The notes under the pieces: model-generated
Seen by the model: the letters and a program-made list of their open reading frames with translations, nothing else
Databases searched by the model: none
What the model was told of the DNA's origin: nothing
DNA from: Desulfobacteraceae bacterium
Lineage (GTDB): Bacteria > Desulfobacterota > Desulfobacteria > Desulfobacterales > SKZT01
DNA length: 64,000 nucleotides
Assembly (NCBI GenBank): GCA_011389745.1
Contig: JAABTQ010000008.1
Location: 61,497-125,496 of the forward strand
Reading direction: 5' to 3'
Translations under genes and position numbers: made by a program
In this document: positions 1 to 64,000 of the stretch, in pieces
How the letters are laid out: the number at the start of each line of letters is the position of its first letter
Numbering within the stretch: the first letter of the stretch is position 1

Positions 1-709
1 CATGGGATATCTCTTCAAGCACGGCTGAAAGATCAGGGTTGTGTCGCCTTCCAAGTTTTTTAACCTGATCGTCTCCTTCCAGATATTTAAGGGCAAGCCA
101 TCGTGATGGAAGATCATCAGTCAAAAAACCATTGCGCTCAATCATTTCCTGCATTTTTGAAAGTGCCTGATCGATATCCGCGCCATAAGAAATTTTCAGA
201 GGCTTTGTGTTCGATAGTTTTTCAGAAAGCTTTGCGGCCGATTGCATCAACAATTCTTTTCCGGCCCCGGATCTCGCCACCATTGGAATTACCGGTACAT
301 TCAGAAATGTAGAAAGCTTTTGCGTATCCACCAGAATTCCTCGCCCCTTGGCCACATCCATCATATTCAGTGCAATGCACATGGGAAAACCCATCTCCAG
401 AAATTGAAGCGTCAAAAAGAGATTACGCTCCAGGTTGGAGGCATCAATGATGTTGATGATCATGGAGGGTTTTTCAATGACAAGAAAATCTCTGGCTACG
501 GTTTCTTCAAGTGAATAAGGTGATAAGGAATAAGTGCCGGGAAGATCCACAATGTGAAATTTCTGGTCTTTGAATACGCACATTCCCTGTTTTTTTTCCA
601 CAGTCACTCCCGGGTAATTTCCAACATGTTGGTGAGCCCCTGTAAGCAGGTTAAAAAGAGTGGTTTTTCCGGAATTAGGGTTTCCGGCTAATGCAATGGT
701 GGTTTCCAT
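1..709 (-). CDS. feoB: Ferrous iron transporter FeoB, N-terminal GTPase portion (gene continues past window start)
   Basis: Not in the ORF track because it is open to the window edge. My minus-strand translation from the ATG at 709-707 reads METTIALAGNPNSGKTTLFNLLTGAHQHVGNYPGVTVEKK... The G1 motif GNPNSGKT and the typical FeoB N-terminus are present. It starts 4 nt after the feoA stop. Confidence 0.85.
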   Translation of the reverse strand, partial: METTIALAGNPNSGKTTLFNLLTGAHQHVGNYPGVTVEKKQGMCVFKDQKFHIVDLPGTYSLSPYSLEETVARDFLVIEKPSMIINIIDASNLERNLFLTLQFLEMGFPMCIALNMMDVAKGRGILVDTQKLSTFLNVPVIPMVARSGAGKELLMQSAAKLSEKLSNTKPLKISYGADIDQALSKMQEMIERNGFLTDDLPSRWLALKYLEGDDQVKKLGRRHNPDLSAVLEEISH

Positions 710-713
710 GGGT

Positions 714-953
714 CTAAGTTACCTCTACAAAAATAAAGTCAGCTTCGTTATTTCGAAGGGTCAATGTAAAATCCATAATTTTTATGGCCACGGGATCTCG
801 TAATGGGGCATGCCCCTGAATCTGAATGGTTGCCCCGGGAACAAGTCCCATATCACGAATTCGTCGTCCCAGTTCTCCCGACGCCGTTACCCTGGCGACC
901 TGGCCGGCCTGTCCCTTGCTCATTTGTCGCATGCATATCCTGTTCATGTTCAT
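714..953 (-). CDS. feoA: FeoA family iron transport accessory protein
   Basis: 79-aa ORF with a FeoA-like SH3 pattern (GQVARV...GELGRRIRDMGLVPGATI) directly upstream of feoB. Confidence 0.85.
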   Translation of the reverse strand: MNMNRICMRQMSKGQAGQVARVTASGELGRRIRDMGLVPGATIQIQGHAPLRDPVAIKIMDFTLTLRNNEADFIFVEVT

Positions 954-984
954 CTCCTCTGTAAAAGAATTATTAGTACGATAA

Positions 985-1002
985 AGTTAGGTATACCAAA
1001 CT
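985..1002. promoter_or_regulatory. DtxR/IdeR-type iron-box-like operator upstream of feoA
   Basis: AGTTAGGTATACCAAACT is a 16/18 palindrome centred on GGTATACC and resembles TWAGGTWAGSCTWACCTWA. It is nested within perfect 10-bp inverted arms AATTATTAGT (968-977) and ACTAATAATT (1000-1009). It lies 32 nt upstream of the feoA start, and a DtxR-family gene is divergent. Confidence 0.4.
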
Positions 1003-1200
1003 AATAATTATGTCAACAACAAAATGGGGATACAAACAAAAAGTTTATTTTAACTTTTAATGTTTTGGAATATAATAAAAACAGGTATAATCAAGTGGGG
1101 CGATTGTGCCACTTGATTGACATCATTTTGGAAAAAACCATAGGCGCAGGATCGAAATCTTAAACAGTTTAATTAAAAAAGTTTTATCGGGGAAAAAAAC

Positions 1201-1719
1201 ATGATACAAATCACTGTCCGGGATTTGTCCGAGAGCATGCAGGATTATCTGGAGGCCATCCTGGCTATTCAGGAAAAAAATCAGGTGGCCAGAGTTAAAG
1301 ATATTGCGGAAAAACTTGATATTTTAAAAGGATCAGTAACCGGAGCCTTGAAAAACCTGGCCGAAAAAGGGCTCATTAATTATGAACCATACAGTTTTAT
1401 TACCCTGACCGAACAGGGGAAAGCTATCGCCGGGGAAATCACCCGCCGCCATCGGGTTATTCGGGATTTTCTGCAATGCATTCTTTTGATGGACCCTGAA
1501 GCCGCCGACCAAAATGCCTGCCGGATGGAACACGCCATGGATCGCGAGGCAGTGGATCGTCTTGTTGCTTTTATTGAATATATTTACAAGTGTCCCCGAA
1601 CCGGGGCGGACTGGATTGATGGATTTGTCAGGTATTTTTCAGGAGTAAAAGAAAGTGAAGAAGACTGCCATGCCTGTCTTGAACGTTGCGTGCAAAAATA
1701 CGAGAATAACCTGAAATGA
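1201..1719 (+). CDS. DtxR/MntR-family metal-dependent transcriptional repressor
   Basis: 172 aa. N-terminal wHTH (MQDYLEAI...VARVKDIAEKLDILKGSVTGALKNL), then a metal-binding/dimerisation region (RRHRVIRDFL...ACRMEHAM). Divergent from feoAB. Confidence 0.8.
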   Translation: MIQITVRDLSESMQDYLEAILAIQEKNQVARVKDIAEKLDILKGSVTGALKNLAEKGLINYEPYSFITLTEQGKAIAGEITRRHRVIRDFLQCILLMDPEAADQNACRMEHAMDREAVDRLVAFIEYIYKCPRTGADWIDGFVRYFSGVKESEEDCHACLERCVQKYENNLK

Positions 1720-1807
1720 CAATTCGCCTGAATGAAAATTGAATATTTCGAAAAACCTTTAACTTTTCAAAAAAACAGCGATTATATATATCATAAGGAG
1801 ATTTCGG

Positions 1808-2587
1808 ATGACTGTAAAAAAAAACTGTGATCTTGACGGAAAAAAGGGATTGATTCTTGGAATTGCTAACGAGGATTCTATCGCCTATGGTTGTGCCAAG
1901 GCTTTTCGATCCCTGGGAGCCGATCTGGCGATTACCTATCTTAATATAAAAGCAAAGCCTTTTGTTGAACCTTTGGCAAAATCTTTGGATGCCCCTATTT
2001 TTGTGCCATGCGATGTTCGTGAAAAAGGCCAATTGGAAGCTGTCTTTGAAAGTATTAGCGAAAAATGGGGAACTCTGGATTTTGTAGTTCACTCCATCGC
2101 TTTTGCGCCTCGCGAGGACCTTCATGGCAGAGTCGTGGATTGTTCTCAGGAAGGTTTTTCATTGGCAATGGATGTTTCTTGCCATTCTTTTATAAGAGTG
2201 GCAAGGTTGGCCGAACCCCTAATGAAAAACGGGGGATCTTTATTTACCATGAGTTTTTATGGTGCGGAAAAGGTGGTTGAGCATTATAATTTGATGGGAC
2301 CTGTGAAAGCGGCGCTTGAGGCATCCGTTCGTTATATGGCCCATGAACTTGGACCAAAAGGCATTCGGGTATACGCCATTTCCCCGGGACCGGTAAGAAC
2401 CCGCGCTGCCTCTGGAATTGACAGATTTGACGAATTGATGAACAGAGCGGCTGAACGTGCGCCGGTAAACAAGCTTCTTTCCATTGATGATGTGGGTATG
2501 GCAACGGCAATGTTGGCTACGGACGCGGCAAAATTGATCACCGGGGTCACTCAGTATATTGATGGCGGATATCACATTCTGGGATGA
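1808..2587 (+). CDS. fabI: Enoyl-ACP reductase (NADH), FabI
   Basis: 259 aa with GIANEDSIAYG, the SFYGAEKVVEHYNLMGPVKAALE motif (Tyr/Lys), and ISPGPVRT. SD AAGGAG lies upstream. Confidence 0.85.
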   Translation: MTVKKNCDLDGKKGLILGIANEDSIAYGCAKAFRSLGADLAITYLNIKAKPFVEPLAKSLDAPIFVPCDVREKGQLEAVFESISEKWGTLDFVVHSIAFAPREDLHGRVVDCSQEGFSLAMDVSCHSFIRVARLAEPLMKNGGSLFTMSFYGAEKVVEHYNLMGPVKAALEASVRYMAHELGPKGIRVYAISPGPVRTRAASGIDRFDELMNRAAERAPVNKLLSIDDVGMATAMLATDAAKLITGVTQYIDGGYHILG

Positions 2588-2624
2588 TTTTTTCATTTTA
2601 TATGGCTTCAGGTAAGGCGGATTG

Positions 2625-4310
2625 ATGAAAAGAATAGTGGGTTGTATTTTTTTGATAACCACCATGATTTTGGTGCCGGCAGGTTTGTTTGCGAATCAGG
2701 ATGGTTTGTTGAAGGTGGGTGATTTGCTGCGAAGTCGGGTCGCTGTGGCCAATGATCACCGGGTGTTATTTGTTGCGGAAAATAAAATTCATTCAGTTGA
2801 ATCGCTTGTGAGATTTTATGAGTTACGCGACTTTGAACCTGCATGGACCATACAAGGGGAACCTAGGGATTATGTAAAAGCATTTTTGACGGTATTAGGC
2901 GCGGCAGATCAACACGGGCTTCGTCCGGAGATCTATCATATCCGGACCATCGGTAAAATTCTGGGAAATTTGGAAGCGATCGCGCAGATCAAATCTGATT
3001 CAGATATTTATCTGTTAGCGGACCTGGATATGCTTTTGACTGACGCGTTTTTAACATATGGATCTCATCTTCTTGCCGGTCAAGTAAACCCGGAAACTTT
3101 TGATCCTGAATGGATCGCCAATCGACGAGGCGCCGATATGGCGGCAATTTTACAATATGCACTCGATTTCGGAGCTATATATGAAACCCTGAGGTCACTT
3201 TGGCCAAAACATGAGGGGTATATTCGTCTTTACGAAACGTTTAACCAGTATCGTTTACTTATGGAAAACGGGGTCAAATGGCCTTTGGTAGCTGACGGGT
3301 TTAAGATGCAATTAGGTGATCGTCATGAGCGGGTGGCGATGCTTCGTGCACGATTAGCGGATGATCCCGAATTGCAAGCTGGATTCCTGGCTGGTGAAAC
3401 CGATTTGTTTGATAAAAACCTGGAAATGGCGGTCATTGATTTCCAAAGCAGGCGCGGACTTGAGATGGATGGTATAGTGGGGCCGGCAACATTGGCGGCA
3501 TTGAATACCTCCCTGGAAGAAAACGTGGAACGGATCAGATTAAACCTCGAGCGATGGCGATGGCTTCCCGAAGATTTGGGTATCCGCAATGTTCAGGTCA
3601 ATATTGCGGATTTTAAGTTGAAAGTGATTGAACGGCAACATAACGTTCTGGAACTGAAAATTATTGTGGGAAAAGATTATCGACAAACCCCTGTATTCAG
3701 CGATAAAATATCCTACATTGTGTTAAATCCATCCTGGCACGTACCTCAAAGCATTGCCGTGAATGACAAGCTGCCCCTGATAAAAAAAAATCCGGGATAT
3801 CTTGCTCAGCAAAAGATGCGCTTATTTTCCAGTTGGAGATCCGATGCAAAGGAACTCAATCCGTATCATATCGATTGGAGAAAAGTGACGGAGTCAAACT
3901 TTTCATACAGACTTCGCCAGGAACCTGGTCCCAATAATGCCCTGGGTCGTATAAAGTTCATGTTTCCCAATCGTTTTAATGTCTATCTGCATGATACGCC
4001 ATCCCGTGAACTTTTTAACAGATCCAACCGGACATTCAGTTCAGGATGTATCCGGGTACAAAACCCCGAGGAACTGGCGCTGTATCTTCTTAACGATGAT
4101 CCCCGATGGGACCGGGAAAAACTTCGCAATGCCTTGAATACCATGAAAGAACGATCCATAAGGCTTCCAGCGCCCGTACCGGTTCATCTTCTGTACTGGA
4201 CCGTGTTTATTGATGAAGACGGTGTTGTGCAGTTCAGAAATGATATTTACGGACGGGATGCCCAACTGGCAAAGGCGTTGGAGGAACTTTTTTTAAATGT
4301 TGACAAATAA
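2625..4310 (+). CDS. Murein L,D-transpeptidase (YcbB/LdtD-like) with peptidoglycan-binding domain
   Basis: Signal peptide, a PG_binding_1-like segment (FQSRRGLEMDGIVGPATLAALN), and a YkuD catalytic motif (HDTPSRELFNRSNRTFSSGCIRV). ATG at 2625 is preferred over TTG at 2622. Confidence 0.8.
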   Translation: MKRIVGCIFLITTMILVPAGLFANQDGLLKVGDLLRSRVAVANDHRVLFVAENKIHSVESLVRFYELRDFEPAWTIQGEPRDYVKAFLTVLGAADQHGLRPEIYHIRTIGKILGNLEAIAQIKSDSDIYLLADLDMLLTDAFLTYGSHLLAGQVNPETFDPEWIANRRGADMAAILQYALDFGAIYETLRSLWPKHEGYIRLYETFNQYRLLMENGVKWPLVADGFKMQLGDRHERVAMLRARLADDPELQAGFLAGETDLFDKNLEMAVIDFQSRRGLEMDGIVGPATLAALNTSLEENVERIRLNLERWRWLPEDLGIRNVQVNIADFKLKVIERQHNVLELKIIVGKDYRQTPVFSDKISYIVLNPSWHVPQSIAVNDKLPLIKKNPGYLAQQKMRLFSSWRSDAKELNPYHIDWRKVTESNFSYRLRQEPGPNNALGRIKFMFPNRFNVYLHDTPSRELFNRSNRTFSSGCIRVQNPEELALYLLNDDPRWDREKLRNALNTMKERSIRLPAPVPVHLLYWTVFIDEDGVVQFRNDIYGRDAQLAKALEELFLNVDK

Positions 4311-4329
4311 GTTCTCATCTGATTTGATC

Positions 4330-4357
4330 TTGACAGGAATATAAATTCCTATATTTT
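4330..4357 (+). promoter_or_regulatory. Putative sigma70 promoter with overlapping inverted repeat upstream of the osmoprotectant ABC operon
   Basis: TTGACA (4330-4335), 16 nt, TATTTT (4352-4357). The spacer contains GGAAT-ATAA-ATTCC. Confidence 0.35.
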
Positions 4358-4464
4358 TCCTGAATTTCATTAATTAGTGGGTCTCTGGCGACAATCTCAC
4401 AAAATGTTAGCCAAAGCCTGGCGTCATCCCAAAATAATATTTTCAGCAATTGGGAGGAAAAGCC

Positions 4465-5118
4465 ATGGAAATCTGGCATTTTATTACCCAAAACTGGCGT
4501 GAACTGATAACTTTATTTGGCGAGCATGCATATATCGTTGGCATTGCCATTATTATCGCCATTTTCACTGGTGTGCCCATCGGTATCTGGATCAGTTTCA
4601 ATAAAAAGGCGGCTGAAATTGTTCTTTATATCGCCGGCATTATTATGACGGTGCCATCCATCGCACTATTCGGTATCATGATTCCTGTTTTGTCCATTTT
4701 CGGACACGGCATCGGCAGTGTACCCGCCGTCGTCGCCCTGGTGCTTTACGCACAACTTCCCATCATTCGCAACACCTACGCCGCCATCAAAAATGTGAAT
4801 CCCAACATCATTGACGCCGGAGTAGGTATGGGAATGACCCGGTCACAAGTATTGTTGAAAGTTCAGTTACCCATGGCCCTGAGTATTATTTTTGCCGGTG
4901 TGCGTGTTGCAGTGGTCATGTCTATCGGAATCGGTGCTATTGCGGCTTATATCGGTGCGGGTGGTCTTGGCCACTATATTTTCATGGGCATCAACCAGAC
5001 CTATGACGCAATGATCAAAGTCGGCGCGATCAGCGTGGCGATTATGGCTATCGGAGTAGATTATATTTTTGGCCTTATAGAAAACCGACTGGTCAGCAAA
5101 GGATTGAGGTTATCATGA
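4465..5118 (+). CDS. Osmoprotectant (glycine betaine/choline/carnitine-type) ABC transporter permease
   Basis: Multi-TM BPD_transp_1-like ORF. ATG 4465 follows GGGAGGA. It is the first gene of a permease-ATPase-permease-SBP operon (the YehWXYZ/OpuC arrangement). Confidence 0.8.
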   Translation: MEIWHFITQNWRELITLFGEHAYIVGIAIIIAIFTGVPIGIWISFNKKAAEIVLYIAGIIMTVPSIALFGIMIPVLSIFGHGIGSVPAVVALVLYAQLPIIRNTYAAIKNVNPNIIDAGVGMGMTRSQVLLKVQLPMALSIIFAGVRVAVVMSIGIGAIAAYIGAGGLGHYIFMGINQTYDAMIKVGAISVAIMAIGVDYIFGLIENRLVSKGLRLS

Positions 5119-6266
5119 TCACCTTTGAACGTGTTTCCAAAATATATCCAGGGACCAATATTCCGGCAATCGACAATGTCAGGTTTGAAGTTCCGGAAGG
5201 TGAAATCTGCGTTATTATCGGGCCGTCGGGTTGCGGCAAAACCACCTTAATGCGGATGATTAACAGGCTGATTCCAATTACTTCAGGAGTTATTTCAATA
5301 AAAGGCCAAAACGTGTCTGAAATGGATGTGATTAAGCTGCGCCGGAGTATCGGTTATGCCATTCAACAAATCGGGTTGTTTCCTCACATGACCGTTTACG
5401 ATAATATTGCCACAGTGCCCAGGCTGCTAAAATGGGATAAACAACGTATCGCAGCCAGAGTTGATGAACTATTGAGTCTAGTGGGATTGGAGCCGGATAT
5501 ATTCCGTTTCCGATATCCCCGCGAATTAAGCGGCGGCCAGGCCCAGCGTATCGGTGTGGTGCGTGCCTTGGCCACTGATCCGCCTGTGATGCTTATGGAT
5601 GAACCTTTTGGTGCTATCGACCCTATTAACCGTGAAGTTTTACAGGATGAATTTCTTAGAATTCAGGAAAAAGTCAAAAAAACCATCATTTTTGTGACCC
5701 ATGATATTCATGAAGCCATAAAAATGGGGGATAAGATTGCACTGCTGGAAACCGGCCGTCTGGTTCAGTATGATACTCCGGAAGGTTTGTTGGTCAACCC
5801 TAAAAATCGTTTTGTTAAAGATTTTGTAGGAGCCGACCGCGCTTTGAAGCGCCTTGATCTGCTAAAGGTCAAAGATGCCATGATGCAAAATCCGGTTCAT
5901 TGTCATATGGAAGATGATGCTGAAGTCGTTTCACAACACATGCTGGAAAATGAACTTACATTTTTACTGGTGGCCGACCAGAACGAGAAATTACACGGGT
6001 ACGTCAACCACTATGAACTTAAAGGTCACCATGGCAAGGTGAAAGATCTGGTAAGGCCTATGACCATAACCGTCAAACCGGAACAAAATCTTAAAGACGC
6101 TTTAAGTAAGATGTTGTCTTATGATATCGGTATCGTGGTGGTTGTTGATGATGACGGAAAACTGCTGGGGGTTTTAAACACCCGCACGTTACTGTCCGTG
6201 GTGGGTGAAACCTATGATGAACGAGGCGGGGTCTGGGGTAAAATCACATCCAGGGGGAGGATTTAA
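5115..6266 (+). CDS. Osmoprotectant ABC transporter ATP-binding protein with C-terminal CBS pair
   Basis: Walker A GPSGCGKTT, signature LSGGQAQR, Walker B MLMDEPF, and a C-terminal CBS-like tandem. There is a 4-nt start/stop overlap with the upstream permease. Confidence 0.85.
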   Translation: MITFERVSKIYPGTNIPAIDNVRFEVPEGEICVIIGPSGCGKTTLMRMINRLIPITSGVISIKGQNVSEMDVIKLRRSIGYAIQQIGLFPHMTVYDNIATVPRLLKWDKQRIAARVDELLSLVGLEPDIFRFRYPRELSGGQAQRIGVVRALATDPPVMLMDEPFGAIDPINREVLQDEFLRIQEKVKKTIIFVTHDIHEAIKMGDKIALLETGRLVQYDTPEGLLVNPKNRFVKDFVGADRALKRLDLLKVKDAMMQNPVHCHMEDDAEVVSQHMLENELTFLLVADQNEKLHGYVNHYELKGHHGKVKDLVRPMTITVKPEQNLKDALSKMLSYDIGIVVVVDDDGKLLGVLNTRTLLSVVGETYDERGGVWGKITSRGRI

Positions 6267-6268
6267 CC

Positions 6269-7009
6269 GTGATTGATGTCAAACCCGCAAGCTCCGGCAG
6301 TGACAGGATATGGATGTGGATCGCCATAGGCACGGCTTTTGCCGGAGGCGCCTTTGTGCAGAGAATGGGGTTTTTTGATTTTGTTCAGAAAAATCCCGGA
6401 GAAATTTGGAAACTGCTTTTGGAGCATATCCAACTGGTTGGAATTTCCAGTGCCATATCCATCAGCATCGGAGTACCGATGGGCATCTTATTAACAAGGG
6501 GATTCATGAGGCGCTATCGGGACTGGGTGTTGAATTTTTTAGGTATCTGCCAAACGGTTCCGTCACTGGCGGTAATCGCCATTTCTATGACCTATATTGG
6601 TATCGGTCCTAAAACCGCTATCTTCGCGCTGGTCATCTATGGATTGATGCCGATCATCCGCAATGCCGTGGCCGGCCTGGCCGGTGTTGATCAGGTCATC
6701 CTGGATGCCGGGCGGGGAATGGGTATGAATTCCCGTCAACTTTTATTCAGGGTGGAGCTTCCCAATGCCATGTATATCATCCTTACGGGAATTCGTACAT
6801 CAACGGTAATCAATGTAGGTACGGCGGCCATGAGTTTTCTGGTGGGCGGGGGCGGGTTGGGTGACCTGATTTTTACAGGTATTGCCATGGTCGATCCTGC
6901 GTATATGCTGGCCGGTGCTATTCCCACAGCCTGCCTGGCGGTTTTTATGAACTGGGGATTCGGAAAGATTGAAAAATGGATTGTGAGTCCCGGCCTGGTT
7001 TATGACTGA
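6269..7009 (+). CDS. Osmoprotectant ABC transporter permease (second)
   Basis: 246-aa multi-TM paralogue of 4465..5118 with a GTG start. Confidence 0.8.
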   Translation: MIDVKPASSGSDRIWMWIAIGTAFAGGAFVQRMGFFDFVQKNPGEIWKLLLEHIQLVGISSAISISIGVPMGILLTRGFMRRYRDWVLNFLGICQTVPSLAVIAISMTYIGIGPKTAIFALVIYGLMPIIRNAVAGLAGVDQVILDAGRGMGMNSRQLLFRVELPNAMYIILTGIRTSTVINVGTAAMSFLVGGGGLGDLIFTGIAMVDPAYMLAGAIPTACLAVFMNWGFGKIEKWIVSPGLVYD

Positions 7010-7027
7010 TTAACTTAAAAGGAGAAA

Positions 7028-7945
7028 ATGATGCGACAAAAAATGAAAATATCGGTAGTTATTATGTGTATGTTTTTTATAACGCTTTTTTCACTGGCAA
7101 ATGTCATGGCAACGGATAAAAAGCTGGTGGTGGGTGCCAAAAATTTTACCGAACAGCGAATCCTGGGATATATCATGATCGAGCTTCTGGAAAAACATGG
7201 ATTTTCATGCCGGGATCGCACCGGACTGGGAGGAACCCTGGTTGCCCGAAATGCGCTGGAAAACCGTCAGATCGATATATATATGGAATATACCGGTACC
7301 GGCCTGATCACGATCCTGAAACATGAAACACCCATTACCGATCCTCAGGAGTGTTACGACACCGTTAAAGCCGAAGACCTTGAAAAAAACGGTCTGGTCT
7401 GGTTGCCCTATATGTCATTTAACAATACCTATTGTTTGTTGATGCGGAAAGAAGAATCTGAAAATCTGGGCATCAAATCTTTGTCGGACCTGTCGGCCTA
7501 TGTCAAAGCCAACCCCGATGCCATCAATTTCGGTACCAATGAAGAATTTTATGCGCGTCCGGATGGTTACAAACCTTTGCAGGCAACTTATGGATTTGAG
7601 TTTCCTGATCGGCAAATCAGAAAAATGGCCCCGGGTTTGCTCTATCAAGGATTGAGGGATGGACAGTTAAATGTGGCCATGGGTTTTGCCACAGATGGCA
7701 GGATCAAAGGTTTTGACCTGGTGGTGCTGGAAGATGACAAGAATTTTTTTCCTGTGTATAATCCTGCGCCGGTAGTGCATAAGGAAACCGCGGAAAAATA
7801 CCCGGAACTGGAAGATATTTTCCGTAAGCTGGGTGAAAAACTGGATACCGAAGCCATAACCAATTTGAATTATCAGGTGGATGTGGAGCGTAAATCACCA
7901 AGAAACGCCGCTGCAGACTGGTTGAAAAGTGTGGGATTGATTTAA
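7028..7945 (+). CDS. Glycine betaine/choline-type substrate-binding protein (OpuAC/OpuCC family)
   Basis: Signal peptide plus an OpuAC-like pattern (VGAKNFTEQRILG...YMEYTGTG...). SD AAGGAGAAA lies upstream. Confidence 0.8.
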   Translation: MMRQKMKISVVIMCMFFITLFSLANVMATDKKLVVGAKNFTEQRILGYIMIELLEKHGFSCRDRTGLGGTLVARNALENRQIDIYMEYTGTGLITILKHETPITDPQECYDTVKAEDLEKNGLVWLPYMSFNNTYCLLMRKEESENLGIKSLSDLSAYVKANPDAINFGTNEEFYARPDGYKPLQATYGFEFPDRQIRKMAPGLLYQGLRDGQLNVAMGFATDGRIKGFDLVVLEDDKNFFPVYNPAPVVHKETAEKYPELEDIFRKLGEKLDTEAITNLNYQVDVERKSPRNAAADWLKSVGLI

Positions 7946-7964
7946 AGCGGCAGGAGATTGTTTC

Positions 7965-9029
7965 ATGCCCCGATTTATCAGGAAAGTATCCCGGAAAGCA
8001 GGGCTCCCTCCCGGAGCCCTGGTACATATCGGAAAGGAAAGAACAGAAAAAGTCCTTGTCTCGATAATGGACTTTGATCATGACAATTTTCAGGAAACAA
8101 ATCTGGATACCATTGATGATATATTTTCGCGTGAACAACACTTTCCGTTAAGATGGATCAATATCACCGGTGTGCACCAGGTCGATTTTATCGAAAAAAT
8201 CGGAAAACATTTCAATATTCATCCCCTCAGCCTGGAGGACATTGTCAACACCGGCCAGCGATCAAAGGTTGAGGACTATGACCATTACCTTTATCTGGTT
8301 TCCAGGATGCTCTATTTTGATGAATCCAAAGGTGAATTCCATTCTGAACAGATCAGCATCGTCCTGGGAGAGGGTTTTTTGATTTCATTTCAGGAAATCG
8401 AAGGGGATGTTTTCAACGGAGTTCGTGAAAGAATACGGAAGGGCAGGGGAAGAATCCGTCATTCAGGATGCGACTACCTGGCATATTCTCTGCTCGATGC
8501 CATTGTGGACAATTATTTTGTCGTATTGGGTATTTTCGGTGATAAAATTGAGTGGCTGGATGAAGAACTTCTGGAAAATCCTTCTCCGGAGATTTCCCGA
8601 ATGATCCATGAAATGAAACGTGAGATGATTTATTTAAGAAAGCAGGTGTGGCCGCTGCGCGAGGTGCTGGGAAACCTGTCCAAGGCAGGATCTGTCCTGG
8701 TCAAAGAATCCACGGTCATTTACTTAAGAGATGTCTATGATCATACCATTCAGGTCATGGATACCATAGAATCCTACAGGGATATTCTTTCGGGCATGAT
8801 GGACAACTATTTATTAGTGGTGAGCACTAAAATGAATGAAGTGATGAAACTGCTGACAATCATTGCCACCATATTTATACCCATCACTTTTGTGGTAGGA
8901 TTATACGGCATGAATTTTCACTATATGCCGGAACTGGAATGGAGATGGGGTTATTTCGCGGTTCTGGCATTTATGCTCTGTATGGTTGTCTTCATGCTGA
9001 TTTGTTTCAAAAGAAAAAACTGGCTGTGA
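7965..9029 (+). CDS. corA: Magnesium/cobalt transporter CorA
   Basis: 354 aa with the C-terminal YGMNF (GMN) motif between two TM helices. Confidence 0.85.
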   Translation: MPRFIRKVSRKAGLPPGALVHIGKERTEKVLVSIMDFDHDNFQETNLDTIDDIFSREQHFPLRWINITGVHQVDFIEKIGKHFNIHPLSLEDIVNTGQRSKVEDYDHYLYLVSRMLYFDESKGEFHSEQISIVLGEGFLISFQEIEGDVFNGVRERIRKGRGRIRHSGCDYLAYSLLDAIVDNYFVVLGIFGDKIEWLDEELLENPSPEISRMIHEMKREMIYLRKQVWPLREVLGNLSKAGSVLVKESTVIYLRDVYDHTIQVMDTIESYRDILSGMMDNYLLVVSTKMNEVMKLLTIIATIFIPITFVVGLYGMNFHYMPELEWRWGYFAVLAFMLCMVVFMLICFKRKNWL

Positions 9030-9197
9030 ATATTTATATCCTCTGCCCACTCAAACCACTGCTTTTCTGCCTGCCTTCTTCTCTGTCCTCCTGAAGAGAT
9101 TGACAATACCCCAACTTTACAAGTTCCCTATTAAATGGTATCCATTTTCTGAGTTATTAAGAATCGTTATCATCAACTTTTACAACAAAAGGAACGT

Positions 9198-11684
9198 ATG
9201 ATGACCGAATGGGATAAACAATCCAGGGATGCCATTGAACTCCAAAACCGTGCCGAAGAAATAGCACGGCAAAAATCAGCAGGAGCCCCGGATAATACCC
9301 GTGAGTCTGGGCCTGAAGAAACCCTGCGGATACACCACCAACTGCAGGTTCACCAGATCGAACTGGAGATGCAGAACGAGGAACTGCGCCGGACCCAGAA
9401 GGTGCTGGACACTTCCCGGGCACGTTATTTTGATCTCTACAATTTGGCTCCCGTGGGCTATTGCACCATCTCCGAAAAGGGATTGATCCTGGAAGCCAAC
9501 CTCACCGTCGCCAACCTCCTGAATGTGACGCGGGCTGAGCTGATCAAGCAACCAATCACCCGGTTTATCCTTACGGAGGATCAGGACCTCTGGTACCTGC
9601 ACCGCAAACAGATTTTTGAAACCGGCGAACCACAAACGTGTGAGCTGAGGATGGCAAGGAAGGACAGTCCGCCCTTTTGGGCGCGGATGGAAGCGACTGC
9701 TGCGCAGGATGAAAACGGCAAAACCGTCTGCCGTGTTGTGATTAGCGATATTTCCAAGGACAAGCAAGCGGTCGACGCGCTGATATTTGCAAGAGCTCAG
9801 TTAATAGCAATTTTGGAAAGCATTCCCGCTGTAGTCAATATCATAGATCCACAGACACATGAAATTTTATTTATGAACAAGTATGCCATTGACTTATATG
9901 GCTTAGATGGTACCGGAAAACAATGTTACGAAGTATTTCACAATTATCAAACACCATGTGCTTTTTGTAATAATTTGGAATTGTTTAAAAAGGGGGAAAG
10001 TGAAAAAATTCAGTGGGAAAATTACAGCAAAGCCTTTGATCGCTATTTCATGACCACCAACCGATTGATAAGATGGCCTGACAGGCGCAAAGTAAAGTTT
10101 ATACTGTCCATCGACATTACCGAACGAAAGCAGGCAGAAGAAGCCCTTCGTCAAAGTGAAGAGGATTACCGCCAGTTGTTTGAAGTAGGATCTGATGCCA
10201 TCTTTCTCATCGACAACGAAACCGGCAATATTTTGCAGGCCAACAGTGCCGCATGCAAGATTTATGGCTACTCTAGTGAAGAATTGTTAACCATGAAAAA
10301 TACTGACCTGTCTGCTGAACCCGAACAGACCCGGAAAATTTCCAGGGAAATACTGCCTGTTGCCGAGCAGATGGTGACCGTTCCATTGCGCCGGCACCGC
10401 AGCAAGAACGGAAAGTGTTTTCCGGTTGAGATTACCGCACGTTCCTTTCTTCGGGAAGGACGTCCGGTGCATATCGCGGCGATCCGCGATATATCCGAGC
10501 GTAAACGGGCCGAGGAGGAACATGAGAAGTTGCAGGCACGGTTGAATCAGGCCCAGAAGATGGAGTCGGTGGGTCGGTTGGCAGGAGGTGTCGCCCACGA
10601 TTTCAATAATATGCTCAGTGTGATCATTGGTAACACCGAGCTTGTCATGGACAAGACGGCACCGGGTGATTCGCTTCACAACCTTCTTCAGGAAATCCTC
10701 AATGCCGCGAAACGTTCCACAGAGATTACCCGGCAGTTACTGGCTTTTGCACGTAAACAGATTATCTCGCCCAAAGCCCTCGATTTGAATGAAACGGTCG
10801 AGGGGATGCTTAAGATGCTTCGGCGCCTTATCGGTGAGGATATAAACCTGACCTGGCTTCCGGCAATGAATTTGTGGCCTGTTAGGATGGACCCGTCGCA
10901 AATCGATCAGATTCTGGCCAACCTGTGCGTCAATGCCAGGGATGCCATTACGGGTGTTGGCAATCTCATAATTGAAACTGAAAATGTCTGTTTTGACGAG
11001 AGCTATTGCGTTGGTCAGGATGGATTTGTCCCCGGTGATTATGTGCTTCTGGCAGTCAGTGATAATGGGTGCGGCATGGACAAGAAGACACTGAGCAATC
11101 TGTTTGAACCCTTTTTCACCACCAAGGACGTGGACAAGGGTACCGGATTGGGACTTGCCATGATTTACGGCATTGTCCAACAAAACAAAGGATTCATCAA
11201 TGTTTATAGTGAACCTGAAAAGGGTACCACTTTCAAAATTTATCTTCCCCGGTATCAAGTTGCTCCGGAAACAATCCCCAAAAAAAAAGATCCTGAGACG
11301 TCCAATGCGCGGGGAAGTGAAACCATCCTGCTGGTGGAGGACGATCCGGCGATTCTGAAAATAACGAGCCTAATGCTTGATCGTCTTGGCTATACCGTTC
11401 TGACGGCAATAAGTCCTGGTGATGCCATCCGCTTGGCCGGGGCACATGCAGGCCGTATTGATCTGCTCGTTACCGATGTGGTCATGCCTGAGATGAACGG
11501 GCGGGACTTGGCCAAACAACTGACGGCGCTTTACCCGAATCTCAAGATCCTGTTCATGTCCGGCTATACGGCCAACGTGATTGCCCACCATGGAGTATTG
11601 GACACAGGGGTGCATTTTGTACACAAACCCTTTACTATAAGAGATATTGCCGGCAAGGTGCGCCAGGCCCTGGAAAGGGTGTGA
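9198..11684 (+). CDS. Hybrid sensor histidine kinase/response regulator with multiple PAS domains
   Basis: 828 aa. It has PAS repeats, an H-box (GGVAHDFNNML), N/G boxes (CVNARDA, DNGCGM, GTGLGL), and a C-terminal receiver (LLVEDD...DLLVTDVVMPEMNG...K). Confidence 0.85.
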   Translation: MMTEWDKQSRDAIELQNRAEEIARQKSAGAPDNTRESGPEETLRIHHQLQVHQIELEMQNEELRRTQKVLDTSRARYFDLYNLAPVGYCTISEKGLILEANLTVANLLNVTRAELIKQPITRFILTEDQDLWYLHRKQIFETGEPQTCELRMARKDSPPFWARMEATAAQDENGKTVCRVVISDISKDKQAVDALIFARAQLIAILESIPAVVNIIDPQTHEILFMNKYAIDLYGLDGTGKQCYEVFHNYQTPCAFCNNLELFKKGESEKIQWENYSKAFDRYFMTTNRLIRWPDRRKVKFILSIDITERKQAEEALRQSEEDYRQLFEVGSDAIFLIDNETGNILQANSAACKIYGYSSEELLTMKNTDLSAEPEQTRKISREILPVAEQMVTVPLRRHRSKNGKCFPVEITARSFLREGRPVHIAAIRDISERKRAEEEHEKLQARLNQAQKMESVGRLAGGVAHDFNNMLSVIIGNTELVMDKTAPGDSLHNLLQEILNAAKRSTEITRQLLAFARKQIISPKALDLNETVEGMLKMLRRLIGEDINLTWLPAMNLWPVRMDPSQIDQILANLCVNARDAITGVGNLIIETENVCFDESYCVGQDGFVPGDYVLLAVSDNGCGMDKKTLSNLFEPFFTTKDVDKGTGLGLAMIYGIVQQNKGFINVYSEPEKGTTFKIYLPRYQVAPETIPKKKDPETSNARGSETILLVEDDPAILKITSLMLDRLGYTVLTAISPGDAIRLAGAHAGRIDLLVTDVVMPEMNGRDLAKQLTALYPNLKILFMSGYTANVIAHHGVLDTGVHFVHKPFTIRDIAGKVRQALERV

Positions 11685-11704
11685 TTTTTTGAAATTAATT
11701 CCAA

Positions 11705-13192
11705 TTACTTGAAAGGATCCCATCGTATGGTCTGTTTTTCATAAGCAGGCGGAAAAAGTTTTAAAAATTCGTCATAATAATACAGCTCTTTAAAAGTTGC
11801 AAAACGAAGCCCATATGCAGCTTTTGGCCTTCTGGTGATTTCCTCGGGGTCGATCTTTGCTGCGACAATATCATCCATTACATCATCCATGCCGGTTCCC
11901 ATGGCAAACCGCAACTTTTCCCGGTTGGCGATTTTTTCCGGAAGCATATCCCGGAAAGCCTCTCTTAATACAAATTTTTCAACCTGTTTTTCGCCGTAAA
12001 TTTTCCATTTCATGGGTATTTTTTCGGCAAAAGCAACCACACGGGTATCCAGAAATGGTGTCTTGTAAACCACGCTGTTGGCCATCCAACTGCGATCCAT
12101 CCTTCTTAGTGCCGTGTTGTAAGCAATATCCAGCAACTTTTTGGCCAGCCGCTCCCTTTGTTCCGGGCTTTTAACCTTTGGATTTTTCAGAACCATTCGG
12201 TATCCTCCGAACAATTCGTCCGCCCCTTCTCCAACCAGAACCGCATCGCTGTATTCTTTGACTTTTTTGGATACATAATAATTGGAAAGAATTCCGGAAA
12301 CGCAATCTTCATCAAAACTTTCCAGATACCAGATCGCTTGAGGAATAATATCTTTAATGTCATCATCGGTAATTTCATAAACATAATGCTCCAGACCCAG
12401 AAAGTCTGCCATTAATTTTGCATTTTCCAGGTCCGGGCCCTGTGCTCGCTGAACAGTGCCGGTAAACAGTTTTATGTTCGGATTAAACCCTTTGGCAATG
12501 GCGGCAATAATCGAACTGTCAAGACCGCCACTGAGCGATATGGCATTGGCATCATCCATCCGCCTTCTTACCGCATCAATGAGCAGTTCTCTTAATATTT
12601 TTGCAGCCTCCTGAACATTATCACCCGGGTCGGGCACATCCGGTTTAAAAGTCTGAAACTTTTTCAACCCGTCATATGAACTGTACATATGTCCGGGTGG
12701 AAGTTCATGGATATCAAACTGAACATGATCTTTTAATCCTTTCATTTCACTGCTGAAAAAAAAGACTTCGCCTTTCCATCCGTAAAAAAGGGGCCTGGCC
12801 CCGACACCGTCTCTTGCCAGAACCACTTCGTCATCTTTTTCAATAATGGCACAAACAAAACTGCCATCGATGTGAGAAAAGCAATCCCGTTCATATTTTT
12901 GATGAAGATCCATAAACAGATCAATGTCTCTCTGGGTTTGGTCGGAACGTTCGTTAAAAATTTTGCCGTCGAACAATATGTAGGGAGCATCCTCCAGGCA
13001 TGAGCAAATGGTTCTTTCCGGAGACAGGTTGATTTCATTTACCCCCACTGCGCCGCGATAATCAGGGATTGAACGAATACTCGAATTATCCGGGCCCCTG
13101 TGGCGCATGTCCTTGAGCATTTTGCCCACAATCTGAGCAGAATCGTCATCTATTTTACCATGTTGCGAAACCATTCCGGCTAAACTGGCCAT
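11705..13192 (-). CDS. Asparagine synthase (AsnB)-family protein with a non-canonical N-terminus
   Basis: PP-loop SLSGGLDSS and an AsnB-like C-domain. The start is set at ATG 13192 (MASLAGMV...), 7 nt after GGAGG. The ORF-track start at 13294 has no SD. Confidence 0.75.
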   Translation of the reverse strand: MASLAGMVSQHGKIDDDSAQIVGKMLKDMRHRGPDNSSIRSIPDYRGAVGVNEINLSPERTICSCLEDAPYILFDGKIFNERSDQTQRDIDLFMDLHQKYERDCFSHIDGSFVCAIIEKDDEVVLARDGVGARPLFYGWKGEVFFFSSEMKGLKDHVQFDIHELPPGHMYSSYDGLKKFQTFKPDVPDPGDNVQEAAKILRELLIDAVRRRMDDANAISLSGGLDSSIIAAIAKGFNPNIKLFTGTVQRAQGPDLENAKLMADFLGLEHYVYEITDDDIKDIIPQAIWYLESFDEDCVSGILSNYYVSKKVKEYSDAVLVGEGADELFGGYRMVLKNPKVKSPEQRERLAKKLLDIAYNTALRRMDRSWMANSVVYKTPFLDTRVVAFAEKIPMKWKIYGEKQVEKFVLREAFRDMLPEKIANREKLRFAMGTGMDDVMDDIVAAKIDPEEITRRPKAAYGLRFATFKELYYYDEFLKLFPPAYEKQTIRWDPFK

Positions 13193-13258
13193 TTTGTACC
13201 TCCTCCGGTGTTTGTTTTTTTTATTGATTAGTTTAACTAATATATTATTATGTGGAAT

Positions 13259-13287
13259 AGTATGAATTAAAATAAAATGAATGTCAA
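13259..13287 (-). promoter_or_regulatory. Putative sigma70 promoter of the asnB-like gene
   Basis: Minus strand: TTGACA (13287-13282), 17 nt, CATACT (13264-13259). Confidence 0.4.
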
Positions 13288-13300
13288 CGAACAATATGAA

Positions 13301-13488
13301 ACCGGATCAAGTCCGGCATGACGGAGAACTTTGGACTGTCGAAATAGTAATTCTGGTGAAAACACTTTGCCTGTCTTCTGAGCGAAGCAAAGAATCTCAG
13401 ACAGGGGGAGTGTTCAGTTTTAGGAATGGAAGGTATGAACTCAGAACTTGTCATTCTGAGCGCAGTGAAGAATCTCAGAGTAGTCCGG
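13301..13488. repeat. Cluster of short palindromic dispersed repeats
   Basis: 13301-13342 recurs inverted at 33477-33517 with about 3 mismatches. There are two direct copies of GTC(T/A)TTCTGAGCG.AG..AAGAATCTCAGA (13381-13410, 13458-13488), each with a TCTGAG/CTCAGA stem. Confidence 0.7.
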
Positions 13489-13513
13489 ATGATTATTACA
13501 AACTGCGGGCTTT

Positions 13514-13950
13514 TTAATATTCCAGCGGAAATCGCTTAAAGACTATTGCTTCAAAGTCCTCTTTACATTGTATCGGATACGCCATTTCGAATAATTCGCG
13601 ACACCATTTGCAAATGTCGTTGTGATACTGATGAGAAATGGATTGAGTCTCGTACAGATAATCCGCAAAAAAGAAAATGGCATTGAGCATTCCGAAAAAG
13701 CCTATACTGTTTACGCTGAGTAAACCACGGGATAGTTTAACCGCGGTCAATTCGTTAGCTTTCCGGCAAATGTCCACCAAATAGGTTTTCCCATGTTTTG
13801 GGTCATCGCGGTTGCATGGTTTTCAACAAATTTAAAGTCATCACGGAGTTCGGAGAGTTTCTGTTTGCTCCGTTTAGTCCACGTTTTAGAGGTTTTTTCA
13901 TTTAAATTCGGATGCTGGGCACATTCAAGTTCGTTATTTAAATGGGCAAT
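13514..13950 (-). pseudogene. Decayed gene remnant of unknown family (frame-shifted reading frames)
   Basis: Two minus-strand frames abut near 13785. One reads ...SELRDDFKFVENHATAMTQNMGKP. The other reads ...HGKTYLVDICRKANELTAVKLSRG...FKRFPLEY*. There is no ATG/SD for either piece. Confidence 0.3.
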
Positions 13951-14188
13951 TCGACGTTAGAATGAATGAAATTGCCGGAAAATTATAGTTGGATACCTTC
14001 AAATACGTGCCTATTTGTTCTTTTAGCTTGATCTTGACGCAGATAGGTGACAAAAGTTCTTGTGGCCTGTCATGAAGAGTACGACGGTATCGACAAAATA
14101 TGTTCCGAGCGTTGGGGCGCATGGGATCTGGCGGCATGGGCCGAGGAAACATTGCTGAATATGAAACTTGAAACATGATATAATCAGG

Positions 14189-15784
14189 TTATTTTGTTTC
14201 AAAAGATACCCCGGAGCTTGTCTCTGAGACTGATTTAAAATATTGAATCATGTTTCGGATATCCTGAACCTTCAAAACGGAATTGGCTGAAAACAGTCCA
14301 TTTTTCATGTCGGCTGAATAGGAGATTTTTCCCATGTCAGGCAGTGGGCCGGAAGCGGAGAGTTCCGGTATTATATTTTTCAATGTTTTGAAATAGCTTG
14401 TCATATCCATTTCAAACCACGCCATGGGACCGTTTAGAGGTTCCTGTTTCAGATTCTTTGCCGTTCTTATCAATTCAGCAATCCTGACATCATCGGGAGC
14501 GATCAAAAAAAGGTTATCGATTACAGTCATTCTCATCTCATAAGAAATCATATTCATATCTTGCCCTGACCCTGTAAGTTGTCCCCTGGTGGGTGGTAAT
14601 AACGGAAAATGAATATTGACTCCGACCACTCTGTGTCCGGAGACCTGACTATCCTGGGTTCGATGATAGATGGGACCAATATTATCGCCCGATTGTTGTT
14701 CCAGCATTTTTTGGATGGCATTATTGTAGTTTTTTAACCATGGAAAGAAGGTGGTTTCGAAAAAATTCGGGGAATTTTGATTGGTTTTTAAGACGGTGAT
14801 AGCCTCAAAACTAGCACCGGTGATGTCGTAATTCATTCCCCCGGCTGTTTCACCCGTAAAATGATCCGTTATGCTGGTAAGTTCTTTAAAATCCATCCCC
14901 ATTTGCTGATATATTTTTCCAAAGAGCTGATCCACAAGGTTTAACATTCCGGTCATATCATACCGGGCCATTTTATAATTCATCTGATATGTCGGTGTAT
15001 ACCTGCTCAATATCGTTTTTTGAGTATTCGGAGAAAAAAGCTTGCCAACGGGGGTATTCTCTATTGCCTGAATTTCCATGGAAGCAGTAATGATTTCCGG
15101 AGCCAGGTTGAGCCCTAAGGAAAATGTTTCCAATTGTGCTGCCACCCCCATCAGATTGTTGACCATTTCCTGTATATCCCCGGAAGAAAAGCCTTGCTCC
15201 CCTTCTTGAGGAGCAGGTTGAGTATTTTGCAAGTCCATCAGCATACTCCGAATCTGTGGCTCACTTTTTTTAAGAACCTGATCAACGCCAATTTTCAAGG
15301 CGATTGATTTGTTTGCTATCTTATTGGACTCAGCCGATAAGATCTTTTCATTTGCTTTTGAAAAATTAATTTCCCGGCCGGGTGGAAGCGACACCAGATA
15401 GTGATTCGGTCCTGAAGATGCGTTGAACATACTTTTAAATAGTTCGTTCGGTTTTTGAAACGGAATCAGGACAACTGCCAAAGGTTGCGTTTCATGCAAT
15501 TGCATGGCGATAACAACCGATCGACGGGGATCAATCCAATCAGTTCCCTGTAGCATTGCTCTGAGCATAGCGGTTGGGGACTTTTCAGGCTGCTGTTTAT
15601 CGGTACCGGACACATCGTCGATAATGTCTAAAGTTTCATCCAGCTTTTCAATCTTTAAAATAATGTCCCACTGGGCCTCATTGGTGACTTGTGTGTAAGA
15701 AACATCAATGCCGGATAAAAAAAACAAGAAAAATAAAAATGATATGATTTTGAAAACAGAACGTTGAAACGGGTTAATTTTCAT
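14189..15784 (-). CDS. Secreted/exported protein of unknown function
   Basis: Start set at ATG 15784 (MKINPFQRSVFKIISFLFFLFFLSG..., a signal-peptide-like N-terminus) after a GGAG SD. I recognise no family. Confidence 0.6.
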   Translation of the reverse strand: MKINPFQRSVFKIISFLFFLFFLSGIDVSYTQVTNEAQWDIILKIEKLDETLDIIDDVSGTDKQQPEKSPTAMLRAMLQGTDWIDPRRSVVIAMQLHETQPLAVVLIPFQKPNELFKSMFNASSGPNHYLVSLPPGREINFSKANEKILSAESNKIANKSIALKIGVDQVLKKSEPQIRSMLMDLQNTQPAPQEGEQGFSSGDIQEMVNNLMGVAAQLETFSLGLNLAPEIITASMEIQAIENTPVGKLFSPNTQKTILSRYTPTYQMNYKMARYDMTGMLNLVDQLFGKIYQQMGMDFKELTSITDHFTGETAGGMNYDITGASFEAITVLKTNQNSPNFFETTFFPWLKNYNNAIQKMLEQQSGDNIGPIYHRTQDSQVSGHRVVGVNIHFPLLPPTRGQLTGSGQDMNMISYEMRMTVIDNLFLIAPDDVRIAELIRTAKNLKQEPLNGPMAWFEMDMTSYFKTLKNIIPELSASGPLPDMGKISYSADMKNGLFSANSVLKVQDIRNMIQYFKSVSETSSGVSFETK

Positions 15785-15933
15785 TTTAAGCTCCTGAGGC
15801 TGATGGATTTGCATGCAATGGCATAAGGTTGTAACCGCTTGTGAATCTTCTGAAATTTTTCTATTATAGAGACAAAAATGTTTTGATGTCAAATTTTAGA
15901 TCCATCCATTTGACTTTAAAAGGAATTGATTCG

Positions 15934-18525
15934 ATGACACATTATTCTCACGTGAGCACCGGCTGGGAAAGTCTGGATAAAATTATCGATCACCTGCGAA
16001 AAGGCGATAATGTAGTGTGGCAGGTAGACAATATCGATGATTACCAAAGATTGATATGTCCTTTTGTGAATCATGCCATCTCAAAAAATGAACAGGTAGT
16101 TTATATCAGATTTGCCCGTCATATTCCTCTTCTGGAAGAAAGAAATAACCTGAAGATCTATTACCTGAAGGTGGATAACGGGTTTGAATCTTTTTCCACG
16201 GAAGTCCATGGAATCATCACCAGGGAGGGAAAAGATGTTTTTTATGTTTTTGATTCCTTGTCTGATTTGCTTCATGTATGGGCCACCGATCTGATGATTG
16301 GGGATTTTTTTTATATTACCTGTCCTTATCTTTTTGAATTAAATACCATCGCCTATTTTGCAATCCAGAGAAACCGTCATTCCTTCAAAGCGATTGCCCG
16401 TATCAGGGAAACAACACAGGTGCTCATTGATGTGTACAGTTACAAAAGAAAAATCTGCATTCATCCGTTAAAGGTAGAGCATCGCTATTCACCCACCATG
16501 TTTTTTCCACATATAAAAGAAAAAGGTGAGCTGGTGCCTGTCATCAACAGTGTGGAGGCCACAAAATTATTCACCTACCTGTCACGCAATAATTCCGTAA
16601 CCGCCCATCGACACCTGGATTACTGGGACCGCCTTTTTATGCGGGCGAAAAAACTTCTGGAATCGAAAGCCTCTGAGGATGAAAAACTCGATATGGTGGA
16701 ACAGTTAAGTCGTCTGTTACTGAGCCGCAACAAAAGAATTCTTGCATTGATCAGAAATTATCTCACCTTGGAAGACATGCTTCATATCAAGGAAAGACTG
16801 ATCGGAACCGGATTTATCGGTGGCAAATCCCTGGGAATGCTTTTATCCAGAAAAATTCTCATTCATGATAACTCGCTTAGATGGGATGATATTCTGGAGC
16901 ATCATGATTCATTTTATATCGGATCCGATGTTTTTTATTCCTATATTGTGCAAAACGGCTGGTGGAAGCTTTTCATGGCGCATAAGACAAAAGAGGGATA
17001 TTTTTCAAAGGCAAGTGAGTTGAAGCAACGGATGCTGACAGGAGTATTTCCGGAAGAAATCAAGGAACAGTTTCAACTCATGCTGGAATACTTTGGCCAA
17101 TCCCCGATTATTGTTCGGTCCAGCAGCCTATTGGAAGATGCTTTCGGGAGTGCATTTTCAGGAAAATATGAAAGTTTTTTTTGTGTGAATCAGGGGGCTC
17201 CGGAAAAAAGATATGAAAATTTCGAAGACGCAGTGAAAAAAATATTTGCCGGCACTATGAATGAAGATGCACTTGCTTATCGTTTGCAACGAGGGCTTGA
17301 TCAAATGGACGAACAGATGGCTCTTCTGGTTCAGCGGGTATCCGGTGCATACCGCAAAAACTATTTTTTCCCTGAACTTGCCGGTGTGGGCCTTTCACAT
17401 AATCCATTTGTATGGAGAAAAGGCATGGATGCCAAAGCCGGGATGCTGCGACTTGTTTTTGGATTGGGGACCCGAGCTGTCAATCGGGTGGAAAATGATT
17501 ATCCGAGAATTGTCGCCATGGATGAACCCCTGGTAAGACCATTATCGGGAATGAAAGATATCAAAAAGTTTTCTCAACATTTTGTTGATATACTTAATCT
17601 GGAAAAAAATCGGATAGAAAGCATGCCGTTGTCCGAGCTGACAAAAAAAGATTTAAATACCAAACTGGAACTAATCGGCGTCAGGGATATCGAAGCGGAA
17701 GAAAGTTTGAAAGCGTTGGGAAAATCGCCAACTGAGATTTGGGTGCTGACTTTTGATATTTTTTTAACCACGACATCCTTTACTTCCGTAATGGAAAGAA
17801 TGCTGAAAACAATAGAAAATAAGTACATGAATCCTGTCGATATAGAATTTACGGTCAATTTTAATCAGAAGGACGAGATCCGAATCAACCTGCTTCAGTG
17901 CAGACCCTTGCAGACCATCGGACAAAGTATCAATGTGGAAATGCCCACTCAGGTTAATCCTGAAAAAATAATGATCCGGACTGAAGGAAGCTTTATGGGA
18001 GGAAATGTTTCCTTGGCGGTTTCATGTGTGATTTTTGTCGATCCTGAAAATTACACCGGGCTTTCTGTTTCTGAAAAATACAGTATAGCTCGCCTGATCG
18101 GCAAACTCAACAAAAGGATAGTGGATCGGGAGAAATTGCCGACGTTACTGTTGGGACCCGGAAGGTGGGGGACCCATTCACCGGCAATGGGAGTTCCCGT
18201 CACTTTTTCTGAAATCAACAATATTGCCGCTATTGCAGAAATCAGCTACCAGGACGGAAGCCTGATACCGGATTTATCGTTCGGGACACACTTTTTTCAG
18301 GATCTTGTGGAGACAAATATTTTCTATCTTGCCGTATATCCTGAAAATCCGCAGGTAATTTTTAACAGGCACTGGTTTCATCAATTGCCCAATATTCTCG
18401 AAAACATCAGCCCTGCTGATGCCTGTTTCGGCAATGTTGTAAAGGTCGGAGATACCAACGGTAAAGGGTTGACCCTTCGCTCCAACGTGGTCACCCAACA
18501 GATGGTTTGTTACCTGTCGGCGTGA
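15934..18525 (+). CDS. PEP/pyruvate-binding (PPDK_N, ATP-grasp) domain protein with a KaiC/RecA-like N-domain lacking a P-loop
   Basis: Central IGGKSLGML...VRSSSLLEDAFGSAFSGKYESF matches the PPDK/PEP-synthase nucleotide-binding domain. The N-terminal ~210 aa resemble a KaiC-like fold (TGWESLDKII..GDNVVWQVD) but have no GxxGxGKT. ATG 15934 is preferred over GTG 15841. Confidence 0.75.
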   Translation: MTHYSHVSTGWESLDKIIDHLRKGDNVVWQVDNIDDYQRLICPFVNHAISKNEQVVYIRFARHIPLLEERNNLKIYYLKVDNGFESFSTEVHGIITREGKDVFYVFDSLSDLLHVWATDLMIGDFFYITCPYLFELNTIAYFAIQRNRHSFKAIARIRETTQVLIDVYSYKRKICIHPLKVEHRYSPTMFFPHIKEKGELVPVINSVEATKLFTYLSRNNSVTAHRHLDYWDRLFMRAKKLLESKASEDEKLDMVEQLSRLLLSRNKRILALIRNYLTLEDMLHIKERLIGTGFIGGKSLGMLLSRKILIHDNSLRWDDILEHHDSFYIGSDVFYSYIVQNGWWKLFMAHKTKEGYFSKASELKQRMLTGVFPEEIKEQFQLMLEYFGQSPIIVRSSSLLEDAFGSAFSGKYESFFCVNQGAPEKRYENFEDAVKKIFAGTMNEDALAYRLQRGLDQMDEQMALLVQRVSGAYRKNYFFPELAGVGLSHNPFVWRKGMDAKAGMLRLVFGLGTRAVNRVENDYPRIVAMDEPLVRPLSGMKDIKKFSQHFVDILNLEKNRIESMPLSELTKKDLNTKLELIGVRDIEAEESLKALGKSPTEIWVLTFDIFLTTTSFTSVMERMLKTIENKYMNPVDIEFTVNFNQKDEIRINLLQCRPLQTIGQSINVEMPTQVNPEKIMIRTEGSFMGGNVSLAVSCVIFVDPENYTGLSVSEKYSIARLIGKLNKRIVDREKLPTLLLGPGRWGTHSPAMGVPVTFSEINNIAAIAEISYQDGSLIPDLSFGTHFFQDLVETNIFYLAVYPENPQVIFNRHWFHQLPNILENISPADACFGNVVKVGDTNGKGLTLRSNVVTQQMVCYLSA

Positions 18526-18701
18526 CTCCAATGCTAAGCCCCCAGGCTACGCCGGAGAATTGTTTTCTGGCACACAATCATTGGGCGACGAAGAACCTTT
18601 CCATGCCTGGTCGAAACCGGAGATTCTTCAGTCGCCGTGGTTTCCGGCTGCACATCGGAAACTATTGTGTTTCCGGGCTTTGTCCCACTTTCGTGTCGCT
18701 C

Positions 18702-18740
18702 CCTCAGAATGACAAACCCCCAGCCGATGTCATTCTGAGG
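18702..18740. repeat. Perfect 12-bp-stem palindrome related to the 13.4-kb repeats
   Basis: CCTCAGAATGAC (18702-18713), 15 nt, GTCATTCTGAGG (18729-18740). It shares GTCATTCTGAG with 13458-13468. Confidence 0.6.
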
Positions 18741-18805
18741 AGGCCGACAACACCACCTGTCAGTTACTTATTTTAAAGGGTTGGGGAGGGAAAGATAATT
18801 CTGAC

Positions 18806-18834
18806 TTGACAATACAAATTGATGTAATTACAAT
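18806..18834 (+). promoter_or_regulatory. Near-consensus sigma70 promoter of mazEF with overlapping palindrome
   Basis: TTGACA (18806-18811), 17 nt, TACAAT (18829-18834). The perfect palindrome TGTAATTACA (18823-18832) overlaps the -10. Confidence 0.55.
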
Positions 18835-18860
18835 GTGCACACTTTATAGGAGGTGACACA

Positions 18861-19115
18861 ATGAGGGCGCGTGTAATTAAAATTGGTAATTCTCAGGGAT
18901 TGCGCATACCAAAGCCTATCTTAGAACAAACGGGAATTGTTGATGATGTTGAAATAGAGGTTGAAAAAAATAAAATTATTATCCGGCCTGCTAAAAATGC
19001 TCGGGAGGGATGGGAACAAGCCTTTAAAATAATGGGTGAAAAAGGCGATGACGAACCTATTATCGATGAAATGAACATTTCACATTCATGGGATGAGGAA
19101 GAATGGCATTGGTAG
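18861..19115 (+). CDS. mazE: AbrB/MazE/SpoVT-family antitoxin
   Basis: 84 aa with an N-terminal swapped-hairpin motif (VIKIGNSQGLRIPKPILEQ) and an acidic C-tail. Overlaps the toxin gene. Confidence 0.8.
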   Translation: MRARVIKIGNSQGLRIPKPILEQTGIVDDVEIEVEKNKIIIRPAKNAREGWEQAFKIMGEKGDDEPIIDEMNISHSWDEEEWHW

Positions 19116-19432
19116 TAAATCGCTTTGACGTTTACTTAGTGGGTCTTGATCCCACTATCGGATATGAAATTCAAAAAACCAGACCATGCTTGGTTGTTTC
19201 TCCTGATGAAATGAACCTCCATATTCGAACCGTTATCATAGCGCCAATGACTTCCGCAAGTAAAGATTACCCGACCCGTGTATCCTGCACATTTAAAAAG
19301 AAGCAAGGTCACATTGTTTTGGATCAGATTCGAACGATAGATAAAACAAGGCTGATAAAAAGGCTTGGTACGATAGATTTTAAGGCTCAATCAGACGTTG
19401 TCTCAGTATTACAGCGGATGTTTGCATTTTAA
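19103..19432 (+). CDS. mazF: MazF/PemK-family endoribonuclease toxin
   Basis: 109 aa: RFDVYLVGLDPTIGYEIQKTRPCLVVSPDEMN...VIIAPMTS...VLDQIRTIDKTRL. Confidence 0.85.
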   Translation: MALVVNRFDVYLVGLDPTIGYEIQKTRPCLVVSPDEMNLHIRTVIIAPMTSASKDYPTRVSCTFKKKQGHIVLDQIRTIDKTRLIKRLGTIDFKAQSDVVSVLQRMFAF

Positions 19433-19494
19433 AGATTACCCGAAATGTTGATAATGACGGCCAAATTACCCCCTAAGTCGATGTAAAGGGCTTG

Positions 19495-19543
19495 AAAAAA
19501 TCTCCCCTCTGCCTCAAAACACTCTTTCAAGGCGGAGGGGATT
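19495..19543 (-). terminator. Rho-independent terminator after gdhA
   Basis: Minus strand: CCCCTCCGCC-loop-GGCAGAGGGG (9/10 bp) followed by AGATTTTTTC. Confidence 0.55.
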
Positions 19544-19574
19544 CTATTTCTCATCAAAACCTGCAAATTTTTAA

Positions 19575-20930
<1,356 letters not shown>

Positions 20931-20957
20931 TCACCGGTCTCCTTCAAGTTTTGTTTT

Positions 20958-21494
20958 TTAGTTATGTTCACAAACCAGATATTCATCATCGTCCTTAACG
21001 ATATATATTTTGGATGGAAATGATATGACTTTTGAAATATATTGGTTCTTTCTGAAATAATGAATATCCCTGGAGCTTAAACTATCTTCTCCGATAAAAT
21101 CACTCATCAGTTCTTCCAGACTGTCAAAACCACAACCAAAATATCTTAATTTCGAGAAAAAAGGTTTTTGGGTATTGCTGTCTGTAAGAACTGCAAAATG
21201 CTCTGGTAATAAAGGATCACCTATGACCATAAGGTATTTTTCTTTTGATCTGGTGATGTGATAATCCAAAGGCATTTCTTCTTTTTTTATCTCAGTAAAA
21301 TGTTCTTGCAAAACCATGGCGGCTTCATCCTGGCCGATATCATCTATAGACAAGATATCGTCACTGTCAAAAAAACCGAGTACATACAATGCGATGCCGA
21401 AACTGCTTATTTGATCATAAATTGATTGCTCTCTTCCACACATCATTGTGACCTCTTTGATTCTCTCCGACACAAACAAGCCTTCATGATCCAT
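20958..21494 (-). CDS. Hypothetical protein, co-directional and 27 nt upstream of gdhA
   Basis: Long ORF. ATG 21494 (MDHEGLF) sits 9 nt after GAGGA. No family recognised. Confidence 0.5.
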   Translation of the reverse strand: MDHEGLFVSERIKEVTMMCGREQSIYDQISSFGIALYVLGFFDSDDILSIDDIGQDEAAMVLQEHFTEIKKEEMPLDYHITRSKEKYLMVIGDPLLPEHFAVLTDSNTQKPFFSKLRYFGCGFDSLEELMSDFIGEDSLSSRDIHYFRKNQYISKVISFPSKIYIVKDDDEYLVCEHN

Positions 21495-21597
21495 AATTCG
21501 CCATCCTCTCATTTAAGGGTTTCAGCAACCATTCAATCATTTCTGATCAGTCAGGATACCCGGTTGCTTAACTATTATTTTGCAATCTCTCTGAATC

Positions 21598-21611
21598 GCA
21601 AAAAGCATGCC
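21598..21611 (-). promoter_or_regulatory. Sigma54 (-24/-12) promoter-like element upstream of the hypothetical-gdhA unit
   Basis: Minus strand GGCATGCTTTTTGC has GG-N10-GC spacing and matches GGCAYG-N4-TTGC. It lies about 85-100 nt upstream of the ORF start. Confidence 0.4.
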
Positions 21612-21854
21612 CAACCAAAAAAAAATAAAATAAGGTGATAACATGCTGAAATTGTATTTAATATGAGACGAGTAGTGCATGAGGAAAGGTTTTGATAAGT
21701 GATGAAATATCAACAGGAGATAACAGATTTAAAGGAATAAAAATGTTTTTCAGCGTTGTTTATTCATGTTATAGCGTTGTAGACACTTTTAAGTGATCAA
21801 AAATTGAACACCTTTGGTTAATTTTGAACATCCAAATTTTAAAATGTTGAATAG

Positions 21855-22490
21855 ATGTTTTGTATATTATGCGGAAAACCGGAAGTTTCCTTTTTTTTCG
21901 AGGATAAACTACGAAAATACCTGTGGTGCGAGGTCTGTGATCTCGTCTTTGTGCCTTCATATCAGCGCCTTTCGGCTGAAGAGGAATTAAAACGATACGA
22001 CCAGCACCAAAACAGTCCGGATGACCAAAGGTATAGAAATTTTCTTGACAGATTATTTAAACCTCTCAATGACAGGCTTTTGCCGGGAAGTTATGGTCTT
22101 GATTTTGGTTCAGGCCCCGGTCCGACCTTACATCTCATGTTCATGGAACATGGCCATGCCATGCATATTTACGACTGCTTTTATGCAGATGATCAGTCAG
22201 TTTTTGAACAGACATACGATTTTATTACGGCAACCGAGGTTGTTGAACATCTGTTCAATCCGCAATGGGAACTGGATCGATTGTGGTCTTGTTTGAAACC
22301 GGGTGGATTGCTCGGCATGATGACGGGTATTGTTGAAAATAAGGCAGCCTTTAAAAACTGGTATTACAAAAAGGATGAGACCCATGTGGCCTTTTATTCG
22401 AAAAAGACCTTTGAATGGCTTCGACAAAAATGGCAGGCTTCCTGGGAAGTTATTGGAAACGGTGTTGTAATATTTCGTAAAAATGATTGA
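21855..22490 (+). CDS. Class I SAM-dependent methyltransferase with N-terminal Cys4 zinc-ribbon
   Basis: CILCG...CEVCD, then motif I GLDFGSGPG and a post-I/II pattern. Confidence 0.7.
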   Translation: MFCILCGKPEVSFFFEDKLRKYLWCEVCDLVFVPSYQRLSAEEELKRYDQHQNSPDDQRYRNFLDRLFKPLNDRLLPGSYGLDFGSGPGPTLHLMFMEHGHAMHIYDCFYADDQSVFEQTYDFITATEVVEHLFNPQWELDRLWSCLKPGGLLGMMTGIVENKAAFKNWYYKKDETHVAFYSKKTFEWLRQKWQASWEVIGNGVVIFRKND

Positions 22491-22500
22491 TACTCGGTGG

Positions 22501-23907
22501 TTAAATTTTTTCCCCCGAACAAAGTTTTCTATAAATTGTTTCAATTTTAGCAAAAATACTTTCCCAGCTGAAATCTTTAATGCATGATTGGATATCTTCG
22601 GGCCGGCAAATTTCGGGTAATGTCGATTGTTTAAGCTGAAAACTGATGGCATCTGCAAGCTGTTTTTGAAAAGCAGGGAGATCTTCGGGGTTAGGTTCAT
22701 CCACATGGACCAGTCGGGGCAGGGGGACACATTTCACTACTTTGTTTTCTACTAGTTCTGCAGGCAGCCAGCTGGAAAGACCCGGAAGATCGGTGACCAC
22801 AATGCGGCAGCCGCAGGCAATGGCCTCCAATATCACCAGAGGCAAGCCCTCATAAAATGAAGGCAATACAAAAATATCCGCGGTTTTTAACAAATCGGCC
22901 AGTTTCTCCTGGCTTAAAGGACCGACATATTCGATACAACCGCTGCTTTTGTCAATTCTGGAAAGAATATCGTCACCTTCCCGGCTTCCGGAAGACCCTG
23001 CCAAAAAAAGGCACATTGTGTGGTCTTCCGGTATTATCACATCTTGCATGGCGCTGATAAGCCATGGCAAGCCTTTGGCTCTGCTGATTTTACCGGCATA
23101 GACCACCCGGAGTTCTTTAGCCGGTCGGGTCCTGTTTCGGGTCTGCGGTGCATGGTAGAAAATATCCCTGCGATATCCGGCACCGATAAGGTCTATTCGC
23201 TCGCTGGGAAGGTGATATTCCGAAGTCAGCTCCTCAACCTGATAAGCGTGAAGGGCCAATACCCGATCAATCTTTGAACAGGCTGGAACGACAAAAGGTT
23301 TCAACTCAGATGCGAGCATAAGCTGCCTGAGTTCCGTACCGTGGCAAGTGGTCACAATCGGAATGTCAGGATTGAGAATCCGGGTAAGTGCGCTTACCAG
23401 CCAAAGATGATGGGTATGGATCACATGAGGTTGAAACTGTTTAACTGTTTTGGTGATGGCAGATGAAAAAGCTTCCAGATACATTTCCAGCATTTCCGGG
23501 GTGAAACTTGAAAAACGGGTACTTTCATAGGGCATGACATCACTCATGCCGGGCACCGGAAATGGCAAGTCAATGGTTTCAAAAAAAACCGGACTGATAT
23601 TTTCCGGATTCAGATGTGGAAGTCTGGCAGGGGATTCTGTAACCGGTAAAGCTGCAATGACATACTGTTTTATGCCGAAATGAAATGCCTGGGTGACAAT
23701 GGCCTGAAGATAAATACCGCTTCCGGTCTTACCAGGTTGCTGAGATATGATATGTAACACCCGAAGGGGTTCAGACATGTCGGTATGTTTCTTATCGAAG
23801 GTATTTTTCGCAATACCCTGAAGTAATCGTTTCGAAAGGGATTCTTTTGAGCCATCCGATTCACCATATTCTGTAAAGGCTCCCATAATAAGTATATACC
23901 TCGTCAA
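22501..23907 (-). CDS. Glycosyltransferase family 4 (GT-B, GT1 superfamily)
   Basis: The C-terminal EGLPLVILEAIACG motif is typical of Glycos_transf_1. The start is uncertain; an internal candidate is MSEPLRVLHII. Confidence 0.75.
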   Translation of the reverse strand: MTRYILIMGAFTEYGESDGSKESLSKRLLQGIAKNTFDKKHTDMSEPLRVLHIISQQPGKTGSGIYLQAIVTQAFHFGIKQYVIAALPVTESPARLPHLNPENISPVFFETIDLPFPVPGMSDVMPYESTRFSSFTPEMLEMYLEAFSSAITKTVKQFQPHVIHTHHLWLVSALTRILNPDIPIVTTCHGTELRQLMLASELKPFVVPACSKIDRVLALHAYQVEELTSEYHLPSERIDLIGAGYRRDIFYHAPQTRNRTRPAKELRVVYAGKISRAKGLPWLISAMQDVIIPEDHTMCLFLAGSSGSREGDDILSRIDKSSGCIEYVGPLSQEKLADLLKTADIFVLPSFYEGLPLVILEAIACGCRIVVTDLPGLSSWLPAELVENKVVKCVPLPRLVHVDEPNPEDLPAFQKQLADAISFQLKQSTLPEICRPEDIQSCIKDFSWESIFAKIETIYRKLCSGEKI

Positions 23908-24003
23908 AAATATAAATGCCTTGAAATTTAAAAGGTTTTAGTTCATTATATTAAGCTCTAAATACCAATTAAAATCAACTCTAAAAGGAATCTGCTATAT
24001 ATT

Positions 24004-26523
24004 ATGCTAAATTTTCTGACCAAGGTTTTTGGGAGTAAGAACGAAAGAGAACTTAAAAAGTTGCAACCTGCGGTGGAACAGATCAATAGCTTTGAGCCTG
24101 AAATAAAGGCAATGGACGATGAACGTCTCAAAGATCAGACAAATCGGTTCAAGCAGCGTATCGAGCAAGGTGAATCCCTGGATGAGATTCTTCCTGAGGC
24201 TTTTGCCACGGTCCGGGAGGCATCATGGAGGACTTTGAAAATGAGGCATTTTGATGTCCAGCTCATTGGAGGCATTGTGCTGCATCAGGGTAAGATCGCT
24301 GAAATGAAAACCGGTGAGGGAAAGACACTTGTGGCAACATTGGCCGCATATCTCAACGCCCTGACAGGCAAAGGGGTTCATATCATCACGGTAAACGATT
24401 ATCTTGCGTCACGTGATACACAATGGATGGGACAAATTTTCAAGTTTTTGGGAATGTCCGTGGGTACAATTGTTCATGGAATGACAGACGCTCAGAGAAA
24501 AGAGGCCTATGGATCGGATATTTCCTACGGCACCAACAATGAATTCGGTTTTGATTACCTTCGGGACAACATGAAATTTGATCAAAAGAGTATTGTCCAG
24601 GGGGAGGTAAACTTTGCCATCGTAGACGAAGTGGACAGCATTTTAATTGATGAGGCCAGAACACCTCTGATTATCAGCGGACCGGCTGAAAAGTCTACAA
24701 GTCTTTATTATCAGGTCAACTCGATTATTCCGAGATTTAACCGGGAACAGGACTACACAATCGATGAAAAAGCCCGAACCACTGTGCTCACCGAGGAAGG
24801 TGTTTACAAAGCCGAGAAAGCACTCGGAGTTGATAACCTTTATGATCCGGGCAGTATAGAACTTTTGCATCATGTTAATCAGGCGTTGAAAGCACACACT
24901 TTGTTTAAAAGAGATGTGGATTACATTGTCAAAGATGGCGAGGTGATCATTGTTGATGAATTCACCGGACGTCTGATGCCGGGACGGCGTTACAGTGAAG
25001 GGCTTCATCAGGCTCTGGAAGCAAAAGAAAACGTAAAAATAGAAAATGAAAACCAGACTTTGGCCTCCATTACTTTTCAGAATTATTTCAGGATGTATGA
25101 CAAACTGGCCGGTATGACCGGAACAGCAGATACGGAAGCGGCCGAGTTTAAAAAAATTTACAACCTGGATGTTGTGGTTGTTCCCACGAATCAACCCATG
25201 GTCAGGACCGATTATTCTGATGTCATTTATAAGACCAAAAAAGAAAAGTACGAGGCTGTCCTGGATGAAATTGAAGAACTTCACAGTACAGGCCAGCCGG
25301 TGCTGGTGGGTACCATCTCCATTGATGTTTCCGAAGATCTCAGCAAAAGGTTAAAAAAACGTGGTGTAAAGCATGAGGTTTTAAACGCCAAACACCATGA
25401 AAAGGAAGCTGAAATTGTTTCCATGGCCGGTCAAAAAGGGTCGGTGACAATTTCTACCAACATGGCAGGGCGAGGAACCGATATTGTTTTGGGCGAGGGT
25501 GTACCGGATCAGGGTGGACTGCACATTTTAGGCACGGAAAGGCATGAGAGTCGAAGAATCGACAATCAGCTGAGAGGACGTTCCGGAAGGCAGGGAGATC
25601 CGGGTTCTTCCCGGTTTTATCTTTCCCTGGAAGACGACCTGTTGCGGATTTTTGGCGGAGAGAGAATGTCCGGTATCATGGACCGACTCGGGATGGAAGA
25701 AGGAGAGCCTATCGAGCATAATCTCATATCCCGGGCTATTGAAAATGCGCAGTCCAAGGTTGAAGGCCAGAACTTTGACATCAGAAAGCACCTTCTGGAA
25801 TATGACGATGTCATGAACCAGCAGCGCATGGTCATTTACCGCCATAGGCGTGAAGCTTTGAGCGGAAAAAGCCTGAAAAATTCTATTGAAGATATGATCA
25901 GGAGTAAAGCCGGGGATATTGCCGATGCTTTCGCCGATGAGAAACTTCCTGCCGAAGAATGGGATTTGAAAGGCCTTGACGAGGAAATATTCAAACAGTT
26001 TTCGTTTCGATTGCCGCCAATGGATGAAGATACGCTCGAAGGGCTTAACGCGGATGGACTTTCACAACTTATCGAGGAGGAAGCATTCAGGGTTTATGAA
26101 CAGAGAGAGGCTGAAATCGGCGAACAAGACTTCAGATATCTTGAGCGTATGATTATGCTCCAGGTTGTGGACAACCTATGGAAAGATCATCTTTTATCCA
26201 TGGATCATCTCAAGGATGGTATCGGGCTCAGAGGATACGCCCAGCAAAACCCTTTGGTGGTTTATAAAAAAGAAGGCTATGAAATGTTTTCGGAAATGAT
26301 CTCCAGGATTCAGGAGCAGACATTATCGATTCTTTTCAGGATTCAGGTTGAAAAGCCTGATAAAATAAAAGAGCTTCAACAGCCGAAGGAACAGAATCTT
26401 GTGTTTTCCAGCGGTAAGGAACAGAAGAAAAAGCCTGTTCAAAGACAAGAAACAAAAGTCGGGCGAAATGCACCATGTCCTTGTGGTAGTGGTAAAAAAT
26501 TCAAAAAATGTTGTGGTGCCTGA
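24004..26523 (+). CDS. secA: Preprotein translocase ATPase SecA
   Basis: 839 aa with [10 protein letters not shown], the [23 protein letters not shown] motor, and a C-terminal zinc finger [14 protein letters not shown]. Confidence 0.95.
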
Positions 26524-26663
26524 TACCACCCAATTGGTTAAAAAATTTCACCCCTTACAACAATGGATATTAGTGATTATTATTTTTTAAAATAAACTGT
26601 ATAAAATAGCCTCAGTCAACCTTGGGTTGTGTGATGGAGTAAAAGGAGGACCTTTGAGGTAAT

Positions 26664-26978
26664 ATGAGTACTGCCAATACGGATTTTGAAGAAAAGGTAG
26701 CATCGAAAACACATGAACAGGTTGTAAGGCCGCCATTATACAAGGTGTTGTTGCACAATGATGATTATACCACAATGGAGTTTGTGGTCCAAATTCTTAT
26801 GCATGTGTTTAACAAATCTCCTGAAAATGCAACCCGTATCATGTTGGATGTTCACAAACAGGGAATCGGACTTTGTGGAATTTATTCCTATGAAATAGCG
26901 GAAACAAAGGTGGATCGGGTGCATTATCTGGCCAAAGAACACGGTTTTCCGTTAAGATGCACCATGGAAAGGGAGTAG
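26664..26978 (+). CDS. clpS: ATP-dependent Clp protease adaptor ClpS
   Basis: 104 aa: PPLYKVLLHNDDYTTMEFVV..L..VF. Confidence 0.9.
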   Translation: MSTANTDFEEKVASKTHEQVVRPPLYKVLLHNDDYTTMEFVVQILMHVFNKSPENATRIMLDVHKQGIGLCGIYSYEIAETKVDRVHYLAKEHGFPLRCTMERE

Positions 26979-26981
26979 ACC

Positions 26982-29222
26982 ATGATCAGCAGAGAATTAA
27001 GCCTGACGCTGGGTTTTGCGGTGAAGGAGGCTAAAAGACGAAGACATGAGCATGTATGTTTGGAACATGTGCTTTTTGCAATCCTTCATGATAGTGTCGG
27101 AACAGAGATTATTGAAAGTTGTGGTGGAAATGTTGAAAATTTAAAAAATTCCCTCGAAGAATTTTTTGTAAAAGAAATTCAGAGCGTTCCCGAAGGCAAC
27201 GATTACGTACTTCAGCAGACAGTTGGATTTCAAAGAGTAATCCAAAGAGCTGTTAATCAGGCCAGAAGTGCCGAAAAATCCGAAGTTGCCGTTGGAGACA
27301 TTCTGGCATCGATGTTTAAGGAAAAGGACTCACATGCAGTCTATTTTCTCCAGGGGGAGGGGATCGACAGGCTCGATGTGCTTAACTACATTTCACATAA
27401 TGATTCTAAGATGCCATTCAGTGAGGGCCCTGGCGGATTTGTTAAAACCGATACACAAACCGATAAGAAGAAAAGCAGCAATCCGCTGGAGATTTTTACG
27501 CTGGATCTTGTAAAAATGGCCGGTGAAGGTCTTTTGGATCCGCTTATTGGTCGAAAATCAGAACTGGAAAGAACCATTCAGGTATTATGCCGCCGCAGAA
27601 AAAACAATCCGGTTTTTGTGGGGGAGCCAGGAGTGGGAAAAACCGCAATGGCTGAAGGTTTGGCCCAGATGGTTGCAGGAGGGGATATTCCGGATTTATT
27701 GAAAGACGTTAAGATTTATTCCCTGGATTTGGGAGCACTTCTTGCGGGAACTAAATTTCGAGGTGATTTTGAGCAGCGCCTGAAAAGTGTACTGGCTGCG
27801 ATCAGGAATGAAAAAGACGCCATTATGTTTATCGATGAAATCCATACAATTGTCGGTGCCGGTGCTACTAGCAGCGGTTCCATGGATGCATCCAATATTT
27901 TAAAACCTTCCCTGTCCACAGGGGAACTCAGGTGCATAGGTTCTACAACCTATGAAGAGTATAAAAATCACTTTGAAAAAGACAGGGCACTGTCCCGCCG
28001 GTTTGAAAAAATTGAAATCGCAGAACCCACGGTCAAAGAAAGTGTTCTGATTCTCAAAGGATTACGTTCCAGATATGAAGAGCATCACCAGATTGAATAT
28101 ACGGATTCTTCTTTGAAAGCCGCATGCGAACTTTCAGCCAAATACTTAAATGACCGTTTTCTGCCTGATAAAGCCATTGATGTTATTGATGAAACAGGCG
28201 CTTTTATCAGGTTGACAGGTGATGCACGCAGAAAAAAAATTCATCCATCGGACATTGAAAAAATAGTGGCCAAGATGGCAAGAATACCCACTGTCAGTGT
28301 ATCCACTTCTGATAAAACCAAGTTGGAAGGTTTGGAGGACAAGCTGAAAGAAGTGGTTTACGGTCAGGATGAAGCCATCAATTCTTTGGTTAAATCGATC
28401 AAACGATCCCGGGCAGGTCTTGGTATTCCCGGAAGACCCATTGGTTCCTTTCTGTTCACAGGGCCTACCGGAGTGGGAAAAACCGAGGTCGCCAGGCAGA
28501 TCGCATCGATTCTCGATGTAGAGTTTATGCGCTATGACATGAGCGAATATATGGAAAAACATGCGGTGGCGAGACTCATCGGAGCACCTCCGGGATATAT
28601 CGGATTTGATCAGGGGGGACTTTTAACTGGTGGAGTGAGAAAACATCCTCATAGCGTTCTTTTAATGGATGAAATCGAAAAGGCTCATCCGGACCTCTTT
28701 AACATACTACTTCAAGTGCTTGATTATGCAACCTTGACGGATAACAATGGCAAAAAGGCGGATTTTAGAAATGTCATCGTGATCATGACCTCTAATGCCG
28801 GGGCAAGAGAAATGAGCACGCAGACTATCGGTTTCAGCGAATCAAAATTTGACACTGAGGGTAAAGGTAAAAAAGCCATTGAAAATTTTTTCAGTCCTGA
28901 ATTCAGAAACCGTCTGGATGCAATCATTGCCTTTAATTCTCTGAGCCAGGATATTATGGAAATGGTTGTGGACAAGTTCATCTCAGAGCTAAACGAGCAG
29001 CTTTCGATAAAACGAGTTGCTTTGACCATTTCACCCGCTGTCCGTGAATGGTTGGCAAAAAAGGGGCATGATCCCCGGTACGGTGCTCGTCCTTTGGCGC
29101 GGGTGATTCAAACGGAGATCAAGGATATACTTTCCGATGAAATACTTTTCGGAAAACTTAGCAAAGGCGGCCATGTTCAGGTAGATATCCATGACGGCCG
29201 ACTTGCTTTTTCTTTTGGTTAA
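26982..29222 (+). CDS. clpA: ATP-dependent Clp protease ATP-binding subunit ClpA
   Basis: 746 aa with a Clp_N repeat and two AAA+ modules (GEPGVGKTA; GPTGVGKTE). Confidence 0.9.
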
Positions 29223-29944
29223 TGCCGGTATTCCTTCTTTCTGATAATATTACTTTCCCCCCGCCTCATTTTGCGCGAAAAGACGGTCTCCTGGCAATCG
29301 GCGGCGACCTCAGCCGGGAGCGCCTTCTTTTGGCATATCGAAAAGGTATTTTTCCATGGTATAGCAATGGAGAACCGATATTGTGGTGGTCTCCGGACCC
29401 ACGACTGGTGCTTTATCCCGAGGAATTGCGTGTCTCTCGCAGCCTGAAAAAAACAATCAGAAAAGATCGCTTTCTAATCACCATGGACAAAGCTTTTTTT
29501 AAGGTGATTCAATCCTGCGCCGAAATAAGACTGTCCAAAAAGCAACCCACATGGATTATCCCCGAGATGATAGATGCATATTGTCAACTTCATGAATCCG
29601 GTTACGCCCATTCGGTTGAAGCCTGGTATCAGGGAAAACTTGCAGGAGGTTTATATGGACTTGCTTTGGGTAAATGTTTTTCAGGAGAGTCCATGTTCAC
29701 TCAAGTTACAGATGCCTCTAAAACGGCATTTGTTTACATGGTGACTTTTGTTAAAAGCCTGGGCTTTCAAATGATCGACTGCCAGGTTAAAACTTCTCAT
29801 CTGATGAGTTTCGGAGCACGGGAAATTCCCAGAAAAACTTATCTCCAACAGCTTGAAAAAACATTGGAAAATTTTCAGGCTTACGGTAAATGGAACTTTG
29901 ATGCAGATTTAATCAGGGAACTGATTATAGAAGAAAAAAAGTAA
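29222..29944 (+). CDS. aat: Leucyl/phenylalanyl-tRNA--protein transferase
   Basis: 240 aa: GLLAIGGDLS...GIFPWY...PILWWSPDPR...GESMF. It follows clpSA in the N-degron pathway arrangement. Confidence 0.85.
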   Translation: MPVFLLSDNITFPPPHFARKDGLLAIGGDLSRERLLLAYRKGIFPWYSNGEPILWWSPDPRLVLYPEELRVSRSLKKTIRKDRFLITMDKAFFKVIQSCAEIRLSKKQPTWIIPEMIDAYCQLHESGYAHSVEAWYQGKLAGGLYGLALGKCFSGESMFTQVTDASKTAFVYMVTFVKSLGFQMIDCQVKTSHLMSFGAREIPRKTYLQQLEKTLENFQAYGKWNFDADLIRELIIEEKK

Positions 29945-29983
29945 TTGGTGATTCCTGGTTTTTGAACAGGGGAGGTGTATGTC

Positions 29984-30313
29984 ATGAAAAATGATTGCTT
30001 ATTTTGCAAAATTGTAAAGGGTGAAACAGACACGCAATTTCTTTATGAAGATGATACTCTCGTGGTTTTTAAGGATAAATATCCTCACAGGCCGGTTCAC
30101 TTGTTGATTGTTCCCAAAAAGCACATTCGAAGTGTAAACGATCTACAGACGGAACATGAAAATATCGTTGCCAGGATGATTTTAAAAGCCCGTGATATCG
30201 CTAAAGAAGTTAATGTTGACCAGGAGGGCTATAAATTGCTTTTTAATGTTGAAAGGGGTGGTGGACAAGTCATATTTCACCTGCATCTTCATTTATTGAG
30301 CGGCCAAAAGTAG
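29984..30313 (+). CDS. HIT (histidine triad) family protein
   Basis: CLFCKI... and C-terminal HLHLHLL. ATG 29984 is 8 nt after GGAGG. Confidence 0.8.
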   Translation: MKNDCLFCKIVKGETDTQFLYEDDTLVVFKDKYPHRPVHLLIVPKKHIRSVNDLQTEHENIVARMILKARDIAKEVNVDQEGYKLLFNVERGGGQVIFHLHLHLLSGQK

Positions 30314-30337
30314 TCCAAGACAGGAAAAAAGGCTTTG

Positions 30338-31243
30338 ATGAAAAAATTATTAAAATTTCTTGGGATATTAATTTTTTTGCTGTTATTTGTTCTACAAAAT
30401 GGGTACGGTTCGGATCGGAAAGTCACCGATCGTTTGGGCCGGGTAGTTCGGGTTCCAATAGATCCTGTTCGGGTGGTTTCCCTTGCTCCCAGTGTGACAG
30501 AGGTGGTTTATGCCCTGGGGCAGGATCAAAGACTTCAAGGGGTCACGCAATTCAGTAATTACCCTCCGGAAGCCATGAATTTGCCCCGAGTCGGTTCATA
30601 CGTACATCTGGACGTGGAAAAAATTGTTTCTTTAAGACCTGATCTTTGCCTTGCCATTAAAGACGGCAATCCTATTGATGTGATTCGTCGTTTAGAGGGA
30701 TTGAATATACCGGTATATGCCGTTGACCCTAAAAATCTGGATGCAGTCATGGAAATGATATCAGATGTGGGCGAGCTTTTGGATGCAATTCAACAATCTG
30801 AAATGATTGTCAAAAATATGAAAGAACGAATAGAATCAGTAAAGTCCACGGTATCAGTTACTCTGGATCGTCCTAAAGTGTTTTTTCAAATTGGGATTTC
30901 CCCCATTGTATCCGTGGGGACAGAGACCTTTCTCCATGAACTGATTACCCTTGCCGGCGGGTATAATCTCACTCATGGGGGGGTGGCTTATCCCCGTATG
31001 ACTATTGAGCAGGTTTTGAATATGGCACCGGATGTGCTTATTATCACCTCTATGACCAGGGGCCAGTCTTTTGAGGCTGTCAAGGCCCAATGGAAGCGAT
31101 GGAAAAGTATTCCGGCAGTCAAAAACGACCGGATTTACCTTGTGGATTCCGACATCGTGGATCGCCCAAGCCCGAGGCTTGTCGACGGTCTGGAAATACT
31201 GGTCCGATATATTAACCCTGAACTTTTCAAACAAAAGCCGTGA
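30338..31243 (+). CDS. Cobalamin/Fe3+-siderophore-type ABC substrate-binding protein (BtuF/FecB-like)
   Basis: Signal peptide plus a Peripla_BP_2-like pattern (VVSLAPSVTEVVYALG...). Followed by a FecCD permease and an ATPase. Confidence 0.75.
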   Translation: MKKLLKFLGILIFLLLFVLQNGYGSDRKVTDRLGRVVRVPIDPVRVVSLAPSVTEVVYALGQDQRLQGVTQFSNYPPEAMNLPRVGSYVHLDVEKIVSLRPDLCLAIKDGNPIDVIRRLEGLNIPVYAVDPKNLDAVMEMISDVGELLDAIQQSEMIVKNMKERIESVKSTVSVTLDRPKVFFQIGISPIVSVGTETFLHELITLAGGYNLTHGGVAYPRMTIEQVLNMAPDVLIITSMTRGQSFEAVKAQWKRWKSIPAVKNDRIYLVDSDIVDRPSPRLVDGLEILVRYINPELFKQKP

Positions 31244-32262
31244 ATTCCTTGAAATCACACCTGATAAGAAGGATTCTCACTGTCTGCACGATCCTTTCCA
31301 TTTTTCTTTTATGCACAATGATTCTTGGACTTTCGACAGGATCTTCAGGGGGAGATGTTGTAAACGGAATCAAGATGGTTTTTTCTTTTTTTACTGATGA
31401 TTCGTCTAAAGATGAGATGATGCAGACCATTATCTGGCAAATTCGTTTTCCAAGGGTGCTTCTCGCAGCCTTGGTGGGAGCAACTTTGTCATTGGGAGGA
31501 CTTGTTTTTCAGGCCCTGCTCAGAAATCCTCTGGCCGAACCTTATATTTTGGGAATTTCCGGTGGTTCCGCCATCGGAGCTATCCTGGGGATTATAATAG
31601 GCTTGTCCCGATTTCCAGGGGTTGCCGGCACGGCTTTTGTTGGAAGTATGGGTACCCTTGCGTTGGTTTTGGTTATGGCTTCAGGACAGACTGTCTTGAA
31701 AAAAGATTCTTTACTGCTGTCCGGAGTCATGGTGAATGCCTTTTGTTCCGCAGTGATTATGTTTTTAATTTCGTTAACTCAGGATTCCCGAATTCATAAT
31801 ATATTGTTTTGGCTCATGGGGGACCTTTCTCTTGCAGATATGAACCAGGTAATGATCCTGGCGGCAACGGTTTTACCTTGCTTTCTGCTGATATTTTGCC
31901 TTTCTAACCCCATGAACCTTATGCTCATGGGAAAAGAAATGGCACGGTCCATGGGGGTTAATATCAAAGCGGTAACGATTATATTGCTGGTGACAACCTC
32001 TTTTATGATCAGTTCGACCGTCAGTCAGAGCGGACTTATTGGATTTGTGGGATTGGTCATGCCGCATATGCTTCGGCTTTTGTTGGGGCCCGACCATCGT
32101 GTGATGGTTCCGGCCTGTATTGTCGGTGGGGCGGGTTTTATGGTAGCTTGTGATCTGTTGGCCAGGACTTTACCCGAACAGGGCGAAATTCCAATCGGGG
32201 TAATCACTGCCATTATTGGGGCTCCACTTTTTATCTTTTTGTTAAAAAGATCAAAATCATGA
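31240..32262 (+). CDS. FecCD-family ABC permease (BtuC-like)
   Basis: 340-aa multi-TM protein with motifs RFPRVLLAALVGA and GxIGFVGLVxPH. Start/stop overlap with its neighbours. Confidence 0.8.
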   Translation: MNSLKSHLIRRILTVCTILSIFLLCTMILGLSTGSSGGDVVNGIKMVFSFFTDDSSKDEMMQTIIWQIRFPRVLLAALVGATLSLGGLVFQALLRNPLAEPYILGISGGSAIGAILGIIIGLSRFPGVAGTAFVGSMGTLALVLVMASGQTVLKKDSLLLSGVMVNAFCSAVIMFLISLTQDSRIHNILFWLMGDLSLADMNQVMILAATVLPCFLLIFCLSNPMNLMLMGKEMARSMGVNIKAVTIILLVTTSFMISSTVSQSGLIGFVGLVMPHMLRLLLGPDHRVMVPACIVGGAGFMVACDLLARTLPEQGEIPIGVITAIIGAPLFIFLLKRSKS

Positions 32263-33122
32263 GTGAAGAAAAAAAACAAGCAGCCATTGAAGCAATGAAC
32301 CTCTCTTATTCCTACCATGATAATGATGTATTTAAAGATTTGTCTTTTACCGTTCCAAAAGGAGACTTTTTTATCATTATCGGACCTAACGGATCAGGCA
32401 AAACTACCCTGATGAAAGTGCTTTCCGGCATTGAAAAGCCCGAAAAAGGCAACCTTCATATATTGGGTAAAGCGATTGAAAGATATTCAAGAAGATCACT
32501 GGCCCAAACCGTTGCCATGGCGCCTCAGATGACAACAGTAGATTTTCCTTTTACTGTAAGGGAAATCGTTTTGATGGGCAGATCACCCTATAAAGGACTT
32601 TTGGGTTTTGATGATCAAACGGATATACGGATTGCAAAACAAGCCATGGCCTTCACTGAGGTGGAGCATCTGGCTGAGCGAAAGCTGGGGCAGCTTAGCG
32701 GTGGGGAACAGCAGCGGGTTTTAATCGCACGGGCCATTTGCCAGGAGCCCCAAATTATCCTTCTGGATGAACCTACCGCGTCTTTGGATCTTGCGCATCA
32801 GGTTCGTGTGATGGATCTGATGGAACAGCTTCAAAAGGAAAAAGGGGTAACGGTCATTATGGTATCCCATGATATCAATCTGGCCTGTATGTATGCCCAG
32901 TCTCTCCTGTTGATCAAAAACGGGCAAATTGTAAGTATCGGGCCTCCGGATCAGGTTTTAAATTATGAGACGTTGGAACATGCCTATGGATGTGCCCTTT
33001 TGGTGGATCAAAGCCCCCTTGGAGATTTTCCACGGATTACGCTGGTTCCCAAAAGATTCATCAAATCATCCCTGGTCAATTCATACCTTCAGAATAAGTG
33101 CTCTGGGTCAGAAATTCGGTGA
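32259..33122 (+). CDS. ABC transporter ATP-binding protein (BtuD/FepC-like)
   Basis: Walker [25 protein letters not shown]. Confidence 0.85.
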
Positions 33123-33193
33123 CGTATTTATGATTCTATCAAAAAATGTCAAAATCCATGTTTTTTAAATCATTTGAGCGCTGAAGGCGCAAG

Positions 33194-33368
33194 ACATATC
33201 AGCCCAGGGCAACGCCCTGGGGCAGCAAGCCCCCAAATGAGGGAAGCCCTGAAAGGGCGTGACATAAAATGTCATTCCGCACGATGCCTACGGCCGTATG
33301 TCACGCCCTTTCAGGGCTTATGTTTCTTTAATTATTTTTCCCCAGGGCGTTGCCCTGGGCTGATATGT
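33194..33368. repeat. Nested long inverted repeat (REP/MITE-like palindromic element)
   Basis: The outer arms are a perfect 29 bp: ACATATCAGCCCAGGGCAACGCCCTGGGG (33194-33222) and its complement (33340-33368). The inner arms are a perfect 23 bp, AAGCCCTGAAAGGGCGTGACATA and its complement. Each arm is itself hairpin-forming. Confidence 0.8.
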
Positions 33369-33476
33369 AACGGCCTTTCAGGCCTGACTTTTTGCGTCAT
33401 CGTATTTATGCCGGTTTGCACTAAGACGTCACGAATTTAATTTGATAAGGAAAATAATTCTCAATATGCTGATAAC

Positions 33477-33517
33477 TCGACAGTCCAAAGTTCTCCGTCA
33501 TGCCAAACTTGATCCGG
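33477..33517. repeat. Inverted copy of the 13301-13342 repeat
   Basis: TCGACAGTCCAAAGTTCTCCGTCATGCCAAACTTGATCCGG compared with the reverse complement of 13301-13342 shows about 3 mismatches. Confidence 0.7.
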
Positions 33518-33748
33518 CATCCAGAAAAACCAGCTTTTTGAATCCACTTGGATTCCGGCCTTAGCTTGAATGACGATACAATAAGATCATAATCATTGAT
33601 TCCAGGTACTTACGTAGACTTAAGACTGTCAAGCTGATAAGATAAATTTTAAAAATTGAATATTCCATTGATTTTTTTTCTGATTATAAGATATAGTTCA
33701 GAATTCAAATAACATTTCTGAATAATTGTGAAAAAAACACGAGGTGAA

Positions 33749-34102
33749 ATGAAACTCTCTGAGATTCAGAAGAGTCTTGATGCAACAATTCTTTATGGTC
33801 ATGACAGACTGGAAGATGACGTTTTTGCATGCGGAGCAGCGGATCTCATGGAAGATGTTCTTCAGGCAACAGCCAAAGGTGCGGTGCTTTTAACCGGTTT
33901 AACAACTGTTGATGTCGTGCGGATTTGCACAATTATGGAAATTTGCGCAGTGGTTTTTGTCAGGGGTAAAATGCCCGATGACGGCACGCTGGAATTGGCC
34001 AAATCCTATAACTTGCCGGTATTAACAACCAACCGGTCTTTATTTGTCTCCTGTGGACGTCTTTATATGCAAGGGCTCAGGGGATTGGACGGTTACTGGT
34101 AA
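33749..34102 (+). CDS. DRTGG domain-containing protein
   Basis: MKLSEI...ACGAADLMEDVL...VLLTGLTT resembles the DRTGG domain. ATG 33749 follows an AGGTGA SD. Confidence 0.6.
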   Translation: MKLSEIQKSLDATILYGHDRLEDDVFACGAADLMEDVLQATAKGAVLLTGLTTVDVVRICTIMEICAVVFVRGKMPDDGTLELAKSYNLPVLTTNRSLFVSCGRLYMQGLRGLDGYW

Positions 34103-34165
34103 AACAATGAGCGACATCATTACTGTGAATTTGTTATATAACACCTCAATATTCCAGGGCGTTTA

Positions 34166-34789
34166 TTAATGTGATCCGTTAAAGCTGGTGACGAGCATTC
34201 GGTATTCTCCCTTAAACCATTCCCGCTTTATCATCCTGTCTTGTGAAATGGACATGGAATTTTTTTCAAGAAGGTCAAAGAAATCATTTTCATAAGTAAC
34301 CGATCCGAAGTCAATAGTGGTAAAGTGTTTCAATTTCGGCTTGATCATTTCCATCAATTTGAATCTATCCTTATACATTGTTTGAAAAAACAGTACATTG
34401 CCGTCCGGCTTAATCCAATTTCTCACAAGATCCAGAACAAGCTGCTGATTTTCAAACAACATAAAACTCATGCTGAAAAGAACAAAATCAAAGTAATGAT
34501 TTTCAGGAGGTGAATATGACTCAACAGCTTCGTGGTATATCTCAATATAGTCCTCAAGATGATGAGAGTCGATCAATGACTTGCAGTGTTTCAGATAACT
34601 CTTGTTAATATCAATACCGGTAATTTTTAGATTTTTAGCCTTAATAATATGATGAAAATTTTCCAGCATGACACCGTTTCCTATCCCCACATCCAGAATT
34701 CTTGTCTTTGGAAGGAAACAATCCAGACTATTTTCATAACAATAATTTGTCACATTTTTGATGATCAGTTTATACAATAAATTTTTCAT
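34166..34789 (-). CDS. Class I SAM-dependent methyltransferase
   Basis: Motif I ILDVGIGNG and the post-I acidic residue pattern. Confidence 0.65.
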   Translation of the reverse strand: MKNLLYKLIIKNVTNYCYENSLDCFLPKTRILDVGIGNGVMLENFHHIIKAKNLKITGIDINKSYLKHCKSLIDSHHLEDYIEIYHEAVESYSPPENHYFDFVLFSMSFMLFENQQLVLDLVRNWIKPDGNVLFFQTMYKDRFKLMEMIKPKLKHFTTIDFGSVTYENDFFDLLEKNSMSISQDRMIKREWFKGEYRMLVTSFNGSH

Positions 34790-34931
34790 AGTCTTCTAGT
34801 TCCAATCAGCTTTTTTTAATAAAATATTTAACCCAACATTATGGAAAAGCATAATATGTTATAAAAAAAAATCAAGCTAAAATTTTACATAGTAGGATTT
34901 TAATGGCGAAGCAATGTTTCGTAATTGGAAT

Positions 34932-35609
34932 TTAAGAAACAGGAAAATATTTTCTGATGTTTCCATTGCCTCCGATAATTTTTTGAATTTCTTGGGTGAT
35001 CAGATTTCTCTCAATAATTTTTTCCAGGGAATCAGTTCCTTTTTCAAGCCGTTTCAGGGTTGACGTCATCTCAAGGAAAACCTGCTTTTCTTCAGGAGTA
35101 AACCCGTCGCTTCCGGCGATTAAAAATGAAATGCCCTTATAATCCAGCTTTTTTAACAACCGCAGTCCTTCTTCCTTTGGCGGAACACTTTCAATTTGCC
35201 ATAAAAGATTTATACCTCTGGCTGCTATATCTTCCCATTCCCGGGAAATGCTTTCGATTTCATCATCAAAAAATATTACTTCTGATTCAAGATAAGCTTT
35301 TGATTCCACAAGCTTCCTTATGAAAAATCGTTTTTGGCCGACACAAAAGATATCCATTTTTCCATCGTCGTATTGCTTCAAAACCTTTATAATGACGGCG
35401 CTGCACCCGATATCCTGTATTTGATGACCATTGAACAAAACAATTCCGAATGCTTTGTTTTGATCAAGGCACTCATTTATCATTAGCTTGTAACGGTCCT
35501 CAAATATGTGAAGGGGAAGCGGCATGCCTGGAAAAAGAACCAGGCCCAGAGGAAAAAGTGGTATTGTGGCCTTTTTAATCATTGCATTCAATCTTTTGCT
35601 CTTCTTCAA
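34932..35609 (-). CDS. LON substrate-binding (Lon N-terminal) domain protein
   Basis: IPLFPLGLVLFPGMPLPLHIFEDRYKLMI is the LON_substr_bdg signature. ATGA overlap with the alaS stop. Confidence 0.75.
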   Translation of the reverse strand: MKKSKRLNAMIKKATIPLFPLGLVLFPGMPLPLHIFEDRYKLMINECLDQNKAFGIVLFNGHQIQDIGCSAVIIKVLKQYDDGKMDIFCVGQKRFFIRKLVESKAYLESEVIFFDDEIESISREWEDIAARGINLLWQIESVPPKEEGLRLLKKLDYKGISFLIAGSDGFTPEEKQVFLEMTSTLKRLEKGTDSLEKIIERNLITQEIQKIIGGNGNIRKYFPVS

Positions 35610-38230
35610 ATCATATTGAAAACTTTTTCCAGAGCCATATCCAGGTGTTCGGGTTTATCACCGCCTGCCTGAGCCATATCCGGTCTGCCACCGCCGCCTC
35701 CCCCGACATAGGCGGCAACTTTCTTGATAATTTCCCCAGCATGGTATCGGTTGGTGAGATCCTTGGTAACAACGGCAATTAAAAACACTTTGGAACCTTC
35801 AGTGCTCCCCAGCACCACAATACCGGATTGGATTTTATCTCTGAATTTATCTGCCAGATCCCTTAACGCGGCAGGTTTGTCTGCACTAACCCGCTTGGCA
35901 AGAACTTTAATGTCGTTGACCATCTTAATGTCATCCTCACTCTGCCCTGCAGATATCGTGGCTATTTTGGCTTTAAGACGTTCCATGTCTTTTTCAAGGG
36001 ATTTTTGAGATGACAGAAGCTTTTCGAAGCGTTGTGAAAGATTTTCAGGTTTGTCCTTAATTATCCTTGACAGATCCTGAAGAATACGCTCGTTTTTCTG
36101 AATAAATTCAACAGCGGCTTTACCGGTGACAGCTTCGATTCTTCGAACTCCTGATGCAACACTGTATTCGCTGATTATTTTAAACAAACCGATATTTCCG
36201 GTTCGGCTGGTGTGGGTACCTCCGCAAAGTTCTTTGCTAAAATCCGATAAGGATACCACTCGTACACGATCGCCGTATTTTTCTTCAAAAAGTGCTGTGG
36301 CCCCGGTTTTGAAAGCTTCTTCGGCATCCATTTCCACTGTACCGACACTCACATTTTCCCGTATTTTATTATTAACTATGGTTTCGATTTTTTCGATGGT
36401 TTCGGGGGCTACCTGAGAAAAATGGGTGAAGTCGAAACGAAGATGACCCGGACCCACCATGGAGCCTGCCTGTTTGACATGATCTCCGAGAGTCTGCCTT
36501 AGCGAGGCATGTAGGATGTGTGTGGCAGTGTGGTTTAATGCAGTGGCGTTACGGTCGTGGCTGTCCACGGTAAGGGTGACCATATCGCCTTTTGTGATTT
36601 TTCCGGATAAAATTTTTCCTTTATGAATGATCAATCCGGTGGGGTCTTTGATGGTATCTGAAACCTCCAGTTCGAAATTTTCCCCGGTGATTTTTCCGCT
36701 ATCTCCTACCTGCCCCCCGGCTTCTCCGTAAAATGGTGTAAGTTCGGTGACCACTTCGACAATTTTTCCTTCCCGAGATTTATTGACTTCATGCCCTTCC
36801 TCAGCAATCAGTATTACCCTGGACTCCGCCATTGTGAGATCATATCCGACAAATTCAGGTTTATATCCACGACCGGACAATTCTTTAAAAGCCTCACCTA
36901 CGCTGGTAAAGGAAGTCATGGAACGGGATTTTTCCCTTTGCTTTTCCATGGCACTTTCAAAACCAGCCAGATCAAGGGCTATTTTTTGGTCGCGGACAAC
37001 ATCCTGAACAATGTCCACAGGGAACCCAAAGGTGTCGTAAAGTTTGAAAATAACACTGCCGGGCACCTGAGTCTCCCCTTTGGCTTTTATCTCAGATAAG
37101 GTCTCATCCAGAAGCTTCAGGCCGTGATCAAGGGTTTCGGCAAACCGGATCTCTTCATTTTCTATGACATTGGTGATAAATGCAGAGCCGTTCAAAAGCT
37201 CCGGATAGGCCGGTCTCATGATATCAAAAACCACCTCAACGGTTTTGTGTAAAAAAGGTTTAGTCAGACCGATATTTCTTCCGTAACGTATGGCCCTTCG
37301 CATAATTCGGCGAAGAACATACCCTCTGCCTTCATTAGAAGGAAGAATCCCATCACCGATCAAAAAGGCTGCTGCACGGCTGTGGTCGGCAATGACTTTC
37401 ATAGCGACATCTGTTTGGAATGATTCACCAATAGCCTTTTCAGACAGGTTTTCCACTTTTTTCATTATGGGAAAAAGAAGGTCGGTATCAAAGTTGGTGG
37501 GAACATCCTGAACAATGGCGGTCATACGTTCAAGACCCAATCCGGTATCGATGCTTGGTTTGGGTAGCGGAGTCAATTTTCCTGATGTATCCCGGTTAAA
37601 TTGCATAAACACCAGGTTCCAGATTTCCAGCCACCGATCACAATCGCAGCCAAGGGCACAATCCGGTTTTCCACATCCGTACTTTTTCCCACGGTCCAGG
37701 TGAATTTCACTGCATGGACCGCATGGTCCCGTATCTCCCATAGCCCAGAAATTGTCTTTTTCACCAAAACGTGCAATCTTTTCTGCGGGAACACCGATTT
37801 GTTTGTTCCATATGTCATGGGCCTGGTCATCATCGAGATAAATGGAAACCCATAGGTTGTCCGGGTCCAGACCATATCCATTGGTAAGAAGGTCCCACCC
37901 GAAATCAATGGCTTTTTCCTTAAAATAATCTCCGAAAGAAAAATTTCCGAGCATTTCAAAAAAAGTGTGATGACGGGCTGTATAGCCGACATTTTCCAGG
38001 TCGTTGTGTTTGCCGCCCGCGCGTACGCATTTTTGAGAGGTTGTTGCTCTGTTATATCCGCGATTTTCTTCTCCCAAAAAGATACGTTTGAACTGGACCA
38101 TTCCGGCGTTGGTAAATAAAAGCGTAGGATCGTCCTGGGGTACCAGGGAAGAACTTCTGACAATCTGATGGCCGTGTTTTTGAAAATACTCAAGGAATTT
38201 ATTTCTGACTTCATTACCTGTCATGGTCAT
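35606..38230 (-). CDS. alaS: Alanine--tRNA ligase
   Basis: 874 aa with FTNAGMVQFK, the editing-domain HxxxH (HTATHILH) and CGGTH, and a C-terminal DHHA1. Confidence 0.95.
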   Translation of the reverse strand: MTMTGNEVRNKFLEYFQKHGHQIVRSSSLVPQDDPTLLFTNAGMVQFKRIFLGEENRGYNRATTSQKCVRAGGKHNDLENVGYTARHHTFFEMLGNFSFGDYFKEKAIDFGWDLLTNGYGLDPDNLWVSIYLDDDQAHDIWNKQIGVPAEKIARFGEKDNFWAMGDTGPCGPCSEIHLDRGKKYGCGKPDCALGCDCDRWLEIWNLVFMQFNRDTSGKLTPLPKPSIDTGLGLERMTAIVQDVPTNFDTDLLFPIMKKVENLSEKAIGESFQTDVAMKVIADHSRAAAFLIGDGILPSNEGRGYVLRRIMRRAIRYGRNIGLTKPFLHKTVEVVFDIMRPAYPELLNGSAFITNVIENEEIRFAETLDHGLKLLDETLSEIKAKGETQVPGSVIFKLYDTFGFPVDIVQDVVRDQKIALDLAGFESAMEKQREKSRSMTSFTSVGEAFKELSGRGYKPEFVGYDLTMAESRVILIAEEGHEVNKSREGKIVEVVTELTPFYGEAGGQVGDSGKITGENFELEVSDTIKDPTGLIIHKGKILSGKITKGDMVTLTVDSHDRNATALNHTATHILHASLRQTLGDHVKQAGSMVGPGHLRFDFTHFSQVAPETIEKIETIVNNKIRENVSVGTVEMDAEEAFKTGATALFEEKYGDRVRVVSLSDFSKELCGGTHTSRTGNIGLFKIISEYSVASGVRRIEAVTGKAAVEFIQKNERILQDLSRIIKDKPENLSQRFEKLLSSQKSLEKDMERLKAKIATISAGQSEDDIKMVNDIKVLAKRVSADKPAALRDLADKFRDKIQSGIVVLGSTEGSKVFLIAVVTKDLTNRYHAGEIIKKVAAYVGGGGGGRPDMAQAGGDKPEHLDMALEKVFNMI

Positions 38231-38325
38231 GTTTTACTCCACTCAAAATATTGTTCGGTTGTCAGTAAGCAGTTGCCGATGGTTATTTGTTTGCAGCATG
38301 AAAAATAACCATAAACGAAAACGTT

Positions 38326-39375
38326 TCAGTCGGACTTTTTGGGTGTATTTTTTTCCACCTTGGTACGGAGTTGTTCATCGGGCTTTTCAAGGCCTAATTG
38401 TTGCCTGATTTTCCGATACATGGAATCAAAAATATCCTGATTGTCCATTAGAAATTTTTTAACGTTTTCGCGGCCTTGTCCAATTCTCTCGCCATTGAAA
38501 GAATACCATGATCCGCTTTTTTCAACAACATTGCTTTCAACACCTATGTCAAGAATTTCGCCTGTTTTTGAAATTCCTTCCCCGTACATAATATCAAATT
38601 CAACTTCTTTAAAAGGAGGAGCCATTTTGTTTTTTACCACACGCACTTTAGTGCGGTTTCCAACCACATCCTGACCTTCTTTGATAGCGCTGGAGCGTCG
38701 AATATCAAGTCTGACGGAGGAGTAAAATTTAAGGGCATTTCCACCGGTTGTTGTTTCAGGATTTCCGAAAACGACACCGATTTTCATTCGGATCTGGTTG
38801 ATAAAAATAACCGCTGTGTTGGTTTTGCCTATAGTACCCGTCAGCTTTCTCAAAGCCTGGCTCATCAGACGAGCCTGAAGCCCCATGTGGGAGTCTCCCA
38901 TCTCTCCTTCTATTTCAGCTCTTGGTACCAGGGCCGCAACAGAGTCAATGACCAGGCAATCTATGGCCCCGCTTCTGACCAGCATGTCTGCAATTTCAAG
39001 AGCTTGTTCACCAGTGTCTGGTTGTGCTACCAGCAATTCTTCACAATTTACACCCAGTTTACGGGCATATGAAGTATCTAGTGCATGTTCGGCATCTATA
39101 AATGCGGCAATTCCATTTTTTTTTTGAGCCTCTGCAATAGCATGGAGTGCGAGGGTTGTTTTGCCGGAGGATTCCGGGCCAAAAATTTCGGTTACTCGTC
39201 CTCTAGGAATTCCACCAATGCCTAGTGCTTTATCCAAAGCAATAGATCCTGTAGATATCACGGGAACTTCCACAATGGGCCGACTTCCCAGTTTCATGAT
39301 AGAACCTTTTCCGAACTGACGTTCAATCTGGGTCATGGCGGTTTCAACGGCCCGGTCCTTGTCTGGCGTATTCAT
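38326..39375 (-). CDS. recA: Recombinase RecA
   Basis: 349 aa with [10 protein letters not shown] and [14 protein letters not shown]. Confidence 0.95.
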
Positions 39376-39406
39376 GTTACCTCCTGCTCAATTGACGGCA
39401 CCCATT

Positions 39407-40021
39407 TTAAATTGTAAGTCCTCGGTGATCAGACTCTGATTTTTTGGGGCCATCCAAATAGACGGTTTGAAGTTTGGTGTATATAGCTCCCGAAGGTTTT
39501 AATTCACTTTTATAAAGAACCAGTTGTTTTACCTCAAAGGGTTCTGATGCAAAATCCGTAAAGGATCCAAGAATATCAAATAATGTTCCAGGATGAATCC
39601 TGCCTCTAAATCTGCCTAAAGTCAGATGACTTTTAAAGGGTCTGTTTTCTTTTGCAAATCCAATTTGTTCCATATGGGTTTCCAGGTTCGCCTGAATATC
39701 CGAAAGTGGTTTGACATCTCCGGATATTCCGATCCAGAGGACCCGAGGTTTTTTTATACCCGGAAACACCCCCGGCCCTTTTGTAAAAAGTGTCAAAGGC
39801 GCGCACTCCACGACCGTAAGCTCCATCACCCCGGCAATACCCTCTATGGTGCTTACAGGAATCTCACCTAAAAATTTGAGGGTCAAATGAACGCTTTCAG
39901 GTCTGACCCACCGGACAGGGAGCCGAAGAGATTTAAGCCGTTCCTGAATATCGCAAATTCGGGTTGTAATCAATTCCGGAAGCGGGATTGCAACAAATGC
40001 TCTGATGGATAGGTTCATCAC
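39407..40021 (-). CDS. thpR: RNA 2',3'-cyclic phosphodiesterase (2'-5' RNA ligase family, ThpR/LigT)
   Basis: Two HxTx motifs: HLTLKFLG and HLTLGR. Confidence 0.8.
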   Translation of the reverse strand: MMNLSIRAFVAIPLPELITTRICDIQERLKSLRLPVRWVRPESVHLTLKFLGEIPVSTIEGIAGVMELTVVECAPLTLFTKGPGVFPGIKKPRVLWIGISGDVKPLSDIQANLETHMEQIGFAKENRPFKSHLTLGRFRGRIHPGTLFDILGSFTDFASEPFEVKQLVLYKSELKPSGAIYTKLQTVYLDGPKKSESDHRGLTI

Positions 40022-40030
40022 CGTTCACAT

Positions 40031-41200
40031 TCAACAGCAGGGTAGCGTAAATTGCGGTTCTCCAAGAAAAAAATTTCCCTCTGAAATCCAGGTTTTCAGG
40101 ATATCTGCGATTTGCCTTGCTTTAACCATGCTTGACAAAGGCACCGTGGGTACTTTTTTGTCATTTATCTGAATGGATCCGCTTTTTAGCTGGGCGTAAC
40201 TGACCTGGCCATAACTTCTTGAAATCCCATTGGGATAGTCATTTCCATAGTCAATAATCTGAGTAAAAATCTCGTCATCGGAAATGGCTGTGTATTGGAC
40301 GATTTCCTCATTGAGAACAGGAATGGGAATGCCCAAACCTACAGCAAGTGATACACCGTACCCTCTGATGCTAAGTCCCACAAGCCATTTGGGGCTCATC
40401 TGTTTCATATCCCCCATAACAAAAAGAGTGCCCGAAGGTGAAAGGGGAACACCTTTCTCAGTTCGTTTTACCGATGGCTTGTGTTGTGTGCCGGACCAGG
40501 TGATATAACCCTGTCCGCCTCCTAAAAATATTCTTGTACCCAACCCGATTGTTTTATAGAGAGGGTCGTTAAACAAAGGGCTGAGTTGACCGGCGGAACA
40601 ATAGTTTGCGTTTCCGGCCTTTGGTTTCAAAGTTCCCATATAGGTAAATATGGTTTTATTGGACAAATTAATGGCACAGTTATAATTCTGATAACCATTT
40701 CTTGGGTTGCATAGCAGGGCATATGGAAGATCGCTCAGGGTCAGTTCCTTTTCCATGGATTTTTTTGGATAGCAATCCGTGCCATAGGCTGTTGCTTTAA
40801 AGAGTATGGTTTTGCCGGCAACAAGATCTTGAATGACATGTGCACCGCCATAATTAAATTGTCCGGGGTGTACTTTTGTTAAAGGGTCGTCTTCGGAGGG
40901 CTCTGTTGCCCCCAAATAGCAATCCACGGCGGCCAGTCCGCCATAAGCCGGTACGTTATTGAACCATACTTTTGATGCCTTGATTGTTGGAACACTATGT
41001 CCGAAATTGATAAATGCACCCGAGGAACACATGGGAGCGAATGTTCCCGTAGTGACCACATCCACCTGCTTTGCGGCCTCAATGGGTCCTTTTTCCCTGA
41101 CAATGTCGATTATTTCCTCGGCCGTTACAACAACGACATCCCCATTTTTAATTTTCTCGTTAATTTCTTTTATGGATTTGTTGACCTTATATTGAGGCAT
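40031..41200 (-). CDS. DUF39/COG1900-family protein (homocysteine biosynthesis, L-aspartate-semialdehyde sulfurtransferase-like)
   Basis: 389 aa. VVTTGTFAPMCSSGAFINFGH... and GGGQGYI... resemble the methanogen-type homocysteine-synthesis protein family (recalled, not searched). Confidence 0.65.
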   Translation of the reverse strand: MPQYKVNKSIKEINEKIKNGDVVVVTAEEIIDIVREKGPIEAAKQVDVVTTGTFAPMCSSGAFINFGHSVPTIKASKVWFNNVPAYGGLAAVDCYLGATEPSEDDPLTKVHPGQFNYGGAHVIQDLVAGKTILFKATAYGTDCYPKKSMEKELTLSDLPYALLCNPRNGYQNYNCAINLSNKTIFTYMGTLKPKAGNANYCSAGQLSPLFNDPLYKTIGLGTRIFLGGGQGYITWSGTQHKPSVKRTEKGVPLSPSGTLFVMGDMKQMSPKWLVGLSIRGYGVSLAVGLGIPIPVLNEEIVQYTAISDDEIFTQIIDYGNDYPNGISRSYGQVSYAQLKSGSIQINDKKVPTVPLSSMVKARQIADILKTWISEGNFFLGEPQFTLPCC

Positions 41201-41235
41201 TTAATTTAAGAACTCCCTGATTTGCATATTTTTGA

Positions 41236-42603
41236 TTATTGTGTATCGAACGCTTTGACATCGTTTAACTTATCGGTAACATTATGCATGATCCAGTTGC
41301 TGTCCCACCACTCAATGGGATTGATCATGATGTTATGAATCATCATGCCGAAATGAAGATGATCGCCACCGGCAAGCCCCGTAGTCCCAGTTCGGCCTAT
41401 TGTTTCACCCTTGGCGACAATTTGCCCGACTTCCACATCGATTCCACTTAAATGGGAATACACGCTAATTAGTCCAAAGCCATGATCAATAACAACAGTT
41501 TTTCCATAGATACCGATATTGCCGGTAAAAAGAATCTTTCCCGCATTGGACGCAGGTATTGGGGATTTTTCAAGAGATGCCAAATCGATTCCCAAATGAA
41601 CCTGACGGTCAATAATCTCCCCATTGTACAGGTATTCCCTGTGATCAGCAAAACCAGCCCTCGTTGCTGAGTTGGGAAGCCTCAGAAAGGTACCTTCCCA
41701 ATACATTTTGGGTTCAGTCATAATCCCTATGGTCCTAAAAAATTGCTCATTTTCTTCTCTCATATTTCGGTTGACTATCAAAAATTTGTCCAACAAGGGG
41801 TTTGTGGAATTTTCAGGTGCTTGGATATTGAACTCAGGAATTTTCCAGCCAAGGAATTGATCGGACAACTTGATGGAATCTTCGACAAAATTTTTTTTTC
41901 TTATGTGGTGGTAAAATCCTGCTCTGGTAATATTGCCTGCCTGATCCATGGACTCTAACAATATCTTGGTTCCGGGTCCGTGGGTATAATCTAAAGCAAA
42001 AAATGCCAAATGGATAGATTGGTCTTTAAAGTATCCCGAATAGCCTGGAAAAAAATTGTCTCCCACCACGACTCCATTTTTGGGACAAGGTTCGGACAGA
42101 CGGTAAACGACAAGCCCTGATCCTCCCTGATTAACATTATGGGCCTTGGTAAGTATTTCAATATCCGGTGGCTTGGAATCAATAAGCAGATTTTTTTCTA
42201 TATGGGTTTTGTTACCATGCCACCAGTTGCGCCATGAATAATCCCAGACCGTTAATTCAAAAACAGCCACTCCGTCTGATATAGCCAGTTTATCTAAATC
42301 AACTGGAATATCAATGGATGTCTCTCGAAATTTTCCACCTGCCGGAAATCCCTCTTTTTCAAAGTTTTCTTCCAACAAGTTCAATTGTTTCCCATCTTTT
42401 AAAAGGAGGGAACGTACCTTTCGAAGGCCGCTACGTTTGTCTGAAATGGTAAAAGTAAAAGTCTGCGATTTTCCAATAAATTCAGGCATATTTTCAGAAA
42501 TAACAGGCTTTTCACCCTCCATTTTTACTACCAAAATCCATCCGGCCGAAATAATGATAAATACCGTTATTATGGCAAACAACCACCATTTTGTCTTTTT
42601 CAT
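41236..42603 (-). CDS. M23-family metallopeptidase (membrane-anchored)
   Basis: C-terminal HLGIDLA...GRTGTTGLAGGDHLHFG (HxxxD/HxH). ATG 42603 (MKKTKWWLF, TM anchor) is preferred. Confidence 0.8.
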   Translation of the reverse strand: MKKTKWWLFAIITVFIIISAGWILVVKMEGEKPVISENMPEFIGKSQTFTFTISDKRSGLRKVRSLLLKDGKQLNLLEENFEKEGFPAGGKFRETSIDIPVDLDKLAISDGVAVFELTVWDYSWRNWWHGNKTHIEKNLLIDSKPPDIEILTKAHNVNQGGSGLVVYRLSEPCPKNGVVVGDNFFPGYSGYFKDQSIHLAFFALDYTHGPGTKILLESMDQAGNITRAGFYHHIRKKNFVEDSIKLSDQFLGWKIPEFNIQAPENSTNPLLDKFLIVNRNMREENEQFFRTIGIMTEPKMYWEGTFLRLPNSATRAGFADHREYLYNGEIIDRQVHLGIDLASLEKSPIPASNAGKILFTGNIGIYGKTVVIDHGFGLISVYSHLSGIDVEVGQIVAKGETIGRTGTTGLAGGDHLHFGMMIHNIMINPIEWWDSNWIMHNVTDKLNDVKAFDTQ

Positions 42604-42703
42604 GATAACTTTTAATACCTTACGTTTAATTTTCGGTTTAAATTTTAATGGTCTTGACAATAACAGCAAATAAAAGCGTAATCAAGACTAACTTTTTCGT
42701 TTC

Positions 42704-42732
42704 TTGACTTTTCGTTTAGGCCACTGTAAATT
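42704..42732 (+). promoter_or_regulatory. Putative sigma70 promoter upstream of the kdsA-lpt-rpoN cluster
   Basis: TTGACT (42704-42709), 17 nt, TAAATT (42727-42732). Confidence 0.3.
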
Positions 42733-42907
42733 GATTATTAAAGCTGGAAAGAAGAATGACTCAGTGCTGAAAAGTGCCAAATCGGGATATGGAATATCAA
42801 TTGCTGAATACCGAGGGGCTCAAACACGTGTAGTATTTATAACTTACTTCTAGTTTATTTTACTGAAATTAGAAACAAATAAAATAGTTATTTATGGTTC
42901 AATTAAC

Positions 42908-43738
42908 ATGAACAGACAGGTTCGGGTAGGCAATGTCGGCATCGGGTCAGGTAATCCTTTGGTGTTAATATCAGGGCCGTGCGTGATTGAAAGCGAGAAG
43001 GCCGCCATGGAAACCGCCGAGTTTCTGAAAAAAATAACTGAAAGGTTAGACATTCCTTTTATTTTTAAATCATCTTATGATAAGGCCAATCGGACTTCCA
43101 TCAATTCTTTTCGAGGCCCGGGAATTAAGGAAGGGTTGAGAATCCTGTCAAAAATTAAAGAGGAATTGGGTATTCCCATACTTTCGGATGTTCACAGGTT
43201 TTCAGAAATCGAAGCTGCTGAGCAGGTATTGGATGTCATTCAAATCCCGGCATTTTTATGCAGGCAAACCGATTTTATCCTTGAGGTTGCAAGGACCGGA
43301 AAGCCTGTCAATATTAAAAAGGGACAGTTTTTAGCCCCATGGGACATTTCCCAGGTTGTTGAAAAGGTTCTTTCCACCGGATGCAACCGGATATTGATCA
43401 CGGAGCGAGGCACAATGTTTGGATATAACAACCTGGTGGTGGATTTCAGAGGGATTCAGATTATGCAACAGACCGGATGGCCGGTTATTTTCGACGCCAC
43501 CCACAGCGTACAGATTCCGGGAGGAAAAGGAAGCAGTTCCGATGGCAACCGCGAGTATGCACCAGTGCTGGCAAAAGCCTCGGTGGCGGCAGGCGTGGAC
43601 GGCGTTTTCATGGAAGTGCATAAAGATCCGGACAAAGCCCTTTGTGACGGGCCCAATTCACTCAGGCTCGATATGCTTCAGGATTTATTAATTAATCTGA
43701 AAAAGATTAGAATGGCTATTTCAAAAGATGTTTCATAG
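42908..43738 (+). CDS. kdsA: 3-deoxy-8-phosphooctulonate (KDO-8-P) synthase
   Basis: 276 aa with typical KdsA motifs: FIFKSSYDKANR, IPAFLCRQTD, DATHSVQ. Confidence 0.9.
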   Translation: MNRQVRVGNVGIGSGNPLVLISGPCVIESEKAAMETAEFLKKITERLDIPFIFKSSYDKANRTSINSFRGPGIKEGLRILSKIKEELGIPILSDVHRFSEIEAAEQVLDVIQIPAFLCRQTDFILEVARTGKPVNIKKGQFLAPWDISQVVEKVLSTGCNRILITERGTMFGYNNLVVDFRGIQIMQQTGWPVIFDATHSVQIPGGKGSSSDGNREYAPVLAKASVAAGVDGVFMEVHKDPDKALCDGPNSLRLDMLQDLLINLKKIRMAISKDVS

Positions 43739-43744
43739 GTCTCG

Positions 43745-44266
43745 ATGACAATCAATGATAAGAAGTGCAAAAATATCAAAATGGTGCTTTTAGATGTGGA
43801 TGGTGTTTTAACTGACGGTGGCATTATCTATAACGAAAGCGGAAAAGAAATTAAGATGTTTAATGTCAGGGACGGCCTCGGAATTCGCCTTTTAATGAAA
43901 GCCGGTATTCAGGTGGGAATTGTAACCGGAAGAAGTTCCGAAGCCCTTAGGTATCGATGTCAAAATCTGGGAATTACCCTTATTTATGAAGGGGTTCGGG
44001 ACAAAGGAGTTCTCCTGAATGAGATTGTTGAAATAACGGGATTTCATTCCGATGAAATAGCTTTTATGGGTGATGACCTTCCGGACCTGCCTATCATGCG
44101 AAAGGTGGGATTTTCCATAGCTGTAGCAGATGCTCATGAGAGTGTCATGGAAGAGGCCGATATGGTTACTCACGCAAATGGGGGGGCAGGCGCCGTAAGA
44201 GAGGTTTGTGAAAAGATCCTTAAGTCTCAGGGGCACTGGAAAAAACTTATGGAGCAGCTCTTTTAA
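43745..44266 (+). CDS. kdsC: KDO-8-phosphate phosphatase (HAD-IIIA)
   Basis: LLDVDGVLTDG...GDDLPD. Confidence 0.85.
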   Translation: MTINDKKCKNIKMVLLDVDGVLTDGGIIYNESGKEIKMFNVRDGLGIRLLMKAGIQVGIVTGRSSEALRYRCQNLGITLIYEGVRDKGVLLNEIVEITGFHSDEIAFMGDDLPDLPIMRKVGFSIAVADAHESVMEEADMVTHANGGAGAVREVCEKILKSQGHWKKLMEQLF

Positions 44267-44294
44267 TGTTTTTGGATAATTCAAGGCAAATGCG

Positions 44295-44861
44295 GTGAAT
44301 CGAAGAAAATGGACCCTGATATTGGCCGGTGTTATTTTACTGGTAGTTGCGGGTATCTCGGCTGTCTTTATCAATTATCGAAAAATGTTTAGTCGAGGGG
44401 AAGCTCAGTTAGCACAACTTTCCGAAGACGTCAGCATTTCAATAGGAACTGTTCACCACACGGCTACGCGGGATGGGGTTACCGAATGGCAAGTTGATGC
44501 CGAAAGTGCCGAGTATATTCCGGAAAGACAGGAGGTTCTTTTTAAGGACCTGAGTGCCGTTTTTTTTGTGGAAAAAGATCGAAAAGTGACTCTCGTCGCG
44601 GATCAGGGAATATTAAAAAAAGAAACAAATGACATTGAAGTGAGCGGTAATGTTTTGGTAATAGATGATAGGTTTCAATTAAAAACCAGTCAGCTTGTCT
44701 ATGAACATCAAAACCGTGTCATGAGCAGTTCGGCTCATGTTGAGGTGAAGTCAGATTCATGGGACCTGGAGGCGGATTCAATGAGGCTTGATCTTAATAC
44801 ACGGAAAACAAGGTTTGAAGGAAAGGTGAAGGGGATATTCAGTGAAATGTTTTCGCTATAA
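44295..44861 (+). CDS. lptC: LPS export system protein LptC
   Basis: N-terminal TM anchor plus a beta-jellyroll-like region, positioned between kdsC and lptA. Confidence 0.7.
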   Translation: MNRRKWTLILAGVILLVVAGISAVFINYRKMFSRGEAQLAQLSEDVSISIGTVHHTATRDGVTEWQVDAESAEYIPERQEVLFKDLSAVFFVEKDRKVTLVADQGILKKETNDIEVSGNVLVIDDRFQLKTSQLVYEHQNRVMSSSAHVEVKSDSWDLEADSMRLDLNTRKTRFEGKVKGIFSEMFSL

Positions 44862-45414
44862 TTGTTTATATGCTTTTCAGGCTGCAATTTTGGTTTTTTT
44901 ACTGACGATCAGTATCATAAATTTTCCGAACACTGGGATGGCACAGGATGCCCAAAATAAATATGCCGACCAAAAAGCGATTCGCATCACTTCGGACTTA
45001 TTGACAACGGACAACGAAAACGGTTTTGTGGAATTTTCCGGAAATGTCCGGGCAACACAAGGCACCACGGTGATTGTCAGTGACCGTTTGAAAATATTTT
45101 ATAAAGAGGATGCTGACAGCGCTCAAAAAATTTCCGGAGGTTCCGGGGCTGTAGAAAAAATTGTTGCAAACGGCAATGTAAAAATTGATTTTGACGATAA
45201 ACAGGCTGTTTCCAATGAAGCAGAATATTTGACCGAAACCCAAATACTGGTGCTTTCGGGGCCTGATTCAAAAGTGACTACCGCAAATAATGAATCCATA
45301 TCAGGTGCAAAAATTACTTTATATCGATCTGATGGGCGGATAAAGGTGGAAGGTGGTAACGGGAAGCGGGTCGAGGCTGTTTTTTACGATACGGGCCAAA
45401 CAAGCACTAATTAA
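44842..45414 (+). CDS. lptA: LPS transport periplasmic protein LptA (OstA_N)
   Basis: Signal peptide plus the OstA-like pattern (I.SD.L.....N...F.GNV). Its position fits lptA. Confidence 0.75.
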   Translation: MKCFRYNCLYAFQAAILVFLLTISIINFPNTGMAQDAQNKYADQKAIRITSDLLTTDNENGFVEFSGNVRATQGTTVIVSDRLKIFYKEDADSAQKISGGSGAVEKIVANGNVKIDFDDKQAVSNEAEYLTETQILVLSGPDSKVTTANNESISGAKITLYRSDGRIKVEGGNGKRVEAVFYDTGQTSTN

Positions 45415-45465
45415 TGTTTATCGCAAGTATGAAAAAACTAATTGAATTGTTTACTCTTGAGGCTG

Positions 45466-46188
45466 ATGGCAACATTAATTTTGAAGAATTTGGCGAAAAT
45501 TTATAATGATCGAAAGGTTGTACAATCAATATCCCTTGGACTGGAAAGCGGGGCGGTTGTAGGATTGTTAGGGCCTAACGGAGCCGGTAAAAGCACTACA
45601 TTTTACATGACTGTCGGGATTGTAAAACCTGATGGGGGACAGGTATTTCTCGATAATGAAAACGTCACGGATTATCCCATGTATTTGAGGGCAAAGAAGG
45701 GAATCGGTTATTTGCCCCAGGAAGCTTCAATTTTTAAAAAACTTTCCGTCAAAGATAATGTTATGGTGGTGTTGGAGCTTTTAAACATAGAAAAACAGAA
45801 GCAGTACAATGTTACCAAAAGGTTGCTGACAGAGTTGGGAATCGGTCATCTGTCCGAACAGATGGCCAGTTTGCTTTCAGGTGGTGAAAGACGTCGGTTG
45901 GAAATTGCGAGATCTCTGGCCACCAATCCATCTTTTATGCTTTTGGATGAACCTTTTGCGGGAATAGATCCGCTGGCGATCGTCGATATCAAAAATATTA
46001 TTGGTCATCTGAAAAGAAGAGGTATAGGTGTGCTAATTTCCGACCACAATGTCCGCGAAACATTAGGAGTATGTGACCAGGCATATATTTTGAATAACGG
46101 AGAGGTTATCGAGTCCGGTACACCCGGAAAGATAGCGTCCAGTGAAACAGCACGCAGGTTTTATTTGGGAAAAGAGTTCAGGTTATAA
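45466..46188 (+). CDS. lptB: LPS export ABC transporter ATP-binding protein LptB
   Basis: GPNGAGKST, LSGGERRR, LLDEPFAGIDP. ATG 45466 (MATLILKNL) is preferred over TTG 45442. Confidence 0.9.
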   Translation: MATLILKNLAKIYNDRKVVQSISLGLESGAVVGLLGPNGAGKSTTFYMTVGIVKPDGGQVFLDNENVTDYPMYLRAKKGIGYLPQEASIFKKLSVKDNVMVVLELLNIEKQKQYNVTKRLLTELGIGHLSEQMASLLSGGERRRLEIARSLATNPSFMLLDEPFAGIDPLAIVDIKNIIGHLKRRGIGVLISDHNVRETLGVCDQAYILNNGEVIESGTPGKIASSETARRFYLGKEFRL

Positions 46189-46189
46189 A

Positions 46190-47629
46190 ATGGCATTAGA
46201 ATTACGGTTACAACAAAAATTAACACAGCAGTTGATCATGACTCCCCAACTGCAAATGGCTATTAAGCTTCTGCAGCTTTCGAGGCTCGAACTTGTGGAT
46301 GCCATCCGCCAGGAACTCGATGAAAACCCGACATTGGAAGAGGTCGTTGATGTTTCACTTGACGATCACCCTGACCAGGCCGAAGCGATAATCGATGAGG
46401 TTCCCCAAGCCAAAGAGTTAACCATTGAAGAAAAGATAAAAGATGATGTGGACTGGAGCAATTATATCGATGAATACAATACTCCGGGACGAACCAGTTA
46501 TGAAAGCGAAGACAAAGATACGCCGAGGTTTGAATCCTTTATTGCCCACAAAAAATCTCTTGGCGAACACCTTCTGTGGCAGGTGATGATGTGTTTTGCC
46601 GATGAGAAAGAAAAAAAAATCGGTTCCTTAATTGTAGGTTCCATAAATGCAGATGGTTATCTCGATATTGCTTTTGAAGAACTGGTGCGCATGTGTGATG
46701 CATCACACCATGAAGTCGAAAAAGTTTTAACCACTATTCAGCAGACATTTGATCCTATAGGAATATCCGCCAGAGATTTAAAAGAATGCCTTTTAATTCA
46801 AGCCAGGTATTTGGGACTTGATAATACTCTTGTTTTCAGTATTATTCAGCATCACCTTAATAATCTGGAAAATAAAAACTATAAAGCCATTTGCCGGGCA
46901 TTAAAAGTCAGTATTGAAAGTGTCATAGTCGCTGTCAATGTCATCAAAGGGCTTGAACCTAAACCCGGGAGACAGTTTTCTGACGAACCTCCTCAGTATA
47001 TTATACCGGACATTTATGTATATGAATTTGAGGATGATTTTGTTATTGTGCTAAATGATGATGGCATGCCCAAGCTTCGGGTAAATTCTTATTATAAAAT
47101 TGCTATCAACAATAAAAAAAAGGATAAAATTTCAGACAATGCCAAAGATTATATCCAAGACAAAATGCGGTCCGCAGCATGGTTAATCCGGAGTATTCAC
47201 CAGCGACAAAGAACCATTTATAAAGTCATGGAAAGCATCATGAAGCATCAGCGGGAATTTTTTAAAAAGGGCATTGCCTATTTAAAACCTATGGTGTTGC
47301 GAGATGTGGCCCAGGATATTGAGATGCACGAGTCAACAATCAGCAGAGTAACCACCAATAAATATGCTTATACTCCCCAAGGCATTTTTGAACTGAAATA
47401 TTTTTTTAATAGTTCCATTAGCCGGGTTCATGGTGGAGCCATTGCGTCTGCAAGTGTTCAGGATAAAATGAGACAGATTGTCGAAAACGAAGATCCCAAA
47501 AAACCCTATAGTGATGATAAAATTGCAGAAATACTAGAAAAATCCAATATCAATATTGCACGCAGGACCGTAGCCAAGTATCGTGAGATGTTGAAGATTC
47601 TTCCTTCTCATAAACGAAAACAATTTTAG
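46190..47629 (+). CDS. rpoN: RNA polymerase sigma-54 factor
   Basis: MALELRLQQKLTQQLIMTPQLQMAIKLLQLS N-terminus and a C-terminal RpoN box ARRTVAKYR. ATG 46190 is 1 nt after the lptB stop. Confidence 0.95.
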   Translation: MALELRLQQKLTQQLIMTPQLQMAIKLLQLSRLELVDAIRQELDENPTLEEVVDVSLDDHPDQAEAIIDEVPQAKELTIEEKIKDDVDWSNYIDEYNTPGRTSYESEDKDTPRFESFIAHKKSLGEHLLWQVMMCFADEKEKKIGSLIVGSINADGYLDIAFEELVRMCDASHHEVEKVLTTIQQTFDPIGISARDLKECLLIQARYLGLDNTLVFSIIQHHLNNLENKNYKAICRALKVSIESVIVAVNVIKGLEPKPGRQFSDEPPQYIIPDIYVYEFEDDFVIVLNDDGMPKLRVNSYYKIAINNKKKDKISDNAKDYIQDKMRSAAWLIRSIHQRQRTIYKVMESIMKHQREFFKKGIAYLKPMVLRDVAQDIEMHESTISRVTTNKYAYTPQGIFELKYFFNSSISRVHGGAIASASVQDKMRQIVENEDPKKPYSDDKIAEILEKSNINIARRTVAKYREMLKILPSHKRKQF

Positions 47630-47642
47630 GGAGGTAGCGGAT

Positions 47643-48167
47643 ATGCATACTTCAGTGACATTTAAAAATATTGACCCCTCCGACAACCTTAGAGCTTATG
47701 TGGAAGACAAGCTTGATCGTTTTGATCGTTTTTTAGACAGCCCTGCGGAAGCGAATGTGGTTCTCTCGGTTGAAAAATTTCGACATATCGCTGAAATCAA
47801 TATTATAGGCAGAAAGCTCAATATCGTCGGCAAGGAAGAGACTAACGATATGTACTCCGCCATTGATATGGTATTGGATAAAATCGGCAAACAACTTAAA
47901 AAAAATAAAGAAAAAATCAGAGATCGACGTGGCGGTGCAAAAATTGGTGAGTTTACCGCGGAAAATTTAAACCTTGAAGAAGCCGGACGAAAACAAGTTC
48001 TGATTAAAAACATTGAATACAAACCTATGGATGTGGATGAAGCCATCATGCAGATGGATTTGGTCACCGATAATTTTTTGGTTTTTTCCAATGCAAAAAC
48101 CGATCAGATTAATGTACTTTACCGTCGTAAAGATGGAAACTTGGGGCTGATTCAGCCAAATAGCTAA
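47643..48167 (+). CDS. hpf: Ribosome hibernation promoting factor (long form)
   Basis: S30AE N-domain plus a C-terminal dimerisation domain (KPMDVDEAIMQMDL..DNFLVF.N..TDQINVLYRRKDGNLGLIQP). Confidence 0.85.
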   Translation: MHTSVTFKNIDPSDNLRAYVEDKLDRFDRFLDSPAEANVVLSVEKFRHIAEINIIGRKLNIVGKEETNDMYSAIDMVLDKIGKQLKKNKEKIRDRRGGAKIGEFTAENLNLEEAGRKQVLIKNIEYKPMDVDEAIMQMDLVTDNFLVFSNAKTDQINVLYRRKDGNLGLIQPNS

Positions 48168-48179
48168 TCTTTGAACTTT

Positions 48180-48220
48180 TAGGGATTGTGTTTTTGCTGT
48201 ACAATCCCTAGTTTTATTTC
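48180..48220 (+). terminator. Rho-independent terminator after hpf
   Basis: TAGGGATTGT-loop-ACAATCCCTA followed by GTTTTATTT. Confidence 0.5.
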
Positions 48221-48327
48221 TGATATATGTCTAAATAATTGCAGATTTATTAGCAAAAAAGGTGAAAAAGATTGCACCATAAATCTAAGTCTGCAAAAAT
48301 GTCTTTGTAGAAAATTGTGAATAGGCG

Positions 48328-48786
48328 ATGAAAATAACAGAAGTATTGCATAAAGAAGCTATATTGGTTGATTTAAAAGCCAACGATAAAAAAGGGGTGT
48401 TAGAAGAGTTATCCAAACCCGTATCGCAGATTGCCGGAATAAAACAACAAGATCTTGTAAGAGTGCTTTTGGAAAGGGAGCAACTGGGAAGCACGGGTAT
48501 TGGTGGCGGTATTGGAATTCCTCATGGGAAGCTAAAAAATCTGGATAACCTGGTGCTTGGTTTTGGGCTCAGCCGCAAAGGAATCGATTTCGACTCCATG
48601 GATAGACGTCCTACACATATCTTTTTCTTGCTTGTTACACCTGAAAATTCAACCGGACTTCACCTGAAAGTTTTGGCCAGAATTTCAAGGCTTCTAAAAA
48701 ATGATGATTTCAAGGAAAAGCTTTTACAAATTTCAGATGCCGAAGAATTTTTGAATGAAATCGAGCAGGTAGATTATGAATTTTAA
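48328..48786 (+). CDS. ptsN: PTS IIA-Ntr (nitrogen regulatory EIIA)
   Basis: 152-aa PTS_EIIA_2 pattern with GIGIPHG (phospho-His). Sits in the rpoN operon context. Confidence 0.8.
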   Translation: MKITEVLHKEAILVDLKANDKKGVLEELSKPVSQIAGIKQQDLVRVLLEREQLGSTGIGGGIGIPHGKLKNLDNLVLGFGLSRKGIDFDSMDRRPTHIFFLLVTPENSTGLHLKVLARISRLLKNDDFKEKLLQISDAEEFLNEIEQVDYEF

Positions 48787-48820
48787 CGGTTATATAGATA
48801 ACACATAGGATTTTTTTCAT

Positions 48821-49240
48821 ATGATTGGTATTGTTATAGTTACCCACAGTCACTTGGGAGATGCATTAATCGAAGCTGCGGAATTTATTCTCGGAGATAA
48901 GCCCGAGGCTACGGTTGCGGTTTCCATTGATTTAAAAATCAACGCGGAAATATTGCGCAAAAAAATCAGTGACGGCGTAAAATCCGTTAATCTCTCTAAA
49001 AAAGGTGTTATTATCATGACGGACATGTTTGGTGGAACACCTTCCAATCTTAGCTATTCGTTTTTGGAAGAAGGACGTATCGAGGTTATTTCAGGTGTAA
49101 ATCTTCCAATTTTGATCAAGGCTGCCAACAGCAGAAAAAAAATGGGACTGATCGAACTGGCTGAATGCCTTGAAACATATGGCAAACGAAGTATTTCGCG
49201 TGGAAGCGCAATCTTGAAAGGTACTAAAAGAAGTGAGTAG
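48821..49240 (+). CDS. PTS mannose-family EIIA component
   Basis: MIGIVIVTHSHLGDAL (EIIA-man active-site His) ...MTDMFGGTP. Confidence 0.75.
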   Translation: MIGIVIVTHSHLGDALIEAAEFILGDKPEATVAVSIDLKINAEILRKKISDGVKSVNLSKKGVIIMTDMFGGTPSNLSYSFLEEGRIEVISGVNLPILIKAANSRKKMGLIELAECLETYGKRSISRGSAILKGTKRSE

Positions 49241-49323
49241 AAAATAATACTGAAAGATCAGTTGATGGATAATTTCATCATTCTGACTTAATCCTGTGGA
49301 CACAACATTCCTGGAGAAATTTC

Positions 49324-50328
49324 ATGGCTATTAAATTAGGAATCAATGGTTTCGGAAGAATCGGAAGATTGGCTTTCAGGGCATCCCTGGAATCAAACAA
49401 TATTGAAGTGGTCGCCATCAATGATCTGACCGATGCTGCTACTATGGCTCACCTGCTGGCATACGATTCTGTGCACGGAAGACTCGGCCGTGAGGTCGCA
49501 GTAGGGCAGGGCAATATTTCAGTGGATGGTCATTCTGTCGCTGTCACCTCTGTTAGGGACCCTGAAAAAATTCAATGGGGGGATATGGGCGTGGACATCG
49601 TACTGGAATGTACAGGGTTGTTTCGTGACCATGAAAGTGCTTCGAAACACCTTTCGGCGGGCGCACGTAAGGTGATCATTTCAGCTCCGGCAAAAGATCC
49701 GGATGCAACAATTGTCATGGGTGTGAACGAAAATCGCTATGACCCTAAGAGTCATCATATCATCTCCAATGCCTCATGCACCACCAACTGCCTGGCACCG
49801 GTCGCTAAAGTGTTGCTGGAAAATTTCGGTATTAAGTGCGGACTCATGACCACAATTCACTCTTATACCGGAGATCAGCGCCTGGTGGATTTTCCGCATA
49901 AGGATCTTCGAAGAGCAAGAGCGGCGGCCATGTCAATGATACCCACTACGACAGGAGCAGCCGCAGCTGTTGGATTGGTCATTCCCGAGCTCAGTGGAAA
50001 ACTTAATGGACTTGCTGTCCGGGTCCCGACCCCCAATGTGTCACTGGTGGATCTTGTCGTTACGGTTGAGAAGTCCGGGGTTACTGTTTCGGATGTAAAT
50101 GATGCCTTCAAAAAAGCATCAGAAAATTTGATGCCCGGGATTTTGGACCTTTGTGAAGCCCCTCTTGTATCAATTGATTTCAATGGATCTTCTTTTTCAT
50201 CGATTGTGGATGGATCTGTTACCTATGTGGTCGATAATATGGTTAAAGTGCTCGCCTGGTATGACAATGAAGCAGGATATTCTCATCGGATGTTAGATCT
50301 GGCGGCAATGATCGGGGCAAGATTTTAA
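49324..50328 (+). CDS. gap: Type I glyceraldehyde-3-phosphate dehydrogenase
   Basis: INGFGRIGR and the active site SNASCTTNCLAP. Confidence 0.9.
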   Translation: MAIKLGINGFGRIGRLAFRASLESNNIEVVAINDLTDAATMAHLLAYDSVHGRLGREVAVGQGNISVDGHSVAVTSVRDPEKIQWGDMGVDIVLECTGLFRDHESASKHLSAGARKVIISAPAKDPDATIVMGVNENRYDPKSHHIISNASCTTNCLAPVAKVLLENFGIKCGLMTTIHSYTGDQRLVDFPHKDLRRARAAAMSMIPTTTGAAAAVGLVIPELSGKLNGLAVRVPTPNVSLVDLVVTVEKSGVTVSDVNDAFKKASENLMPGILDLCEAPLVSIDFNGSSFSSIVDGSVTYVVDNMVKVLAWYDNEAGYSHRMLDLAAMIGARF

Positions 50329-50359
50329 GCATCAGACAAATTAGCTTCAGGAGATATGA

Positions 50360-51115
50360 ATGACAAAACGTAAGCCTCTTATCGCAGGTAATTGGAAAAT
50401 GTATAAAAACATTCCCGAAGCGGTCGGGACTGCCAGGGAAATGGTTAAACTTCTCAAAGAGCCGCCGAATGCCGAGGTGATGATTGCACCCGGCTGTGTG
50501 CTTTTGAATGCAGTCATGCGTGAGATTGAAAAAAGTTGTATTTCCCTGGGAGCACAAGATCTTTTCTGGGAAAAAGAAGGAGCTTATACCGGTGCAATTT
50601 CCGCGTCAATGCTTGTTTCAGCGGGCTGCAAATATGTGATCATCGGGCATTCGGAACGACGCCAATATTTTGCCGAAACCGACAGGAATGTTAATTTGAA
50701 AATTCGTGCCGCCATAGACAGTGGATTGGTCCCGATACTCTGTGTGGGAGAAACCGAAATTCAAAGAGAATCTGAAGAAACATTTTCAATACTTGACAAA
50801 CAGATCCAAATGGGGTTAAAAGATTTCTCTTGTGATGAGCTTGATAAACTTGTGGTGGCATATGAACCCATTTGGGCTATCGGAACGGGAAAGACAGCCA
50901 CAAGCCGCCAGGCGCAGGATGTCCACGAGTATTTAAGGAATGCTCTTGAGAATACTTTTGGGAATTCACTTGCTAAAAACATCCGAATACTGTATGGGGG
51001 GAGCGTCAAACCGGAAAACATTGCCGAATTGATGGCCATGCCCGATGTTGATGGCGCACTGGTGGGCGGCGCCAGTTTAAACGCGGATACTTTTATACGA
51101 ATTGTATCCTTTTGA
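50360..51115 (+). CDS. tpiA: Triose-phosphate isomerase
   Basis: AGNWKM, IGHSERR, AYEPIWAIGTG. Confidence 0.9.
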   Translation: MTKRKPLIAGNWKMYKNIPEAVGTAREMVKLLKEPPNAEVMIAPGCVLLNAVMREIEKSCISLGAQDLFWEKEGAYTGAISASMLVSAGCKYVIIGHSERRQYFAETDRNVNLKIRAAIDSGLVPILCVGETEIQRESEETFSILDKQIQMGLKDFSCDELDKLVVAYEPIWAIGTGKTATSRQAQDVHEYLRNALENTFGNSLAKNIRILYGGSVKPENIAELMAMPDVDGALVGGASLNADTFIRIVSF

Positions 51116-51142
51116 TATTTTTACCAGAGTAGAAAAAACAAA

Positions 51143-51526
51143 ATGGAAACTGCTTTAATTGTACTTCATGTTGTTGTATGCATTGCTTTGATCATGATTG
51201 TCCTGCTTCAAACCGGAAAAGGTGCGGACATGGGAGCAGCCTTCGGAGGCGGATCCAGCCAAACACTTTTTGGAAGTTCGGGGGCTTCGACATTTTTGAC
51301 TAAAGCGACAACTTTCGCGGCGGTGATTTTTATGCTGACATCGCTGACACTGGCTTACAGGGCAAGTCACCGGGCCTCTGATTCCATTATACAGGACACA
51401 AGACCGCCAATGGAACAACCGGTGGTACCTACGACTCCTGCTCCGACCCCTGAAAATTCAACTCAGCCTGAAAGTTCACAACCCACGGAAAAAACCGGTG
51501 GAAGCCAGGAATTACCTGAAGAGTAA
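51143..51526 (+). CDS. secG: Preprotein translocase subunit SecG
   Basis: 127 aa with an LLQTGKGADMGAAFGGGSSQTLFGS motif and two TM helices. Has a Pro/Thr-rich tail. Confidence 0.8.
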   Translation: METALIVLHVVVCIALIMIVLLQTGKGADMGAAFGGGSSQTLFGSSGASTFLTKATTFAAVIFMLTSLTLAYRASHRASDSIIQDTRPPMEQPVVPTTPAPTPENSTQPESSQPTEKTGGSQELPEE

Positions 51527-51544
51527 TATTAAATGCCAATATGT

Positions 51545-51629
51545 GCCGAAGTGGTGGAACAGGTAGACACGCTATCTTGAGGGGGTAGTGGGGAGACCCG
51601 TGCCGGTTCAAGTCCGGCCTTCGGCACCA
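51545..51629 (+). tRNA. tRNA-Leu (anticodon GAG), CCA encoded
   Basis: Hand-folded: acceptor GCCGAAG/CTTCGGC, anticodon stem CTATC/GGTAG with loop TTGAGGG, a long variable arm, and T-arm CCGGTTCAAGTCCGG. Close to the E. coli tRNA-Leu(GAG) layout. Confidence 0.85.
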
Positions 51630-51638
51630 TCCAAAGAT

Positions 51639-51677
51639 AACAGGCTGTAATCGTTAAGGTTACAGCCTGTTTGTTTT
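51639..51677 (+). terminator. Rho-independent terminator after tRNA-Leu
   Basis: AACAGGCTGTAA-TCGTTAAGG-TTACAGCCTGTT (12-bp stem) followed by TGTTTT. Confidence 0.65.
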
Positions 51678-51716
51678 GGCAGGGTGCGGATGGTTGCGCA
51701 GCGTCAAGCTGATTAT

Positions 51717-51732
51717 CGGCACCTCGGTTGCC
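51717..51732 (+). promoter_or_regulatory. Orphan sigma54 -24/-12 consensus match
   Basis: cGGCACctcggTTGCc is an exact GGCAC-N5-TTGC. The nearest + strand gene is about 500 nt downstream. Confidence 0.3.
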
Positions 51733-52234
51733 AACCAACCTACACACCTGCTCATTTTTGAATTATCTTGAGACTTTCATACAAGCAAAGCCACTTATAG
51801 TAATAAAGCTCACTTCCTGCAAGGAAAAGGGGCAAAACGATTTTTTTCAAATGAGATACTCCTATCCACCCTACATCAATTTTTCAAGGGACATGTGTAT
51901 TATTTTCATTGTCACAGAGGGCAAAAAATTCTTGCATTAAGTTTCTGCTATCGAATACAATTTCTATTGTTGAATTTCGCTTGTGTCGAGAATAATGCAA
52001 ATTATACTTGAGTTTTAGGGTACAGTAAAAGCCACCTATAGAATTTTTTCCAAAGTAAATTGAATGCCCGCAAAAGGTGTTATTAAAGCTTTAAATTTAT
52101 CTTTTTCTGGATTTGAGTTGGATAATATTCTAAAGGTGAGGATATACAATTAGATATTAAAAAATTGAAGGATATACAGATCAGCATAGTAACTTGTTAG
52201 GCGGCTGCTTGAATACTGTCTAAGGATGATAGTG

Positions 52235-52738
52235 ATGACATTTGACTATTCGCTGAATTTCACAGAGGTGGACTTCCGAAAGCATCCGGAACTTTATCGC
52301 ATAGGTCGTGGTGAACAAGGTGTTTTACTGGTTGAACCTTATAAAAGCGAAATTCTTCCCCATTGGAGGTTCCGGACGCCCGACATCGCTCGCCGGTCAG
52401 CCAATAAAATCTATCGCATGTTTCTTGCCTATAAAGCCGAGGGGGATTTCGTCGGTATGGATATGGCGAGGAAGTTTTTACAGATGGGCTATACACGCGC
52501 AAGACGTTATGCTAATCATAAGTCTGGACAAAAATTTGCGAAAGCTACGAGAGAAGAATTGCCGAGAGAAGAAGACCAGGTGAAGGCAGAATCGGCGAGA
52601 ATATTTAAGGAGAAATGGCAACTTGCGAGAGAAGATAAGGAATATCTTAAGATGAAGAAGAAGCATCGTGAGTTACACGAGCAGGCTACGCCGTCTAACA
52701 AAATGATCGAGCAGATGCCTAATATCGGGGCTATTTGA
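52235..52738 (+). CDS. DUF4385-like protein
   Basis: DFRKHPELYRIGRGEQGVL...YKSEILPHWRFRTPDIARRSA..I...F is recalled as the DUF4385 pattern. ATG 52235 is 8 nt after AAGGA; ATG 52226 is also possible. Confidence 0.55.
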   Translation: MTFDYSLNFTEVDFRKHPELYRIGRGEQGVLLVEPYKSEILPHWRFRTPDIARRSANKIYRMFLAYKAEGDFVGMDMARKFLQMGYTRARRYANHKSGQKFAKATREELPREEDQVKAESARIFKEKWQLAREDKEYLKMKKKHRELHEQATPSNKMIEQMPNIGAI

Positions 52739-52826
52739 AATTTATATTTTTTGATGAAAGTGTTGTTTTTAAAACACTTCCACCGTTTTTCCGGCACTGC
52801 TCATCATTAACGTTCGGTGAGGAAGA

Positions 52827-53228
52827 ATGATGAACACACAGGTCACATTCAGGTCTGACAAGTTTCCGCCCTATGACGGCGAGCAAGAACAGATCAACCT
52901 TGGTTTGTGGGGCAAGCGTCTCGCTGAGTACTTCGTGGAGAAATTAAGGGGGACCGGAATCGAGACAGAGGAAATCATCCCCGAAGACTGGGGCTGGTAC
53001 ATCCCCATCAAGAATGAGAGATTTCGATTAGCCATCTGTTGCGGGCACCAGGACGGTGATGACGACGAGTTTCTATGCTTTACCGAGCCCGACAAGCCGA
53101 TCGTCAAGAAGTGGTTCAAGAAGATCGACGCTACCGAAGAACTCGGTCGCCTTGTGGCTGCCATGGAGAAGATTCTTGCGTTAGACCCGGAAATCCGCAA
53201 TGTGGAGTGGTCGGACGGGAGCAAATGA
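52827..53228 (+). CDS. Hypothetical protein (GC-rich, cassette-like)
   Basis: 133-aa ORF with SD GAGGAAG. It is visibly more G+C-rich, with C/G-ending codons unlike its neighbours. Followed by an attC-like palindrome. Confidence 0.5.
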   Translation: MMNTQVTFRSDKFPPYDGEQEQINLGLWGKRLAEYFVEKLRGTGIETEEIIPEDWGWYIPIKNERFRLAICCGHQDGDDDEFLCFTEPDKPIVKKWFKKIDATEELGRLVAAMEKILALDPEIRNVEWSDGSK

Positions 53229-53229
53229 C

Positions 53230-53288
53230 ACCGAACAAGGAGCCGGAGGCGACGCGGTAAACCGCGCGCCTCAGCTCCAGCGTTCAAC
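53230..53288 (+). other. attC-like (59-be-like) imperfect palindrome, candidate A
   Basis: accGAACaag-GAGCCGGAGGCG-a-CGCGGTAAACCGCG-CGCCTCAGCTC-cagc-GTTCAAC. It starts 2 nt after the stop codon and is about 59 bp long. The tail CTCAGCTCCAGCGTT resembles attC ends of chromosomal integrons. Confidence 0.35.
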
Positions 53289-53497
53289 TCAAGAATAATT
53301 ATCCAATGGCTGAAAATGCAGAGGTCCAAAAGTTTCAGCATACCGAAACTATTCAAAACTTGCAATTTGGAAATGTTTGATGCAAGATCATACAAATTAT
53401 GTTTGATATTGCGTAACAGAATTATCACAACATTGAGAAAATTTCTAGTCCGACCATAGTACATTGAGTATTCTTTGTATGATTTTTTTGCAAATAC

Positions 53498-53985
53498 TTG
53501 GGATATATCCCCCAAGTGATTTTTGATTCCAAGCGATATGGATTTTTAATAGTGGTTTCTAAGAAAAAGAAAAAGAGCAAACAACGTCAACGATATAGCA
53601 AAGAACGTTCAAGACAGGATAACAAAAAGCTAAGTATCTCTGAAGCTGTTTTTAGAATAACAACTCATTTCTTCAAAAGAATCTACCTCCTGAAGAAAAA
53701 CTTCCACCGGTAGAGAAAATAATACCGATTGCAATAATCGGTTGGAATTATTCCTTGTTTCCAGAGAGTTCCCAATCGGACTTATATGAAACTATTGAAA
53801 ATACTTTGCCACCTGATATTGATGCCCTCGGGTTTGCAAGCATTATAGAGCTTATTGAAAAAATGGCGGATGAAAAACGGTCACTATACCCTGATGTTAA
53901 CCGAATGATTCAAGGATATAAGTTTAGAACAAACACCCTTGGAGAGAAAGTTCTTGATGTCACTTCAGTCTCTATCCAAAAATAA
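53498..53985 (+). pseudogene. Frame-shifted small gene of unknown family
   Basis: Lys-rich N-terminal piece (..SKKKKKSKQRQRYSKERSRQDNKKLSISEAVFR..) in one frame. The continuation (..LPPEEKLPPVEKIIPIAIIGWNYSLFPE...VTSVSIQK*) is in the -1 frame. The second piece has no ATG or SD. Confidence 0.3.
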
Positions 53986-54135
53986 GAAACCAAATCATTT
54001 AATACTCTCGGATCAGAAATTTTAAGGATACCGAAACGATTCGTAACCAGTTTTTATTTCAATGTTCCATACAAAGCTTGAATTAAGAACCAGTATATTA
54101 TAGAATATAGCAACAATTTCAGGAGGTGATTTATA

Positions 54136-54363
54136 ATGGCTACATCTGTGGAAGAACTGGCAACAAAGGCCATGGCTTTACCTATTGAAGCAAGGGCTTT
54201 ACTAGCTGAGAGACTTGTTGAAAGTCTTAATGAGGAGTCAGTCAGTGAAATCTGGCTGATCGAAACAAAAAAGCGCCGTGATGAGGTGCGAAGTGGTCAA
54301 ATTAAACCAATACCTGGTGTTAAGGTGATGGAAGAAATTCGGAACCTTATTGATGATAAATGA
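54136..54363 (+). CDS. Addiction-module antitoxin (putative addiction module component / Unstab_antitox-like)
   Basis: 75 aa: ...LALPIEARALLAERLVESL........IW..E...R..E..SG. SD AGGAGG. ATGA overlap with the toxin start. Confidence 0.7.
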   Translation: MATSVEELATKAMALPIEARALLAERLVESLNEESVSEIWLIETKKRRDEVRSGQIKPIPGVKVMEEIRNLIDDK

Positions 54364-54652
54364 GATACTCATTCCATCCAGAAGCACGCACTGAATTCAA
54401 GGAAGCGACGATTTACTATTTGAAAAAAGCCCCTCATTGGGAGCTGCGTTTTATTCCGAGGTAGAAAGCGCGATCGAAAAGATAGTCGAGAACCCGGATT
54501 TATATCGCGTGATTGATGAAGATGTACGACGTTGCTTGACCAGGCGGTTCCCACACGCTGTTCTTTATACCATCGAAGACAATTATATTTTAATACTGGC
54601 CATTATGCATTGTAGCCGGGAACCATCGTACTGGAAACATAGGCTCCCTTAG
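54360..54652 (+). pseudogene. ParE/RelE-family toxin gene interrupted by a frameshift in an A6 run
   Basis: Frame 0 reads MRYSFHPEARTEFKEATIYYLKKAPHWELRFIPR* (TAG 54462-54464). The other frame, open from 54395, reads ..FEKSPSLGAAFYSEVESAIEKIVENPDLYRVIDEDVRRCLTRRFPHAVLYTIEDNYILILAIMHCSREPSYW. One extra A in the A6 run (54423-54428) would join them. Confidence 0.65.
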
Positions 54653-54658
54653 AAATAA

Positions 54659-54744
54659 TGCGAACCTCTCATTCGAGGGGACGCGGAACACATGGGTGTT
54701 TTTTCCCGAGCATCCCGACCGCACCGCTCAATTCAACGTTCACA
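54659..54744 (+). other. attC-like imperfect palindrome, candidate B
   Basis: tgcGAACctctcATTcGAGgGGacGCGG...CCGCacCGCTCAATtcaacGTTCACA. It starts 7 nt after the toxin stop. The ends GAAC/GTTCA match candidate A, and both are followed by the identical 11-mer AATAATTATCC. Confidence 0.3.
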
Positions 54745-54986
54745 ATAATTATCCGACCGTTGAGTTTTAGAGCTCTTGGATTGTCAAGGATACAAGAGGC
54801 ATACTTGATAAATCCTCTCCTGAATGTTATTTTTCGATCATATAAATTGTTAAAATCTTGGAAATCGCCGAACCCATATGATAGTTTCCCTTCGCCGTCA
54901 GTTTTTTAGACCGAGCTTTTTTTAGGTCGATCGGCAATATGATTTTTGGGGCCAGGTTGAACGGAAAGAATCTAAAGGAGAAATAT

Positions 54987-55199
54987 ATGACCATCACCGA
55001 CAATATTTTCAAGGAGGCATTAAAGCTCACTCCCTCCGAAAAGGCACAGCTCATTGACAAGCTTATTTCCAATCTTGACAAGCCTGACAAAGAGATTGAC
55101 GAATTGTGGGCAAGAGAGGCCGAGGATAGGCTTAATGCATATGATCAAGGGAGAATCAAGGCAATTTCTTTAGAAAGAGTTCTTCAGAAATACAGGTAG
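54987..55199 (+). CDS. Addiction-module antitoxin (second copy, same family as 54136..54363)
   Basis: MTITDNIFKEALKLTPSEKAQLIDKLISNL....EIDELWAREAEDRLNAYDQGRIKAISLERVL. SD AAAGGAG. Confidence 0.65.
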   Translation: MTITDNIFKEALKLTPSEKAQLIDKLISNLDKPDKEIDELWAREAEDRLNAYDQGRIKAISLERVLQKYR

Positions 55200-55205
55200 A
55201 TAAAG

Positions 55206-55412
55206 ATGGAGATCAATTTTCTGGAAATCGCTCAAAAAGAGCTGGATAAATCACTTCAAATCATACATCCGACCATCGCCGCCACTGCTGTTCTTAAGTA
55301 TACAAGAAAAATGCGTGAATTTAAATTTGAAGAGAAATATTTTCCCAAAATGCAAGTTATGTTAACCTTAGCGAAAAACATGCGATTTGAAATGATATAC
55401 GGAGTTGCTTAA
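55206..55412 (+). pseudogene. Probable 5' remnant of a ParE/RelE-type toxin gene fused to unrelated sequence
   Basis: It begins MEINFLEIAQKELDKS like partner toxins of this antitoxin family, then loses all resemblance. It ends next to an 11-nt copy of the tRNA-Leu 3' end. Confidence 0.3.
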
Positions 55413-55445
55413 TAATGGCTTCGGCACCAAGAATCTGATTGGATT

Positions 55446-55688
55446 TTGACAAATGAAGACCACGCAATATTTGATTTTACAAGAAAACGCCCTGATCGCG
55501 TTCAGATCAAGGAGGATTGGATCAAATCAGTTATTGAGAAACCAGCAAAAATTGAAATACAATCCGATGGAAGGATCAGAAAATGGGGCAGAATAGAAGA
55601 AGTTGGAAAATATTTGAGAGTTATCATACTTGAAGATGGCGAAACGGTGCATAATGCATTTTTCGATAGGTCTTTTAAGGAGGAATGA
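55446..55688 (+). CDS. DUF4258-like small protein (putative toxin partner of DUF2283)
   Basis: ...DGRIRKWGRIEEVGKYLRVIILEDGETVHNAFFDRSF is recalled as a conserved small-protein family paired with DUF2283. Only a TTG start is available, so it may be 5'-truncated. Confidence 0.4.
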   Translation: MTNEDHAIFDFTRKRPDRVQIKEDWIKSVIEKPAKIEIQSDGRIRKWGRIEEVGKYLRVIILEDGETVHNAFFDRSFKEE

Positions 55689-55691
55689 CAC

Positions 55692-55913
55692 ATGAGGGTG
55701 AAATATTTTTCAGATACCGATACAGCTCACATAGAGTTCACAGACAAGGAAGTCCAGGAAACAAAAGAGATAAGTGAAAATATCTATATCGACGTTGATA
55801 TAAAAGGCAACATAGTCAACATGACTATTGAACATGCAAAAGATAATGCCGGACTCTGGGAATTCTCCTATCAGGAAATGTCTCGTCAAACACTGCGCCA
55901 TAAGAAACAATAA
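55692..55913 (+). CDS. DUF2283 domain protein (putative antitoxin)
   Basis: MRVKYFSDTDTAHIEFTDKEVQETKEISENIYIDVDIKGNIVNMTIEHAK is the typical DUF2283 pattern. Confidence 0.65.
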   Translation: MRVKYFSDTDTAHIEFTDKEVQETKEISENIYIDVDIKGNIVNMTIEHAKDNAGLWEFSYQEMSRQTLRHKKQ

Positions 55914-55998
55914 ATCCATTGCGAAGGCGGTAAAGGTGACGGGATGCCCTCCAAAAATTGCCGACAGCATGGTGGCAATGTTTTCGAGTGTGAGTTGA

Positions 55999-56185
55999 TC
56001 AGTCCTCCTCAAACTCGGCAGGGTGCGGCTGTTTTCCTGGACGGTGCGGCGCAGAGAATCATCAAATCCTTTTTCTGAAACAGCCTCAATCTCCAGGGTG
56101 ATGTTTACGCGGGTGCCCAGTTTGCATGAAAAATGCTGAATAATTTCCTGGGTGATGGTTGAAAAATCCAGGGAAGCACTCTTTC
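55999..56185 (-). pseudogene. 3'-terminal remnant of a larger gene (tail resembles large AAA+/DUF499-type ATPases)
   Basis: Minus strand reads ..SASLDFSTITQEIIQHFSCKLGTRVNITLEIEAVSEKGFDDSLRRTVQENSRTL. A shifted frame then ends AEFEED*. Composition changes abruptly to AT-rich at ~56186, and there is no upstream body. Confidence 0.35.
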
Positions 56186-56246
56186 GTATTATATTAAATA
56201 AAATTATTCGTTTTCAGTTTTATTTTCTAAAATAGGAGGTTGTAGA

Positions 56247-56414
56247 ATGATGGACTCAAAAAATTCCCAGCTATTAACAATTATTGTTAATACTGTAGAA
56301 AAGCATGGATGCAAATTAGCAGATGTTGATCTTGATAAGCATATTATTAAATTGGAAGGTCCGGAAAAAAATAAGAAAGCCTGTGCAAAAGCTCTGGCTG
56401 AGATTTTAGACTAA
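56247..56414 (+). CDS. Unlisted 55-aa ORF with strong SD, unknown function
   Basis: AGGAGG (56234-56239), 7 nt, ATG. It reads MMDSKNSQLLTIIVNTVEKHGCKLADVDLDKHIIKLEGPEKNKKACAKALAEILD*. It is below the ORF-track length cut-off. Confidence 0.4.
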   Translation: MMDSKNSQLLTIIVNTVEKHGCKLADVDLDKHIIKLEGPEKNKKACAKALAEILD

Positions 56415-56538
56415 TTAGTGCTTGAACGAAAACTCCCTTCCCAGTGGGAGGGAAAGATAAGTTACTGAAATTACTAGCCCCCACCCTGACCTCCCCCGAT
56501 GGGAGAGGGAATTATGGACTTTTCGTTCATGCACTAAT
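56414..56538. mobile_element. MITE-like element with ~23-bp terminal inverted repeats
   Basis: Left ATTAGTGCTTGAACGAAAACTCC; right GGACTTTTCGTTCATGCACTAAT (21/23 complementary). Both ends are flanked by TA. The interior carries CCCAGTGGGAGGG and CCCCGATGGGAGAGGG motifs. It has no coding capacity. Confidence 0.4.
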
Positions 56539-56747
56539 TACCACCAGAATTTCCGGGAAGAACGGCATGAAATTATTTAACGGATTTAGCCGGGTCTTTG
56601 GTTCTTTAGAGGAAAGAGACGGTTTCTTTCATGACGGATCTTTACATTGTTCAGCTTGGTTCCGGACTTATTCTTGTCGAGGCTGCTGAATGATTAGGCA
56701 GCATAGGGGATAAGGGAAGACGACCGATTTCCAGTGGCAATATTTCC

Positions 56748-56776
56748 TTGACAAGTTTTTGGTCCTTTAGTATCAA
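56748..56776 (+). promoter_or_regulatory. Possible sigma70 promoter upstream of the TonB2-type cluster
   Basis: TTGACA (56748-56753), 17 nt, TATCAA (56771-56776). This is about 245 nt before the first start codon. Confidence 0.3.
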
Positions 56777-57019
56777 AATAACTTTCCAGAAGGAAAACGT
56801 ATAATTTCACAATGGAATTATCAAAAAGCCAGGAAGGCCAAGAAGGTGGATGAACCATGTGGTCTTTTCCCGGCTTTTTTTAACACCTCCAAGAAGGTCA
56901 ATAGTCCTGGAAAAGGACCCAAAAAAATCGGTTGTTTTCAAGTCATACCTATTTAGTTTATAATAATTAGGCCGATTTCCAAGCCAGCAAACCTTTAAAA
57001 TGATAAATGGGAAAACCAA

Positions 57020-57793
57020 ATGAGGCATTGCTATATATTCATCGGGTGGTTTGTGTTGATTTTGTTTTTGTTGACAGGTTCGGTTTCCATTGCCGAAGAG
57101 GTGAATGAAAAAATTAAACAACCCGTGGAGGATTCGATTGCAATCCGGCAGAAGACTCAGAAAGATATTGAAAAATGGTCTGAAAAAAAATCCACGCTGG
57201 AAACTGAATATGACGCACTGGTGGAAAACCGTAAACGGTTGGCAATGGAGCGCGATCATTTAGCAAAAGAACTTGAATCCACTCAAAAGCGAATCGCCAA
57301 TCTGGAAAACCAGATCGAGGCCATGGAAAAAATATCGGAACAGCTCACACCTTTCTTATACGGAGTTTATGAGAAAGTGGTGGAGTCTGTCGATCAAAGA
57401 CTGCCCTTTTTGCAGGTGGAGCGTTCCGAACGATTGGCGAATCTTAAAAAGACCCTTGATGATCCTCAAATTGTTTTGGGAGAGAAATTTCGCAAAATTA
57501 TGGAAGCGCTTTTCGTTGAGGCCGAATACGGCAATACCGTGGAGGTTTTTCAGGAGAAAATATTTCTGGGCGATGAGGATGTGCTGGTCAACGTGTTGCG
57601 CCTGGGAAGAATCTCTCTTCTTTTTGAAACCCTGGACCAGACAACCTCCGGCTATTTTGATCTTGATGAAAATCAGTGGAAAGCACTTCCCCAATCCGCC
57701 AACCGTGATATTCGCATAGCCATGGAGATCGGGTCAAAACGGCGGCCTGCGGATGTTGTTACTTTGCCTTTGGGAAGGATCGGCGTCAAATGA
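57020..57793 (+). CDS. DUF3450 domain protein (TtpB-like, TonB2-system component)
   Basis: Signal peptide, a coiled coil, then ...RLPFLQVERSERLANLKKTLDDP...KFRKIMEA..VEAEYG.T.E. Its position before a long MotA/ExbB gene fits. Confidence 0.7.
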   Translation: MRHCYIFIGWFVLILFLLTGSVSIAEEVNEKIKQPVEDSIAIRQKTQKDIEKWSEKKSTLETEYDALVENRKRLAMERDHLAKELESTQKRIANLENQIEAMEKISEQLTPFLYGVYEKVVESVDQRLPFLQVERSERLANLKKTLDDPQIVLGEKFRKIMEALFVEAEYGNTVEVFQEKIFLGDEDVLVNVLRLGRISLLFETLDQTTSGYFDLDENQWKALPQSANRDIRIAMEIGSKRRPADVVTLPLGRIGVK

Positions 57794-59229
57794 AATATTG
57801 CATGCGGGTGTTGGGATTTGTTGTCGGATTGATGTTTTTTTTATCTAATTCTCATGTCTCTGGTGAGGATATGCGGGTCATGAGCCGGAATGCCGAGCAG
57901 AAAAAACAGGAAGTAATACGCAAAGCACAACAGGAAAAGGCTGAAGCTTTAAAAGAACAGGAGAAAATTCAAAAAAAGATTAAAGCCGATGAAGATCTTC
58001 TGGCTTCAGCCATTTCAAAACTGAAGTCTGAAAATCAAGTGCTTGATAAAAGATTACGGGAGATTAAAGAACGCCTCATCGAAAAAGCCGACCGGGAAAA
58101 AATTCTGATTGAAAAACTAGAAGAAGCAAGCTCTGAAATCCGGGAACTGGTCGGGTTTGTTCGGGTCAGTGCAAGGGATTTGGAAGGAATCCTCAACCAA
58201 AGTCCCCAAAGTGCTTTTTTTCCGGATCGTGTGGAGATTTTGGAGGCCATAAAAAATGAACAAAAATTTCCAAATATGGCCGATATTGAACAAATGGCAT
58301 CACTTTTGTTCGAGGAAACCGCTCTTTCCGGAGCGGTCAGTGTCCAAAATGGTACCATCGTGGACCGCAACGGCGCCGAAGTTGAAGCGGATATTCTTAT
58401 TCTTGGAAATTTTACCGCCGCTTACCGTCATTCATCCGAGGTTGGATTTTTGCTTTATTCCGAAACGAGCAAGCGGTTTTTTGCGCTTTCCAAACTTCCC
58501 GGCTCAAGAATTCAAAAACGGATCACCTCCTACATGGACGGCCAATCAGATTACTCGCCGATCGATATATCGCGGGGAGGTGCCCTAAGACAACTGACAC
58601 ACCAGTTGTCCATGATGGAGCAAATCCCCCAGGGTGGTCCCATTGTCTGGCCTATTATGTTGATTTTGGTTCTGGGTGTTCTGATTGTCCTGGAACGTGG
58701 TAATTTTCTGTATCGGTATAGTATAAATGCTGATCAATTCATGCAGTGCATTTCAAATTCCATTGCCGATGGTAAATGGGATGAATGCCAGGCCATGTGC
58801 GTAAAGCATGAAACAAAAGCAGTTCCTAAAATCATTCTTGCAGGGCTTCAGGCCCGGGAAATGGATCGGCAGGATATGGAAAATGCTTTGCAGGAAAGTA
58901 TTTTAAGAGAGATACCTAAACTGGAAAAATTCTTGTCAACACTCGGCGTGTTGGCAGGGATTGCGCCTTTATTGGGGTTGCTGGGTACCGTGGCTGGAAT
59001 GATCGAGACATTCCATGTTATTACCTATTTTGGAACGGGTGATCCCCGAATGATGTCCGGTGGCATTTCCGAGGCTTTGGTAACCACCATGCTGGGACTT
59101 TCAGTTGCCATTCCCCTGATGCTTTGCCATACCCTTTTAACCCGCAGGGTGGACACGATGACGGCTCAGATGGAAGAAAAAGCGGTTTCATTTGTGAACA
59201 CTGTTTTTGCCCACAGAAACAATACATGA
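57790..59229 (+). CDS. MotA/TolQ/ExbB proton-channel protein with a long periplasmic N-domain (TtpC-like)
   Basis: 479 aa. C-terminal ExbB motif: LGVLAGIAPLLGLLGTVAGMIETF...GISEALVTTMLGL. Confidence 0.75.
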   Translation: MKYCMRVLGFVVGLMFFLSNSHVSGEDMRVMSRNAEQKKQEVIRKAQQEKAEALKEQEKIQKKIKADEDLLASAISKLKSENQVLDKRLREIKERLIEKADREKILIEKLEEASSEIRELVGFVRVSARDLEGILNQSPQSAFFPDRVEILEAIKNEQKFPNMADIEQMASLLFEETALSGAVSVQNGTIVDRNGAEVEADILILGNFTAAYRHSSEVGFLLYSETSKRFFALSKLPGSRIQKRITSYMDGQSDYSPIDISRGGALRQLTHQLSMMEQIPQGGPIVWPIMLILVLGVLIVLERGNFLYRYSINADQFMQCISNSIADGKWDECQAMCVKHETKAVPKIILAGLQAREMDRQDMENALQESILREIPKLEKFLSTLGVLAGIAPLLGLLGTVAGMIETFHVITYFGTGDPRMMSGGISEALVTTMLGLSVAIPLMLCHTLLTRRVDTMTAQMEEKAVSFVNTVFAHRNNT

Positions 59230-59840
59230 TACAGGTTTTTTCAGATCAATATTATCCGTTACAGGCATATCTGGTGGCCGGGGGTGTGATCATGGTGCCA
59301 TTGCTGGCCATTTCCATTGTCATGTGGGTTCTGATTATCAATCGGATATTTTTTTTCAGGCGGCTCACCAGAAAAAACATGACCCGTGAACGCGCGGCCC
59401 GTTATATTCAGGAAGGTCAGATACCCGACCCCGAAGATTACAAGGGAGCCATTGCCATGCTGGTGACTGAATTTCAGGCCCGCCGCACCGGAACCGCGAA
59501 TATCGATCGCAATATCCTGGATGAAACGGTGATGTCGGTGGTGTCAAAACTTGATGACAACCTCACTATTATTGGGGTTCTGGCGAAGGTATCACCATTG
59601 CTTGGTTTGCTGGGAACCGTTACGGGCATGATAGCAACTTTTGACATTATTTCGGTTTTCGGCGCAGGCAATGCCAGGGCAATGGCCGGGGGTATTTCAG
59701 AAGCGTTGATTACCACCCAGACCGGTCTTATGGTGGCAATTCCCGGACTTTATGCTCATAATTTCCTGACAAGGCGGGCCGAAAATCTCAAACGCAGAGT
59801 GGCTTCGGTGGGTATGTATTTAAGCCGTAATTTAAAATGA
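59226..59840 (+). CDS. exbB: ExbB/TolQ-family proton channel
   Basis: ATG 59226 makes an ATGA overlap with the upstream stop. Motif: SPLLGLLGTVTGMIATF...GISEALITTQTGLMVAIP. Confidence 0.8.
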   Translation: MIQVFSDQYYPLQAYLVAGGVIMVPLLAISIVMWVLIINRIFFFRRLTRKNMTRERAARYIQEGQIPDPEDYKGAIAMLVTEFQARRTGTANIDRNILDETVMSVVSKLDDNLTIIGVLAKVSPLLGLLGTVTGMIATFDIISVFGAGNARAMAGGISEALITTQTGLMVAIPGLYAHNFLTRRAENLKRRVASVGMYLSRNLK

Positions 59841-59859
59841 AAGGCGGACAGAGAATATC

Positions 59860-60282
59860 ATGCTTAATATCTCAGCAGCAAGAAAAGCCAGAAGACAGCC
59901 ATTGGATTTAAACATCGCACCGCTGATCGATATGGTTTTCATTTTATTGATATTTTTTCTGGTCACCACCAGTTTTGTGAAAGAAAGCGGTGTGGATATC
60001 GACCGCCCTACGGCTGCGACAGCGGCTGTGCAGGAAAAAGCAAGCATTATGATCGGTGTGACAAAGGACAATCTCATTTTCATGGAAAACCGGGAAATCG
60101 ATATCCGCGCGGTTCGCGCCAATGTTGAAAGGGCATTGGCTGAAAATCCCGAGGGAGCAGTGGTGATCGTGGCGGACAAACACAGCCGGACCGGTATCGC
60201 TATCGAGGTTATGGATGCCTGTCGTATGGCGGGCGCAAAGATTGTCTCCCTTGCCGCCCGGTTGCCCGGAACTACGGAATAG
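59860..60282 (+). CDS. exbD: ExbD/TolR-family biopolymer transport protein
   Basis: LNIAPLIDMVFILLIFFLVTTSF. Confidence 0.85.
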   Translation: MLNISAARKARRQPLDLNIAPLIDMVFILLIFFLVTTSFVKESGVDIDRPTAATAAVQEKASIMIGVTKDNLIFMENREIDIRAVRANVERALAENPEGAVVIVADKHSRTGIAIEVMDACRMAGAKIVSLAARLPGTTE

Positions 60283-60286
60283 ACAC

Positions 60287-60997
60287 ATGATAGCGGAAAT
60301 ACTCAAAAAACCGGATGCTCATTTTCGATGGCTCAAGACAGGGTCCATTTGGACCGGTTCAATTTTATTGGCCGTTATTTTAAATATCGCACTTTTCAGC
60401 CTAATGCCCAGGTTGATTCAATCGAATCATCAGCAGACTCAAGCATTTGACAAAATCCAGACGGTTAATTTTATCCGGATTAAACCAAAGGAAATTCCGC
60501 CCAAACCCAGGGAGAAAAAAAAAGAGCCCGAAAAAAAAACACCGGAAAAACAAAACATTGTCAGAACCGCAACAAGTCCGCCCAAACCATCCTTTAAAAA
60601 ACCGGACCTGCCCTTTGAACTCAATCCTCGATTGCCGGTCGGCGCAATTCAGCTTCCGGCGCCGGATATCCAATCCATATCCTTGGAGGGTCCCGATCTG
60701 AAAGATTTTTATGAGGTGGGAGAAATCGATTCACCATTAACGCCAGTTGTTCAGATGCATCCGATTTATCCCATGATGGCAAAACGTCAGGGAACAGAAG
60801 GGTGGGTCAAGGTGAGATTTCTGGTCACTGAAACCGGTCGTGTGGAGAAAATTTCTGTCCTTGATGCACAACCTCAAAACATTTTTGACCATGCGGTCAT
60901 ACAATGCGTGAATGCATGGCGTTTCAAACCCGGTACCGTCGAGGGAATTCCGGTGAATGTCTGGGCCGAAACCGTTATACGTTTTGAATTGGAGTGA
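60287..60997 (+). CDS. tonB: Energy transducer TonB
   Basis: TM anchor, a Pro/Lys/Glu-rich linker (PKEIPPKPREKKKEPEKKTPEKQ), and a TonB_C domain (YPMMAKRQGTEGWVKVRF.V...G.V....V). ATG 60287 is preferred. Confidence 0.8.
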   Translation: MIAEILKKPDAHFRWLKTGSIWTGSILLAVILNIALFSLMPRLIQSNHQQTQAFDKIQTVNFIRIKPKEIPPKPREKKKEPEKKTPEKQNIVRTATSPPKPSFKKPDLPFELNPRLPVGAIQLPAPDIQSISLEGPDLKDFYEVGEIDSPLTPVVQMHPIYPMMAKRQGTEGWVKVRFLVTETGRVEKISVLDAQPQNIFDHAVIQCVNAWRFKPGTVEGIPVNVWAETVIRFELE

Positions 60998-62322
60998 AAA
61001 CCATGAGATTGAAAAAATCGATCCTGACGGGATTTTTGGTTTTGTTTATATTGTGTTTTGCAGCTAATGCCTCTCAAAATAAAAGCGATGATATACCTCT
61101 TGCGCTTCGTATAATTTTAAATGATGCATACAGAAATTTTGACAGACAGGAGTATAAAAAAGCGATTGAAACACTCGATATTTTTCGCACCGGAGGAAAA
61201 AACGGATTTGATCATTATCTGGTCGATTTTTCTCTGGGAAATGCCTGGTTGCACCTGAACAATCCGTCCAGGGCAGTGCCCTTTTATGAATCTGCGATCG
61301 CCAAAAATAGGGATTTTTCCGCTGCCTGGTTGAATCTTGCCAGATGCCGATATGACCTTTCACAATTTAAAAAAGCTGCGGAGGCTTTTGAAAAGGGATA
61401 TGAAACATCCTCACCCAAACAGGGGGAAACGCTTTATTATGCCGCGGCATCCTATTTTAGCGACGGCAATGCTTCAAAAACCGTTGAAGTCATGGAGCGG
61501 TTGTTTAAAAATCATCCGGAAGATATCAGGCCTGAATGGAAAGAAACTCTGGTGAATGCCTATCTTGCTGTGAAAGAAAACAAAAAGGCCCTTGTGTTCA
61601 TGGAAGAACTTGTAACCCAATTTACCGGCGAAAAAAAACTCCAATGGCAGGAGACGATTTTATATCATTATCTTTCCATGAATATGCAAAAGAAGGCCCT
61701 TCGGATGGCTGACCAGCTTTCGGAAACATATCCTCTCGAACCCAAGTGGTGGAAAGCCCTTGCTCACATTCATCTTTCTATGGATCACCACCGGGAAGCA
61801 TTGGCCGCAATGACCATTTACGGATATTTGCAACCTTACAATGAGAGGGAAAAAATACTTATGGCCGAGCTTAGCCTCATGGCGGGAGTTCCGTCCAAAG
61901 CGGTTACTTATTATGAATCACTGCAGGCTCAAACTTCCCAATCAGAAATCATTGTCAAAATAGTTCAAAGCTATCAGATGATGAACCAGCCGGAACAGGC
62001 CTTGAAATGGGCTGAAAAAGGTCTTTTGCAAGCCAAATCATCGGAATTGATGATGCAAAAGGCCACTCTTTTGTATGAACTTCGCCAATATGAAAAATCC
62101 ATCCAGACTTTCGAGTCTTTTATAAATGAAAAAAAAGGCGATATCGGCCTGGCATGGCTGATGATCGGCTTTGCAGCGGCTCAGGACAACAATCTGGATA
62201 AGGCCGTTATCGCTTTTGAAAATGCCTCAAAATTTGAACGCCATCAAAAAACAGCTATATCCCATCTGGAGCAGATGAGGAATATCAAAAGTTCGGCATT
62301 TCATCAGGGAAATTTGCCATGA
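60994..62322 (+). CDS. Tetratricopeptide-repeat protein (TtpD-like)
   Basis: Signal peptide plus multiple TPR-like repeats. It is the last gene of the TonB2-type cluster. Confidence 0.7.
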   Translation: MKTMRLKKSILTGFLVLFILCFAANASQNKSDDIPLALRIILNDAYRNFDRQEYKKAIETLDIFRTGGKNGFDHYLVDFSLGNAWLHLNNPSRAVPFYESAIAKNRDFSAAWLNLARCRYDLSQFKKAAEAFEKGYETSSPKQGETLYYAAASYFSDGNASKTVEVMERLFKNHPEDIRPEWKETLVNAYLAVKENKKALVFMEELVTQFTGEKKLQWQETILYHYLSMNMQKKALRMADQLSETYPLEPKWWKALAHIHLSMDHHREALAAMTIYGYLQPYNEREKILMAELSLMAGVPSKAVTYYESLQAQTSQSEIIVKIVQSYQMMNQPEQALKWAEKGLLQAKSSELMMQKATLLYELRQYEKSIQTFESFINEKKGDIGLAWLMIGFAAAQDNNLDKAVIAFENASKFERHQKTAISHLEQMRNIKSSAFHQGNLP

Positions 62323-62482
62323 TAGCGATGAATTCGTTGCTGTGGAGTCTCCCGGATTTTCCCTGGATATTAAGGGAGTTGTAATGATAATATTTACTGT
62401 TTCGGATGATGATTTCGACAGGAATAAACGGATATTGCCTGATCTGAAAAACTTGGCCCAATAATGTATAAAACCTGATGTT

Positions 62483-63168
62483 TCAGTTAAGTTTGGACAT
62501 GCGGATCTTTTTGAGTATTTTTGGGATAAAGAGCGAAAATGCAAAAAGGGTAAGAGAAAAAAAAACTTTCCAGCTCATAAGCTCCTCCCACCGGCCGCTG
62601 ATCCAAACATCTCTGAGGGTTCCTACGAAGAAGGTAAAAACAAAAGTACCCACAATAATGCCTAAGGCAGTGCCGAAAAAATAATCCCAAAAGTGAACTT
62701 TGGTTAATCCCATCCCGAAATTCATCGGGGTAAACGGAAAATAGATCAAGCGCAGGTAAAGTACTGTGGCAAAGCCGTTTCGTTCGATGCATCATATCGT
62801 TTCAGCCTGTCACCAATGAGGGTGGCAGCAAAATCACGCCCCAGATATCGCCCGATAAAAAAAGCCATGCTCGATCCGAGCATGGCACCCAGCCAGACAT
62901 ATGCAAATCCCCAATATGGACCGAAAACTGCTGCCCCCATGGCTGTCAAAAGTGTACCGGGAAGAAAGATACAGACACCACCGGCATAAATGAACACAAA
63001 CATCAAAGGTGCCCAAATACCAGCCGATGCCAGGAAAAGCTCGAGATAATCGGCTGTAAAATATTCTTTTGCCGATGAAAAACGTACTAAAAAAATGGCT
63101 GCCATAGTGAACATAAGCAGGATGACTGCCTTGATGAGCGCGGATCTTTTATTGAGATGGGTTTTCAT
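62483..63168 (-). pseudogene. TVP38/TMEM64 (DedA/SNARE-associated superfamily) membrane protein gene with a frameshift
   Basis: The N-part (63168..62746) ends ..GRYLGRDFAATLIGDRLKRYDASNETALPQYFTCA*. A different frame continues with the family-typical ..ERNGFATVLYLRLIYFPFTPMNFGMGLTKVHFWDYFFGTALGIIVGTF.. A 1-nt indel near 62787 is implied. Confidence 0.6.
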
Positions 63169-63299
63169 GAAGATTACTCTTAACTATATCATTTGCAGCT
63201 TTGCAGGGAGAAGCCATTTGTTAAATGATTTAAGTGGTGCATTTGAAAAATCGCTTATCACATGCACCACATCACAATTGCTGTTTTCAAAGATAATGA

Positions 63300-63569
63300 T
63301 TACAGAATTCCTAAATGACGTCGAATACTCGATTCAATTTCCTCCTGGCTTACAGGGCAACCCTGAAATAGAAGCTCATCGCCCAGCATTATTGCAGGAG
63401 CAGCTGGTAGATCTGAATCAGGATGTTTCAGCTGCCGATATGCTTCTCTGGATTTCGATATCGTTTCGATTTTTAAATTGTATTTTCTTCCCAGCCTGGG
63501 AAGAATTTGAAGGAAATGCCCTCATGTATTTCCAATTGGTTCGTTTAAGAACAGGTGAAGCTTTAACAT
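63300..63569 (-). CDS. Candidate selenoprotein, paralogue 2 (TGA at codon 16 read as Sec); not in ORF track
   Basis: AGGAGGA, 5 nt, ATG 63569. Reads MLKLHLFLNEPIGNT-U(63524-63522)-GHFLQILPRLGRKYNLKIETISK...RRHLGIL*, with TAA at 63302-63300. A hairpin CUUCCCA-GGC-UGGGAAG lies 18 nt after the TGA. It aligns gap-free with paralogue 1 across the TGA. Confidence 0.6.
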
Positions 63570-63594
63570 CTTTTTCCTCCTGTATCCCGTATCA

Positions 63595-63915
63595 TTATGA
63601 TTTCCCCAAGAGCTTTTTCAGCATTCCTTTTTTGGGCTCTTCAGGTTCCGGAAGGCCCAGATGGCGGCAAATGCAAACTTCAACCTCATGTTCCGAAACA
63701 TTTTCTCCCTCCACCACAATCTCTTCCTCCACCATGACCGCCGGGGCCACGGGCAGGTCTAACCCGAAGTATCCATCGGTATGGTAATCCGCCTTGGGCT
63801 TGGAAATAACTTCAATGTCTAAAGGATATTTTTTGCCCAACCTGGGCATCATCTGTTTGAAGTTCTTTCAGGGCTTACCATTGGGTTCGTTGAGAAAAAA
63901 TCGAACTTTAAGCAT
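63595..63915 (-). CDS. Candidate selenoprotein, paralogue 1 (TGA at codon 16 read as Sec); ORF track shows only the 3' part
   Basis: AAGGAGA, 5 nt, ATG 63915. Reads MLKVRFFLNEPNGKP-U(63870-63868)-KNFKQMMPRLGKKYPLDIEVISK...CRHLGLPEPEEPKKGMLKKLLGKS*. A hairpin UGCCCA-GGU-UGGGCA lies 19 nt after the TGA. There is no SD before the track's internal ATG. Confidence 0.65.
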
Positions 63916-63960
63916 TGTTATCTCCTTTGATCAGTGTTTGTGATTTGTTGGTTATTAACC

Positions 63961-64000
63961 TTATTTTTTGAGTTCACCCATGCGGTTCAGAAATGGTTCC
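63961..64000 (-). CDS. 3' end of an upstream gene (unknown), same strand as the Sec-candidate pair
   Basis: The minus frame reads ..EPFLNRMGELKK* with TAA at 63963-63961. It is open to the window edge and too short to identify. Confidence 0.3.
   Translation of the reverse strand, partial: EPFLNRMGELKK

Follow-up and report, generated by a model that had tools for sequence, protein, structure and literature searches.

The Rdx-family selenoproteins (SelW/SelT/SelH-like) combine a small thioredoxin-like fold with a CxxU motif in which selenocysteine (Sec) takes the second position, and ArsD, also of thioredoxin fold, is a carrier of soft ligands, controlled by an ArsR-type regulator, that binds As(III) through a Cys12-Cys13-Cys18 triad and passes what it carries on to a membrane pump. 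The MTH895/ArsE-type proteins (TIGR00412, Pfam Thioredoxin_3) build a minimal thioredoxin fold of similar size around CxxC. Closest to the locus described here is TsoC, a family named, together with the Tso ("three selenoprotein operon"), by Haft and Tolstoy (mSystems 2025, as cited in PMC13188914); our account of the family follows the NCBIfam names and a 2026 review. We found no experimental test of Tso function in the literature. In a 64,000-nucleotide stretch of DNA (the window), two small tandem genes on the minus strand, tsoC-A (63915-63595) and tsoC-B (63569-63300), very probably encode TsoC-family selenoproteins of a Desulfobacterales-like bacterium, in the 3'-terminal part of its Tso locus. 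We hold the fuller account, in which TsoC proteins decoded with Sec by means of SECIS hairpins would serve as thioredoxin-fold carriers or relays, to be probable as well, and with good confidence. Biologically, the pair is a further instance of a known family: window and family have in common the NEPxGxxU motif, the Sec column, a position immediately downstream of tsoB, hosts among the Thermodesulfobacteriota and a frequent VTT/DedA neighbor. No defining difference separates them, and the window's own features are the tandem of an A type with an older B type and a frameshifted VTT neighbor.

The first gene, tsoC-A, has 106 codons including Sec16, carries the motif NEPNGKPU and stops at TAA (63597-63595). 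Its ATG at 63915 is separated by 5 nt from a Shine-Dalgarno sequence, AAGGAGA (63921-63927), and its codon 16 is TGA (63868-63870). Beginning 25 nt past the end of tsoC-A, tsoC-B has 89 codons including Sec16, the motif NEPIGNTU, a TGA at codon 16 (63522-63524) that recurs in the same column of its relatives, and a stop TAA (63302-63300); 5 nt separate its ATG at 63569 from the Shine-Dalgarno sequence AGGAGGA (63575-63581). The original prediction had placed the starts, ribosome-binding sites, TGA codons and stops of both genes exactly here, and every one was reproduced, as was its translation of tsoC-A on re-reading. Its claim that the two proteins share residues on both sides of the TGA is borne out by a gapless alignment (43/88 identical, E 2e-29). 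The ORF track indeed gives gene A as an 85-aa tail alone and lacks gene B, where it has just an out-of-frame ORF of 35 aa (63418-63525). A 230-aa plus-strand ORF (63095-63787), proposed to be an antisense shadow and not a gene, fits that description, as it matches no Pfam family and lies antisense to two strongly conserved genes. An exact record look-up of the 85-aa product gave no match, and a promoter and terminator scan of 62300-64000 gave counts equal to those of shuffles.

Assignment to TsoC comes from NF045708, a curated NCBIfam equivalog model ("NEPxGxxU motif selenoprotein TsoC", cutoff 45 bits), which, with U written as C, scores tsoC-A at 145.8 bits and tsoC-B at 113.5 bits (2.5-3 times the cutoff) and aligns with the window proteins over positions 1-86 of 87. 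The same cutoff is passed by all paralogue types, Cys forms and fusions. The selenoprotein call of the original prediction is correct, but the named family that it did not recognize exists: both genes match a family that is already known and was named in 2025. Since TsoC has a curated model, NCBI's pipeline would name both window genes. A Pfam search of both proteins at E up to 10 gave no match. Selenoprotein genes cut short in ORF lists and in most public gene calls can be recovered by reading the raw sequence.

We infer from the comparison of relatives that UGA at codon 16 of each mRNA is read as Sec. If TGA terminated translation instead, the product of gene A would be the 85-aa ORF from MMPRLG, the 15 codons upstream would be a leader peptide and B would be no gene. 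This reading matches the mechanical ORF list and most public calls, which annotate relatives mainly as proteins of 83-85 aa, yet we regard it as highly improbable, because conservation of the protein is highest over the 15 upstream codons, which always adjoin the rest in frame. In the fetched loci from ~80 Thermodesulfobacteriota genomes, 108 homologous gene copies with TGA in the same column retain these codons in frame, the conserved prefix being MLKVRFFLNEPNGKP, so that the proposed check for homologues extending N-terminally through MLK.FLNEP.G with an in-frame TGA came out positive. Homologues with Cys at the aligned position, which had also been sought, exist and read straight through: Cys stands in the Sec column of P0014, P0016, P0018, P0034, P0035, P0046, P0067 and P0085, the codons of P0014, P0016 and P0034 are real TGT or TGC, and such codons were confirmed in loci L004, L086 and L087. 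A ribosome-binding site precedes ATG 63915 and none precedes the downstream ATG, as had been noted, and copy B has no in-frame start after its TGA, yet is conserved with its own Shine-Dalgarno sequence. In a structural model, moreover, the thioredoxin fold takes its strand b1 and its active-site turn from the 15 upstream codons. The 1.84 billion protein representatives searched include 211 of the family, and most of these start only at profile position 22, which is the first Met following the TGA; truncated gene calls would be expected to look like this.

The alternative that TGA has been reassigned to Trp or Gly, whether genome-wide or free of context, is barely conceivable. A W does appear at this position in ENA gene calls; in the single case checked, L005, the codon is TGA. 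Since TGA, otherwise the commonest stop, closes 22 of the window's 46 long ORFs, the codon is not reassigned across the genome, and natural homologues without TGA have Cys at the position, not Trp or Gly. The lineage, furthermore, is known as rich in selenoproteins (PMC13326102), and the genome of L069, which carries a TsoC homologue, is listed there with 56 selenoprotein genes. Within the window itself, a search found no tRNA-Sec or Sec-insertion genes, there are no sel genes among its ten ORFs of matching size, and a scan for other TGA-interrupted genes returned only neighboring genes in the same frame and no convincing further selenoprotein.

Sec insertion at these codons would depend on the hairpin that follows each of them. 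In tsoC-A, the sequence UGCCCA-GGU-UGGGCA (63834-63848) forms a 6-bp stem (-8.6 kcal/mol) whose loop starts 25 nt past the UGA; in tsoC-B, UUCUUCCCA-GGC-UGGGAAGAA (63485-63505) forms a 9-bp stem (-11.8 kcal/mol) with its conserved core at 63502-63488. The conserved hairpin begins 19 nt after the TGA in both genes. A 45-nt segment of tsoC-B folds at -17.4 kcal/mol, with a z of -3.1 against shuffles; the energy of the tsoC-A hairpin is unremarkable (z -0.5 to -1.9), and its significance lies in its conservation among relatives. Folding, synonymous-site conservation and covariation support the predicted hairpin at the equivalent place after each TGA. The proposed lower-stem extensions fared differently: one is predicted for copy A when it is folded alone, but they are not conserved, and the RNAalifold consensus of 79 + 21 relatives is the 6-bp hairpin alone. 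Both window hairpins fit the bacterial SECIS rules, with a 3-nt loop starting GG and a spacing of 25 nt, and the loop, G and spacing rules of PMC13188914 hold in 101 of 101 Sec genes. Searches of Rfam returned nothing for the region at the gathering score and, at E up to 10 on 63250-64000, chance matches only, with no SECIS family. We posit that this short hairpin, 19 nt past the UGA and with a G-first apical loop at 25 nt, is a bacterial SECIS that would recruit SelB carrying Sec-tRNA, a role suggested by its conservation.

A stem made of Pro and Gly codons could also arise without any role in decoding, as a by-product of the conserved P-R-L-G, in which CCN and GGN pair by nature, and one Cys form, L004 (PVLG), keeps a weak 4-bp hairpin of -5.2 kcal/mol. 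We give this explanation a very slim chance, since the third positions of the hairpin codons CCC AGG TTG GGC vary far less than the genes' own codon usage, which served as the background, would predict: Pro is CCC in 100/102 (37% expected), Arg is the rare AGG in 94/94 (13%), Leu is TTG in 78/103 (17%) and Gly is GGC in 88/101 (40%). Pairing in register is found in 83% of cells, as against 30-45% when the register is slid. Met-3 and Gly-3 covary as G-C or U-A: the pair at columns 24-36 is G-C in 82 sequences, U-A in 7, C-G in 2 and G-U in 5, with tsoC-B having U-A where copy A has G-C. Covariation is limited by the near invariance of the element, and a single pair has double changes in more than two sequences. 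Copy B of L065 retains a perfect stem (CUCUCA/UGAGAG) while coding S-G-V-R, different amino acids. Where Cys replaces Sec, conversely, PRLG gives way to PKLD, PKFD or PQLA, and the hairpin weakens or disappears, the energies in Cys forms being that of L004, -1.0 and 0 kcal/mol. A SECIS retained for decoding remains our reading of the hairpin.

The small thioredoxin-fold protein that had been predicted finds support in an AlphaFold2 model of the 66%-identical Cys homologue P0014 (pLDDT 82.8), which has the topology b1-a1-b2-(a)-b3-b4-a3 (E3-7, H15-29, E33-37, E59-62, E65-69, H75-86). Nearly all of the best 50 Foldseek matches to this model in the PDB are thioredoxins, joined by ArsD, at modest scores (TM ~0.5, E ~2e-3); sequence searches of the PDB with two family profiles gave no significant match, the best thioredoxin having E 0.59. 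Cys16 of P0014 aligns with Cys35 of human thioredoxin (PCK..K..L..KY), and in 6mos its counterpart is the second Cys of CSVC. The window proteins have no CxxC redox pair, their motifs being G-K-P-U and G-N-T-U with U at the second-Cys position, and relatives exist with CxxS or GxCC in place of GxxU. Going by the model, TsoC would be a cytoplasmic thioredoxin-fold protein of ~90-105 residues with GxxU at the CxxC site: Gly stands in for the first Cys, and Sec, located in the opening turn of helix 1, for the second. The suggestion that there is no conserved resolving Cys proved wrong for copy A, in which Cys83 (ICRHLG) is at least 90% conserved among A-type proteins; B-type proteins have Arg at position 83. 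Apart from that point, the core of the original prediction, a paralogous pair of TGA-hidden selenoproteins with SECIS-like hairpins and a lone Sec in a GxxU thioredoxin fold, was supported by the tests that could be run.

Resemblance to the other known systems stops short of membership. With the MTH895/ArsE type, TsoC has in common a C-terminal half (VPA..V..GE..V.G..s.eE), seen as a weak match over residues 56-80, but TIGR00412 scores only 14.5 bits against a cutoff of 62, and those proteins have CxxC where TsoC has GxxU. TsoC differs from the Rdx family in having Gly in place of the first Cys, no Pfam match and another operon context. ArsD (PDB 3kgk and 3mwh, ranked 3rd and 23rd by Foldseek) is TsoC-sized, and the likeness extends to an ArsR/SmtB-type regulator, TsoR, in the Tso operon; identity, however, is 11-14%, and TsoC has a single Sec and lacks the Cys triad. 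Another small thioredoxin-like selenoprotein, a UxxC-motif family from the 2025 paper that named TsoC, matches copy B weakly at residues 42-84 (12.5 bits against a cutoff of 105) and has its Sec first, unlike TsoC.

The window holds just the 3' end of the operon: the tail of tsoB, tsoC-A, the older paralogue and a VTT/DedA gene whose frame is shifted. Of tsoB, a rhodanese/DsbD-fusion selenoprotein gene, the window includes the final 12 codons (63961-63999, minus strand, ...EPFLNRMGELKK followed by TAA), which lie directly upstream of tsoC-A and match the TsoB tail of L088 exactly; the DNA of L088 is 96% identical over window positions 64000-63594, and its upstream gene encodes rhodanese + DsbD_TM + thioredoxin. 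TsoB of L001 scores 975 bits against NF045694, and TsoA and TsoR of L001 score 215.7 and 166 bits. The order TsoR-TsoA-(methyltransferase)-TsoB-TsoC is found in L001 and most loci, and TsoA (LULAxC) in ~52 fetched loci. In most loci with enough upstream sequence, the thioredoxin motif of TsoB lies ~310-520 nt upstream of tsoC-A, the genes being adjacent, and where a second tsoC intervenes it lies ~600-1400 nt upstream. A VTT gene follows in ~35 loci; L052 and L070 have TsoC-VTT fusions, and P0135 joins a DVU_1556-type SAM methyltransferase to TsoC. Among cultured carriers, Desulforhopalus sp. IMCC35007 combines tsoC-A, tsoC-B and VTT, and Desulforapulum autotrophicum is a further one. In the window, this usual downstream partner of tsoC encodes a VTT/DedA-family membrane protein (62483-63168, minus strand; Pfam PF09335, 92.7 bits for the repaired reading) and its reading changes frame midway because 4 nt are deleted near 62790, a gap relative to L001 that falls in a GATGATG repeat. 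A membrane protein beside a Cys-type TsoC (DUF8269 + TauE) was tested as a relative of TsoB and is not one.

The two window genes belong to different paralogue types. tsoC-A is 87% identical to TsoC of L001. tsoC-B lacks the basic C-terminal tail and is nearest to the downstream copies of L030, L016 and L037 (55-59% identity, against 49% to A); being closer to the B copies of other loci than to A, it is an old paralogue and not a recent duplicate. A second tsoC lies 331-363 nt after the first in ten other loci. Copy B is an ancient, faster-evolving paralogue that only a minority of genomes carry. Is it still a working gene? Copy B and the adjacent VTT gene might be decaying relics that leave tsoC-A as the only functional copy: the VTT gene is frameshifted and L088 and L089, the nearest relatives, lack the 1.3-kb segment of tsoC-B and VTT, so that copy B may be dispensable or decaying; tsoC-B is absent from L001 too, the B type diverges faster (best identity 59%, against 87% for A), and around residues 45-53 window B no longer follows the B consensus. 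We nevertheless consider decay unlikely, because the frame of B is intact, with a strong Shine-Dalgarno sequence, TGA at the right codon and the more stable SECIS hairpin of the pair, its score against the family model is far above the cutoff, and the order A-B-VTT recurs in distant families (L015, L030, L047, L048, L056, L065). The VTT frameshift, for its part, could be an assembly error. As an observation in its own right, the tsoC-B + VTT module shows presence/absence polymorphism between near-identical genomes.

With one selenol and no partner thiol in its motif, TsoC cannot be a classical dithiol reductase, and its sequence suggests that it acts like a mono-thiol or mono-selenol variant. 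Neighborhood and fusions lead us to propose that, on the inner side of the membrane and together with its operon partners, it would act as a carrier or relay with a single selenol. In one version, which is quite possible, Se-S or Se-Se intermediates would donate to, or receive from, TsoB's DsbD-type membrane domain. In the other, which is possible but tentative, the selenol would hold a soft chalcogen or metalloid ligand destined for the SAM methyltransferase and/or the VTT/DedA membrane protein. The latter can be extended into a pathway in which TsoC, as a selenol "hand," would capture a soft chalcogen or metalloid species (e.g., a selenium, tellurium or arsenic compound), which would then be methylated and handed to the DedA/VTT-family protein; where A and B coexist, they might heterodimerize through a Se-Se or Se-ligand-Se bridge, in effect a CxxC motif split over two proteins. 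The TsoC-VTT fusions in two species, the methyltransferase-TsoC fusion, the ArsR/SmtB-type regulator and the ArsD-like fold suggest such a pathway, which, taken whole, we think rather unlikely; if true, a bacterial DedA-family protein would be assigned a defined small molecule as its cargo. The leads that the analysis added are the paralogue types, the mono-thiol CxxS relatives, the VTT/DedA and methyltransferase fusions, the module polymorphism and the cultured hosts, the carriers of the locus in culture being Desulforhopalus sp. IMCC35007 and Desulfoprunum benzoelyticum DSM 28570.

Reading and translating the minus strand of 63200-64000 reproduced exactly the tandem genes with an in-frame TGA at codon 16 that the original prediction described, and the observation of two TGA-interrupted genes is confirmed. 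Gene A, tsoC-A (63915-63595, minus), comprises 15 sense codons, TGA (63870-63868), 90 codons, and TAA (63597-63595), its ATG (63915) lying 5 nt after the Shine-Dalgarno sequence AAGGAGA (63927-63921). Gene B, tsoC-B (63569-63300, minus), follows after 25 nt with the same layout: AGGAGGA (63581-63575), 5 nt, ATG 63569, TGA 63524-63522 as codon 16, and TAA 63302-63300. As predicted, the ORF list contains only the 85-aa tail of tsoC-A and nothing in the correct frame for tsoC-B, and the products align without gaps (49% identity over 88 residues, E 2e-29), sharing residues both before and after the TGA.

Neither protein matches Pfam. Both match NF045708, “NEPxGxxU motif selenoprotein TsoC,” over the whole profile (TsoC-A 145.8 bits, TsoC-B 113.5 bits; equivalog cutoff, 45 bits), and by this sequence measure both are members of the TsoC family. 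The prediction had recognized no named selenoprotein family, yet the type is an established one, with a curated model of its own: a 2026 review (PMC13188914) describes TsoC as GxxU with one Sec and lists beside it TsoA (LULAxC), TsoB (a rhodanese/DsbD fusion, UxxxxU), TsoX, and TsoY, and, as credited there to Haft & Tolstoy (mSystems 2025), Tso denotes the “three selenoprotein operon.” The family is compact, since among 1.84 billion representatives a profile search (E up to 0.001) returned just 211 members.

The homologs argue for Sec at codon 16. A protein search yielded 1058 relatives, the majority being 83-85-aa calls that start at the Met following the TGA. Some 30 span the full length, and the ENA-derived ones among them have “W” at position 16, a codon that proved to be TGA in locus L005, the single case examined at the DNA level. 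A true Cys occupies the position in eight relatives, with TGT/TGC verified in three loci. In a one-genome-per-species scan, 363 genomes carried a relative; the best 80 are nearly all labeled Desulfobacterales, Desulfobulbales, Syntrophobacterales, or “delta proteobacterium,” and in their loci TGA occupies the aligned codon of 108 genes, every one with the conserved prefix MLKVRFFLNEPNGKP, or its paralog variants, in frame. TGA is not reassigned, as it ends 22 of the 46 long ORFs in the window. Family membership, the conserved in-frame TGA, and the Sec/Cys pair are thus established as far as sequence comparison reaches, and the selenoprotein reading of both genes is supported; SelB-dependent Sec insertion at the UGA we infer. 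No Sec machinery was found within the 64-kb window; 56 selenoprotein genes have been reported in one TsoC-bearing genome, L069 (PMC13326102). The homolog P0002 and the fragment P0220 have Arg at the Sec position (GKPRK), which may reflect either a TGA-to-CGA mutation or an error.

The predicted SECIS-like hairpin follows each TGA in the same register: UGCCCA-GGU-UGGGCA in tsoC-A (-8.6 kcal/mol) and a 9-bp stem with a GGC loop in tsoC-B (-11.8 kcal/mol). Against shuffled sequences, the energy of tsoC-B stands out (z about -3), whereas that of tsoC-A does not (z -0.5 to -1.9). Comparison across 99 distinct sequences is more telling: each of the six base pairs (columns 23-28/32-37 downstream of the UGA) is kept in at least 90%, and in-register pairing holds in 83% of all cells versus 30-45% when the register is slid. 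Pair 24-36 is G-C in 82 sequences, U-A in 7, C-G in 2, and G-U in 5, and the paralog L065-B retains a perfect CUCUCA/UGAGAG stem though it codes for S-G-V-R, not P-R-L-G. Synonymous positions in the stem codons vary far less than codon usage in these genes would predict (CCC 100/102, background 37%; AGG 94/94, 13%; TTG 78/103, 17%; GGC 88/101, 40%), and the published rules for bacterial SECIS elements (a loop of 3-9 nt, with G in its first two positions, at a distance of 16-37 nt from the UGA; PMC13188914) hold in 101/101 Sec genes. In the Cys forms, PRLG is relaxed to PKLD, PKFD, or PQLA, and the hairpin reaches just -5.2, -1.0, or 0 kcal/mol. No SECIS model in Rfam matched. These patterns show a conserved SECIS-type hairpin under nucleotide-level selection; the proposed lower-stem extensions are not conserved and are absent from the RNAalifold consensus of the relatives, which is the hairpin alone.

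The operon is best seen in L001, the closest long relative (TsoC 87% identical), which encodes in order TsoR (ArsR/SmtB type, 166 bits), TsoA (215.7 bits), a DnaJ-like gene, a DVU_1556-like SAM methyltransferase, TsoB (975 bits), TsoC, and a VTT/DedA membrane protein. Its TsoB has an FY-U-DGLA-U-VRS rhodanese loop, a DsbD membrane domain, and a WCAPC thioredoxin domain; beyond VTT, on the opposite strand, lie the TPR-TonB-ExbD-ExbB genes also found at 57000-62322 of the window. The order TsoA, TsoB, TsoC recurs in most loci. At 63999-63964, the window has 12 codons (...EPFLNRMGELKK) that match the end of the L088 TsoB exactly; L088 shares 96% DNA identity with the window and has TsoB upstream. 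The window thus contains only the 3′ end of a predicted Tso operon and shows the position of tsoC within it. Cys-type TsoC genes adjoin a 566-aa DUF8269 + TauE/SafE permease (L086, 210-1910; L087, 115-1812); this protein was considered as a TsoB relative and rejected as unrelated. The Cys-type TsoC of L004 (885-1403) has as neighbors an ArsR-type regulator and a protein related to GcvH (NF045810).

Ten other loci have a second tsoC, 331-363 nt beyond the first. About eleven loci carry a further variant, NDPCGLTU, placed either between tsoB and tsoC or some 1 kb upstream. TsoC-B most resembles the downstream copies in L030, L016, and L037, and identities of 55-59% mark it as an old paralog rather than a recent duplicate. 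L088 and L089, which match the window at 96% and 90% identity in the flanks, lack the 1.3-kb segment 63593-62301, comprising tsoC-B and VTT; L001 has VTT and lacks tsoC-B. The pair is therefore polymorphic for presence/absence between near relatives. Compared with its intact L001 counterpart, the VTT gene (62483-63168, minus), which follows tsoC-B, lacks 4 nt in a GATGATG repeat near 62790, so that its reading breaks into two frames; this reflects either pseudogenization or an error of assembly. VTT frames of L008 and L056 split at other positions. Inside the VTT coding region is a terminator-like 10-bp GC-rich hairpin with a T-run (62864-62886, minus; ...GAMLGSSMAFFIG...); the promoter/terminator scan of 62300-64000 gave a total count not above shuffles. 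Two species carry a tsoC-VTT translational fusion (L052, 5959-~6960; L070, 186-~1190), which is probably real because the linker is conserved between them.

The suggested thioredoxin fold is borne out in a model of a close natural Cys homolog, P0014 (66% identical to TsoC-A; AlphaFold2, pLDDT 82.8), with predicted topology b1(3-7), a1(15-29), b2(33-37), b3(59-62), b4(65-69), a3(75-86). Foldseek matches in the PDB are modest in score (TM about 0.5, E from 2e-3) and nearly all thioredoxins, plus the arsenic chaperone ArsD, which has a thioredoxin fold in common with the model. BLASTP aligns PCKHFKQMIPVLGQKY with PCKMIKPFFHSLSEKY of human thioredoxin, so that Gly13 and residue 16 fall on the first and second Cys of WCGPC (Cys32 and Cys35, respectively), and a weak profile match to thioredoxin 6mos has the identical register. 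Some family members have C-x-x-S in place of this four-residue motif, and one has G-K-C-C; all score above the TsoC cutoff. From these alignments and variants, the TsoC family is a thioredoxin fold keeping one reactive chalcogen, at either CxxC position. A-type TsoC has a nearly invariant Cys83 (ICRHLG) and a basic C-terminal tail (PEPE..KKG.L.RLFGK); B-type has Arg and no tail. The TsoC-family proteins P0122, P0127, P0128, and P0135 have CxxS for GxxU and a hydrophobic/basic C-terminal extension.

A single selenol makes classical dithiol-disulfide exchange unlikely, and we posit that TsoC acts with membrane partners as a single-selenol relay or carrier. TsoC would be cytoplasmic, as it has no signal peptide and forms the N terminus of the VTT protein in L052 and L070. 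In DsbD proteins, the DsbD-type domain is fed by cytoplasmic thioredoxin; TsoC could (i) relay redox equivalents or chalcogen to or from the TsoB DsbD-type domain or (ii) serve as a soft-ligand carrier for the methyltransferase and/or the VTT protein. The second scenario draws on P0135 (396 aa), in which TsoC is fused to a DVU_1556-like SAM methyltransferase of the type encoded upstream of tsoB in L001, on the TsoC-VTT fusions, the ArsR/SmtB regulator, and the ArsD-like fold. An entry in the reference list of PMC10127716 links DedA-family proteins to selenite resistance and offers no more than a lead. The paralog types, mono-thiol relatives, fusions, and indel polymorphism may help tests of Tso function.

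Elsewhere in the window, small genes resembling toxin-antitoxin components (two Unstab_antitox, one ParE_toxin, one DUF2283) form an island in a stretch without long ORFs (53700-56000, plus). Two matches to the Acido-Lenti-1 sRNA exceed the gathering score (33177-33221, minus, 39 bits; 33341-33385, plus, 43.9 bits); they lie in opposite orientation, 120 nt apart.
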